Source: Cenococcum geophilum (taxonomy: Eukaryota). From it: DNA of 64,000 nucleotides. Shown piece by piece: positions 1 to 64,000 of the stretch. Every line of letters begins with the position of its first letter. The first letter of the stretch is position 1. The stretch lies in the NCBI GenBank assembly GCA_050273025.1, contig CP158635.1:1736001-1800000 (forward strand). Direction: 5' to 3'. The position numbers and the translations under genes are program-made. A model generated the notes under the pieces. It was not told the DNA's origin and ran no database searches. It saw nothing but the letters and a program-made list of their open reading frames with translations.

Positions 1-292
1 CCTCTGTACGCAGAGCTTCGTGTAGAGTCTCGTGTAGAGCCTCATGCAAAGCTTCGTGCAGAGCTTCGTTTAGAGCTTCGTGTAGAGCTTCGTGTAGAGC
101 TTCGTGTAGAGCCTCGTGCAGAGCCCCGTGCAGAGCTTCGTGCAGAGCTTCGTGCAGAGCTTTGTGCAGAGCTTCGTGCAGAGCTTCGTGCAGAGCTTCG
201 TGTAGAGCTTCGTGCAGAGCTTCGTGCAGAGCTTCATGTAGAGCTTCGTGCAGAGCTTCGTGTAGAGCTTCGTGCAGAGCCTCGTGCAGAGC
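1..292. repeat. 12-bp tandem repeat (CAGAGCTTCGTG / TAGAGCTTCGTG)n, probably inside a transposon, truncated by the window start
   Basis: More than 20 consecutive near-identical 12-mers, with variants mostly C>T/G>A. The (LCTK)n ORF 70..321 simply reflects this repeat. Confidence 0.95.
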
Positions 293-344
293 CTTAGTAG
301 TGTAGCTTGAGGGGTGTGCATAGGGTGTTGCTTTGGGGGGTTAT

Positions 345-540
345 CCTGCCAGGAACCTGACAGGACAATCAGGAAATACTAGTTTCCTGTCAGGAGCCTG
401 TCAGGACGATTAGGAAATACTAGTTTTCTGTTAGGAGCCTGACAGGACGATTAGGAAAATCAAAGATCCTGGTAGGAGCCTGTTAGGACAATCAGGACGA
501 TCAGGAAAATCAAAATCCTGGCAGGAGGCCTCCAGGATCT
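345..540. repeat. Degenerate ~40-bp tandem repeats (CCTGxCAGGAxxATxAGGAAA), like subterminal repeats of a DNA transposon
   Basis: The cctgacaggacaatcaggaaa-type unit recurs about 5 times. Confidence 0.7.
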
Positions 541-790
541 TGGTACCCCAACAAAATGCTGATGCAGTTCTTACTTTATTAACTTAATTAATAATATATA
601 ATAGAAAACACGATTTAAACGATTTAAGCGATTTAAACTTCTTATTAAGTAAAAAGGATATAAAATATAAACCTAAGAAACCTATAAATAGATTAAGGCC
701 GATACGCCTTTTCTAGTAAAAGAATTTTATAAGAACTATTCTTTACGGCCTTCTTTAGCTAAATAAACGCGATATAAAGGTAAATAATTG

Positions 791-1852
791 GGCCAGCGGT
801 AAATTGACACCCCCTAATTGATATGCGGACACCCCACAATTGATAACGTGTTCGGCGGGCAAGCTGCCCATGCGGGCATCCTGCCCACCACCAAAAATTA
901 ATAAATTCTTACTTTAGTATCTTAACAACCACTTAATAATAAATTCTAATAATTTAGATTTAGACTTTTATATACACTTTATAGCTTCTATTAAAGTTAT
1001 ATAGTAATTAATTTAGGGGTTTCTAAGATACTATAATTTGGGGGCTAAAATAAAGCTAAAATACTATATCTTAAAAACTACTAAACTAATTACTATGCAA
1101 CTTTAATAGAAGCTATAAAGCGTATATAAAAGTCTAAATCTAAATTATTAAAATTTATTATTAAGTGGTTGTTAAGATATTAAAGTATGAATTTATTAAT
1201 TTTTGGTGAGTTTTAAGGTGGGCAGGATGCCCGCATGGGCAGCTTGCCCGCCGAACACGTTACACGGACACCCCCCACTAATTTAGTTTAGTTCCTTCCT
1301 GATCAAGTTAGAATATCACGTGAATTTAAGTTGTTTGCATCCGCATCAGTGCGCGACCGTCGCCCATACCCAAAACATTACCTCGCATTTGCCTTACCTA
1401 TTCCCTCCCAGCCTCTAACTGTTGAGGGCCGCCGCGGCTGGCTTTGTTCGCGTTAATACACCGACCCATTGCGAGTCATCAGCATTCGAACAAAGTACCG
1501 GGTATAGTACGCGTGGACGTGGGCTGCGCGTGGACGCGGGCGCGGGCGCAGGCGCAGGCGCAGACGCGAGGGCGGGCGTGCCCGCAGAGGCGGTTCGTAG
1601 ACATCAAGCAGAGGGAGCAGCACCCAAATAAGTTCACGCAGTGCCTCACAGGGTACTGCGCAATTGAGGCATTACGGTCATAAGGGTTATGTTTTAACAA
1701 TTTAATTTTCGCGATGTTGATGCAAACAACTTAAATTCACGTGATATTCTAACTTGATCAGGAAGGAACTAAACTCAATTAGTGGGGGGTGTCCGTGTAT
1801 CAATTGGGGGGTGTCCGCATATCAATTAGGGGGTGTCAATTTACCGCTGGCC
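791..1852. mobile_element. Non-autonomous long-TIR DNA transposon (MULE- or hAT-like)
   Basis: TIRs of about 135 bp start GGCCAGCGGTAAATTGACACC. The left TIR (791-845 plus 1261-1341) is split by a MITE and matches the reverse complement of ~1719-1852. 8-bp TSD AATAATTG at 783-790 and 1853-1860. Confidence 0.9.
846..1260. mobile_element. Foldback MITE of Tc1/mariner (Fot1/pogo-like) type, inserted in the TIR of the outer element
   Basis: Ends are ACGTGTTCGGCGGGCAAGCTGCCCATGCGGGCATCCTGCCCACC and its exact reverse complement. TA on both sides. The arms stay complementary for about 180 bp. Confidence 0.9.
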
Positions 1853-1959
1853 AATAATTGCCACCTAATATAAATATATAAAATATAATAGTGAGAAGCT
1901 CGAAATTAAAAAGAACTTAAAATATATTATAACATTTATTTTATAATTATTATAATACG

Positions 1960-2554
1960 TAAAATGTTAAGGAACTTTAACCAGTGGTTAAAGTTATCTA
2001 ATTAGTTAAAAGTTTCCTTACTAAAACCCTTTATAAAGATATTAGTTCTACTTACCGCCTTAGCTAAGCTAATAGTAATTTTTATCCTAGGGATAGAAAA
2101 TCCTAATTAGTCTATTTAATAATAGAATTGGTAAAACTTTATACTACTACCTAATGCAAGTATATAAACGCGATAAGCAATAAGTCTTAACTAAAATTTA
2201 ATTATTTTGGACCTTTGGCTAAAGGGGGGGTACTATAATATAACTAGCTTAGTTAGAGTAGGAACGTCTTAATAAAACACTTAATAGATAAATTACGACG
2301 CCCTAACTAAATTCTACTAAATTCTGCCAGCTTAATTAACTTCTATTAAGTTCTGCTAGATTAATTAAATTCTACTAAAGTCCGTTAAATACCACGTGCG
2401 TATATACGTATATATTAATTACTAAGATCCCTAACTATTTAATTATAAGATTCTCTCGTTATTCCTTTCTCTTCTTTACGCAACGTCTTGTTCCTTATAA
2501 GAGCTATACCCCTAAATTTAAATAGAATATATTTTATTTCTTTAAATCTGCTCT
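1960..2554 (+). mobile_element. RIP-degraded 3' end (PPT plus LTR) of an older LTR retrotransposon; the LTR resumes at ~16978-17002
   Basis: A purine tract AAAGGGGGGGG at 2221-2231 is followed by LTR-like sequence, which is interrupted at the GCTCT TSD of the Gypsy element. Confidence 0.45.
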
Positions 2555-2692
2555 TGTAACGAAACCTTATAGTAGGAACTACAGTGGGCTTATTAATAGG
2601 CTAGGTGTATAGGTAATGCAAATTAAAGTTAATAACGTAATAATAACTGGTAGAGTGGTTGCCTAACAGATTAATTCTAATTATATTCTAAG

Positions 2693-2908
2693 TGTTGGGA
2701 ATAAAGGCAAATGGTCACCATATGAGGCATATTGCCGTCACGTGTGGCAAGTTGCCGTTACGTGCGGCAAGTTGCCATCACGTGCCGCCGCGGCACTAGC
2801 GTGGTGAGGAACCTTAGGTTCCTCACCCCTTTCTTCAAGAAGAACACAGAACAATCATCATACTATCTACGAACCGTAGCTACGTGATATCCCCTTGTGA
2901 GTCCAACA
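2693..2908. mobile_element. Solo LTR (TGTTGG...CCAACA) inserted in the Gypsy left LTR
   Basis: TG..CA ends with a short inverted repeat. TSD CTAAG at 2688-2692 and 2909-2913. Absent from the right LTR copy. Contains three ~20-bp internal repeats (CACGTGxGGCAAGTTGCC). Confidence 0.9.
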
Positions 2909-5900
2909 CTAAGAATCACTATAAGGAAGGAACTATCTAGGTAGGGACTAAGGGTCCTTAAATATACAGCCGTACTCCTATAAAATCCTTCTTATATATA
3001 ATATACGTATACTCTATTTACTCTATTACAGATTATACAAATCCTATAGATTATATAAATCACATTATATAACCTTAGTTATTATTTCTTATTATATAGT
3101 TCTACCGGCTCTATTCTAGACTATACTTATATTAACTAACTAGCTTCTTCTAACTCTTTCCCTAAGCAGTTATAATATTATACTTAAAGCGTCTATAATA
3201 CTATCTCCCTCCTTTTTATCTTCGTCCTTAAAGATTTCTAATATCTCTAAGTTGTTTACTAGAGGTGTAATATCCATCTAATTAATTTGGTTAATATTAT
3301 TACTTATTATACCTAAAGCAATTTCTTTTTCTTTAACTGTTTGTTATACTCGCACTATTACTATAATATTATCTCTTAGTGAGATTATACCATCTCTATA
3401 TTCTCGCTATTTAAAAGAGGGATTAGTTTATATTACGTTGGCGAACCCATCTTCGTAATAACTATCCTCTTATTTAGAGTGCACTAAAGTAAATATTCGT
3501 TCGTCTTATAATGTTCGCTCTATTTCTAACGCTAAATATATATAACTTATTACTTTTAATAGTCGTCTAGTTCCCTAATTAATTTATCTTAGGGTTTTAT
3601 ATTTAATCTACTACTGCGCGGCTAGATAATAAACTGTCCGTTACTCTTACTAAATTATACCGTTCTTAAGACGCTAAATAGAAGGCTGCCGATACTTAGC
3701 AACGGGCCCTTAAGTCTTATCTTGCGGCGTCTACTCAGTTAATCCGTCTTAAGAAGGTGTATAAGAAGGTCCGTTTTAAGGAGTAGAAACTTATAAAATA
3801 GGGCCTATAGGAACTTAGTAATAAAAGAATAAATTCTCCTCTAATAGAGAAGGAAATAGATCTAAGTAGCTTGGTAACTACTCTTCTTAGGTCCCCCTTA
3901 AGTAACTTATTCTTTAGCGATCCTTCTTTATTAATGCTACCTAACCTAATTTCTTCTAATACTCCTATACCTTTCCTATAGCATTTTTTAAATTCTCTAG
4001 TAGTTCCTAGGTAGTCTTAGTATAGCCTATATACTTAACCTTATACTATATCTTATTATTAATATCCTTATAATTAATAATCTTTAAAACTTACTATTTA
4101 TCTTCCTCCTATTCTCTATACTTGTTTACTTTATAAATTAGTGGCTTAATATTCCCGTATACTAGCTCTAGCATTGCGATATACTATATAGGGTAGATTC
4201 TTATTTTAGCTAGTAGGTTTAATTTAAACGTAACTAGTAAAATCCTCTACTTAATTTTAAAAGGTCCTAGTCTAACGTAGTTTAACTTCTTACTTAGTTG
4301 TTAACTCTTAAAATTTTTATATAGTAGCTATACTTTATCTCCCTCCTTAAGATCTAGTCCTTTAGATCTCTTAGCGTTATAGTACTTTTTTATTCTCTAT
4401 TATACTGTTTTCGCTATTTCCGTAAAGTTCTTATAAAGATTTATTAATATCTCTATTCTCTGCTTTGCTATACTACTTATCTTCTTTACTTAATATAGTA
4501 ATAGCAATATTCTTAGTTCGTATCCGTAATTCGCCTTAAATAGTAATATACCTATTCATTCTTATAGTATTACATTATATATAAACTATATAACTGGTAA
4601 TAATAATACCCAATTATTCTATGCGTAATTAATATAGTGTTTTAAATACTGCTCTAGTATCTAATTTAGTCTTTCTATTTAACCGTCTATCTGCAAATAA
4701 TATACGGTGGAAGTTGCTGCTCTAACTTCTTATTCCGCTAAGAATACTTCTTAAAATGCTGCTATAAATCTTAGATCTCTATCCAATATAATCTTATTTA
4801 GTGCTCTATATTTTATAAACACTTCTTTAATATAAATTCTAGCGACATCTTCTGCCGATATTTCTTTTGTATATACTATAAAGTATCTCCACTTTATAAG
4901 CTTATCTACTATTACTAAGATTACGTTATAATTTTATCCGATAATAGGGTCTTTTAACTTTAGTAACTTAATAATAAAGTCTTATAATATGACCTCTTAT
5001 AGTCTTTCTGGTATTTTAATAGGTTATAGCCCTCTGTATAGCTTATACCTTATTAGTTTATTCCTTTAGCAATCTAGATATTTTTTTATAACTTTTCGCG
5101 CTAAGCCCTAGATTCCGTTAATAACGTACTTCTTCTAGAGTCTTAATACTAAGCCCATGGCTCTATTATGTCCTTAAGTTATTCCCTTATAGAAATCTTC
5201 TATAAAGTGTTCTGCTATGCTTCTTAGGATATATATCGCTTCTTAACTTTTATATATATCCATCTATAAATCTTCTAGTTACGCTTTTAGAATTCTTTAT
5301 ACCTAAAAGCTTTTTAGTGACTTATAAACCTTATTTAGTTCTTCTTAAGTTGCTATAATTTTTAGATAATTGTATCTAATTAGTCCATTTATGTCTTTTT
5401 GTAGTAAAGCCCCTAATGGCTTTTCCTTATTCTGTAGTTTAGCTTTGCGACTTAGAGTATTTACTTACGTGTTATCTGTACCCTTAGTATACTAAATCTT
5501 AAAATAGTATTCCGTAAGTATCTCTGCCCATCTAACCTATTTTTAGTTAAGTTCCTTTGTCGTTAGGAATCCTATTAAGTTCTTATAATCCGTTTTAACT
5601 ATAAATGGTTTCTCTATACCTTATAAAAATGCTTTCTATTCCTTAAGTACTATAACTATACCTAATAACTCCTTATTGTAAATATCGTAGTTTAACTTTA
5701 GTAGTATTATCCTCTAACTATAATATACTACTAGGTGCTATCCATCTTAATATTTCTATATAAAGTACGCCCTTAGTATATAGTCTAATATATCTATTTC
5801 TATAACTATCTCTAATCCTAGTTAATAGATCTTAAGAACTAGCTCTTAGGTAAACAACTTTTTAACTTTCTTAAAGTGTTCCTTTTATTTCTCTCTCTAT

Positions 5901-6578
5901 ACCCATAGTTCTTCTTTCTTTATTAGTTGCGTTAATGGCTTAATGTTCTTTAACTATTACGCTATAAACCTTCTGCAGTAATTGCAAAACCCTAAAAATA
6001 ATCTTAACTATATAACGTTCTCTAGTTCTTACCAATTTACTATAGCCTTAATCTTCTTTAGATCTATACTAAGTTGGCCTAGTTTAATAATAAATCCAAC
6101 GAAATTGGTCCTCCTAGTAAAGAACTTATATTTCTCGATTACTACTAGCATTTATTTTTCCTATAGTCTCCTTAAGACCTATTTAACGTATTCCCCGTGT
6201 TCTTCCTTAGTTATTAAGTAGATAATAATATTATTAAGGTATACCATAATAAATTCATCTAAGTATTCTCCTAATATATTATTAATACACTTCTAAAACA
6301 TTGCTAGTGCATTTATAAGCCTAAATTGTATAACTAATAGCTTATATAGTCCTTCCTTTAACCTAAAGGCTGTCTTTTATTTATTGCCTTCCTTAATCCT
6401 AATCTAATAGTATACCTATCTTAGATCTATCTTTATAAAGATTTGCGCGTTGCCTATCCTATCTTAGATTTTGCTAATTAAGGGTAAAGGATACCTATTC
6501 TTCCTAGTAATGCTGTTTAACTGTCTATAGTTAATGCATAGCCTTAGCTTGCCATTTTTCTTTAGTATGAATAGTACT

Positions 6579-9500
6579 TGTTAGTACCAATTTAATGGTA
6601 TAAGTGAGTCGTATCCACGGGCACGAAATACATATAGTATTGTATGCTTGTTTAGATGGTGACTGTCGATTCTATTGAGGTGGGCTATGTGGTCTATATA
6701 CTAACGCACCTCCCCCCTAAGCTAGTGTTTTAGGAGTGCACTAGACGCGTAAGCGAACCAAACGCGTAAACGCGTACTTGGTGTATTGAACCGCGTAAGC
6801 ACGCGGTTAGTATAGCAGGTGCTGTAATTATACACTGGCGGTACTTGGAAAATGGAACTACTTGCGTATAGCCTCCGTAATTGCCTTAATAGAACTATAA
6901 AAGACGTAAGAAAATACATAGGAAATCCCTCCTGAGGTGCCTTTTGGGTTACCTTCCGAACGGTGCTCTAAGCTGGCCGTAAGTCCTGCTTACGGTCCGT
7001 AAAATAAACTATACGCCCTTTAATGGGCCGTAAATGCACCGTACGGCCTTCCGAACGGGCCGTAACTGAACCGTAAATACTCTGTTAGTCTCGCTCTACC
7101 CATTCTATAATCTTTAGGTTGAGCTTATTTATATTAATTAGGGTTTTAAGAGCTTAATATGGCTTTGCCTTTGTTATAGCGTCTGCTAGGTTGTCTCCGC
7201 TGCTAATCTATTTGACCTCCGTAATCTCGCGTTGTTTATAGGCCTGACGTAGGCATATTAGGTCGACTATGAGCCTCTTATCTTATATTATACCTAGTTT
7301 GACTAGGCAGTCGTAGAGGGACTTTAAATCGGTGTATAAAACTAGGGGTAGCTACTTTAGTTATAGGATCTTTTAGATTGTTGATTTAATTACGGCTGCT
7401 ATATTAAAGCTATGGGCTAGTATATATAGTTCAGAAGCTAGTATACTGCGGGTTACTCGCTTGCATTTAATTGAAGACTAATGTAATATATTTGCGTCTT
7501 GGTTATGGTCCGTAAGTATAATTATAAAGCTGATTTGCGATAATAGGTCCCTATTATTGGTAAAGGAGGCGTCCGTAAATACCATTATGCTAATAAAATT
7601 TAGGTCTAGCGGTATAAAAGTAAGTCCTCTTATCGCATTATTAATTTGCTATTAAATGCGCTTATTAAGCTGCTTAACATTTTCTTCTTACAGATCTACT
7701 GCCTAGGCCGCAAAGGATAAGTTATAGGCAGATTTAGGTTGATAGACTATGGCGATATAGGCACCTCTTACACACTGTGCAGCGTATTGGTCCTTTATAT
7801 TTACGGTCTTATAGGTCTCTTTATGGGAACTAGTAAGGTCCATAGGCTTTACCGTAACGGGCTTCAGGTTTTAAGCTTGGTGTTCCTAAGTTAGCTAGAT
7901 TAAGTTGCCCTTTTATGTAATTAAGCCTCTGTTAAACTTAATTGGAGTCCGCTTAGTTAACTACTCTTACGGCTTTACTAGGAACTTGGCTTCTTATAGT
8001 TTGGTCTCTTCCGCGTCCGCAAAAGTTTAGTCCGCTAGAAAGAGGGTATTATCTATTTAGAGTCTAACGATGCTAAGGCTGTTCAATAGGGTATGTAGGA
8101 GGTAAGGGTTATAGGTTAACTGCTCCATCTTAAGTTTACTGACGTGGTGCTGGTAGTACATCTTAAACCAATGGTTTCTAGCTTCCGGTACTCCGTAAAG
8201 TGGTTTTATAACCCGTAAAATTGTTCCTAGTTGTAGATTAAGCTTAAGCGGTAGCCGTATAAAGATGTCCCTACTTAGGTAGGTATTAGACTGCATGTAG
8301 GCTTATAAGATGTCCTATAAGTAGAGAGCTATGGGTTTAGTTTTCTGTAGACCCGGTATAAGCGCAAGTATAATCCATTAACTGACCCGTTAAATTGTAG
8401 GTGATTGTATAAGGATAAGGTCCTTTCCCTAGTCGTTATAAGCTTATATAACAAGCCTTAACTTTTTAAAGGCTTTATTAGTACCGGGGTGCTTAATTTT
8501 GTTAACAAAGCGCGAGTTAAATATACGGACGCCTTGCGGAACGTCTCTCTCCGTTATAACCGTAAAGACGCCCTTCTTAAGTAGTCCGTTAATCTCTTTG
8601 CGTTGTAAATCTGTAAAGGGGGTTTCCTATACTAGAACTAATATATCTATAGGCGGAGATTGTTTTGCGGATATACCTATAGAGGTGTCTGCGGAGGTTA
8701 GGTAATTTTCTATTACGGGGTTTTTAGTTACGGGGTACTTTTAGGGGCGCCCTTGGCCACGCTTTATAGTAGGTTTTATAGGCTTAGTAGGTTTCTAGGG
8801 GACTTCTTTAGTAGGTAAGGGTGCTTCTAGTTTGTTTGGTTTAGCGGGTGCTTCTAGTTTATCTAATTTGGTAGGTGCTTCTGGTTTATCTGGCTTGGTA
8901 GGTGCTTCTAGTTCGTCTGGCTTGACGTTATAGGTGCTTTCGGGCCGAAAATAGGGTTTTATGGACGTGCTTCTAAAGCTTGTCGGTCCGCTAGGGAGCT
9001 GTACATAGCAGGTCTCGTCTTCTACGGCTAGTAGACGGTAAGGTCCAGTTTAATTGCCACTTTCTCGCTATATAAGGACTTTAGAGTTAAGCGGGAGGTT
9101 GTGTACTGGGGTTATATTAGGTCCGTTGCGGTAGTATAGGGCGTTATTAATAGCTTATTTGGCCCGTAGTTTAACTATCTCAGCTATTGCCTTCCATATT
9201 GCAGCTGCTCGTTCCGTAATAGATAGGGTAGGGGGGTCTAGGTTACTTATTCTTGGGTAGGCTCCGTAGACTAAAAGGGTAGGTACCAGTCCGTTAGGGC
9301 CGGCGGTGTCATTAACAGCTTTTATGGCTATCTGTAAAGCCAGTTCTTTTTAAATATTCTTACACTCGTTCGTAATAATCTGGTAAGCTCTCCGTAAAGC
9401 TAGATAAGCTTACTTAATAAGTCTAATAGATTAGTGCGCCTTAACTAGAACGGCTTTTGTTAAAATAGCTATAGCTATAGTGTACTATTGGAATTCCTTA

Positions 9501-12500
9501 CTGATAAAGTTCCTATTAGCGTCGTGGGTGATATACTTAGGGGGTCCAAGGTATGTGTCAATCCAATAGATCCGTAAAATGTCCCAAGTATGTTTTGTAG
9601 ATATATTTTGCAACCAACAGGCGGCTTAATAGCGGGTTGCCTCATTAATTATATGTAATACTAGACTGCCGTTAATGTACATAATATCCACGTACACTAA
9701 GTGGTTGAAATTAAGGTCCTTATAAAGGGTAAACTTAAATCTGCCTGGGGAACGTCCGTATTTCTGGCAGAAAGAGCAGTATTTAGTCAGGTGGTCGATT
9801 GCCTTCCTATCAACGTTGTCATGTCCAGAACGTTTAAGGACTCTATATAGCTTTTTAGCTGATAAATAGCCGAAGCGGCGGTGTAGGCGGTGGATCTCCG
9901 TACTAGTGAGGTAGTATAGGTTATAGTCAAAAGATTCCTAAATATAGGTCCGTAAAGTCTCTCCCCATATAAGGAACGGGTGTCCAAAACGTCGTACAAT
10001 TAGTAGGGTAACATGTTTGCTTTCTAGGGTAGTTACGGGGCCAATTACGGTGTCCGTAACGTTGTTATAGTAGACCTATAACCTATCCATATCTACAAGG
10101 TAGAGTAGAAAAGGGGTGTCCGCTTTTACCACGTGGAAGTTAACTAGGCTAATTGGGGTCTTAACTGCAACTAATTTAATTAATATGGTTAAGCTGATGC
10201 TGAATTAGACGTTTACGGCCCCAGATTATATAGTATTAATGTCCGTATTATTATTTACGGTGGTCTTATATATAAGGTATTGTCCGTAACTTATAGTAGA
10301 CTTCTTAAAGGCACCTATATCGATTATAATGCTATAGAATTCTTTAGGGGTATAGCGTTCTGTAGTGATATATATAAATGGGTCCTATTCACGGTCCGTA
10401 ATATCTGTAATGGGTCTAACGGGTGTGCTTGCGGGCCAGTTTTTAGGTGCAATTGAGTGTATAAAGGAACGATCGGCTAATATAGTTATAGTGTTAAAGG
10501 CTTAACTATCTATAAAAGGTCCAAAAGTAGTTAGGAATGTCTCTAAGGTCTCCTATTCCTAAGCGTCTAAGTCAAAATTAATTATAAGGGCTTCCATTAA
10601 CTCGTTAAGAGACTCTTCTACTTCCTCTCCTTCGTATTCTAAGATGAACTAGTTAATCCGTTTATCAAATTTCTTCTTAGACCTATTACGTTCTTCTTAG
10701 GTATGCCTTATAGACCAACATTCTTCCTTACCGCACATAAAGCACTTCTAACTGGTTTGTCTGCGGGGGTATGCTTTCGTACAGGAGTTACTGTGGAGGT
10801 TACAGGTAGAACCTGGTCGATGCGGATACTGCTGGCGGTATCGGCGGTCTATAAAGTAGGCATCTAAATCAGATTACGGATTTTACAGGTCTGTAATAAA
10901 AGCTTAAGTACTACCTAGCGGGTTTAAGGCTTTATACGTTGTAATGGAGGACTGTAAATTGTTAATAAGGCCAGCTACGGTGTCTGCGGGCTTATAATAG
11001 GCGTATTTATAGGGTTCCATTTCCTGGTAGGCCGTAATCAGTTTATTATACAAGAAGTCGTTCATTTAAAGCTTAATATTAAGACCGTACTGTAGGTAGC
11101 GGAGGTCTTTAATAAGGATTTGTAGGCACTCTATAGTTGATTTTTTAGTATTCTTATCCATTACGGTCCGTAACTTAGTCGCATTCTATTAGGTAAGGAT
11201 ATCACGCCTATATTCCAGTCCTTTAAAGTAGTTACATATAGCTTCGTATAGCTTATCAAAGGGAACACCAAGGGGGTTGCTCTTGAGGTTAGTATAATAG
11301 TGGTTAAGTACTAGGCCGCGCAGCATAGTAGAGTAGGCTTAGCTAAACTCTTATTTAGGAATATCGGCCTTCTAATAGAGGTCTGTAAAGATGGTCAGTT
11401 TAAAGTTAAAGTTATTATTTTCACCGCTGTACTTGGATTCGTCGGTGTAGAGCTTAGCTAGGTTAGCTAGCTCCTTACCGTAGGTCTTTACTTAAGTAGT
11501 TTACGGGTCTATAGCTTGCGGATTTATGGGTTGCGGATATATAGGTTGCAGATCTATAGCTTAAACAACAGAAGGGTTTTAGTCCGTATTTTGGTTTACG
11601 GGGGTATTGCGGTCCGTAATTTAGGTTACAGGGGTATTACAGTCCGTAACTTAAGTACTAGGTGTGCTTTGGCCCGTAAAATTAATTCCAAAACTGCTTA
11701 GGTTTATAGGACGAATTTAGTTAAGAGGGTTAGGTATAAGGCCGGCGATTATATTAAGTTTAGAAGAAGCAAAGAGTTCCTTAGTAGTATTAAACTGGTC
11801 TAGGATTTCTTCCTTGGTCTATTCTATTTGGTCCTCCTTATATATTATATTATATAGAGACTGTGCTATAGTAACTTGTTTATCCCTTTTAACCCATACG
11901 CCTTAGTAACGTAAAAGGGTTCGTAGGTTGCGGATAGTAGTAGGGTTGCAGGCCTTAAAAATAGCTTCCGTAAAGTCCGCGAAGTCTTCCTAGTACTGTT
12001 CCTATAGGTCGTCGTTCATGAACTTAAAGTATTTGTACTTAAGGGTTTTAAATTAAATATAGTCGTTAACGTCATCCGCAGACGTAAGGTCGACTCCTTG
12101 TCTCCACTTCTTTTAACCTTCACTAACTTGCTTACTAATATCTGCCATACTGTGTAATATATTCTGGTGCGTAGCGGGTGGGAGAGGTCTTGTAAGGGTC
12201 CGTAAAATCAGTTAACGGGCCCATAACGGTTTGTAGGAGGGTAAGAGGTCTCCGTAAGGGGTCAGAGAGGAGGCCGGGGTATTAAGGTAGTTAGGGTGGT
12301 CGCGTTCTTAGTGTAATCACGTTCTTAACGTGGTCGCGTTAACTACTAGTACAGTAGTCAATATCTCTAATTAAGGTGGAGCGTAAACGTCTTCCAAAAC
12401 CAGGGTAGATTTAAGGTAATTCTAGGTAAGGTAGAGCGTCAGACGTCTTCCAAATCTAGAGTACTTTAATTCTCTTCAACTGAAATAGGGGCTTGCAAGG

Positions 12501-12819
12501 TGGAGCGTCAGACGTCTTCCAAGCAAGTGCGTATCTCCTGATCTGTGCGCGCTCACTAATCAGTGTTAGTATCAATTTAATGGTATAAGTGAGTCGTATC
12601 CACGGGCACGAAATACATGTAGTATCGTATACTTGTTTGGATGGTGACTGTCGATTCTATTGAGGTGGGCTACGTGGTCTATATACTAACGCACCTCCCC
12701 CCTAAGCTAGTGTTTCAGGAGTGCACCAGACGCGTAAGCGAACCGAACGCGTAAACGCGTACTTGGTGTATCGAACCGCGTAAGCACGCGGTTAGTATAG
12801 CAGGTGCTGTAATTATACA
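6579..12819 (-). mobile_element. Ty1/Copia LTR retrotransposon, complete but RIP-mutated, inserted into the Gypsy RT region
   Basis: 256-bp LTRs at 6579-6834 and 12564-12819 that differ by transitions. TSD GTACT. Minus-strand order is gag, protease, integrase, RT (KPLYGVPEARNHW, ORF 8057..8296), RNase H. Confidence 0.95.
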
Positions 12820-15800
12820 GTACTAGATAACCCGCTAATAACTATAATAGTCTAATGTATCCCTTTTATAGATTTTCCTGAATAAACTCTTTTAATACTC
12901 TACCTTCTTCTTTGGTAAGCTTATAGATTGGAAAGAACCTTAGACTTATTTCTAATTCTAATTTTATCTTATAGTCCTATGCTATATACTTTAACAGCTT
13001 TTTACTCTTTAGTAACCATAGTTTCTTACCATACTTATAGTATCTCTTTAGTATATAGCTTAGCCCTTTTTCTATTTCTTTATAGGTTGCTCCTACTTAG
13101 TACTATACTAACTTAGCTTATTATTATATCTTGCGTTATTAAGTATCCTTAATATTAACCTAACCTATAACCCAATTAATCTTTAGATTGTATTTCTGTA
13201 ACTAAGGCATTCCTAGTACTGCCTTATTATTTCCTAATAGTAATATATCGAAAGACATCTTAATTTATCTCCCTTTAATGGTTAACTAAATAGGTCCTAT
13301 TTTTAGATTAATAATCCCTCCTCTATAAGTTATTGGATCTCCTAAAATTGTCACTAATAGGTAAGGATACTCCTTTTTCCTATGTGGTAAACCTATCCTT
13401 TTAACTGCTGCTAGCGAGATATAGTTCCTTATTGCTCTACTATTTATTAGTATCTTAAACTGTTAATCTTACTACTTAACTTATAAATTTAGGTGCCGTC
13501 CTTAAATTCCTTTAAGGGTTTAAGGCTTTACTACTAGTTCCCTCTAGTCCCGTAGGCCTCTTCTTTTCCTAACTATTAGCTACTTAATCCTATTTATACT
13601 TGGTCTAACTTTAGCCAATACTTAGTTTGCTTTTTATCTTTAATATACTATAGACACGTGTTCTCTAGGCATTCCTACTACTATTATCTATCTAGGTATT
13701 CTTCCGTAAGGAATCTTCTTAGTTAAAGTATTAAGTCTCCTAACTCCTAAACTTCTACTAAATGCCAGCTATATATATACTTGGTATTTCTATATTTCTG
13801 CTCTTCCGTTATCTAATACATTCTTATAGGATACTTATAGTGCTTATTCTTTAGTGCTTTATGTATATTATACGTATTATCTATATATATAATCTATAAT
13901 AGCATATAATATACCTAGTGTCTTAGGTTAACTCTTGGCTCGTTTTTATCCCTAAGTTTAAACCTTTCTCACGTTAATCTAAACGTTGCGACTTTATTTA
14001 CAGGTACTAAGATACGCCTTTTACTTCTCTAGTCCTCTAAACGCTCCTCTAGATCCTTTAATATTATAATTAAGGCTCCTTTAATATAATTTATGGCCTT
14101 CTCTATAATCAGGTGGTCTTAGATAACTTTTTCGTCCAACTATATATAGAAATCTTCCTACTTATCGTTGTGCCTTTATCTATACCACTTTTGGTATAGC
14201 TGCTAGAGTGTATACGGCTCGTCCGTAAGGAAGTATCTTCTTATTACTATATTGTAACAGCCTTTAGTATATCGTTCCTTAAATCTAGTTAGAATCCCTA
14301 GATCCTCTTCTTATTCTAGTTTAGTAAGCCACTTAGCTCTTAGTGTGCCTGCCTTAGGCCTATTAGTAATTCTTTATACTAGTGCTCTATCCCTTATACG
14401 TCCTAATATACTAGATCTCTTATCTAGTTTCTAGTTTTGCTATAAGGTAATTCTCGCTCTAAATTCCTCTATAGTTTCTTTCTTTTCGCGTCTTATAAGT
14501 AGATCCTTAAAGTTTTCTTGCTTTTTAATCTTAGTATTAACTCTTTAATCTTTAGGCTAAACGCTATATTCCCCTAGTAAGTCCTCTAGGTCTATATATC
14601 TATCTCTTAGTCTAGTTACTATTTATACTATAGATTCTCTAATCTTATTAATAGTCCTTATTTATGTCTCGAAGTTTTAGTTCTATAGGATTCTTAATTC
14701 TAAGCTCGCTTTTATCTTAAGCTTTACTCCTACCTTAGTCCAACTAAGCTTAGGTGTTCTTATCTCGTTTTAAGAGTTTTAAATCTCACTTATCTCGTCT
14801 TAAGAGTCTTATACCTATAGGAAACTCTATCCTAAGCTTATTTGTATATCTTTAAACTAAGCTATTGCCCTACTCTATTAGTTTCTATCCGTTATAGGTC
14901 CTTAGGTATGCCTTATCTCATCTTAAGAATCTTAGTCGTCTTTTATCTTATCTTAAGAATCTTAAGCCCTTAGCTTTTTGCCTTTATTAAATAATAAAGT
15001 AGCACTAGCAGTTATCTGCTTACTTGGTCTCTATAAAATACTCTTCCTTTTATCTTATAAAGCAATAGATACCGTATCTAACGGTGTTATAACACCCGTT
15101 ACTAAACCTTGCTCTATAGCGGTCCTAGTCTCTACCTCTAATATAACTTCTCTAAGGTTTGCACGCTCCTAGTAAGCTACCTTTATTTCCTTATTGTCTA
15201 TAAATATTTCGCCTATGTTAAACTTATTGTCTTTAATGTCCGATCTGCGCAATAGTTTATTAGTTCCCCTATACTCTAAGGATTTTAGCTCCTATGGCCA
15301 ATAGCTTACGCTATACTTAGCGTTCTTATAAATTCGGCATATATTATTATAACAAAACGCGAAACTTCTAATTAAACATTCTTTTGTTCCTTATAGTACA
15401 CTATTATCCCTTTATACGTGTGTATCTTCTACTAGTCTAGTTCCCTTTATTATATAGTAACTCTAACTATCTTTATAATCCCTCGCAAAATAACCTTATT
15501 TCCCGCAATTTATATAAGCTCCGTCTCTAAACCACTAACTTTACTATAGAGTTCGCTTAAACGTCTTCTGCTGCTAAGATCCCTAGTTTAGCCTCTGCTC
15601 CTTAGTCCTATAATTACTAGATCCTTAACCTCTAAGTTTTTATAGTTTCTTACTCTATCTCTTATAGGCTTCTTTAGTACCACTTAGGTCCATTAGCTCC
15701 GCGCTATACTATAGTTTCTAACTTAGCTTTAGTTATTACGTGCTCTGCGCCTTATATAACTATAGAACTCTATCTTAGCCTCTCTTAGCCTGTTCCCTTT

Positions 15801-17002
15801 AGTAGATCCAATTATTAATCTTAATTACTTAATCTACTAACTCCTATAGGGTATCCGTATCTTCCATTAGGATAATTACATCCTAGACTTTAGCCTTAAG
15901 TCCTTATTTATACTATGCTATAAGCGCCTTATTATTCCACTCTACTTATATTACTAGCGTCTAGAACTACGTTATATACTTAATTACTAAGGTCCATTAC
16001 GTAATATCTTGGAGTTTTCTTTCCGCTGTGGTTACTGCCTCTAGGTCTCTAAATATTTATATAAGTCGCTCTATAAACCCGTTCCAGCTTAAGAATATAA
16101 ACCGTACCTCTTAGTTCGTAGTTATTATTCTATTTACCTAGATTTCTATAAGGTAAGATTTAAACCACTTAAGTGCCCTTTCTATTAAGAACAATCCCGC
16201 ATACGCTATTTAATCCATAGGTATTACCAGCTTAGCTCCTTCCTACGCGACCTTAAAGTACATTTATATAAGGAATCCTTTAAGCTTTAATCTTTCTCCT
16301 AAGTATCTCTTAATTAATAGTAACTTAACCTTTACTACGCCTATCCCGTTAATCCTATTTTCTAACGTTATATTATTTTCTGTTAACTAGTTAACTATCT
16401 CTTATAATTATCCGACCATTATAGGTTACTGCGAGTTAGTGTCCGCTATACTAGTGTCCCCTCCTAACCTTAAAGTAGTTGCCGCCGTTAATAGCGTTAT
16501 GGTGGCTGCTTTTAGTGGCATATTATTTAACTTTCTATATTTAATACCGTAACTAGGTAGTGATTATATAATAAAACCTTATAGCAGGAACTACGGTGGG
16601 CTTGTTAATGGGCTAGGTATATAGGTAATACAAATTAAAGTTAACAACGTAATAATAACTGGTAGAGTGGTTGCCTAACAGATTAACTTTAATTATATTC
16701 TAAGAATTACTACAAGGAAGGAACTATCTAGGTAGGGACTAAGGGTCCTTAAATACACAGCCGTACTCCTATAAAATCCTTCTTATACGTAATATACGTG
16801 TGCTCTGTCTACTCTATTACAGATTATATAGATCATATTATATAACCTTAGTTACTATTCCTCGTCACATAGTTCTACTGGCTCTATCCTGGACCGTACT
16901 TATATTAACTAACTAGCTTCTTCCGACTCTTCCCTAAGTAGTTATAATATCGTACTTAAAGCGTCCGTAACAGCTCTAAAGCTCCTTTATACCCTTATAA
17001 TA

Positions 17003-17760
17003 GTATATTAAGGAAAAGAAAGAAATTAAGTATTAGCTAAAAGTAAACTAAGTATAAATAAAATTAGGCTAATAGTTAGGGAAAAGGGAGGCCTATAGGA
17101 CTAAAGGGAGCTAGTAGTAAAACCTTAAACCCTTAAAGGAATTTAAGGATAACACCTAAATTTATAAGTTAATTGGTAAAATTAAAAGTTTAAAGCACTA
17201 ATAGATAGTGGAGTAATAAGGAACTATATCTTACTAGTAATAGTTAAGCGGATAGGGCTACCGTATAGATAAAAAGGGCGCTTTTACCTACTAGCTATAA
17301 TTTTAGGAGATTTAATAGCCTATAAAAGAGGTATTATTAACTTTAAAATAGGACCTATTTAGATAGCCATTAAAGGGAGACGGATTAAAATATCTTTTAA
17401 TATTCTACTATTAGGACGAGATAAGGTAGTATTAGGAATGCCTTAATTATAGAAATATAATCTAAGGATTAATCAGGTTATTGGCTAAGTTAATATTAGA
17501 GATATACGATAATATAGGACGCGTATAGTAACTAAGATAATATAGTACTAAGTTAGAGTGATATACGAAGAGACTAAGTAAGGTTTAAGTTATATACTAA
17601 AGAGATACTATAAGTACGGTAAAAAGCTATAGAGCCTAGAAAGTAAGAATCTGTTAAAGTATATAGTATAGGACTATAGGATAAAGTTAGAACTAGGAAT
17701 AAGTTTAAAGTTCTTTTTAATTTATAAGCTAACTAAAGAAGAGTTAAAAGCACTTAAAGA
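17003..17760 (+). mobile_element. Gypsy pol fragment (protease region), inverted relative of ~12890-13570
   Basis: ALIDSG-like motif at ~17195. Clear reverse-complement similarity to the main Gypsy element. Confidence 0.75.
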
Positions 17761-19893
17761 GTCTCGATCCCCGTTACTAAACCTTACTCTATAGTGGTTT
17801 TAGTCTCTACCCCCATTATTACATCCTTAAGGTCTATATACTCCTAGTAAGTTACCTTTATTTCCTTATTATCGCTGCTAATAATCTAACTATCTCAATC
17901 CTTAGATACTATTAGTTATTAATAAAACTAATCTATAAGAACTTTTTCTGTTAACCTTTGGCTAAATATACCCTTTGGGTCTTAATCTAGTTTATAAAGT
18001 TAATCTTATTCTTTATCTAACTCTAACTTAGGCTCTTATAGCTAATAGCTTGCGCTATCCTTAGCGTCTTTATAAACTTAGTATATATTATTATAGTAAA
18101 ACGCAAAACTCTTAATTAAATACTCTTTTATTCCTTATAGTATATTATTATCCCTTTATATATATATATTGTCTAATAGTCTAGTTCCCTTTACTATATA
18201 GTTATTTTAACTACCTTTATAGTCTATAGCGATATAACCTTATTTTCTATAGTTTATATAAGCTCTACTTTTAAACCACTTTTTCTACTATAAAGTTCGC
18301 CTAAACGTCTTCTGCTGCTAAAATCCCTAGTTTAACCTTTATTCCCTAGTCTCATAATTACTTAATCCTTAACCTTTAGGTTTCTTTAATACCGCTTAGG
18401 TCTATTAGCTCTACGTTATACTATAGTTTAAACACTTACTATAGTGCTTTTCTTATATACGTCAGTCCCTATTATATTCTGCTAAACTTATTACTTTAAT
18501 ATAGCTAGTTATCCACTTTAATAGTTTATTTACTTAATTCTCTTATATTGCTTAGGTCGTCTATTAGTATTATAGTTATTTAAACTTTGGCTTTTAGTCC
18601 CCGTCTATATTACGCTATTAGCACCCCTTAGTTCTACTTAGTTTAGGCTACTAAGGTTTAGAACTATATTATATAGTTTATTCCTAGCCCCTTTTATATA
18701 AGCTGGTAAAGCTTTCCTTTAGCTATTGCTATTAACTCTAGATTTCTATATATTTATATTAGTCTACTAGAAAATCCTTCCTAGCTTAATAATATATACC
18801 GTGCTTCTAAATTAGCAGTAGCTAACCTATTAGCTTATATTTCTATAAGATAGGGTATAAACCACTCTAATGCCTAACTTATTAAGAATAGTCCTATATA
18901 CGCTACTTAATTACTTATAAGCTCTAACTTGCTTCCTTTATAGTAAATCTTTAGTTATATCTATATAAAAAATCCTTTTAGCTTAATTATACTTTTTATA
19001 AGGCATATTGCCTAGGTATATAGTAGGGAGTAGATAAGCCAAGCATAAGTTATAAGGAAAGTTGATAGAAGAGGACGATATGGTAATAAGTATAGTAATA
19101 GCCTTATACGGAGACGAACTAATAAGGAGAATGGGAGGGCTGTAAACCTGAGGAGCTTATAAGGAGGTACCAAGGGCTAGCCTTAATAGCCCCTAAAAGC
19201 TCCTAGGCGTGCACCTAAGTAAGGGTTAAAATAACCTTTACGTTTTCCTTTTAAGAATCTTTTAATTAATAACATTTTAATATTTTCTTTCTTTATACTT
19301 TCTAGCTACTATAGTAGTGCGCCTTAATTGTTATTTATCTCTTTAATAAACTGCTTAAACTATACTATAGTAATTTCTTACAAATTATTATCCTATATAC
19401 TAGTATCTCCTCCTAACCTTAAGGTAGTTAATACTATAGATAGCGTTATAACTAATACTATCTTAGGTAATATGTTATTTAACTTTATTAATACTATAAC
19501 TAGGTAGTAAATATATAATAAAACCTTATAGGAAATACTACGGTAGACTTATTAATAGGCTAGGTATATAGGTAAATAAGAAGTCAATAATATAAATATA
19601 ATTAGTAGAGTAGGTTATTTAACAAATTAAGATTAATTATATTTTAAGATTTACTATAAAAAAGAGAACTATCTAGGTAGGGACCATATCCCTTTAAATA
19701 TCTAATACTGCGCCTAAGAAATGTACTAAGTACGTTAGTATATTAGTACATCCCTTACGTTTCTATATTCCTATATTTTTACATTCTAAACTTATAATAT
19801 AACTTACTATATAACTTACTTACTCATTATCCTATAGCTTAACTAGTTTTAGCTATTATGGCGACTTAATTAATTAAGACTTTAGCACTGTAA
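17760..19893 (-). mobile_element. Truncated related Gypsy element (gag region plus LTR at ~19514-19893)
   Basis: Colinear similarity to 15030-16760. The LTR starts tataataaaaccttatagg, like the LTR at 16567. Confidence 0.75.
18997..19242 (-). mobile_element. RIP-mutated solo LTR of the same family as 23439-23697
   Basis: Reverse-complement similarity to 23439-23697 along its whole length. Confidence 0.8.
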
Positions 19894-19989
19894 TATAACG
19901 AGCGCAAGCCTATATAATTGGTAGTCTATAGACTTAAATATTAAGATAAGGAGCTAAAGGTAGAAGAGGATACGTCTATATATATATGC

Positions 19990-20420
19990 TAAGGATTAAC
20001 CAAGCCCCTAACCAGATCTGTTATAGTACTATAATACTAGCGCCTTTTATACTATCTTAACTAACCTATTTATATCTCTCCTTAGTAGTTATACTACTAC
20101 TAATATAAGGTCTGTAATAAATAAGCTTAAAGTTAATATAGACTACTTTTCTACCCCCTAAGCTAGAATAGCCTATATCTTTAGCTATACTAGTAGGGAC
20201 GCCTAGATATATCTACATCCACAATATACTACTAACTTAGTAGACCCTTTTATCTTAGAAGAAAAGATAATTAACTACTTATCTTCTATTTATAAGGACC
20301 CCTTTAAGGTATAAAATGCCTACCTTATCTATAAAGGCCTAAATATATATATATATATAAAACAGAGACCTTTTTTACCTTTTAGACCGGCTTTCTATAC
20401 CTAGCTAGCTATTATAAGTT
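19990..20420 (+). mobile_element. Gag fragment of another LTR retrotransposon
   Basis: De-RIPed reading resembles a retrotransposon gag (ARIAYIFS...DPF...LSSIYKDP). Confidence 0.45.
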
Positions 20421-20871
20421 AAAAATGTCACTAAATTAAGAACGGGAATACTATACCTTTAGTTAATAACTTAGAGATATAGGATATCTTTAAGGACAAA
20501 GATAGAGAGAAGGGGGATAGTTGTTACGGACCTTTTATCGGTAGTAGTAAAACTACTAAAAAGAAATATAAATAGGTTGGTAAGATAGTACGGAAGGCGC
20601 TAGAACTAATTAAGCTATAGGATAAAAGGTAACTAAGTTATATAGCTAGTTATATTATAAGTTCAAAATATAGGAATATAAGGGACGTACTTAGTATATT
20701 TTGTTAGACGCTAAGCAGGCTGATGGAAATAATACATATAATGTTCTATAAGGAAGAAGCTTAGGGGCTTAAAGGCCCCGAGAAGGTATCTATATAATAG
20801 CCCGCACGCTATTATATAACACGTTGCTAAGCTTAAAGAGACTGCCTAAATACCCCCCCCCTTACCAATAT

Positions 20872-21072
20872 ATTTCTTAGGCGCAGTATTATATATTTAA
20901 AGGACTATAGTCCCTACCTAGATAGTTCTCTTCTTTATAGTAAATTTTAGAATACAACTAAAGTTAATCTATTTGGTACTTACTCTATATGTTAAGCTTA
21001 TTAATTATTATTATCTATATACCTAGCTTATTAATAAGTCTATCCTAGTATTTCTTATAAGGCTTTATTACA
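20872..21072 (+). mobile_element. Partial LTR, inverted copy of ~19514-19720
   Basis: gtccctacctagatagttctc etc. is the reverse complement of the Gypsy-family LTR. Confidence 0.7.
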
Positions 21073-21699
21073 GAGAGCGCTTTATATATTAGTATATAGT
21101 TTAGTATTATTTACAACGTTAATTTCTACGTAATTAATTAACGCCATTTTAGAATAGAACGCTACTAGTATAGTTAGAATTTAAGGGGGGTGGATTTTAT
21201 TTTTTATATTTTATATATATATATAAGTGCCGCTTAGCGAACAGATAAGTGACCTTTTTGTATAGGGTAAATATGCGGACGTATGGCTGGTCCAATAGGC
21301 TAATGGTATGCGTGTATTAGCGGCTTAATTACCCAGGGGGGTATGGAGGTCGCTAATATCTAAATTTACACTTTCTTAATTAGGAAAATTGACTTACCGC
21401 CCACTGGCAGAATATAAATTTCAATAATAGACGCATTAAATTTATTCTTAAAGCTTTAAATAAAAGGCAATATATAGATAATTAATTAATTAATGAACTA
21501 GCTATTTAAAAAGTGACGATAACTGCGTAGGCGTAGCTTCCTGCCCTATAATAACTCTGTTAAGGCCTCTACTGCTTAAGCGGAGTCCTCTACGCCCTTA
21601 ATTTAAGGCCTTAATTCTGCCTTCTTGGCAAGCTTTTATATAGAGTCTTAGTGTTAAATATATTCTAGAGGAGGCTCTATAAAAGGCTCTGCTTAGCGC

Positions 21700-21980
21700 A
21701 GATTTCTATTAAAGCTACTAGTAAAGCCTTTTATAGAGCCTTTAAAGCTTCTAGTAGAGCTACTAGCAGAGCTACTGGTAGAGCTATTAGTAGAGCTACT
21801 AGTAGAGCTACTAGTAGAGCTACTAATAGAGCTACTGGCAGAGCTACTAGTAAAGTTACTAGTAGAGTCTGCCGCAGAGCCTCCCGTAAAGCTACCTATA
21901 AAGCCTTCTATAAAGCCCTTCGTAGAGCCCTCCGTAGAGCCTTCTATAGAGCCTTCTATAAAGCCTTCTATAAAGCCTTT
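21700..21980. repeat. Degenerate 12-bp tandem repeat (AGAGCTACTAGT / AGAGCCTTCTAT) inside the Tc1 element
   Basis: About 20 units of 12-bp periodicity. Confidence 0.85.
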
Positions 21981-22095
21981 AGAGCTTTTACTTTAATCCT
22001 TCCTTGCCCACTTTATAGATTGGTTAATTATAACCTAGTAAATATCCGCCGCCTTATAGTGTTAGTTATTGTGCCCATTTAAAGCCTGCTGCTAA

Positions 22096-22097
<2 letters not shown>

Positions 22098-22166
<69 letters not shown>
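22098..22166. repeat. (CTA)23 microsatellite
   Basis: Direct read; preceded by ctgctgcta. Confidence 0.95.
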
Positions 22167-22167
<1 letters not shown>

Positions 22168-23438
22168 CCAGTTTAAGGCTCTATAAAGCTAACTTTAAAT
22201 ATTAGCTTCGTCGAGTTTCTTCCCTTTATATTCGGCCGATTTTGGATTAATTAAGGAGTAAAAGGAGGAGGAGGATTAGCGGGTAGTAAAGCTTTAGGAG
22301 GAGCCTTATAGAAGGAAATCTTTAAGCTAGTAGGCGGTTTAAGTAGTGCCTATTTAGGTTAACGTCGTCGCCAAATCTTTAGATTTTAATTGTCCTATAG
22401 AGGTTCTAAGTTAATAAGTTCGTGTGGTAAATAAGGACCCATTTATATAAGTAGTAAAAGCTTTAGCAGCTAAGGCCTTAAAAGCGTCTACTTATTCTAA
22501 TTAAGCCTGTTTAGCTTAATAAGCACCTGCTACCGCATATAAGCAATAACCTAATAATAATATCAATCCTACCTTTTTAACGCCTTCCAGTCTTAGGTAC
22601 AATTAGCTACTCCCTTGCGATATTTATTGCCTCCTCTATAGCAGATAACCTCTTATATATAACGCGGAATTCGCTCTATCTAAGCTTAAATTCACCACTA
22701 CTTAAGCTCCCCCCATACCTTCTACTATACTTATTTAGCTTCTACACAAGTTTATAGTGCTCCCTTCTATATAGTAACTCGTTTTATATAATTCCAGTAG
22801 GGCTTAATTATATTTAAATTGGGTAAATTACTAGGCTAAAGTAATTGCTAAATATTTGCTGCATTAAAGTAGATCTACTAGTGCTTTAACATATAAGGGG
22901 CAGCTTTATCCTCTTATATAATTATATCTAGGCGATTAATCTAGCACTTAATTGCGAATAGAATAAGTTTTAGAAGAAGGATATTTATAAAATAGCGGTA
23001 CCAATTAATGCCTCCCTTTTTGCTATTACGCTAAAAAGCACCGGTATCCTTAGTAAGGCGGAATAATAGCTTCCTTCCTAGCTTATTTTTAAGGCCTAGT
23101 TAACTTATACTAGTAGTAAGCGCCCACGCCTAACAAAGCTCTGGCTTAATTACGTCATTAATTTTCTAAAGGTCCTTTTTTACCGCCTTCTTTTCCACTT
23201 TAATCTCCTTCTTTTGGATATAGTAAGGACCCTTCTAATTATATAAGAAGCAGCCCCAGAACATAAACTTGGAGGCCTTTTACTAGCAAGGTCGAATAGA
23301 CTGTTTATTAACTTTTTATTTAGCTAAACGCTAAAGCTTATACCTACCTCCCCTATAGCCCAAAATAACGCCTATCTCGTTGCTCTAAATCACGGCCTTC
23401 TAATCCTTAATTATCTAATTTTAATACTGTAAAGCGAA

Positions 23439-23697
23439 TGTAAGGGTACTTTTGGACCCTTACTCGGCTGCATTGCCTAGGAGCTCTAAGGGGTAGCTAA
23501 GGCCTAGCCGAAGGCTAGGCTTGGCACCTCCTTATAAGCTCCTTAGGCTTACAGCCCTTTCCCTCCTTATCGGTTCGTCTCTGTACTAGGCTATTGCCTA
23601 CCCTCATTACCATATCGTCCTCTTCCATCGACTCTCCTTGTGACTCATGCTCGGCTTGCCTGCTCCCTACCGTACACCCTGGCAATACTGCCTTACA
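23439..23697 (+). mobile_element. Solo LTR inserted in the Tc1 transposase
   Basis: TGTAAGG...CCTTACA ends. TSD GCGAA at 23434-23438 and 23698-23702. Confidence 0.92.
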
Positions 23698-24557
23698 GCG
23701 AACTAATAGCGAGCTTCCATTATAGCCGGTATAAGGCCGGGCTTTTATATAGGCTTAGTCTTGCAATATTTATAACGTTAAAGGACTCGCCAGATTGTTT
23801 AGGTAGAGTAGCCGCATTTAGCAGCAATATAGGCGCAGGACTTCTCTCTGCTATATTAATCGGAGGTAACCTTCTTAAGGATTTGCTGCTTAAATTCGCG
23901 CGTATATTTGGTTTTTCTGCTAGGATAAGGAGCGTCAACAACGTAGCCGTTAATTATAAGGGGATTTGTAATAGGATTCCAGCTGTAATTAAGGGCTTTT
24001 TTAATCAAATACTAAAGGGATCGACGCTTAATTCTTATAATATTTTTGATTTGATTTAAGGTAGCTCCCATGGCCTTTATAGCCAGGGCCTAGGTCCTGG
24101 TCGCAATCTCATAGAAGACCATAGTTAGTTTAACAATCTTAAAACTTAGGAAGAGTCATAGGTTATCGTTTATACGATTATGCGATTTTAGTAGCGCTAG
24201 TGTCGGTGTAATAAAGGAGTTAAGGGTACAGATAAATTCTGCCGGTTCTATTTTGGGGCGGTCAGAGGGCAGTAAGTCAATTTTCCTAATTAGGAAGGTG
24301 CAAATTTAGATGTTAGCGACCTCCGTAAGATATTCGAATATATCCACGGCTTGGCTGCAGGTGGCGCCATGACAAGGTGTGTTAGGGTCACGTGCGGCTC
24401 AGCGACTCAGCGGGTGCTCAGCCGGGCCATCAATACTAGTAAATCAACGCTTGTTACCACACTTGGGATGGCGTCACCGAAAAAGCAAAGGCGCCACGTA
24501 TAAATCGCTATGTGAAGCACCTAATACATATATATCCGAAAGACTGTAACCGCTGCT

Positions 24558-27040
24558 ATGGCGAATGGCAAACAGCAGAACGCCGTCCCCTCGCCCCGAA
24601 TCCACCAGCTAAGTATCCAGAAAGTTTTCGACGGTTTGTCGCAGAACGAAAGGCTTTATGCTCATCATATGTCGCGGTACGAGATGCTTTCGTTTGTTCA
24701 ACACTGATTGAATCCCGATTTCCCTGACTCTTCCCAGGGCCGCTTGGCATGGCACGAGGATCATACTCCGGCAGGTTTCTCCAGAATCACTAGGCATATA
24801 TGACTTTATTATGGAGCTCTACACTTGCTGTGCGGGGGACTGGAAAAGTGTGGCTAATGAAGTTCAAATAACGTCAAATGAGCTCTACGCCTTCCTCGAA
24901 TATGCTGCCACATTTTTATCTAATATTGGGAATTATTACGTCCGTATATTAAGGTCTCGGCTTCACTATAGACAGGTTAGACTGATGTTTCACAGGGCTC
25001 TGGCGACCAAAAATTTGTTCCTAACTTGAACATAGAATCTTTGAAGAAGCTAGCTACCAAATCCCCCAAACTGAAGGCGCTTTACGATGAAATTGCTGAA
25101 CCAATGTTGTCCACTCCACCGTTCAGCCTGGGCTACCCCGGAGATCTTGCGCAAAGTGCCTACTACCCCGGCCCTTGCATCATTAGCAAAGATGAGATTG
25201 CCCTCGTATCCCAGGCATTAGAAGGGCGCTTGGTATTCCCAGAGAACACACGTATTCGAAGGGTGGAATCAGCCGGAACGACCTTCGAGGTCCTCCAAGC
25301 CTCGGTTGAGAAAGATGAGATCTCTCAAGAATTTCCTTTGCCAGATTCCAAAGGTATTGTGCGGATGCACCGCGGAGATCATTCCCAAGAGCTGGCACGG
25401 ATCTGCTCCTCTCTTGCTGCAGCATCAAATTATGCGGCGAATGAAACTCAAAGAGAGTTCCTTGCTCAGTACATCGAAAGCTTCCAAACCGGAAGCTTGC
25501 ATGCCTATCGTGACTCGCAACGCACCTGGATTAGGGATAAGGCACCACGGGTTGAGAACATTTTCGGCTTTGTAGAGCCCTACAGAGATCCGCATGGTAC
25601 TAGAGCGGAGTTCGAGGGCTTGGTTGCCATATCAGACACCGAGGAGACAAAAGCTTTGACGAAATTGGTAGAAAACTCTGCAACCTTCATTAAAAAGCTC
25701 CCATGGGCGGAAGGTACTAAGGAGAATGATGAGAAAGGGCCCTTTGAAAAGGCGCTGTTTGAGCCTCCTGACTTCGCGAGTATCCATAGTACGTATGATC
25801 CCGTGCGATTTGATTTTTCGGCTGATTAGAATAAAGCGTTGGCGTATTGCTCTAGTATCATCTTTCCGGGCATTAATCTGCCAAATGTGGGCATTCATCA
25901 TCCAGCAAATCAAGGTAATATAATTGACTTAATAATAGTACAACGACATCCGCCAAGAATGCGGCTTCAAAAACGTAATAATCTCCAATCGCATGAGCGC
26001 CGAAAGCAAAAAAGGAGATGTTTGTCCATTCATTGACGAGTCTGAAGCCGAAACCTTCCAAAAACACAAGTACCCTGCCTACTACTGGTGGGTTGTCCTC
26101 CATGAGCTCTTAGGTCATGGCACCGGTAAAATGATGGTTCAAGAGAGTGAGCACAAGTACAACTTCGACATCAGTAACCCTCCTATTAATCCCCTCACGG
26201 GGGAACCCATCAAGTCATACTATGCACCTGGACAGACTTGGACTGGTCAATTTGGAGATCTAGCAACTACTGTTGACGAGTGCAGGGCCGAGCTCGTAGG
26301 CGCGTATTTGATGGATGATGAAGACTTGCTCGAGCTGTTTGGATACACCGACGGTTCGGATATTACTGCCGAAGACCGTGAGTCCTTCAGGACCCCTTAG
26401 TAATGAGACTCCGTTGTACTAAGCCAAAGTCAGTCACATATAATGTGTATCTCCAATTGGGAGTAGACGGACTTCGAGGGTTGCAGAACTTCAATATCGA
26501 CGACGGCGTGAGACCCCCGTTTCACCACTTGTTGAGATGCAGAGACTAACATTTCACGGCCATAGAAATGGGGACAAGCACATAGCAGGGTTTGTGGCCA
26601 CGTCGTGTGGTGCGTTGTAGCCTTGATTTTAGAGAGCTGACTAAGGTCAATAGGCACACTTTGCAATGCTCAAGTGCCTTCTCACAGATGGCGGCGGTTT
26701 CATGACCATCGAATGCAGCCCTTCCGAACAGAGACTTCTCGTGCGCGTCGACCGTTCCAAGGTGGTCACTCATGGGAAGCCAGCACTAGGCAGTATGCTC
26801 CTGAGGTTACACATGTATCGATGCACCGCTGATGTCACTGAATGTCGGAAATATTATGAAGAGCTATCAAGAGTAGATGGCGAATATCTTGAGTGGCGGA
26901 AGATTGTTCTTGCCAAGAACCAGCCGAAGTGGGTGTTCGTTCAGGCTAACACATTCCTTGATGGAGACGAAGTAACCCTAAAAGAGTATGAGCCAACCAT
27001 TGAAGGTGTGGTCCAAAGTTGGGCAGAGCGAGAGGTCTGA
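24558..27040 (+). CDS. DPP3: Dipeptidyl peptidase III (peptidase family M49), multi-exon
   Basis: Starts MANGKQQNAVPSPRIHQLSIQKVFDGLSQNERLYAHHMSR. Contains GFVEPYRDPHG, the zinc motif HELLGH, DECRAE, and a C-terminal FVQANT..SWAER. GT-AG introns join the track ORFs. Confidence 0.92.
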
Positions 27041-27062
27041 TGAGGACATCGCTATTATGAAT

Positions 27063-28330
27063 TTATGCCTGTTGAGCGATTTGAACAATCTGCAGTACGA
27101 CCTGAAGAAACGCTAGAATGATGCCCAAGCCACCAATGATGATCACAGCCCAGAAAGTGAGCCATGACGCCGAGTCACGCTTGTCCTGCCAGAGCGCCCT
27201 CCAGGTCCGCGGCTTTTTGTTTTCCAAATGGCGGTGCAAAATAGCGAGTTTGCTCCTGAGAATGGGGAAGTCACAAGAGAGGTCATAGCTCTCTCGCTCG
27301 GGAACCACCACGGCTGCTTGATAGTGTTTCCGACCGCAAAGCAGCGTGAGAAGATTGTCTCTGCCTTCTTCCGGGATGCCTTCAAATGGTCTGAGCCTCC
27401 GGAATAGTTTACGCGCGGCCTTTTTCTGTCCGAATAAGAGGCGGTAGGAGAGAATTGTCTCATGCAGCATCTGGGTGACCTCATCCGTTGTTGCCCATTG
27501 CCTTGCGCCGGCGTATGGAGCTGCACATGCGTGGATGACGCTCCTACCAGGAGATGAGTGTTCCCCAGGCGGTAAATTCGCTGCACAGAACGATGGGTAT
27601 CGGAAGAGAAAGAGTGTGCTTGAGTGCGGATCAAACTCCAAATGGCAGGCCAGGCTGTCCACCCACTCAATGTTGATTCCCGCAATAGAAGTGAGAAGGT
27701 GAGCATTGAATGATGCCGCCGCGGCGGTCTTCACCTCATTAAACGCCATCTTATCCTCTGAAGACTGGGGTGCGTTGAAATTACGCGGAGGCAGCAGCAC
27801 CCCAAATCCCAAAAGAAATTCGTGCATGCGCTTTTTGCAGGTTGAGAGACTTTGCTTTGGGCACAGGTAAGCCTGACCTTGATGGGTACCCATGTCACTC
27901 CCAATAGCAAACTGTGTAGAAGGACAAGAGTGCATATCGGGCCGGTATAACATAGTCTGCCAACCTATTATGGCAAATACGAGGTTCTTAGTAATGATAA
28001 GAGCTTCGGGTTTGTTTGCTGAATGTAACATATTGCCTTCAACTAGGTGTGCGCTGAGCTCGTCAATACTGACTGAGTCATTTGTTGTTATGTATCGTGA
28101 AATCTCTTGCCCAAGGACAGCAATTGAGTTTGTCCATTGTTCATTCGACTTAGGAGTGTAACCTGGTAGGACCGAGAACAGCTCCGTGGGTTGTTTCCGA
28201 ACTTGGTAGCGAACCCACCAGTCATACCATTGTACGTGAAGGAAATCGCCGGCGGCTGGCCAATCATGCCAGGAGCAGGGTGAAATGGAGGTTGAGTCGA
28301 GGATCCTGAGTGTAGAAGCAGCGCTCAGGT
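27063..28330 (-). CDS. Uncharacterised fungal protein with one C-terminal transmembrane helix (5' exon unresolved)
   Basis: The 322-aa ORF stays open about 100 codons upstream to an acceptor near 28331 (branch point GCTAAC). Motifs IEWVDSLACHLEFD..LFLFRYPSFC and LWQDKRDSASWLTFWAVIIIGGLGIILAFLQV. Confidence 0.8.
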
Positions 28331-29122
28331 CTAGAATTCAGTTAGCATTAATCTCGCAATATCGTGGGCTTGAGAGTGGAGTATCCGGCCTGTACGAGAG
28401 CCTTGACGAAGAACAGGCGCACGATATACATACTAGTAGCTCTTCGTTCGCTCTCCATAAACGGACTAGATGTAACTACGACGTTGAGGCAGAGTCTGTA
28501 GGGAAGGATTTTGTCCTGGCCGGGCTTCGTTCAAATCATTTACGCAGTAGTGATACTGACGACAACATGATCCAGGCGAAGGACATGTTTTGTATCAAAG
28601 GGCAGTGCACTCGCACGACCCGAAGCTCGAGGCAGGTTTCAACGTAGCGTCTGGAGCTCCCAGCAGCTCGCGGTTCAGCATCCTGGTTGATTCACGAGGT
28701 CAAGGGCGCTTGGATAGGGGCCTCGGTTTATATCCAGTTGGGGTTGTGCAACGGCCAAGCCCTGCTCCATTCCCTAACTTGCCTGTCCTGTGCGTTCCCG
28801 CTTCCGTGCCGCCCCCAGCTAAGTAGTCGATTCAAAGCACTGAAGCGTGTTACAGAAATGTCGACCCCAGCGATTCGAAGCACATTGCGACATCACACAG
28901 GGAGGGACACCGTTCGTCTACCTGAAGGCCCCCATCTCTTCGGTTTGCGCGTTCTAAATTTATCCTAGAACCGTGCCGCATCGGCTGCGCCGCAAAAGGT
29001 AGGTTATAATGCGGGGGCAAACCTTGCCCGCGAGACTCTTTACCTATCTACTTCACCGAAATGACGAAAGGCGATCCTAAGTGCGTTGATCAAATTGTCA
29101 AAGAGAAATTCTCTATTTGCTA

Positions 29123-32100
29123 ATGGATAATAGGGGGAGAAGGGCAGCTAGCCCACTATGGCACAAAGCCCTAGAGCGCTATCGAGAGGAGCTTGAAGAG
29201 AATGACGACTACCAGGATATCATTGAGGTAGAGTCTCTTGAGGACCTGCTCAATCACGCCAAAACCATCGAGTCTCTTCTCCCTCAGGAAAGGACGGCTC
29301 TGAATTCGATGAATCGACTTGGTCCAAAGTTAAAATTCGTGGACGATTTCTCGGCCATTATTGCTCTCTATTTCGGAGCAGATGCCAAGCTCACAGCACT
29401 AGTCTGGGGCAGCATTCGGCTTATGCTGACTCTTGCATCCTCCGCTGGAGACACACTCCAAGATGTCCTAGATATGCTCGAAGAGCTCAGCCTTACGCTA
29501 CCAAGGTTCAAAACATATGAGAATACCCTTCCAATGAACAGAGCTCTTGAAGCCGCTCTCCTCGACGTGTACACAGAAGTGATATGCTTTTATGCTCGTG
29601 CTATACACTTCTTCCGCGCTCATCCTCATGTCCTATTACGCCGAGGGGCCTGGGAAGAATTCCGCAAAGATTTTGGCCAGACGGTTCGTCGTATTAAACG
29701 AATGTCCTCCACAGTCGAGGGCGAAGCCGACCTTGCCCGGATGAGGATCGATGAGGTCAAATATAAAGAAGTCTTGGATGTCATGGAGGCGCTCAAGAAA
29801 AGTAAGATTCAGGATGATGAGGCGATCAAATGCCATCATATTCCGTTTGAACTTAACCCGAGATTCTGGGGTCGTGAGAAGGCCTTACAAGCCATCAAAG
29901 AAGCTCTGGACCGTGAAGAGAGCTTTGGATCCCTAAAAGCGTTTGCTCTCTATGGCATGGGCGGCGTCGGAAAAACTCAGATTGCATTACAGTATGCCAA
30001 TCGAAATCGTGACCAGTACGATGTAATCTTATGGGTTGCCGCCGACAACACTATCAGCATGGGGCAAAGTTTTCGAGATATTGCGCGCAATCTAGGACTT
30101 GTCAAGAGTGACGAAGAAATCCAGGATGCTGTTGCCGCAATTCTGAAGGTCAAGAGTTGGTTTACAGAAACTCGTAAGTTACAATATTGGTTACTAATAC
30201 TGTTTAATTCATGTCTTGTCCATGAAACCATTCTTCGCTAGGATTGGGGATTGTTTAAGATGTTCGAACATTAACATTTTAAGGTTCCTCCTGGCTGCTG
30301 ATCTTCGACAACGCCGACAATCTCGAAATCCTTCGTGCTGCATGGCCCGTAAATGCTCATGGATCAGTCCTAATCACAACACGTGATTTTAATGCTTCTC
30401 ATACTCTAGCTCCCGCTGGATTTCATGTGCAGCCTTTTGATGATGATACTGGATCTGACGTACTACTCCACATGGTCGGGCTGGACAGTAAACTGCCATC
30501 AAACCAGGAGAAAGCGAAGGGAATCACGCGTGCTCTAGGGGGCCTCCCTCTTGCTCTCAATCAAATAGGCGGGTTTATATCTCAGCGAAAACTTCCTTTA
30601 CAAGATTTTCTTCCGCTCTATGAGCGCAATTCGGCCAAGATTGACTCCAGGAAGACAGGCCTCGGCGAATATGACCACACGCTAAGCACTGTATGGGAAA
30701 TGTCATTAAGCAAGCTCTCTGGTAATCCTTGCAGGCTGCTTAACCTATTAGTATTCTTTGAGCCAGACTCTATCCACGAACTAGTTCTGACCGAAGGATC
30801 GAAGCTCCTAGACGACGAGGAATTCGAGTTTATGCATGATGAAATGGAGTAAGCTATGTTCTTCCTAGACAAATTTCCCCAGAGAGCTAATACAACTAGT
30901 CTTGGTGATGCGGAAGAGGTTCTTCTCCAGGCCGCTTTGATAGACAAAAGCATTGAAGATGCCATCCTATCAATCCACCGACTTATCCAAGCAGCCCTCA
31001 TACGTAGGCTCAACAAAGATGATCAAAGCAAGTATTTCGACGTTGTCGTTCGTATCCTAAGCTGGGGGTTTCCAGATACTTGGAGTGAAGACATCGGACA
31101 CCAGTTCCAATTTTGGAAGAAATGCGAGAAATGCCTTCCTCACGTCGATCACCTGGTCAAACAAGCAAAGCGACACAGAATCCGATCCCAGAATGTGCAG
31201 CTTTATGGAGAGCTTCTCCTACGATGCAGCTGGTAAATGGGAACCGCACGGAGTATTGCCTCATCCAAATCGCTGACAACAACAGGTATCTCTATGAACG
31301 GGAATGGTACGACGTGGCAAGAAATCTCGTGGATGTAGCTCTTGAAGCGTTTGAAGACAAAGCAACTCTCGCATTTGCCAGTGCGACTGATCTCTCTGGC
31401 CTGATCGACCTGGACATGAATAATCCGGCTAAGGCTTTGATACCATTCGACAGCGCGCTCAGTGTCCGTCAAGGAAGGCTGAGCCCTGACGACCCACTTA
31501 TCGCCTCCAGCCTCAATAACATAGCATTAGCCTACACGGAGATGGAAGAGCTAGACAAAGCTTATGCCACCCATCAAAGAGCGATCGATATCCGTCTCCG
31601 TACGCAGAGCGATCGCATCGGGAATTCTTACAGCAACATGTCCAGTCTACTTCTGCGAATGGGAAAGCCAGAAGAAGCGGAAGAGATGCTAAAACGATGC
31701 CCCTCGCTCAAGAACTTTACGGATGAGACGTTTCTGCAGACCGGAAACCCTCGATTTTCTGGTGATATGGTCTTGCTATCCCGTATCCGCCTCAGCCAAG
31801 GTTGTCTTGATGATGCTATGCGCCTAGCCTCCAAGGCGCTCACATTCCGCCAGAACTTACTCGGCAATCGCTTAAAGACGTGTGATTCCTTGTACGATGT
31901 GGCAGGCCTACTATACCGGCAGGGAAACTTTGCTTCCGCTATGTAAGTCAATCAGAACTCCTATCGATGCTCTGCAAACATAGGTGGCTTACTTCAAATA
32001 GTGAACTCCTCACGCAACTGGTTGCAATTTCCGAAACATTGAATGAGGGAGAGGGACAGCTCGCACGAGCCAAGTACAGGCTCGCTATTCTTTATTCCGA

Positions 32101-32236
32101 GAAAGGGATGGCAGCAGAGAGCGAAAGCTGCAAAGCACAAGCTATAGAGCTGAGGGGAAAGTTACGACCAGAAGCTAAGGATGCACCATTTGAAGAAAAA
32201 GAGTTTATGAAATTGTGTCTTTGGATGTTGTGGTAA
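29123..32236 (+). CDS. Fungal NLR-like STAND protein: helical N-terminal domain, NB-ARC, TPR repeats
   Basis: N-terminal LWHKALERY...LVWGSIRLML. P-loop GMGGVGKT, Walker B WLLIFDNAD, GSVLITTR, GLPLAL, SIHRLIQ. TPR-like IASSLNNIALAY. Four GT-AG introns. Confidence 0.92.
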
Positions 32237-33200
32237 AAATCTATTATTAAGACTACTAACTCATTTCGAGTTCCAATTGTTGTGCGGACGGAGCTAAGAC
32301 GGGGAAGAACAGATCGAGGCTTTTAAGAAGCAGGCCGTGCCTAGTTAGATCATGAATGACTTCTGATACTGTTAGATGCAATACCAAAAAACCCTGATAT
32401 GAAGAAGAAAAAAAGTAGTTCATCAACTTCATACATGGTAATTAGGTTGGCCCCAAACACTCCAGCTGAAGAATATTCGTTTAAAATACCACGGTTTACG
32501 AGAGATTCGTGAAACTATTAATGCTCCCATCTAATCACTAAGGTTGCGTCCGTGTTTCCACATTATTGCACCAGATAATATTTCGGAAACTCGCCTTCCG
32601 TATATTCGGTTGTACCAGCATCATAACTCAGATGCTCAAGAATGAGAATGCCATTGAAAATGATTACGCCGAGCGACGTAACTGGGCCTCGTAATCTTAC
32701 AAGAAATGAGCGGCTTGCATTTCCATCCTTGGAAGCCACCATAATTGGTAAACTGCACAACCCCAACTAGTCATTCATGGACACGATTACAATGTCTGAA
32801 TAGAGCTTCAACGTCTATAGCCGCATCAAATTCCATTACAGCATGCTTTCCTCTTCAAAGCCCTTCAGATAAAGAGAAACATATACTTCCAGTCGTCTTT
32901 TCAGTTTAAGTTTTGAACGTTTGGCACATAATTAGTCTAAATCCAATAATATTGTCGCAGCCAACTCTGAGTGTGAGTCAACACAGCCGGAACAATCATG
33001 AGAAAGACAGTGACGAGGCCAGCCATGCCAATTGAAATGACTCGAATCACAAAACTAACCCATCCGACCATTCGCACGGCGTAAGAGCCACGGATTCTGC
33101 ACCTGAGGCTTCTCTACAAGGCATACTTTAACAAGGCTTAACGGCGCGGCCATAGTTATAAATCTCGCATTGCTCAAGATAACAAGTAGCTTGTCTTCTG

Positions 33201-33557
33201 CAGTGATGGCAATAATCAGTTAGTTACGATTATGTTGTATTATGTAGGAACATAACCAACCTAATCATAATCGCACCTACTAGTTATGTTACGTAGATAT
33301 AACTATATAATCAACTGCGGAAATAGCGGGAATAAAAAGAGGGAGAGTTACAGCTCTAGGGGGGAGCTCCGGGTAAACTCTGGGGCAAGTATATTATCTA
33401 CACGTGATAACTCACGTGTAGATAACATCACGTGGAGGCCCGTGCCTGAAAGACGTAATCAATATAACTATATAATCAAATCAGAATCACTTTCTTTGAT
33501 TATATAATAATCGGAATCATGGGGCTGATTATGGTTATATAGTTATTGCCATCACTG
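33201..33557. mobile_element. hAT-type MITE
   Basis: TIR CAGTGATGGCAATAA / TTATTGCCATCACTG. 8-bp TSD GTCTTCTG. Confidence 0.93.
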
Positions 33558-34114
33558 GTCTTCTGTAAAGCTTTCTGTATCCGTCTCTTAGCTTCTCTCC
33601 GCAGCACTGTCAAGCGCGTCTCTGTTTTGCTTTAATTATGGAGTGAGTGCGTACAAGGACAGAAACCACCTTAGATACTGCATTTGCGAGTCTCCGCCAG
33701 TCGCCCTGTGTCGACCCCAACTGGGCACCAAAAGAACCGGCCCTATTGGCAGCGCCAATTAGGACAATATATAGCCTCAAGTTCCGGCTGACACCCTACA
33801 ATATTGTTAATATCACGATGCCGCCATTGCCGAAGATTCCAATAAAGCCGCAATTAACGTGTCCCAATGACGCTGCGACCGTTTACAGACTTCGCGTGGA
33901 CAGACTAGTTTACCCTGCTATTACTTTTTGGGAGGTTCTAGGCGAGACGCTAGCGCTCGAATTAGCCCGCCAAGTCGGTCGTCGTGATGCCAGCCGTGGT
34001 ATTGTAGGGCGCAAAGCCTGGCTTCGCGTCCGGGGCCTGGTAGCTGGCGAAACGAAGGCGCTGAGGGGGGTACGTCAAAATGTTTTCAGGCTAGGCGTTA
34101 GACAATGACTCTTA

Positions 34115-34299
34115 CACCGTCTCTTTGCATCTCGTTGTAAGTGGGTGTTAGATCGCGTTAGTTAAACGGTGCGAATTTCTACCTTATCTCTCTAGGACTA
34201 TACCTTAAGAAGGTAGAAATGCGCCGAAGTGACGGCGCTCATCAATAGGTGGGAACCTGCACCGTTTGATCGGTAAGATCAATATGCAAAGAGACGGTG
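34115..34299. mobile_element. Tc1/mariner-type MITE
   Basis: TIR CACCGTCTCTTTGCAT / ATGCAAAGAGACGGTG, flanked by TA. Confidence 0.85.
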
Positions 34300-34843
34300 T
34301 ACATGCAAGACATAGGCCATGCTAGAGGTTCCGCAAGGACTTTCCTAATTAATGCCTAGCGTTTCTTCGCAGCCTTGCTTGTCTTAATTTCAGTTTAGCT
34401 CTATATTCACGTTAGGAATTGCTGGAAGGAAATAGTAACTGAGCACGCAGTCTTACAAACATATTGAACAAACTCAATTTCTACCTTTGGATCAGAGCCG
34501 TAGTCGATTTTTGCTGAGATGTACCAATGGTAGAAAATGCATTGTCCCTAAAGGAACAACAAGATACCACAATCGTAATGCCTTTCTGGTACGAGGTACG
34601 GTAAGAATACCTGGCGCTTCGACTTCACGGTTTTACCACTGGACCATTAATCCGTTTTTGAGTGACGGATCTTACCCCTCGCCTTGCTGGAATAGCTTTC
34701 TCCCATCACTCTCCTTTCTAGCTGTTCCTCTAGTTCCTCCCTTATACGCTTCGCGTAAGGTAATTCAAGGCCAATGCTCAGGTGAGTGGGGAGATCTTTG
34801 AGGCCCTTCAACTTGTCCAGGGGCTGCAGAATCTGCTGATAAT

Positions 34844-35625
34844 CAGTGATGTCAGCGGTTAGGTTAGGTTACAAAAATGAGGCCAAAACCGATCCAAAAT
34901 TCGGATTTAGGCTACTAACCGGTTATGTAACCGGTTAAACCAGATCAACCGGATAAAATATATAGATTTTGGAGTAATATAGTGTATAAAGCGGTAAAGG
35001 TGCTTAAGGAAGGTACGGAGGAGTTGTATAAAGTAATGAAATAGTATATAGAGATTCTATAAAGCTTGCAGGACGTCAGCAGTGATATTAGCGATTAATG
35101 AGCAAATTAGAACATCGTACTTACTATCGCGAGTCTTGGCACGGTGTTAAACGACAATTAGTCGTTAATTATAAAACAATAAGGGCAGTATATGGGCAGT
35201 AATAAGGGTAACGCGATGAGGGCAGTAATAAGGGTAGTAATAATAAAGGCGACGCGTTATGGGCGACGTGATATAGGCGACGCGATGGGGATAACGCGGT
35301 TAGGAATAACCACCTTAACTTCATCAACTCTATTAAATTAACTACATCTAATCGATCTGATCATCTATAAAGCCTCAAACGGATTAACTCGGGCGTTGCT
35401 ACACGGCAATTTTAAGCCAATAGACGAGGCTTGGCTCCCTTAGGTGACGTTCGCCCTTACCCAAATCCTTACCACTAAGGCCTTACTGGTTCCTGGTTAC
35501 CTGGTTATCGCTAAAGCTTCAGAACCGATCCAGATTAAGCCAATAAAATCGTCTAACCGGTTAGGCTTTAAATTTTGGTATAACCGAACCGATCCAATAA
35601 AGTAACCTAACCAGTGACATCACTG
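34844..35625. mobile_element. Non-autonomous hAT element
   Basis: TIR CAGTGATGTCA..GGTTAGGTTA / TAACCTAACCAGTGACATCACTG. 8-bp TSD CTGATAAT. Subterminal AACCG/CGGTT repeats. Confidence 0.93.
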
Positions 35626-35645
35626 CTGATAATCTCCCCACATAT

Positions 35646-36844
35646 CTACATCTGACTGTTTGTAGGGCAGAACAAGACTGGCCTCCAAGTAAGACCAGTT
35701 CCTCTGGTCGTATGTAGAAGGAATTCTGGCTGAAATAGGTGCGTCGGGCTTCCTTCCTTATTTTTTACTAACGGCAAAAGATGCGTGGGCGTCCAGCAGG
35801 TACATAGAGCAGAAGACGCAGCATGGAATGTGGAACAACAGCACGCTTCATGACTGTCTAAGCAAGCGCCACAGCCAGCCTTGGCGGAGCACCAGGTATA
35901 CCTGAACTTGGGATCGTGTTGCGGGAGGTAGTACACAGGATTAGGAAGATTAAGGTAAGAAGACTCCAGAACCTGCAACTGTAATTTATCCGGCAGATCC
36001 GTAAATCTAAAGGAAGACCCCGGAAATAATTTAGTCGTCTCTAAGTTAAGGTGGGGGGCTAATTGTTGGAGGTCTGCCTTTGTTGGATCATCCGCAAGCC
36101 TGATGGCGCACTCTTTGAGCGGAGGCACCCTCATAAGCGGTTCGACAAGATCGTTTGCTGTCTTGACATCATTTGCGGTCTCAACATCATTTGCGTTGCA
36201 TACAAAAGTCAGGGTCAACCCAGAAGGTTGCATGTTGAGTGCAAGATGTCTGGCGGCGGACCTCCATTCTTCGATGATCGATCCATCATATCGATTAAGC
36301 GGACGGGCACAAAAGACGACTCTCTGACCGCAAGGATGCCAACTCTCACGTGGGCTATGTGGCATATCATCAAGCTAGATCGAAAGGAAAGTTAGATGAG
36401 CAATAGCTTTCGGATTCAACTTCTCCAACGCCAGGAGGCCATTGTACAGACTCCTACGAATCATGGGTTTGTTCTTCGAGTAAAATATAGCTAAAACCTT
36501 GTCGGAGATAGCACGGGAGACGTATAATAACTGAAGTGGTAGGCTAAGAGGAATACCCAACAGTAGTAAGCTTGTTGGACATAGACAGTGTCCTCATTGT
36601 GTATGTGTTTCCAGTAGAAGCACGGATAAGCGTCTTGCTGGCTGATTCAATAACCTATCAGGGAAATAAAGCTGCAGATAGTTTTCTCTGCTTCCGCCTT
36701 CGAGATTGAGATTGATGGGGCAGCTGCGGAGAAGACCTGCAAGGTCGTAGATACGGTCTCACGTGGTACGGCAGGTTGAGGAAGGAAAGTCCAGGAGGAG
36801 AGTTCGTCTAAACTGAAGTATTCATGAAGACTTTGTTGCTTCAT
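35646..36844 (-). pseudogene. Eroded gene for an F-box-like/hypothetical protein
   Basis: Protein-like fragments in different frames (LPLQLLYVSRAISDKVLAIFYSKN; FRFTDLPDKLQLQVLE; Cys-rich CCCSTFHAASS) separated by stops and frameshifts. Truncated next to the hAT element. Confidence 0.6.
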
Positions 36845-37687
36845 GGTATTGACTTAAGAGTAGAACTAAAATTATGACAACGGATGATGATGTGAGTTAC
36901 AGCTGAAGGCTGAAGTGGTCCAAGCTTCCTGCAAAGAGTTGAGGCAGAATACTGTCAGTCTTTGGGTTCTTATGGATTCAAAGGACTTTAGCATAGGATG
37001 CGTGGGAAATTCAAATAGTTATCCGAAAGAATTGAAGGTATACTTCAGGCCTTTATGGAAGGCTTCCGGATGAAAGCCCACATAAGTGTCTGTTGACCTG
37101 AATCGGATTTCCTTACCACCGTCTTACCGTCGTCTTACCGCCTTGCTGCTTACCACCTGTTTCTGTTGCCTGGGCATACCTTATGTATATAGAGAGCCTC
37201 TGGAGCCAGCTTCAATCGACAGAGTTCTCATTCTTGATCGTCCTGTTCGATAGTGTCTCCTGTAGAAGCGCCCGGAGTAGTTGTCGATAAGTCACTGCCT
37301 ACTTGGATTACTCACAATAAAGACATCAAATTATCTAATACCATTACCAACTACTTCGTACAGTATTACTCCCCAAGATCTCAGCAAAAGAGAAGCAAAA
37401 GCAAGTCCCCGGGATATATGTGCAAATTGAGGGGGATCGCTCAAAGCCCAGCAAAAGCAGAAGTCCTAGCAGGCCATCATCGACATGTATACGTTAAGGA
37501 AAGGAAAAACCGAACAGCCCGCCGCCATTAATTTTTTACCCCTTTGCTCCAATCCTAACACCTCCAAACCCAACACTTAAAGATCGAACAGAAAACTCCT
37601 CCCCGAAATAGCAATTAGCAAATTACCCAATCTTTCCTTTCATCCAACCGCTAATAGCTAACTAGTGATGCTGGTGTTGATAATTTT

Positions 37688-40600
37688 TTACCCTTGCCTC
37701 GACACCTCCTCATTCGCTGGTGCACTCCCCACCACAGCCAGCGCTGCCTCGTCAGAAGCATTCTTCTGCTCATGTGCCTTGGTTGCATCAGCAGCTGAGT
37801 CATCCACATCCAGGGTTCTCTCCTTCCCCTTCCCTTCAACCGGCTTGACAACCTCAATGCTGACATCCGTGTCTTTCGAAAACACCCGCAAACCGACCAC
37901 GCACACGGCGTTCCATGGATCGCGTTCGAACTCGTCCTCTTCGTCTTCCTCATCTTTCCTGTCGACAGCCTCGGGGTAGAAGCGGTAGATGCGGGTTGCG
38001 TCGTCGTCGGCATCGGCATCGTCGGAGGAGTCCGGGCCGTCGAGCTCGCTGTCCCAGCTGCTATCGTCGCTCACGTCGCTAACGGACAGGCCGCTGCGGC
38101 CTAAAATGTGTAACACGTCACTTTCGCCGCCGGTCACGTGGATGCCGGGCCGGATGCCTGGGATGGGGGAAAGAGTGGCACGGCGCGAGGGAGCGGGAGA
38201 AGCGTTGCGGGAAGCAGGGCGACGTCCAGGGTTGGGGGAGATGGGGCGCTGGACTTGGGATGGGGTGCCTGGCCTACCGCTTTCCTCGCCGGGGTTGGGA
38301 TCAGGAGAGTCGGTGTCATTGTAGCCATCACGGCCGTTATAACCGTCCCGTCCATTGTAGCCGTCGCGTCCATTGTAGCCATCCCGCCCATTATACCCGT
38401 CGCGGCCGTTGTAGCCATCTCGGCCATTGTAGCCATCGCGCCCCTTGAAACCGCCTTCCGGTCCCTGGTTTTGATTGTATCCGCCGCGGCCTTGGTTGTA
38501 TCCGCTTCGGCCTTGGTTATATCCACTCCTGCCTGCAAATCCACCTGGGCTTGGCGAGCGTTCGTTAGGCCGGTCGATGGGAATAGTACTTGTGCTGACA
38601 GGCTTTTGATGTTGGGCTACGGCCGGGTGAATAGGCCTTGGTCCTTCTTCTCTTGACAGTCGGTCCGAGTGGGTATCGTCATCAACGCTTATACCAAGTC
38701 CATTAACGTCCTGAAGCTTCTTTACCAGCTGCTCTGCTGACGTCATCTGGGCATTCGCTCCGTCTTTCTTCGGCTTCTTCTCCGCATGCTTTAGCTCCTT
38801 TTTCTCCTGCCGTAGCTTGGCCTTCTTATGAAGCTTCTGGCGGGTTTCGTGGGCTTTCTTCATTTCCGCTTTTTTCCTCTCTTTCTTCTCTTCTTTCTCC
38901 CATCGCTGCTTCTCCCTCTCTTGCTGTCTGAACTGTCCCTTTGCATGTGCGAGGTCATAGCTGAGGCCAATCGAGAGTAACTTCTCTCTACGTTTGACAC
39001 AAGTCTCCCTTATGACTTGCTGTGGTGTTGGATTCGCGTACCTGGTAGCCTTTATCTTGAATAGAACAGTATAGTTGCCGGCTTCGAGATCCAATTCGCA
39101 GCTAACGGACCGCTTCATGTAGTAAGTGCCGTTGCTTCGGACGATGTATTCGTCTTCGTCGTCCTTGTGGAGGCGGAATTGGAGATGAAATTCATACTCA
39201 CCCTCAAGGCCCTGGTAGTAGCGGTCATCGAGCTGCGAAAGGACGATGACGACAGCACTTGGCTTCGAAAGAGTTATCTTGAACTTGGTGTCTAGATAGT
39301 CAACAGACCAAGGCACATTGACGCTAGTCCATTGCTGAGAAACGGTCCATTCCGGGCCAAAGAGCCTTGTCCTGTCAAAATGTTGATAGTTTCTGAGAAG
39401 ATCTTTATATGAAATCCAGAATACCTAAAACAAGTCCGTTAGCGCCTGTCTAAGAGGAGCATCAAATGGAAACTCACTCCATCGTCGCCGAATTTGTGGT
39501 TCAACTTTTGCATCCATTCCGGGGTCCATTCCTCAGAGCCGTCGCTCCACGGTCCGTTCCATTCTGTTTTACCCCAGGGGTTCCTGAGCTTTAGTAGCCG
39601 CTGGCCGTCAATATCCCTGGCTTCCATGATGGAATATGCGTGCTTCTCTTGGATGCCTTTGCGTTGACCGTAGATACCACCCATCTGCCCGCAGCCGAAG
39701 AGAAATGTCTTGTTCACGTTCATGAGCCCCTCATTCCAAAACTTGTCCTTGTCGAGGATATCTGTGGCAAACACTTCCGTAGTAACGCCTCCAGTGAGGT
39801 CCTCAATTCCCTCACTATGACTTGTTAGTCATAGCCTACGACACAAACAGTGAGGAGCTTACCCGACAAAGCCGCCATCGATGGCAGAATAGTCACCGTG
39901 CGCTTTCGCGTAGGCCTTTTCGAGCAGTGGCAGCCATGTTTCGTTCGGATCGCTGCATTGAGCAAAATAAAGTGCCCTTGAACCCGTTTGCATGACTGTG
40001 CGGTATTCCTCCTCCGGACTTTTTCGATTTTGTAACTCCAGCCATTGGTGTCGTCCGAGAGTGGCGTCATCAAAATCTTCTTTGATAAGGTATAGCTTGT
40101 CGTCAATGACTTCTGAAATCCATTCTCCATCTGGGAATTGTCAGATCTAGTTCCCAGGTCCTAAAGGTTCCATGTACTAACCTCTGTGGAACACGAAGCC
40201 ATATACACCCACTTGCTCGTCTTTTTCGACGCAAACTCTCTGAATCAAACCTTCCTTGTTGCTAAGTGTACATAATGCTGACATGAACCAGCAATCGCCA
40301 TCGTTTCCTTGTCGGACGTCGTTCGCGGTGGCGCCTTCAATAAAAAATTGGGGTTTCTCGAAAATGTCCTGCGGCTTGTTAGCGAGGTGTAACGGCGCAC
40401 TCGGATATCCCGCGGATTTCACCTCAATTCTCTTCACTGACATGGGCTGGAACTCTGTCTTGCCCTCGTTCAATGCTGTTAAACAATCTTGCGGTATATC
40501 TGGGTCTAGCTGCGATCGCTTGAAATCCAACTCGATGTCGAAGTGGGGATCCCTGTATTTCTGGTTGATCCTGCGACACTCCTTCACAATCTTGGCCACC

Positions 40601-40899
40601 TTTGCCCTGCAAGCGTCGGCAGCTTCCTGGTATGAAGCGACAGCATTCTGTCCGGGTATGGCACCCTTTGGGGCATGTGCGGCGGCTCGTTTGGCGTACA
40701 GGTTATCCGGGAGGATGGTGAAGATCTTGCCAGGATGCTTGGTGGTAAACTTGTCCCAGAACTCGTCAATGCTCTTCTGGGGCGGTTGTTTCTTCATTTT
40801 GGGTCTGGGTAGTGGTGGACCCTCGTTCACAATGGAGTGTGCTCTCGAGTGTGGTCTGGTGGTGTTGACGACGTCAAGATTCGATATCTGCGAGGCCAT
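37688..40899 (-). CDS. Calpain-like cysteine protease (CysPc domain) with coiled-coil and low-complexity C-terminal region
   Basis: Catalytic motifs QGNDGDCWF, KHAYSI and LRNPWG; WLPLLEKAYAK. Several GT-AG introns. Confidence 0.92.
38315..38535 (-). repeat. Coding tandem repeats (GRDGYN)x7 and (GRS/GGYNQ)x3 within the calpain gene
   Basis: Visible in the 37688..39316 translation; 18-bp and 21-bp units with synonymous variation. Confidence 0.9.
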
Positions 40900-43800
40900 T
40901 GCGGGTTGACGGGATCGCAGCGAGATAGTTACTGGCGGACCGAAGTACGGGATCGTATAGAGTCTGAGCCGCTGCCATCTAGGGAATCATGAAGGATTAT
41001 AAATGGTCGATGAGAAGAGAACGAAGGGTGCGGCTGACAAGCTCGCAACAAAAATATGGCTACAGCATTTCGAGTAACGGGTGGGGGCGGTAAAGGCAGC
41101 ATTAATCGGCGCAGCCGCTTTGAAAGCGTAAGGCGGGTGGGTTCGCATTCGGTGCAAAAGAGGGCTAACCACGGAGAATGCAGCACGGAGGGAGCGAGAA
41201 TGCATCGAGCACAGGACGCCCTTCCCCGTTTGCGCCAGAAGGCGGACGGATGCCTGTCGTGGCACTTAAGGCAGCGAACCACACGCATGGCATGTACGGG
41301 AGCGACTGTAGCTCCATTGGCGTTGTTCATGCATGGCGACGGCCTGCTCGAGGCCAGAATGGATGGCGTCGGATGCATCAGCCAGAGGCCCGTTGGTAAA
41401 GAGCCCATGCAGCACCAAGCCCCACCAAGCCACGCTAAGCCCAGCCGCCTGGCCATCTTGACCGCCCTCACCGCCGCGATGCAAGAAACGACGCATGAAA
41501 CGATGTAAGAAACGACGCAAAGAAACGTACACTTCATCTCTAGGATGACTCTAGTCTCTGCCCTCAACCACGCAAGTGACCCTGCGAAGTGACATCGATG
41601 CCTGTGACGCCAGCGACGGCATCATTACCTTTTGGGACGGTGGATGAGCTGGCTTGAGGGCTTGAGGACTCGACCTCCGACGGCTCCACGGCTTGGTGCT
41701 CTCACCGGCTTTATTGACAATCCTCGCAAGGAAAAAGGCAAGGTTGACAACCCTTTACCCTTTATCGACGTGGTCTGGAAGAGTCTCCAAACCTGTGAGT
41801 CTGCTTCAGAACCGCCTCTGCATGCTACGAGGTGCGTTTGTCGGTTATCAGGTGCACCGATCCCCCTCAGGCAGATACCGCTCTGCAGCTCGAAGAAGCG
41901 GCCGTAGTTGAGGGCGTCAGATGGTATGATTTGCCTTCTTTCGAGTCAGGGCGTGGCGGCGGATTGCAAAGCAGGGTTGGGGATTTGCCTGTGAAGTCAA
42001 CGACCAAAAATCAATTAGGAATCAGTATAGGACGAAAGGAAGCTGGTTGGAGTGTATGCATCTCTGATATCGACCCAGCGAAAATCATGTCTTAGTTGTG
42101 CCACTCTCGTGGTATCTGGTGGGCGAATAGTGCCTCAGTATCGGCTGTCCCTGCATATGCATCTGCATCCAGTAAGGCTGACGGCGGAGAAGTATCTTCG
42201 CCCTTACCGTGCTCCCTCGATCATGCTCACCTCAGATATGGTGCCAAGGAAGCTGGAAAACCCAACCTCTCATCTATATCACACCTCAATATACTCTTTG
42301 CGTGCGTCCGATGGGCCTAACACGTTTGTTACGTCTTCTTTTACCGCTCTTCAGCCCCTGCTACTAGCTTCGCATGCTAGTCGCTCGTTGCGCAGGGCCA
42401 GATTAACCAGTCAAGTCATCTTTCTTCTGTTCCACCGATCATGAATACCGTATTACGTGGCTGGCTGAACAATTTGTTTCTGCAAGCTGGACCCTGAACC
42501 CTCCCTATAAGCATCTACATTGAATTTCTAGGCACTCCTTGATTTAGTTACGACTGTATCCCTTCACACGCTGGCGTCCACAGCTTGGCGCCAAGCCTAT
42601 GAACATGAGTATCAACGCCAAGCTCTTAGGCGAACGAGAGCCTATGATTGGCCAATCCCTTGTCGATATGCGTGGACGCAAACCAGCGTGGAAAGGGATA
42701 TTTTTAAGTTCGCTTCCCAGAATATTAAGATGAACTGCAGACCATATAGGAACTGGATGTCTTTGAGAAGTAACTGATTTGCTGAGTACTTTAAGCCACG
42801 GCACTTTAGAAAGCCAGTCAATACACCTTAAATTATCCCCAAATTAGCTGCTTTCTGAATCTTGAGCGTTCCGGTCACCGAAAGCAATTCAAAATCCATC
42901 AAGGATCATAGCATACAATATCATGCTATGAGGGGTGAGTAAAGTGCTCCACACGATCCACTGGAAGGCTTGCTGATTGACCATCGTCTCACTGCATAGA
43001 TACCTCACCGATCCTAATATTTGATAGTTGAATGTATAAGGTTTTTATCCGAAGTTCCCCCGAAGTTCCCCCGATTCCCTATCATTCATTTCGACGTCGA
43101 GATATATCAATAGCTCCATTTCCGCCCCCAAACCAGATGCCTTCTCAAGGTCCTCCGTATTGCCATCGTATTCAGAGTCTGAGCTCGGGCAGAACGACGA
43201 TCTCATCCGGAATTCCTCTGCCGATGACCCTAAGAACGTCCACCGCAAATGCCTAGAACAGTTTCGCCCAGGCATCCGTCTCCCGTCTTGCGATGATGGC
43301 TTCTTCACCCCAGTACTCGTATCCTCTCTGAAAACCATCTATAAACGCCCTAACAGCTCCTCCTAACCCTTTGCTAGCGAGCGCAGTCACAAGTGATCTA
43401 GGACCAAATAGCCCTCCAAAGGACAGGAGCTCAAACAGGAGCACCAGCACCACAGCACCGGCCAAGACTTTCGCAATGATTCGCAGACGGCCCCGGAGAC
43501 CCTGAAGAAGGCTCTAAAGACGACTTAGTCGGTCAAGGGGCTCTAGTGGCAACAGAGGAAGCTCCATGTTCATCCCAATTGGTTCGGTATCCGTAAGCAG
43601 ACTCACAATGGAATTTTCGGGATGGAGAATGGTGTTGCTGGCCTAGTCTTAAACTTTCGGAGATCCAATCTTAGAATCGGTTCGGTTCTCGCGCGGACGA
43701 CCACGAGGGCGCGGAAAATCTTTGTGTGCGGGAACTTTTGCGGCCATGTTAGCTGTGTTGGCACGTGTTGTGATTGTAGTTGATGTGCGACTTAGGTCGA

Positions 43801-44451
43801 GGCTTTGGGACCGGTCTGTCAACGTGTCCCCTAGTGTTACTGCCCTGCTCCTGAGCTGCATAGTTCTGGCGGTGTGAACTTGTCAGCTCGATGCCGTGTG
43901 AAAAAGATGTGCTGTTGTTTAGGGGAGAGGCCAGGTAAGGGTCTGCTGTTGTTGGGCATATGGAGATCAAGAAATCGACCATTGAAGCCACGTGCCAGTG
44001 CCCTGAACACACTGCAAAATCCAGCATGGTCGACTTAACCACGCAAAACCTACGTCGTCTCCATCCATCTCACGCGCTTAGTCACCGCACCCACACCACA
44101 ACCAAAGCCATCCGCATGCACAGGCACTCACAACTTCGACCTAAGTTTTTGTCGAAGCAAACCCGAGAAAGCACACTAGCTACAGCCATGGGGTATAGAA
44201 AAAATGAACAAGGAAAACCACCGCCCCCTACCACCACCCCCTACCCATTACTATCCACCCGCCCATCTACCTCCATCCATCCCCAACCCCCCCCAATCCC
44301 AAAATGAGCTCTCTCAGCACCCACGCAGCCGCTGCAGCACGCAATTCAACCCCCTTCCGCATCGCGCCTCCACAGCTAAACCCCACAACACCCATCCCCG
44401 CTCCCCAATCAACCAACAACACCGCCCCCTTCCCTCTCCTCTTCCCCCCCT

Positions 44452-45464
44452 CTACTTCTCCTTCGGCTCGAACGCAGGATCGTCCAGCGGGCCCGAGGTG
44501 GCCGACATGCCGGGAGCCGCGGCGGAGGTCGGGGCGGCAGGAGCCGGGTCCGTCGTCTTGGCCCCGATCTCCTCGGACTCGGCGGGCTTGGCGGCTGTGG
44601 TGGGCTCGGCTGCCAAGGGGGGTTGGTTAGCGAGGTGGGAGCGGGTGGGAAAAGGGATGGGAGGGACGATGGGGAGGGTGGAGAGGCAAGAGAGCGGATG
44701 CACTGGGTAGGGCTGGCGGCTGGCGGCTGGCGGCGAGGCAGGGCGAGAGCAGAGGTTGGAACGCCAGGCAGATCTGAGCTCGGGAGGGAGTGCGGTTCCG
44801 AGATGTTTTGTCTCGGTGGACCGCCTGCTCCCTTGCCGGACGCGTGCCTGCCGCCTCCAGTGTGCCTCGGAGCCCTCGTTGTCAGCCTCGTGCCTGGCGT
44901 CAGCCATCACCCTTCCCCGTCGAAGCGCCCGCCCGCCCGCCCGCCACGTCCACGTCGCAAAGGGAATCCAACTCACGCTCTATCGCCTGCTTGACCTCCG
45001 TCAGCGCCGCTGCCTCCTCAAGCTTAGGCTCGCCCTGGGCCGGTGCGGCCGGCTGGGCCTCTGTAGGTGTCTCGGTGGTGGTCGTGGGCGCTGGTGCTGG
45101 TGCTTGCCCAGGGGCCGGAGCCGGCGGGTTGGCTTCAATCGGGGTGGCCTCGGGCGCCTCGGTGGTTGTGGCGGTGGCGGCGGGTTGTTGCTGTTGTTGT
45201 TGTTGCTGCTGCTTGTTCTTCCTGCGCTTGAACATGCCTTTGAAGGCCTTCTTGACCTGGGCGAGCGCGTCGGGTGCTGCGCGACGCTGGTTAGCTGGAT
45301 TACCGATTTTGGTAGTGCAGGTGCATGGTAGAGAGTGCTATAGAGTGTTTGCTGGGCCATAGAAGCATTGTGGATGGTGTTAGGTTGATGGGTGAAAGTG
45401 AGGCTGAGGAAGCTATGGGCGAGGAAGAGCTTCGTGTAGGGAGCTACTTACGAACTCCAGGCAT
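44452..45464 (-). CDS. Small Ala/Pro/Thr-rich hypothetical protein with a polyQ tract
   Basis: ATG at 45464 (MPGV|GTAAGT), exon DALAQVKKAFKGMFKRRKNKQ9, donor GTGAGT at ~44975, last exon ending GMSATSGPLDDPAFEPKEK*. Splice phases are consistent. Confidence 0.7.
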
Positions 45465-46112
45465 GACGTTGGATCGATGAGATTGGTTAAGCTTCAATGG
45501 TAGATAGATATAGCTTCAGACAGGAGCTCAGGCACGTCGAACAGGTTGCAGTTGCAAAATGAACGAGCAGAAGAGATGTCGTGATGCTAAAGAGCAGCGG
45601 CGGCGGCGAGGTAGTTATTGCTGTTAGGAGCAAGAGCTAGGGATGACGGCCAAAAAGGAAAGACACGCCCACCGCCGAACCACTAGAGCTAGTCACCCCC
45701 AGATTTCCGCTAAACATACGGCCAAGATCGTCGGTGCTATTTATAACCAGCAACTATCATTCGAGGAGTAGAAGTCCAGTTTCACCTTCGTGTTGCATAA
45801 GTTAACCGTTGGAATTTTCTGGAGACGTCCTTGGGTTCCCGCCCATGTACACAGCCATCGCTTACAACCTCTCGTGCTCCAGCCTACACCTACATCAAAC
45901 AAAGTGATACGTCCCAATAAAAGGTCTCCCTCCGTGGGGTCCTTGTCAACTATTTGTTACTCGTTGGGGGAAAATCCCAATGCTTTCCCAAATACATCAA
46001 TCCAGGACTCCGCCACAATGCATAACATTCTCAGCGTCAATGCACGTGTTACACTACTTGTCATCCACTTGAAACTAAAAGTGGCCATAGTACAGGCCAC
46101 ACTACATCAATT

Positions 46113-47710
46113 CTACGGATGCCCCTGGCCAGCCCAGGGCGCCCCAGCCGGTGGCATCGCGGTTTGCGGTGCGGAATAATTCTCGGATCCTTCCGGCTTC
46201 GCCCACGGCGCAGCTGTTGCGCTACCAGAAGAAGGCTGCGATACGGCAGTAGATGCAGCCCAAGGTGCTCTTGTAGGTTGGTTGGGATCACTTGGAACAG
46301 GGACAGGTCCCCGGGTAGGTTGGCGTGATGCCCACGGTGCCGCTGTTCCCCCCAAAGAAGCCATCTTCCCAGGCCCATTACTCCAAGGTGCCCGAGTTCC
46401 TTCTTGCATTAAATCCCTCAAAGGAACGCTCCTGCTTTGCGGAGGAGATATTGGTATTGATGGCTGGCTAGATGTATAAACCGACGCAATTACGGGGACC
46501 GCTGCTGGGTCTTTCTCCCAACAAAAGAGAGATCCGAAGGGGAAGTGTTGCACTACCGGGAATTTGGATAGTACCTCTGCATTGTACATCTTCAACATTC
46601 CCTGAAAAGTTGCTGTCAGGAGAATTTTTCAATAATGCCCAATATACTCGTCTTACCTTATTGATCTTCGCCCAACCAGCCTTTACTCCAGAGATGTCAA
46701 AAAGGATGGGGCTATGCTCCCAGAAGGGACCCCTCTTGACGTCGTAAATGAAACCTACCGCGCTGAAATACATGTTTTTCTTCCTTTCTCGCTCCACCAC
46801 CGCGGCTTTGGCTACGTCTGGCGGCTTTGGAGCGTCAAGCAAAGATCCTTCGGCGGCAACATCTGCAGGAGTGCTGATTGCGGGGGAGAGCTGTGCAGAC
46901 CCAAATATGTAAGGGAGAAACGAGTGGTCGTCTAAGCCCCATACACCATGAGACCCTGCTGGTTCGAGAGTGTAGGTCAAAATTAAGCGCCGAATAAGCT
47001 GTAAATAGCTGCCACAAAGTTAAAAATGCTTTAGAACATGCATCAGTGCGCAAGACTTACGGTTCAATAATACCGAGCACAATTGCCCTCTCTTCCACTC
47101 CGGGCTCGGCATTTGGAAACGCCCCAAGTTTCCATAAACAACCTAAAAATGCCAGAAAACTCAATTCGTGCCCGGTTCCATAATCCAGCCTTTGAGAACT
47201 ACCAAAGCTCCCAAGTAGATACGCTTGTAGTTCATCTTTGGCCAATGCTCCTTGGTCGGTATGTTCACCTAACGTAAGAACTTCAAGGGGCAAGTACTCG
47301 TCCATTAAGCTAGGAAGCCTATCTTTGACAATATTATACCATTTCCTGAAGCTGATATTGCCAAACCTGCGCGGTCCTGTGTCCGGAGGGGCTTCATCGA
47401 TGAAAGAACCCAGCCTATCCAGAAGCTGGCGGAGCTTCTGAACTATTGATGATAATGGTACATCGGAATCTTCAAGCTCCCAAGCCTTGACAGAATAAGA
47501 CCGCGATTCTCCCTCTTTTACAACTTTTCGAGGGAACATAGATGCATTTAGTTGAAAGAGAAATGTCATAATGTCGTTATATGCCTTTGTCGCAAGGAAG
47601 AATGAAACATCATCTCCATCATGTATTCGCTTCACCGGCAGAGCAAAGTTGTGCTCTAATTTGCGATCTAAAATGTCCAGAGGCTGGTGGGGTATCCTTG
47701 TGCCGGCCAT
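46113..47710 (-). CDS. RRD1: PP2A activator (PTPA), Rrd1/Ypa1-like
   Basis: [44 protein letters not shown]. Two introns. Confidence 0.92.
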
Positions 47711-47918
47711 GGTGTCTGCAGGTGGCGCCTGATAGACCTTCAAAGAACTGAAGGAGCCCTACCAGTAATTTTGCCAAGAAGCGTGACAGCGCGTTGGCCC
47801 TCGCGACGACCCCAACCGCCCCCACCTCTCATTCCCACCATCACCTCCGTACTACCGTGTCTATTATACGAATGTATTCGCTCAACCTATAGACTGCTCT
47901 AATATACCCAGTTTCGAT
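47711..47918. promoter_or_regulatory. Probable bidirectional promoter
   Basis: Only 208 bp between the divergent start codons at 47710 and 47919. Confidence 0.5.
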
Positions 47919-50875
47919 ATGGCCAAATTGTCCGCTTTCTCAGATGAGCTGCCCTCCTCAACCAGGTCCCACAGTGAAGAGTATAATGGAGAGAATAACC
48001 CTCAAGGCGAGGAACCCTGGGACCTATTCTTAGGTAGTAAATTTCATAATCCTCCAGTGGGTATCTTACTCCACAGTCCTTTAACGAGCTTGCCCTAACC
48101 CTAACCCTAGAATCTTTAGACGACAATTTATTCTCTCCTACTCCGAGCGAGAGTCCGAGCGAGAGTAAAGATTCTCAACAGGAACTTGTCTCCACACAAT
48201 TGATTCTAGAAACAAGTACGAGAGCAGCATTCTCCTCTATTCTCACACCTCTAAACAAGCTGCAGGGCTTGCAACCGCCGCCGAGTTCTCGAACCTCTTA
48301 AATTCCTCTCGTGCCATTAGCACATCACCCCCGCCCACACATACCAGCCATCGTCTTCCCATAAGAGCGGGCGAAGCTGCAGCTGCCCCCACTGCGTCTA
48401 CAGGCAAGCTAAGGCCTGTCACTCGGCCAGGCTCGAATCCTCAGAGCTCCGGTAAACTACGGAAACCTACCAAGACTCCCGAGAATCTCACAAAATATCC
48501 ACAACGGAGGCGAGATGAGTATGACCTCCCTAGCTCAAGTCAACCAACGCCACGCAAGGCCAATACTACCCGAGAGGGTAGAGATGGACAAGGCACAAGT
48601 AGGCGCGGTAAGACTGCTGGGAATGCAACCCCTGATCTAAATCGTGATGAACCGCAGCCATCGGCTTTCCCTACAGTCCGTCGGACTTCTAAGAGCACTG
48701 AACAGGATGATTTCGAGATTAGATCAAGCCCACCCTCAAGTAGCCACCGACGAAAAAGCAGTCGCCTTAGTGGAGGAAGCCCCATGACCGAGCTAGGGAC
48801 AACCGAACAGAACAAATCCGTTGAGGTGGTGGTTAAGCACAAGAAAAGGAAGTCTAACGACGACATCAAGGAAATCGAAGTCGCGCAGCGCCAACCTCCC
48901 AAACGTGGGCGACCTTCCCGTTTGGAAAAGGCTCGGGAACCTGCGAAAGCCTCCAATGGAACGAAGTCTAGCTCCAAACAAGGACCGGCCATGGAGGCTT
49001 CCAATCCTCCCAATCACCCTGCTAAACGCGGTAGACCTCGTCTCACGGATAGCAACACGCGTTCGGCAGATCCTGCTGAATACGTGCAAGATAACGATGA
49101 AAAGGCCAACAAAGCAAATCCTGCCAAGCGTGGGAGGCCTCGTGCCTTACAAAAGTCCGACATACCCGCGGCATCTTCAAGGGAGACTAGAAGCATCAGA
49201 GCCACTGCTAGCCAAGGAAGTAAATCAAATAAAGCTGTGCTTGCAACACAAACCCGAGCACAGTCAGCAAATAGAGCTCGAGAAAAAAAGGGGCTCGGGA
49301 AACAGACCAAACCTCAGGCCACACATAGTACTCGAGGAAACAGAAGGGCAGGGGAACAACTAGCCCAAGATATGGAGGAAGAGGAAGAGGGGGAAGTGGA
49401 ATCCGATGCGTCAGTGGAGGAAAGCACAGCTGGTGGCCATCAGCAACCATCCAATAATATTGCACGGCAGATACGGAGCGGACCAAGACGAGCGCAAGGC
49501 TTAAAAGGCGAAGCAAGTGGCCGCTTGAAAAGCAAGCCTTCACACCTAGTCAAAAAGATTACCAGTCAAGTATCCCACGATCCCATTGAGGATGAGGAAG
49601 AGGACGAGAGTGAGAGTCAAGATGAAGAATACGTAGAACAAATGGCAGTCCAAGATGATCAGGTTGGCCTGTCAAGCTGCAACGAGGATACGACGGAAGA
49701 GTTGTACGGACAAATGCCTACGCTACAAAAGGTGGCTAAAACCATCGAAGACCTAAAGAGCAAACACCCCTTTGCCACCAACACAGGCCAGGAAATATCT
49801 CGAGAGTGTCGAGACACCCGCGAACTCTTCGAGCCGGCTGCGACGGGCTATGGCCTAGAAACTGACGAAGGGCTCCTCAACTCCCTCGTCAACATCCATG
49901 AAATTATAAATGACCTCAAAGTGAACAGTACCAACGAAGATAAGCTTAAGCTTGTACAAGATATCTACGCCCGTACATTTCCGTCTCTCGTGCGCCTCCT
50001 CGTAAAAATCACCAGTTACTACTCTACCAAAGTCCCCGAATCCTCCAACGACGGTTACGCTCTAGACACCGACTCTCTCGCCACAGTCCTCGCGTTCATC
50101 GAACTAATCCTGTCCCTAGAAGCCAGCGTCAAAAAATGGCCCGAGAAACCAGACACTTCCCTTGCGATCGTCAGACCCATCAGGCACGGCGTCATCAGAC
50201 CACTGCGCTCCATCGCGAAAGCTTTAAGCGCCGAGCTCCGCAGCCAGGAAAAAGCCATCGCGACTAGAAGAGCCCGCGAAGCGCAGGACGAGGCGTGGAG
50301 GCAGGCGGAAGAGCAGGCGGCGCGCCGGCGCGAAGATGCCGCCAAGCTCGCGGCGCGCAAAACGCACTGGCACCTCCTGCACGTCGCGCGCATGTGCTGC
50401 GAGCCGGATGTCTACCGGCACGACCACTTGCGTATGAAAAGCCAGATTTATGACGTGGTGGATCTGGATGCCAATGGCGTGCCGTTTGAGCGCGTCACCG
50501 TGTTCAAGGACCGGGATGGGTCGAGGCGGCCGGAGCAGGGCGGAGGGATGCCGCCGGAGGGGCCGGAGTGGACGGATGAGCAGTGCTTGGCTCTTTTGGA
50601 TGGTTTGAGAATCTATCAAGGTGAGCGGCTCTTTGTCTGTTTCGTGGCAACGTGCCTTCGTGCGGAGTTGACACATACTGGTTTTGTTACCAGGCCCTCA
50701 AGTCTTCGAGAAGATCTTCAAGAGATACTGCAGACCTGGCGGTATCCTACGGCGGTATAATGTCGAGGAAATCACGCAGCAGGCCGCTTATCTTCGGAAG
50801 ATGGCCATTAAGGCCGACGAGACAAGCGGAGAGGAAACGGAACAGTGGATTCTGGATATTCCCGTACTGCGGTAA
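47919..50875 (+). CDS. Nuclear protein with three AT-hooks and a C-terminal Myb/SANT-like domain
   Basis: Inferred ATG at 47919 with introns 48061-48110 and 48216-48265 restoring frame. KRGRP x3. C-terminal WTDEQCLALLDGL..GPQVFEKIF after an intron at ~50621-50693. Confidence 0.75.
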
Positions 50876-51371
50876 ATCATATTTTGGGACGACTTGTATG
50901 CTTTCATGAGTGTCATTGCTTTACGGAACCCCGGTGGAAAGGATTTAGGTGCACAGGAATTGTTTTAGGATTGGCGAATGGTTACTGGTTTGGCTTAGGT
51001 TGAGGACATTTATGGAACGCTACGGCCTGGAGAAGGAGTTTTGTGGGTGTACATTGAGATATCCCAATCTGATCGGAGGGCATCTAATTTATCTGCCAGC
51101 TGTGTTCACCGCGTTTCTAGAGTCCAAAAATGGGTACTTTACGCACAAGTGTCCTACTTGACATGATATTGAGATTTTTGAATATCAAGGATATCATGAA
51201 AAACCGTCCGACAAGTGGAGGCCATCCGAGCCTACCACCTCACCCAGGATCGCCTATATTCCTTTTTTATCCATATGCACATCGTTCCCATCTCAGCTCG
51301 CCTGCTAACCCGAAGCCCTTTTCCCACCAGAACCTCACTCAAACCTAAAACGCCAAGCCATGCACTACGCC

Positions 51372-54262
51372 TCACACACTCTCCAACAACCCCGCCGCCA
51401 CCGTCGCGCCATCCGCCCTTAGCACGATCCTCGTGCCGAAATCCAGCGGCATCTCGCGCTCCATCTCAACCACGACTCTCGCCACCGAGCCCGGCTGCAC
51501 AATCCGCGGCCTCTTCTTCTCCACCTCCCCACTCTGCTTATTCAGCACAGCCACTAGCCTCGCAACCTTCGCTGGCGCATTCATGCGGCCCCTAAAAACA
51601 TCGACCGACATCGGAACAACGTGCTCGAAGGCCAGGATCTTAGCCTGGAAGGCCTTGACGTTCTTGATCGGGGCCGCAGGGGAGCAGATTATGTCGCCGA
51701 GGCGCAGGTGGACGGCGTCGATGTCGGCGAGGTGCAGCGTGGCGATGTGGCCCGCGACGGCCCAGTCGACGGGCTCGCCCTCGACCTCGATGCCCTTGAC
51801 GGTGGCGGTTTCGCCGGCGGGCATCGCGAGGACCGCGTCGCCGACCTGGAGAGAGCCGGCGTCCAGGCGCCCGGAGATGGAGAGCGGGTTCATGATGCCG
51901 CCTCTAAAGACGTCGGAAACGGTGAGGCGGAGGGGGAGGGAGAGGGCGCGTTTGGCGGGCTCCGAGGCGTCGAGCGCTTCGACGAGGGTGGGGCCTGTGT
52001 ACCAGTTTCCGGGTATGGTGCCTTCAGGGGGCGGCCGGATGATGTTGTCTCCAATAAGGCCAGCACAGGGGATGAAAGCCAGATTCTTGGGAGAAAATGA
52101 GGCGGCGGTTAGGAAAGCGGTCATTTGCTGGGATATCTCGTCGAATCGCGCTTGGCTCCAGGAGATAGTATCCATCTTATTAACAGCGATGACGAGCCTC
52201 TGAACTCCCATACTTCGTACCAGTAATGCATGTTCTTTCGTTTGACCCTTTAGTCCAGATTCAAAACTATTCGTCCCTGCATCTATGACAAGAACCGCAA
52301 AATCAGCCTGGCTGGCGCCGGCAATCATGTTAGGAATGAAATCCTGATGGCCTGGTGCATCCAGAATCGTAAAACGCGTTTTTTCGGTCTCAAAATAGTT
52401 TGTTGCGATATCAACAGTCACGCCACGGCTTCGCTCTTCAGATGTCTGGTCCATCACCCAGGCAAGAGCGAAGGATGACTTGCCAATGGTTTCAGCTTCT
52501 TTTCGAAGTTTGTCCACAGAACGTTGATCAATGACTTTGAGATCGTAAAGAAGACGGCCCATGAGAGTGCTTTTACCATGATCAACGTGGCCTACGTGGA
52601 ATTAGTCTACTGGACTAATTTTCCAAGGATTTGAAGCCTTACCGATAACCACAAAGCTTGCCGCTTTCTTCATGTTGGAGTTCTCGAACTCTTGCAATAC
52701 GTTGAGATTTTTGCTTTTCACCTTTGGAGTCTCTTCAACTGTCAAGGAGGAGACAGACTCAGCAAGTTTGTTGATTAATTTGTCTCCATTGGCCTGTTTT
52801 GAGTGACCTTTCTTGGGTTTGTGGCCTGTTATACATTAGATTAGGAACCATTGTCGAAATCAAGCGCGGCGCGCACCTTTCGCCTGCGCATTCGTCACAA
52901 TGTCGTCCGGGCTAGGACCTGCAAATGGATTCGCATTAGTAAACACTTTTTCATGTGCATATGGTAATGAAAACATGCTGCCCTCCGGGGATCGTGGTTG
53001 GAACTCTATATGACTAGTACCGATCATTGTAGCAGCGAATGTTGATGGAGGGGCCCGGAGATCTGGGATTTCCACAATGGTGCTAGGTTCTGATACTGGA
53101 CTGGAAGGTTCTTCTTGCCTTTGGACAGGCGGTGGGCTTGGAGATTTCTTCCTGCGAACTGGATACCTAGTTCGAGCCGATTTTGATTTCAGCAGTTCGC
53201 CTGGCCGTTCAGACAATCCAAGGATCGGCGAAGCGTTCTCCTTTGCTTTGCCTTTAATATTTAGCCGATCAAGAAGAGCGACAGCTCTATCAGGCTCCTT
53301 GTCAGGGTGTCCATCAGCGCTTGCAGGGCCCGAGGCAGCCTTTCCCTCTTCTTGTTTCTTCTTACGAGCAGCTGCGAGGGCGGCTAATTTGGAAGGTTTG
53401 GAAGAACCTCCAAGAAGTCCACCACGAGGATACAGGGATTCCACCATAATCTCTCCGCGGCGATGGATTGGCACATTCAACCAGGGTGTTTCATGGAAGA
53501 ACTTAGCCGCAGAGACCGCCACATGCTCATATGATAATTGGCGTGGAATTGGATATGGAAACACTGCGCCTGGACAGTGTTAAGACCAATCTGAGCTTAG
53601 TAGGATTCTTGAAATGCGATGTTGGCTGGCTACAAGACAAGGATACATTCCAGATCCAACTAGCACCGGAGGGCAGCATGTACATTTCTTCGAGTCTGAA
53701 ATGAGAATATTTGACTTACCCGAGGCCTTCTTTCCCTCTATTTTCGCAGCCGAGTTTGCTGCCTGATCAAATCGAGACACTTGTTTGGGTTTATTTGCTT
53801 GCGTGGCAGCTTTAGGGGCAGGAGCATGCTTGTCTAAGCCCAATTAGCTCAATGCGCTAATTGAAGTGATCGCTATCTTACTCTTTAGGTATGTAACGGA
53901 TTTGCCAACGTCGTAGTAATAATGCCATAAAGCTTCCTGTATCTCTACATCCGATACCGATATGCTAGGGTCGAGAGCTGCCTTAACTTGCACTGTGCCT
54001 TGCCGCATCTGCTCTGAGGTCCCGAGGGAAATAAGTATAAATTGTTTCAGAAGTGGTGGAGTAAACTGTGAGCTGTGGTACCTCTATCTTCGGGACCCAA
54101 CCCTGAACGCGGCGCTAATTAGCAGATGTCCTTATTTGTACTATAGTCCATGGTTAGGTACTCACCATCTCCTCCCCCTTCGTCGGAATAATCATCATCG
54201 TACAGGCCGTCCTCATCATAGTCGAGTTGTTTTACCCTCTGATGGCCGGTCTTCGGGGGCAT
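51372..54262 (-). CDS. HBS1: Hbs1-like translational GTPase (HBS1/SKI7 locus)
   Basis: N-terminal IQEALWHYYYDVGKSV; G-motifs GHVDHGKS, ERSRGVTVD, DAPGH, NKMD; EF-Tu-like domains II/III. Exons approximately 54262-54166, 54102-54082, 54013-53883, 53833-53720, 53569-52877, 52825-52643, 52591-51372. Confidence 0.95.
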
Positions 54263-55018
54263 CGTTAGCTGAGTACTGTTTTCTGCTCCGGAAAATTAGA
54301 GAATTTGTGTAGATGAGAGGAGGAGTGGCCGAGGAAAGGTTGTCGTATATGTTTGAGGGAGGTCAAAACAATAAAGGGTATATGTCCAGGGTTTAGTTGG
54401 CGTGATGTTGTCAAATCCAACAGCCACTCGAAATCAACGTCCCGAGGGCACGATTCCCCGCGCTAGTTCGTTCGTGGTCTAGTAGCCAAATCTACGTCAC
54501 AACCTTGGAGAAACAACCATCCATCCTTCACATATTCATGCTCTCCTTTGAAGACTTCATTATTGTACTCGAAACTAGTTACGCTATGCAGAACGCTGGA
54601 TTCATATTCCATAGGCAGCCTATAAAGAACGCTTAGAATCTCATTCTGGTTAACTACTCTTAAACTGCTGCCTTATAGGCTCATGTAAGCTGTGGCTCAG
54701 CAACTACGCCACATCAGGCATCCCCAATTCCAGCCTCCACCAAGTCTTTGCCACAGTAAATAATTGAGCAATGACAGTTGATCAGGCATTCAGAAGTTTA
54801 TTTGATCACGGCAGTGTTGTACTGCGCCGCAACGCCGGTCAATATATTCAGGCGCTGTCGCGTTAACACCCTGCGTAGCCGTCGACATATTCGAACCTAT
54901 ACATTACATCTGCACTTCCACTCGAAGTACACGAGTTATCATTTTCCATTATATTTTCCTTCCTACATATAATTCTTCCTTTCGCCCAAGAATAGAATTT
55001 TACTCTGCCGTCATCGTC

Positions 55019-56092
55019 ATGAGCTCAAGAAATCCAGCCATGCTTTCCGCTGAACTTAACAAGGCTCTCCTCCAGACTAAATCCAACGTCTCATATCCGC
55101 CAATCCAAATCTCAAGTCTTATATCCCTTCTCCGCTCCGAGATATACAGCTACCCCGTCTCGGAACTCAAACCAAGCGCTCGCGCTAACCACCTTCAATC
55201 CCTTATCCCAATCATACAGCATTTCTCCACCCTCCCAGACAGCATCCGTCCCATTTTCCGACTCCTAGCCGATCTAGGATACGCAATCCTCGCCGTTCGA
55301 CCCTCGCTCCCGTTCCTACCATCCCTATACTGCGCCACCTCTGTCTCCGCCACCCACCGCGCCCAAGGCGTAGATAGCGAGGAGGACATCATCCAAGCAC
55401 TCATATCCACAGACGAAGCACTGCTCGCGCTATCCATGCGATGGTGGGCATCTCGGACCCCAACCTCAACCTCCATCGAGGCCAGCGACGTCTCCGCTGC
55501 CATTAGCTCGATCGAAGCTGAGCGTCAGAAACACGGGCTGTGGCTCAACAGAGACTACTTCGCGCGCTCCTACACCTTCCTCCGCGCCGTGCAGCGGATC
55601 CAAGCAATCGAAATGATGGTGTGGAAGGTGGCCGGGGAGAAGCTGCCGCCAGAGCTGACGGACCAGATACAAAGCTACCTGAGCCCTCCTGCACTGGCGA
55701 CGCTAGCTGCCGCCAGCCAGCCCGTGCCCAGCATCCCGGACTGCGAGGACCCCGCCTGCGTCGACCAGAACTGCCCGAACAAGATGCGGCTGCAGTGGGA
55801 CGCGAAACTGCTCCGGTTCAAGCGCGTTCACGACGTCGTTCAATCGCAGGGCGGCTGGGAGTGTCATCACCAGTCCGTCACGAAAGGAGGGGAGGGCTGT
55901 AAGGGCCATTGCGGCACACTGCCTCCGTATTTCGGACCCCGTCCGATGGGGCCGTATGTAGAAGAGGCGTTTCAGGAGACCATACATACTGCGACAAGGA
56001 GACGGTATATCCCGCCGCCCCAGCGGTGCTCTATGGGCACGTATCAAAAATCAGCATGGGATGTTGCTCTGAAGGAGTATGAGCAGAACTAA
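55019..56092 (+). CDS. Hypothetical protein, 357 aa, intronless, with a Cys/His-rich C-terminus
   Basis: Long uninterrupted ORF with coding-like GC content; KLPPELTDQI motif. Confidence 0.75.
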   Translation: MSSRNPAMLSAELNKALLQTKSNVSYPPIQISSLISLLRSEIYSYPVSELKPSARANHLQSLIPIIQHFSTLPDSIRPIFRLLADLGYAILAVRPSLPFLPSLYCATSVSATHRAQGVDSEEDIIQALISTDEALLALSMRWWASRTPTSTSIEASDVSAAISSIEAERQKHGLWLNRDYFARSYTFLRAVQRIQAIEMMVWKVAGEKLPPELTDQIQSYLSPPALATLAAASQPVPSIPDCEDPACVDQNCPNKMRLQWDAKLLRFKRVHDVVQSQGGWECHHQSVTKGGEGCKGHCGTLPPYFGPRPMGPYVEEAFQETIHTATRRRYIPPPQRCSMGTYQKSAWDVALKEYEQN

Positions 56093-56557
56093 GGAGACGA
56101 AGCGAGGGGTGGGGACTTAACGCAGTGGTGTAGCATTGTGACATCGGGCACTACTATGCCGGGTTGTCGGCCCGGTGTCGATCACTACACCATATCAAGC
56201 TTAGATCGGGGGTGTCTTGATCTACTCATTTTCGTGTATTTAATGAGGCTACAGCCTCTTGCAATAGACCAGAGTTCTTATCCTTGATCGTCCTGTTCGA
56301 CACGGGTGGACGAGGTGGCTGAGAACCGTCGATACAGCCATAATGAGCAAAATGCGGACCGTCAGCCGGCAGGATGTCAGGGTGTCCATTTTAGCCTCTT
56401 GTCTTTATTCCAAGTCCTCTTTGGACCCTTTGATCATTAGGAAATTAACTACAACAGTATTCTCGTGCTCTATGGTATTCCTATCTAGACATAGCCACGT
56501 AGTTAAGTGCAAAAGCGTCAATAGCATGGTGAAACAAGGTAATTAAAAAGACAAAAC

Positions 56558-57045
56558 CATGGCTCCCGTTAATGAATGAATTTATATTCATACCACTTAT
56601 CGTATTCATATCATTAAGGCCTCCAGATATTCATTATCGCGATAATATCGCGATATTGACTTAATAAGCAATATCACCAGGCTTGGCAAGGCGTTTGAGG
56701 GAGGCGATCGTCTTTGGAGTCCTCCCAAATCGTCACCCCCCTTCTGCCCCTCCAACCAATAAGCTCATCAATAGCTCCGGCATCCACCTTAATATAAATT
56801 AATAAATTTTTGCTCGTGCGTATATTTTAGAACGATAGCCGTATTTACAATCCTTTGCGAACACTACACTACCCCTTTACAACACTACCGACTACCACCA
56901 ACGCTCTAAATCATATATATATATATATATTCATAAGCTTATGGATATACATTCATTCATAAGATTCAATATCGTATCGATGTCACTTCATAACGATAAG
57001 CATATCGCGATAAATGAATGAATAAGGTTATCGTTGGGAGCCCTG
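56558..57045. mobile_element. Probable hAT-like MITE relic
   Basis: Imperfect TIR CA(T/G)GGCTCCC / GGGAGCCCTG. Repeated ATGAATGAA and TATCGCGATA motifs at both ends. No clean TSD. Confidence 0.5.
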
Positions 57046-57049
57046 ACTA

Positions 57050-58180
57050 AGTCGTGCTATAGGATAGAGGAGTAATGAGCCATCGCGAGTGACCCGTAAC
57101 ACTTTGTATTTCAGACCCTCGTAGAAATTACACTTTAGATTATTTTGGTGAACAATGTTGTACCGTAGAGAAAACTCAGCTCTCTCAGTGAGAGCTGGGG
57201 CTGGCATGTTGTAAATTATTTGCGGAAGATTGAATGGCTCAGTATTCGGGTGTTGCGTCCAAGGTTGAAAATACCCTCGAATTTGACACTCCAACAGTGG
57301 AGTTGTCTTGGCAGACAAATAAGAATTCTTCTGCAGCACCCGCTCTCTTAGAAAAAGCCTGAAATAGAAAGACTGGGGCCACCTCGAAGAGCTCATGATA
57401 TGCACAGCTTGGCCCACCTTGATTCACTTTCCAACTAAATTAGAAAGCATATTGCCTTGATATGTGCTCGCAAACGTATCTAGGAACTGTTTGCTTCTGT
57501 TATAGTACTGAGCCAGAGTGAAAGGGGAAACAAGTGTGCTCGTTCGCGAATTGCCCGCAATTGTAAAATGCCACTGTAAACTGAAAGCGGTGGTAGGATA
57601 AGAGACAGGATAATGGCAATCATCCATGTGTAACGCTCAGCCAACGTAGGGAAAGGGAGCATTCGGTCAGCTCGCTCCTCACAGCGAGATGAAATTCACC
57701 CACATTGGCGTAGTATGCGTGGGTGTGATTCCGCATGACAGGAACCTGACATTCAGAAGAAGGTGGTGGCATGAGAGAGTTAGCGACTGGATCCGGTGGC
57801 GAGCGTGAGTGTAAACGTTTACACAATTTTCGGACTTTTTCTTTGAGCGCATTCCACCGCGATCGGTCACTAACTAAGGCGCTATTAAAGCCTTTCAGAT
57901 GTTGCAGAGACTCGAAAGCCATTTTGCGTTCCATGACGGCATGGACGAGCAAGAATTCCGGAACCAAATATTCCGGAAGAGCCTCCTCCGTTTGCTATCA
58001 CTTGGGCGGGAATATCGAGGTGCCGCACAGTCCAGGTACAGATGAGGATTGTGAAAAGAGAGCTTTGGAGAATGTCCACAGTTCCTCTGCGTGAAGAGTT
58101 TTCTTGCTAGCCGATACTAGCATTTATTGTCAGCGGTTTCACTAGTGGTATCGATTGTGGCATTCTCAGGGGCATGCTGC
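57050..58180 (-). pseudogene. Pseudogene of a fungal multi-pass membrane hypothetical protein
   Basis: RGTVDILQSSLFTILICTWTVRHLDIP and ILVPEFLL fragments lie in shifting frames with stops. Confidence 0.65.
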
Positions 58181-59267
58181 ATGGTTGGTTGGGCGTAGCA
58201 GGAGAGACAGAGAGTTATAAGAAGTAGAATAAGCCGCACAAAGCTGCTTTAAGGTTTTTAAGCCCATTTGAAATATTGGAGGTTTTTCTCACTATCTGTA
58301 AAGAGTGATTATTTTCGAAGTTAAGCTTGCAAGACCGAGATGTTGTTTGATATTATTTTCCAACTTGACGGCACACGTTGGTCAGTGTTAAAAGATGTCT
58401 ACATGGAGCCTCCTCCGCTCAAGCGCTGCCATAGAGCCTCATTATACTAGGTGAAAGCCATCCGCTTTACCTTGCAAGTTGAGACATCTGGTAAAACATC
58501 TTAGCACCTGAAATAAAGACTTTGCCCGCAAAATCGAGACACCAAATAGCCCAATAACCCACCTTTTTCTCAGCTACGGGGTGGAATGGGCAGAACGTAT
58601 CTTGAGAGTCTTATTTGAGGAGGGCGACGGTTTCAAACCGGGATCTATTTAAGTGCTTTAACTTAAGTATCCAGTAAGGCTGGTGCGTTGGGCGAGGAGA
58701 TTATATGAAAAGGCTGAAGCTAAAGTTGAAGTTGAATGACGCGGAGGCATGCAGTTGTGAAACGAGCCAACCACCAAACTTCTCCCTCGTTGACCTCTGG
58801 CGCTCTTTAATCCTGAAACGATGTAGGCAGCTGGTGTGATGTTAGGATTTTGCCTTCTCTCTCCCGTCTGGATTTTGTACAATGATGAGTGTTGAAACCA
58901 TTGCGGCGCGGTGAGCCCATCTTTCAGTTATCCCACATCCCAATGAGCAGACTCTTGAGGACCTCGAGAACGAATTAAAAACTAACGAGTAGAATTTGAT
59001 TCACCAAGGGAATGGCTTTCTTGACTGAAGGGTCCGATGCTTTGCGTGAGGGGCTTAATTGTTACCAATTACTCCAACTCACCCCTCCAACCCGGCCTGA
59101 GAGGACGCCTTGGGGCGATTTATTGTCAGCCTCATAAAAGTTACATTAAATCTCGAAAAGCGCTCTACTTAACAAACCTGTACAAATCAATCCGGAGGCA
59201 TTCAAAGCTTGTCCAAAATGATTGTGGCTTACTAAACAATTAAACGGACTGCGCCTGGTTCTTCTTA

Positions 59268-60016
59268 GGGACCGTTCGGTTGCAAATCGCCTCCATATTC
59301 ATAATCTGTCAATCCGTGCGCCTTTTAGTGTCACCCGTTTTGTAATTAGTGGCGGCTACTACCGTGGCTCATTTGAATATGTAATTGAGTCGATTGTTCG
59401 GTGAGGCTCCATATGAGGCTCCATATTTGACTTCGCATAATGCGTGATTGCCGTCAGTGAGCGATTTGAATGACCCCCATTCTGCCACCAGGCCTCTATC
59501 GCGACTCCCTACTCTGGTGTAGTAATGGAGCCTCCTCCTCGGCCAACGCCCTCTCTGCGATCGACGTTTCCTACATCTTTGCCTACCTCCCGTACGAGCC
59601 GTAGTAGAGTTACTGCGACGCCTGCGACGCCCCGAAAACAAGCTTATTACGATCACAAGGATTAAGATAATAACGTTATATAAGGCTTGCAAATGCGACT
59701 GCAGTATTACAATCGGGGCGTGTGGAGCTGCCATATTACAAGAAGTCATTACTTTAGCGCGTATGTGGGAGCTCCATATTAATATGGAATATGGAACTGG
59801 AGCTCGAAGCTCCATATTGAAATGGTGCCAAGAACCTCATTTCAACTACTGCATATAGTATAGCTTGCAAATTTGACGCGCTTACCGATATGGAGGAGCT
59901 CCATATTCAAAAGTCGTCAGATTTACCGAACGACAACCTCATATTCAGATTTGAGCTCCATTTCGGTTAAATATGGAGCCTCCATATTGAATATGGAGTT
60001 GCAACCGAACGGCCCC
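59268..60016. mobile_element. PIF/Harbinger (Tourist-like) non-autonomous element
   Basis: TIR GGGACCGTTCGGTTGCAA / TTGCAACCGAACGGCCCC. 3-bp TSD TTA on both sides. Many internal CTCCATAT/ATATGGAG repeats. Confidence 0.85.
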
Positions 60017-60596
60017 TTAATGTTCTGCGCGAATTCCAGATTTCTTCTTCCATTCTTCCTTTTTCTGTAAGGCTTCGTCAGCTCCCTTGGCAGAGGCGAA
60101 TGCCAATCCACAGAAAGTATACCGCCGCTTCGAAAGCCATTTTGCGCGTGAATACCTGTATATATTTGACGCGTAGTGGTGAGGCGGTCGTCGGTCAGCA
60201 GTGTCGGGACAATGAAATCGTGGCTGTGGCCGAACAGGGCATCCTGGATACATTTCGTACAACAGTTGCGGTATCGTCTTAAACCAGCGGTGACTTCGAG
60301 GAACTGTACTCCTGTGTCGCCAAGTGTAGTAGTAAAGCATTAATTTGTAGAAGGAAAACTGAATTGTTGGAGAATGTGTTGCAGGTCTAATCAATCAAAA
60401 AATTGGTAGGGATTTGACAATGATGTCGGTGGTCGCACGACAGCCCAGCCTACCAGCCCAAACGTCACCCTTGTCGCACAGCCACCCCGCCCTCCGCCCA
60501 AGCCGAAAAAGCTCGAGACGACGTCTCAAGAGCCGTCCTTGCCTCTATAAAATTCTCTACAAGCAATCATTAGCAGAGCTCTATACCTCCTTCAAG

Positions 60597-62054
60597 ATGC
60601 CTCTAGGAATCAACAACCCGCTCCCCTCTTCTATGAGAAGTGCGTATTACCCCACTGGGCGGTTTTGGCTATGACGTTGCTGATGGGTGCTCAGGCGAAT
60701 GCAGAAAGACTGGGAAGATTCTGGCGTCTTTCGTTGACCCACGACAATCATTCGGACCAGACAAGATCATTCCGCCTCAGATACTTGCAAATGCGAAGGT
60801 GTGTGACCCTCATCCTGGAGGAGAGATCGACCTTTCAATTCCACTGTATCCCCCCCAAAAACAATCCAGTCTTAGGCAGCTAGACCTCGCTTCTAACGAT
60901 TCAAATCTGTATAGGGCCTCGCAATCCTTACTGTCTTCAAAGCCGGATTCCTAGGTACTGCGCGCTTCGGCTCCGGTGTTGTTGTTGCGCGTCTTACGGA
61001 CGGAACCTGGTCCGCACCGACGGCCATCGGCACGTTGGGCGGCGGATTTGGCGGACAGATTGGCTTCGAGCTTACCGATTTCGTGTTCATCCTTAACGAC
61101 GCATCCGCGGTCAAAACATTCGCGCAGGCCGGATCAATTACACTGGGAGGCAATGTCTCGATAGCTGCAGGGCCGGTTGGGCGAAATGCAGAAGCGGCAG
61201 GCGCGGCTAGCTTGAAGAGCGTCGCAGGGATATTCTCATACTCGAAGACCAAGGGCTTGTTCGCCGGTGTGTCTTTGGAAGGTAGCGCGATCATTGAGCG
61301 AAGAGATGCGAACGAGAAACTCTACGGCAGACGGTGGACGGCGCAGGAGCTTCTCAACGGCCAAGTTCCCGTTCCACCTGCAGCAGAGCCGCTCATGCGG
61401 GTCTTGCACTCGCGGGTTTTCTCTGGTGTCGCAGGTGCTGCGAGTGCGGACGCCATGTACAACGACATCCCCGTATACGATGATGCACACGAAGACGTGG
61501 TCTGGCAAGGACGGAAAGGATCCGCGTACGGTGAGGGCGTCAGGACGAACCGAACAGGAGCAACCGCTGATGGTGATGACTACGTTTATCATGACAAGCC
61601 TCAACGCTCTAGCACATGGGCAGATGATGTCTATGACCGCACTCCTTCGCAAGGAGTCAACCGCTCGTTCACCACGCGGGCCAATCCAAACGAAACCTTC
61701 GATCGCCTCGAGAGCCGCAATCGTAGTGGTAGCGGTTTCAGCGATGACTTCAATTTCAATGGCAAACCAAGGCCGACCCGACCTACAGCGCCGAAGCCGG
61801 TGTTTAAGAAAGCCATGATGGGACCGGGCCAGGCGATCGCGAAGTTTACTTTTGAACCGGATCAACCGGGTGATTTGGGTTTCAAGAAGGGCGAGGTTAT
61901 TACTATTTTGAAGAAGACAGAAAATGAGACGGATTGGTGGACCGGGAGGATTGGAAATCGAGAAGGAATATTCCCAAGGTAACCAGATGCAGGATGCTTG
62001 AAATTTAGCCATTTGCTAACGGAGTCTTCCAGCAACTACGTCGAAACAATCTGA
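60597..62054 (+). CDS. YSC84: Ysc84/Lsb3-like SYLF (YAB) plus SH3 domain protein
   Basis: MPLGINNPLP; GGGFGGQIGFELTDFVFILN; YSKTKGLFAGVSLEGS; SH3 DLGFKKGEVI..DWWTG..GIFPSNYV. Three introns. Confidence 0.93.
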
Positions 62055-62429
62055 TCTAACCAACAACACTATACTACGACGCCCAACGAACACCCACGAA
62101 TTCTTTACCACCAGAGCTCCTGTCACTACCCTCCATATATCCCTAGTCTCCTTCAATATATCTAGACCGATCACTGTAAGCTTTGTTTCCGTACGGCGTT
62201 GGATATACATCCTCTAGGTCGTTGTCAGAGAGCGAGTCTATTTTTTTTTGGAGGGGCATAGCAAGGCGTCTGGAGGACTTTCATTTCGAACCTATCCATT
62301 TTTATATCCTCGAACCTCTCCCACTTCGCCCTTTGCATCCGTGAACAAATCCAAATAGCTATCCCGCGGACCGCACCGGTCCCGCGCTATATTTAGGAGG
62401 TCTCGGCTGCCGTCTGTCGCTTACTGAGA

Positions 62430-63012
62430 TAGAGTAACCTTTAAGCGCCGACGCCTTAATATTAAAGACCTCCTTACCTTATAAAGTAAAATCCATATCA
62501 GCTGCGATACCCAGACGTCGACAAATAGAATGTCACTACTTAAGTGTAGTAGCCTACTTAGTTAATAAAGGTAGCAAGTGTAAGGGATATTATTGCGGAC
62601 ACCTCGGGTTGCCCTCAGGACAACCCCCGGACGCCCCTCGGATGGTCGCCGGTCACGTGCCGGAGGCACGTGCCCGTAGTATATAGTCTCCACGATCCCA
62701 GAGGCCTTACCTCCTCAAGGATTCGTCTCTCTCACCAATCTATCCTGTTCCAATCGTGTCCTTATAGCCCCCTGTCTACAAGATCCCCTCACAGCAAGTT
62801 ATAATTAATCCTTATAGGACTTTTACGATACGAGGATCGTATATAGCTAAGAACGTAGCAATAGCTTTAGCAACGGTTATTTAGAAGTATTAATTTAAAT
62901 ATAAGTTTAACTGCTTAATAGCTAATAACGCCACTAATAATAACAAGCTCTACGAATACCTCTTATAAAGTCTTATAGTGGCAAAAAGGGAACGACTTTA
63001 ATATAGGGCACT
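62430..63012 (+). mobile_element. RIP-degraded hAT transposase fragment, interrupted by a solo LTR
   Basis: De-RIPed reading gives ADNATNN at ~62920 and RERL.C.GH at ~62990, typical of a hAT DDE core. Confidence 0.55.
62579..62793. mobile_element. Solo LTR
   Basis: TGTAAGGG...CCCTCACA ends. TSD GCAAG at 62574-62578 and 62794-62798. Confidence 0.88.
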
Positions 63013-63167
63013 TCTAGTTGCACACCCCCCCTGGACAGGCTTTTTTGCAATCTCATTCTTCCCCCATATCTTGGATGATTTAGGTTCGCTGCGACAGGCC
63101 GTGCGTACAATAACCAGGACGGCCACTATTTAACCTCACGGGTAGAGAGAATAGCAGACAAAAGGAG

Positions 63168-64000
63168 GGATATTTTGCAGACGGTGTTCTTTGGAGCGGC
63201 AATCATATCAATGCTTCGTCTGACACGAAAAACGTTTTCGAAAGAATTACCTCTGGATCCGAACCAGACCCCGCACAAGCCCGCGGCCCAATTTCAATCG
63301 AATGCGGGGAACGTTTTCGACAACGATTACGACGCATAATCCATCGCCTAAGCGATCTTGTCAAGGCGAATCCATTTTCAAAGGAAGCCGAGTCGTCCAC
63401 GAATGCACCGCTTTTAACGAATTTTTGGATTGTACTCAGCAAGCTTAAAGTTAATAAAGTTTTTAACATTCTTTTATCTCACTTCCCTAAGCAAGCCCAG
63501 GTAGCTTTAGGAAAGCCAGAGGTTGTAATTAATAGCCTACTAGCACCTTCCCGCTAATTAGATAATAATTTAGGCGGCTAGATTATATACATTAACATTA
63601 TTATAGAGAGTATTATACTTAATAATGGTAAAGAGACAAGAGTGGGCTCTTAAACTCATGGACTAGGTCTATACGTTAGTTCTGCTATAGGCCAGGGAAG
63701 TAAAATTTAAAGGTGGTTAGAATATAATTAATATATCCTTAATAACTTTTTTAAAGACGATTATTTAAGAAAGGGCTATTAGTACTGGTTTTATATAAGG
63801 CCTGCTCGCATAATAAACCTTTAGGCTGTTGCTATTAGATTCTACCCTCTTAACTCTACGTTCTGGCTAATCCTTACTAAAGATATTATTATAGTCCTAC
63901 TTAGTACTCTTAGTAATAAGGGTTAAAGAAAGCAGTTTACCCTAAAGGCGATATTTAATTAGTATAAAGAGTGTTGCAAAGCTATACCCGATATAGGAAG
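63168..64000 (+). pseudogene. RIP-eroded ORF with a GIY-YIG-like motif, running off the window
   Basis: Frame open for about 130 codons, then broken only by TAA/TAG stops. Contains G*IIYI...LYVSSAIGQG....RWLEY. Confidence 0.45.

Follow-up and report, generated by a model that had tools for sequence, protein, structure and literature searches.

Acceptor choice within one intron yields a long and a short mRNA from an HBS1/SKI7 gene of Cenococcum geophilum

Most ascomycetes are described as having a single SKI7/HBS1 gene (PMC3597508). In A. nidulans, RT-PCR showed that an intron of this gene has two 3' splice sites in use (Marshall et al. 2013, PMC3597508). According to that description, the distal site is located "just upstream of motif S3", and motifs S1 and S2 are confined to the long form. 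Ski7 results from splicing to the proximal site and Hbs1 from splicing to the distal one, an event that is reported as conserved in A. fumigatus (PMC7491326). The SKI7/HBS1 gene of L. kluyveri is likewise one gene whose proximal acceptor leads to a Ski7-like and whose distal acceptor leads to an Hbs1-like product; western blot and complementation showed there that both proteins are made and that they differ in function (PMC3597508; PMC7491326). In human, an Hbs1 form (HBS1L) and a Ski7-like form (HBS1L3) with a common N-terminal domain likewise come from one gene (PMC4942675, PMC5389692, PMC11540850; PDB 9g8m). As described, the human Ski7 form has an alternative last exon and is without the GTPase, and the switch combines the inclusion of an exon with a change of the 3' end. 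S. cerevisiae carries SKI7 and HBS1 as two duplicated, intron-less genes, and yeast Ski7 begins at S1 and lacks the HBS1_N domain. The HBS1/SKI7 genes of C. neoformans, U. maydis, and plants are also described as dual-function loci, with the Ski7-specific motif being optional (PMC3597508; PMC6143672); these basidiomycete and plant loci use exon skipping or cassette exons.

The window analyzed here is a stretch of 64,000 nucleotides from contig CP158635.1 of C. geophilum. On its minus strand it contains one spliced HBS1/SKI7 gene, which extends from the ATG to the stop codon over positions 54262-51372. The splice model and its translation give seven exons with an open frame of 819 amino acids, and all six introns are in phase 1 (Table 1). 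RNA joints were found for all six introns, including both of those that flank the 693-nt exon 5. The reads of the RNA-seq run described below have a single orientation throughout, which fits a minus-strand transcript and a stranded library. By its published description, the A. nidulans gene has four introns (PMC3597508), whereas six are present in the window, and one of the seven exons is a microexon of 21 nt.

Table 1. Features of the HBS1/SKI7 gene, with positions counted from the first letter of the window.
Feature	Position	Strand	Basis and remarks
Exons 1-7	54262-54166, 54102-54082, 54013-53882, 53833-53720, 53569-52877, 52825-52643, 52591-51372	minus	Splice model
HBS1_N domain, exon 3	53882..54013	minus	Pfam PF08938, E=8.2e-16; common to both isoforms
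GT of the 5' splice site common to both alternative introns	53718..53719	minus	Exon 4 ends at 53720, phase 1; CCTCGG/GTAAGT
150-nt intron, GT..AG	53570..53719	minus	Proximal 3' splice site AG 53571-53570; removal gives the long, Ski7-like mRNA
Alternative region, 651 nt (217 codons)	52919..53569	minus	Long isoform only; skipped by the 801-nt joint; conserved blocks; PDB profile
Conserved block FFxDxPWLNVPxHRxGxIxVEPLYPRGGLLGG, exon residues 20-56	53400..53510	minus	Alignment
S1-like basic helix KPSKLAALAAARKKK, exon residues 57-71	53355..53399	minus	Alignment, predicted helix
S2-like helix AVALLDRL, exon residues 95-102	53262..53285	minus	Alignment, predicted helix
SKI7-like motif DLRAPPSTFAATMIG, exon residues 169-183	53019..53063	minus	Alignment to human HBS1L3
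CTAAT branch-point-like motif	52935..52939	minus	19 nt upstream of the distal AG; coding, codons Thr-Asn
Distal acceptor AG	52919..52920	minus	Third base of Ala216 (GCA) and first base of Gly217; joint 53720 to 52918 in RNA
S3 (Patch 4-like) segment, 42 nt	52877..52918	minus	In both isoforms; flanked by the distal acceptor and the donor of the 51-nt intron
51-nt constitutive intron, GT..AG	52826..52876	minus	3' of the S3 segment; joint in X1, X15, X21
Translational GTPase domains G, II, III and stop codon, last exon	51372..52591	minus	Pfam GTP_EFTU 1.9e-47, D2 4e-7, D3 9.4e-8

The GTPase is of the Hbs1 type. Its top matches in the PDB are Hbs1 structures (Hbs1l, 1.8e-110; S. pombe Hbs1, 2.5e-89; S. 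cerevisiae Hbs1, 3.7e-82), with eEF1A (8.9e-76) and eRF3 (6.5e-73) both behind them. By direct reading, the translation contains GHVDHGKS, DAPGH, and NKMD, which we take to be the G1, G3, and G4 motifs. The nearest named relative of the protein is from Glonium stellatum, a dothideomycete. For S. cerevisiae, the structures compared were PDB 5jea, 5g06, 8qca, 8qcf, 3p26, and 5m1j.

Four RNA runs were available: X21, which consists of raw RNA-seq reads, and X1, X15, and X16, which consist of contigs. X1 and X21 come from separate studies. From about 12% of run X21, 63 reads were placed; the strain from which they derive differs from the window, with identity mostly at 95-99%. The threshold for listing junctions was set at differences from 1 read in 100. 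Both alternative joints found in RNA begin at donor 53720. The joint 53569/53720, which takes out the 150-nt intron, was present in six reads with three start positions in X21, the only one of the four runs to contain it. The joint from 53720 to 52918 uses the same donor and an acceptor inside the 693-nt exon, and takes out an intron of 801 nt (52919-53719, GT..AG); it was found in three reads with three start positions in X21 and in an X1 contig with a depth of 106.6. This one gene gives two mRNA forms, using one donor and two acceptors of one intron. Farther downstream, one X21 read and contigs from two other runs, X1 (depth 96.7) and X15 (depth 74.6), have the joint 52825/52877.

A sequence-only reading of this DNA had placed the 693-nt exon (53569-52877) between two phase-1 introns of 150 and 51 nt, and both the sequence and the RNA joints agree with this; the two junctions it expected when the exon is included were found. 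It had also proposed that the exon is a cassette, which is skipped as a whole. This part did not hold: the skip junction from 53720 to 52825 occurred in none of the four runs (X21, X1, X15, X16), whose limited depth could let a rare event escape, and the joint from 53720 to 52918 was seen in its place.

Contigs that keep the 150-nt intron were seen as well. The ORF list shows that with this intron retained the frame ends at a TAA at 53579-53577. The 858-nt contigs of X1 and X15 (52890-53747) are unspliced at this intron, and so are the X16 contigs that cross the alternative region. Because these contigs run unspliced through the 150-nt intron, part of the coverage of the alternative region may stem from pre-mRNA and not from mRNA of the long isoform.

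The peptide encoded by the 693-nt exon, which contains the segments quoted in the sequence-only reading, matched 274 proteins at E<=1e-3, nearly all of them proteins of about 800 amino acids from Pezizomycotina with an HBS1_N domain and a GTPase. A profile of the exon matched 685 cluster representatives at the same threshold. Judged from these sequence matches, the exon itself is far from a chance frame. A single-sequence phmmer search of the PDB with the 230-aa exon peptide returned no match at E<=10, so a profile was needed. The profile of the alternative region, built from 23 sequences, had five matches in the PDB at E<=10, and all five were Ski7 or HBS1L3 (9g8m_E, 5.1e-4; 8qcf_L, 1.2e-3; 8qca_E, 9e-3; 5g06_P, 0.059; 5jea_K, 0.11). 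The likeness of the exon to Ski7 and HBS1L, which the sequence-only reading had proposed, was borne out in this comparison. A sub-threshold Pfam match of the exon peptide to SWI-SNF_Ssr4_C (E=0.093; 12.5 bits, where 22 is the cut-off) was taken as chance.

Two motifs toward the end of the exon align to Ski7 or HBS1L3 chains. The SKI7-like motif DLRAPPSTFAATMIG was aligned to LAARPSAFASTLC of human HBS1L3 (9g8m_E, E=5.1e-4), and S175, A178, and G183 are invariant in it; the corresponding segment of yeast Ski7 was not matched in the profile search of the PDB. Within the same hit, LRAPPSTFAATM was aligned to LAARPSAFASTL of 9g8m_E as an exosome-binding motif of the RxxxFxxxL type, and it agrees with the SKI7-like consensus as given in PMC6143672. 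The Patch 4-like motif PFxF..SPDD[IV]V is represented by NPFAGPSPDDIVTNAQ, which was aligned to yeast Ski7 (8qcf_L, 1.2e-3; 8qca_E, 9e-3) and to human HBS1L3. In yeast Ski7 the S3 segment contained in it aligns with PSPDDIIQSAQ and in human HBS1L3 with SPDDIVKANQ, as had been suggested when SPDDIV was noted as an exosome-associated motif. F215, P218-D222, and V224 are invariant; F215, P220, D221, and D222 align with F207, P212, D213, and D214 of Patch 4 in S. cerevisiae Ski7, as numbered in PMC4942675.

Yeast Ski7 is described as having two Ski3-binding N-terminal helices, H1 (residues 1-12) and H2 (residues 29-34) (PMC10659929). The S1-like helix of the window (S59, K60, L61, A63-A66, and R68 invariant; helix predicted at residues 60-77) was aligned by the profile to N-terminal residues of yeast Ski7, and the S2-like helix (L102 nearly invariant; helix predicted at 93-104) to SLLERL of the same protein, both below threshold. 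The profile pairs SKLAALAAARKKK...LLDRL with MSLLEQLARKR...SLLERL of yeast; this is a weak stretch, with 4.6 bits and an i-Evalue of 260. When exon residues 50-112 were searched alone against the PDB, Ski7 was not found, and the two matches were both unrelated (an RNA helicase, E=1.1; mL54, E=6.8). The proposed resemblance of these segments to the Ski-complex-binding helices is thus tentative, with a sub-threshold score in the profile alignment and no Ski7 match from the single sequence. N-terminal of S1, the Pezizomycotina forms have an extra conserved block, in which W29, P33, L51, G53, and G54 are invariant among the 23 sequences; it matched no Pfam family and none of the yeast or human Ski7 chains in the PDB. 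The invariant residues of this alignment also bear out the expectation that the motifs are conserved in orthologues. AlphaFold predicts the alternative region to be disordered, with helices at the motifs, and the helix predicted at residues 220-229 of the S3 segment is the block with the top pLDDT; this model has low confidence (mean pLDDT 60.5, pTM 0.18) and was used for secondary structure only.

Because the distal acceptor lies within the exon, the short form (602 aa) lacks the 217 codons of the alternative region and retains the last 14 codons of the exon, beginning with PSPDDIV; in the splice model both this and the long form of 819 aa are in frame. The distal AG (Ala216/Gly217) directly precedes PSPDD, and the other motifs are all located within 53569-52919, as in A. 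nidulans. A stretch of coding sequence (Thr-Asn...Phe-Ala-Gly) serves here also as a branch-point-like motif and an acceptor. CTAAT is present 11-17 nt before the acceptor in four of the six introns of this gene. Among orthologs, the inner AG (NNA/G at the exact place) is retained in 40 of 56 distinct contexts, versus about 28% expected from the frequency of A at third codon positions in the same ORFs (26.6% overall, 29.2% in Ala codons); 23 of these 40 contexts have a CTRAY 12-45 nt upstream. The site is not universal, since it is absent from the other 16 contexts.

The 51-nt intron begins only 42 nt past the distal acceptor, and the alternative region therefore looks like a cassette exon. 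With phase 1 on both sides, skipping of the 693 nt would be in frame, and the translation confirms that removal of the exon joins KKASG to HKPKKG. The basidiomycetes C. neoformans and U. maydis are reported to take the exon-skipping route (PMC3597508), and it could also be open to orthologous loci without the inner AG, such as an Alternaria-like one, in which the phase-1 layout is shared. For the window itself, we consider a true cassette, in which splicing from 53720 to 52825 produces the Hbs1 form and the whole Patch 4-like motif is lost as well, to be improbable: the joint to 52918 is present in two of the same runs in which the skip is absent, and a pure cassette leaves the conservation of the inner AG and the branch-like motif inside the coding sequence unexplained.

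A still smaller chance is given to the long protein alone being functional, in both roles, with the product of the distal acceptor being splicing noise. Every domain of the short form is also present in the long form, and the X21 junction reads are more numerous for the long form (six versus three). However, X21 reads across the short junction are likely under-placed, as a second junction follows 42 nt on and leaves a shorter side of at most 41 nt; the X21 depth over 52664-52861 is 0.03-0.44. In X1, the alternative region is about fourfold less deep (27.1, with flanking exons at 96.7-140.7) than the short-junction contig (106.6), contig depth being a poor gauge of the isoform ratio. The excess of the inner AG over expectation also argues against noise, and the L. 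kluyveri isoforms are described as functionally distinct (PMC3597508; PMC7491326).

That the alternative region is mainly intron, with the short Hbs1 as the sole real product and the long frame as an annotation artefact of a slowly spliced long intron, is the least probable reading and was rejected on protein-level conservation: the contigs of X1, X15, and X16 keep the 150-nt intron with its in-frame stop, and the region has about one-quarter of the depth of the flanking exons, but its 217 codons are open, it is conserved at the protein level across Pezizomycotina with invariant residues, it is homologous to Ski7/HBS1L3 motifs, and in X21 six reads are without the 150-nt intron and the depth is 1.3-1.8 in that intron versus 2.6-12.6 in the region.

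The analysis shows the gene model, both RNA junctions, motifs and an inner AG that are conserved, and sequence homology to Ski7/HBS1L3 and to Hbs1. The locus is very probably an undivided HBS1/SKI7 gene of a filamentous ascomycete, in which the choice of acceptor decides between a Ski7-like and an Hbs1 form, with the proteins and their roles drawn from relatives. The donor 53720/53719 can pair with either the proximal acceptor 53570/53569 or the distal acceptor 52919/52918. Use of the proximal acceptor removes the 150-nt intron and would give the 819-aa protein, with about 217 extra, mostly disordered residues carrying short helical motifs between HBS1_N and the GTPase. The S1- and S2-like helices of this long form may bind Ski3, and its SKI7-like motif and full Patch 4-like motif may bind the exosome; by analogy to Ski7, the long form could then bridge the Ski2-3-8 helicase and the exosome. 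Use of the distal acceptor removes the 801-nt intron and would give the 602-aa protein, which would be essentially Hbs1 (N-domain, short linker, and GTPase) and might act in delivering Dom34 to stalled ribosomes.

This arrangement resembles the published A. nidulans gene in being one Pezizomycotina gene with a proximal and a distal acceptor and a GTPase common to both forms. The same use of acceptors is described for L. kluyveri, where protein evidence is available, whereas in the window the forms are known from mRNAs. The fungal long form retains the GTPase that the human Ski7 form lacks, and the choice of an acceptor takes the place of the human switch in exon and 3' end. The exon skipping or cassette exons described for basidiomycetes and plants were not seen in the four RNA runs. 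Production of both proteins, their binding partners, and the split of functions between the isoforms would follow by analogy from the literature on these relatives. The earlier proposal that one gene makes an Hbs1-like and a Ski7-like form keeps its core, with two mRNAs and Ski7 motifs in the extra segment, and loses its exon-skipping route.

Neither the block FFxDxPWLNVP...YPRGGLLGG nor a switch through loss of the acceptor was found described in the cited portions of the SKI7/HBS1 literature. Tentatively, this block could be an extra partner-binding module of the Pezizomycotina Ski7 isoform, and lineages without the inner AG (16 of the 56 contexts, for example Alternaria-like), which kept the phase-1 introns, could have switched to exon skipping; we regard this combination as possible but rather unlikely. 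If those lineages do skip the exon, the cassette model would be right for them and wrong for the window.

Published work already covers the phenomenon along with its function and its conservation in Pezizomycotina, and specialists will not be surprised by it. The gene model is corrected to isoforms of 819 and 602 aa, with a common donor and the internal acceptor, in place of an exon-skipping annotation. RNA support from a dothideomycete is thereby added for acceptor choice in SKI7/HBS1 as ancestral in Ascomycota.

Read over 54600-51000, the minus-strand HBS1/SKI7 gene was assembled by coordinates into seven exons with an open frame of 819 codons. Its six introns (63, 68, 48, 150, 51, and 51 nt) are all GT..AG and all in phase 1. 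Exon 3 had a significant match to Pfam HBS1_N (8.2e-16), as did the last exon to GTP_EFTU (1.9e-47), domain 2 (4e-7), and domain 3 (9.4e-8). In a PDB search, the best matches of the GTPase were solved Hbs1 proteins (Hbs1l of mammals, 1.8e-110; S. pombe Hbs1, 2.5e-89; S. cerevisiae Hbs1, 3.7e-82); eEF1A (8.9e-76) and eRF3 (6.5e-73) both ranked behind them. The peptide of the 693-nt exon matched no Pfam family above threshold, and its sub-threshold match was treated as chance.

Exons of the HBS1/SKI7 gene and conserved islands of its alternative region
Feature	Position	Strand	Source
Exon 1	54262-54166	-	HBS1/SKI7 splice model
Exon 2, 21-nt microexon	54102-54082	-	HBS1/SKI7 splice model
Exon 3, encodes HBS1_N	54013-53882	-	splice model + Pfam
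Exon 4	53833-53720	-	HBS1/SKI7 splice model
Exon 5, 693 nt	53569-52877	-	HBS1/SKI7 splice model
Exon 6	52825-52643	-	HBS1/SKI7 splice model
Exon 7 (last), encodes GTPase	52591-51372	-	splice model + Pfam
Island FFxDxPWLNVP...YPRGGLLGG			alternative-region alignment
Island SKLAALAAARKKK			alternative-region alignment
Island LLDRL			alternative-region alignment
Island RYPxRRKSPSP			alternative-region alignment
Island RAPPSTFA			alternative-region alignment
Island F.LPY			alternative-region alignment
Island FAGPSPDD[IV]V.NAQ.KG			alternative-region alignment

We compared window positions 52400-54350 with four of the 24 RNA runs found: X21 (raw stranded RNA-seq, about 12% of the run sampled, 63 reads aligned, most of them at 95-99% identity to the window), X1 (metatranscriptome contigs that match the window without differences), and X15 and X16 (contigs, library type unrecorded). 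Together, these runs supported all six introns as RNA joints. The 150-nt intron (53570-53719) was removed in six X21 reads with three start positions, and the 51-nt intron at 52826-52876 in X1, X15, and one X21 read. An alternative joint omits 52919-53719 (801 nt, GT..AG, minus strand); it was found in three X21 reads with three start positions and in an X1 contig at depth 106.6. Because both the 150-nt and the 801-nt joints are seen, one donor is shared by two acceptors, a proximal one between 53570 and 53569 and a distal one between 52919 and 52918. Use of the distal acceptor drops 651 coding bases (217 codons) and retains the 3' end of the 693-nt exon (42 nt, 52918-52877) in the mRNA; the resulting protein of 602 aa reads ...KKASG-PSPDDIVTNAQAK-GHKPKK.... 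Both mRNA forms of HBS1/SKI7 exist.

The sequence-only reading had taken the 693-nt exon for a cassette. The length of the exon, the introns on either side of it and their phase, the in-frame skip, and the peptides given for it were all correct when compared to the sequence and the splice model. The predicted skip was not found: the joint from 53720 to 52825 was present in none of the four runs, with differences listed from one read in 100, and the alternative joint ends instead at the internal acceptor. Every internal exon of this gene is symmetric, so skipping any of them would stay in frame; with all six introns in phase 1, cassette exon and acceptor choice are not separable by frame alone. 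The 693-nt exon resembles a cassette only because the 51-nt intron follows 42 nt past the distal acceptor.

The ratio of long to short form is only roughly gauged by X1 contig depths (106.6 for the short-junction contig, 27.1 for an 858-nt contig over the alternative region, 96.7-140.7 for the flanking exons) and by X21 junction reads (six long versus three short). The short-form reads in X21 were probably undercounted, since a further junction follows after 42 nt, which leaves a shorter side of at most 41 nt, and since the depth across 52664-52861 drops to 0.03-0.44. The 858-nt contig (52890-53747, minus strand), present in X1 and X15 at a depth of about 27, contains the 150-nt intron unspliced, and an X16 contig (53512-53669) is likewise unspliced across the proximal acceptor; part of the coverage of the alternative region may therefore be pre-mRNA. 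The other introns of the gene were unspliced in none of the X1 or X15 pieces listed. Retention of the 150-nt intron leads to a frame stop at TAA 53579-53577; slow splicing of the 801-nt intron, or retention under regulation, may account for the unspliced contig.

The microexon encodes GLGPEDR, with a 63-nt intron on one side and a 68-nt intron on the other, and its joints were confirmed by X1 contigs; at its position, X15 and X16 have 18 letters without alignment to the window (a diverged copy). A plus-strand open frame (48169-50760, 863 codons stop to stop) is the convergent neighbour immediately below the gene's 3' end; it has a high content of K, R, S, E, and P and contains repeated AKRGRPR-like (AT-hook-like) stretches.

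The distal acceptor is a built-in signal. Of 54 AG dinucleotides situated 40 nt or more beyond the donor, seven have CTRAY at branch-point distance; only three of the seven are also in frame and open, the observed acceptor among them. It has CTAAT 19 nt upstream, and CTAAT is located 11-17 nt before the acceptor in 4/6 introns of the gene. PSPDD was present in 78 of 80 orthologous loci from metagenome contigs (absent from L070 and L071), which together with the window gave 56 distinct 75-nt contexts. In 40 of these, the codon before Gly ends in A, which puts AG followed by G precisely where the window has its distal site; in the same ORFs, the background frequency of A at third codon positions is 26.6% over all codons and 29.2% over Ala codons. 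The contexts are mutually related and the counts are of non-independent events, and the excess of AG is still large. CTRAY was present 12-45 nt upstream in 23 of the 40 contexts with AG versus 2 of the 16 without. A stop follows PSPDD within 30 codons in 46/51 evaluable contexts (the other five have too little flank), so an intron soon after S3 (the Patch 4-like motif with PSPDD), and hence a short segment with S3 only, is the rule in the orthologue group.

The contexts that lack the inner AG include six Alternaria-like loci (L012, L014, L016, L018, L022, and L030); the others are L007, L008, L026, L039, L054, L063, L064, L066, L068, and L073. Lineages without it may make Hbs1 by another route. 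In L016, the introns flanking the Ski7-specific exon are both in phase 1, so true whole-exon skipping would stay in frame there.

As a single sequence, the alternative region had zero PDB matches. A 23-sequence profile had five at E<=10, all to Ski7-type adaptors; the proposed likeness of the exon to Ski7 held for Patch 4. The best of the five was human HBS1L3 (9g8m_E, 5.1e-4), and yeast Ski7 chains aligned over Patch 4 in the profile search (8qcf_L, 1.2e-3; 8qca_E, 9e-3; 5g06_P, 0.059; 5jea_K, 0.11). Yeast F207, P212, D213, and D214 (native 5g06 numbering), which PMC4942675 describes as Patch 4 contacts with Csl4, correspond to window F215, P220, D221, and D222. Because F215 falls before the distal acceptor and the other three after it, Patch 4 is divided by this site: the Phe half is found in the long form only, and the PSPDDIV helix is common to both forms. 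The profile also aligned SKLAALAAARKKK...LLDRL with the start of yeast Ski7 (MSLLEQLARKR...SLLERL), where helices H1 (residues 1-12) and H2 (29-34) are described as binding Ski3 (PMC10659929); this stretch scores only 4.6 bits, and in a single-sequence PDB search it matched no Ski7 chain. We regard its likeness to the Ski3-binding start as a lead and not a result.

In a search of longer proteins, the alternative-region peptide had 274 matches at E<=1e-3, the best from Glonium stellatum (76% identity). Among the 120 matches listed, almost all combined HBS1_N with the GTPase, were about 700-900 aa long, and came from Dothideomycetes, Eurotiomycetes, Lecanoromycetes, and Leotiomycetes; a profile search matched 685 cluster representatives at E<=1e-3. 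Alignment of the 23 sequences revealed conserved islands within a variable proline- and charge-rich background, and the expected conservation of the motifs in orthologues was borne out. AlphaFold predicted disorder (mean pLDDT 60.5, pTM 0.18), with helices at residues 60-77, 93-104, 176-181, 202-205, and 220-229, most of them on the islands.

The block FFxDxPWLNVPxHRxGxIxVEPLYPRGGLLGG (53510-53400, minus strand), N-terminal of the S1-like helix, is strongly conserved, with W29, P33, L51, G53, and G54 invariant in the 23 sequences. The block had no Pfam match, and the profile search found no match to that part in the PDB. Since yeast Ski7 starts at S1 in the description of PMC3597508, it would be without a yeast Ski7 counterpart. 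The deposited protein model of Glonium stellatum, the closest relative, has extra residues (GKLDILIFGL...KKL) at the position of the 150-nt intron and lacks the upstream linker, which suggests that its intron boundary between exon 4 and the alternative region is mis-set.

By homology, the short isoform would be Hbs1 and the long isoform a Ski7-like adaptor comprising a 40S/Hbs1-type N-domain, a putative Ski3-binding part, a homology-supported exosome-binding part, and the GTPase. The proposal of a dual Hbs1/Ski7 locus stands as to the two mRNA forms and the Ski7-type homology, with acceptor choice as the mechanism and no exon skip seen in the four runs. In L. kluyveri, the functions were shown to be divided between the proximal- and distal-acceptor products. 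Conservation of the alternative splicing event is reported for A. fumigatus as well as for animals, fungi, and plants at large (PMC7491326). The gene follows the ascomycete route, in contrast to the exon skipping reported for basidiomycetes (PMC3597508) and the cassette exons reported for plants (PMC6143672). The conserved block N-terminal of S1 and the loss of the inner AG may go beyond the cited descriptions; the gene itself adds a dothideomycete example to a published kind of locus.
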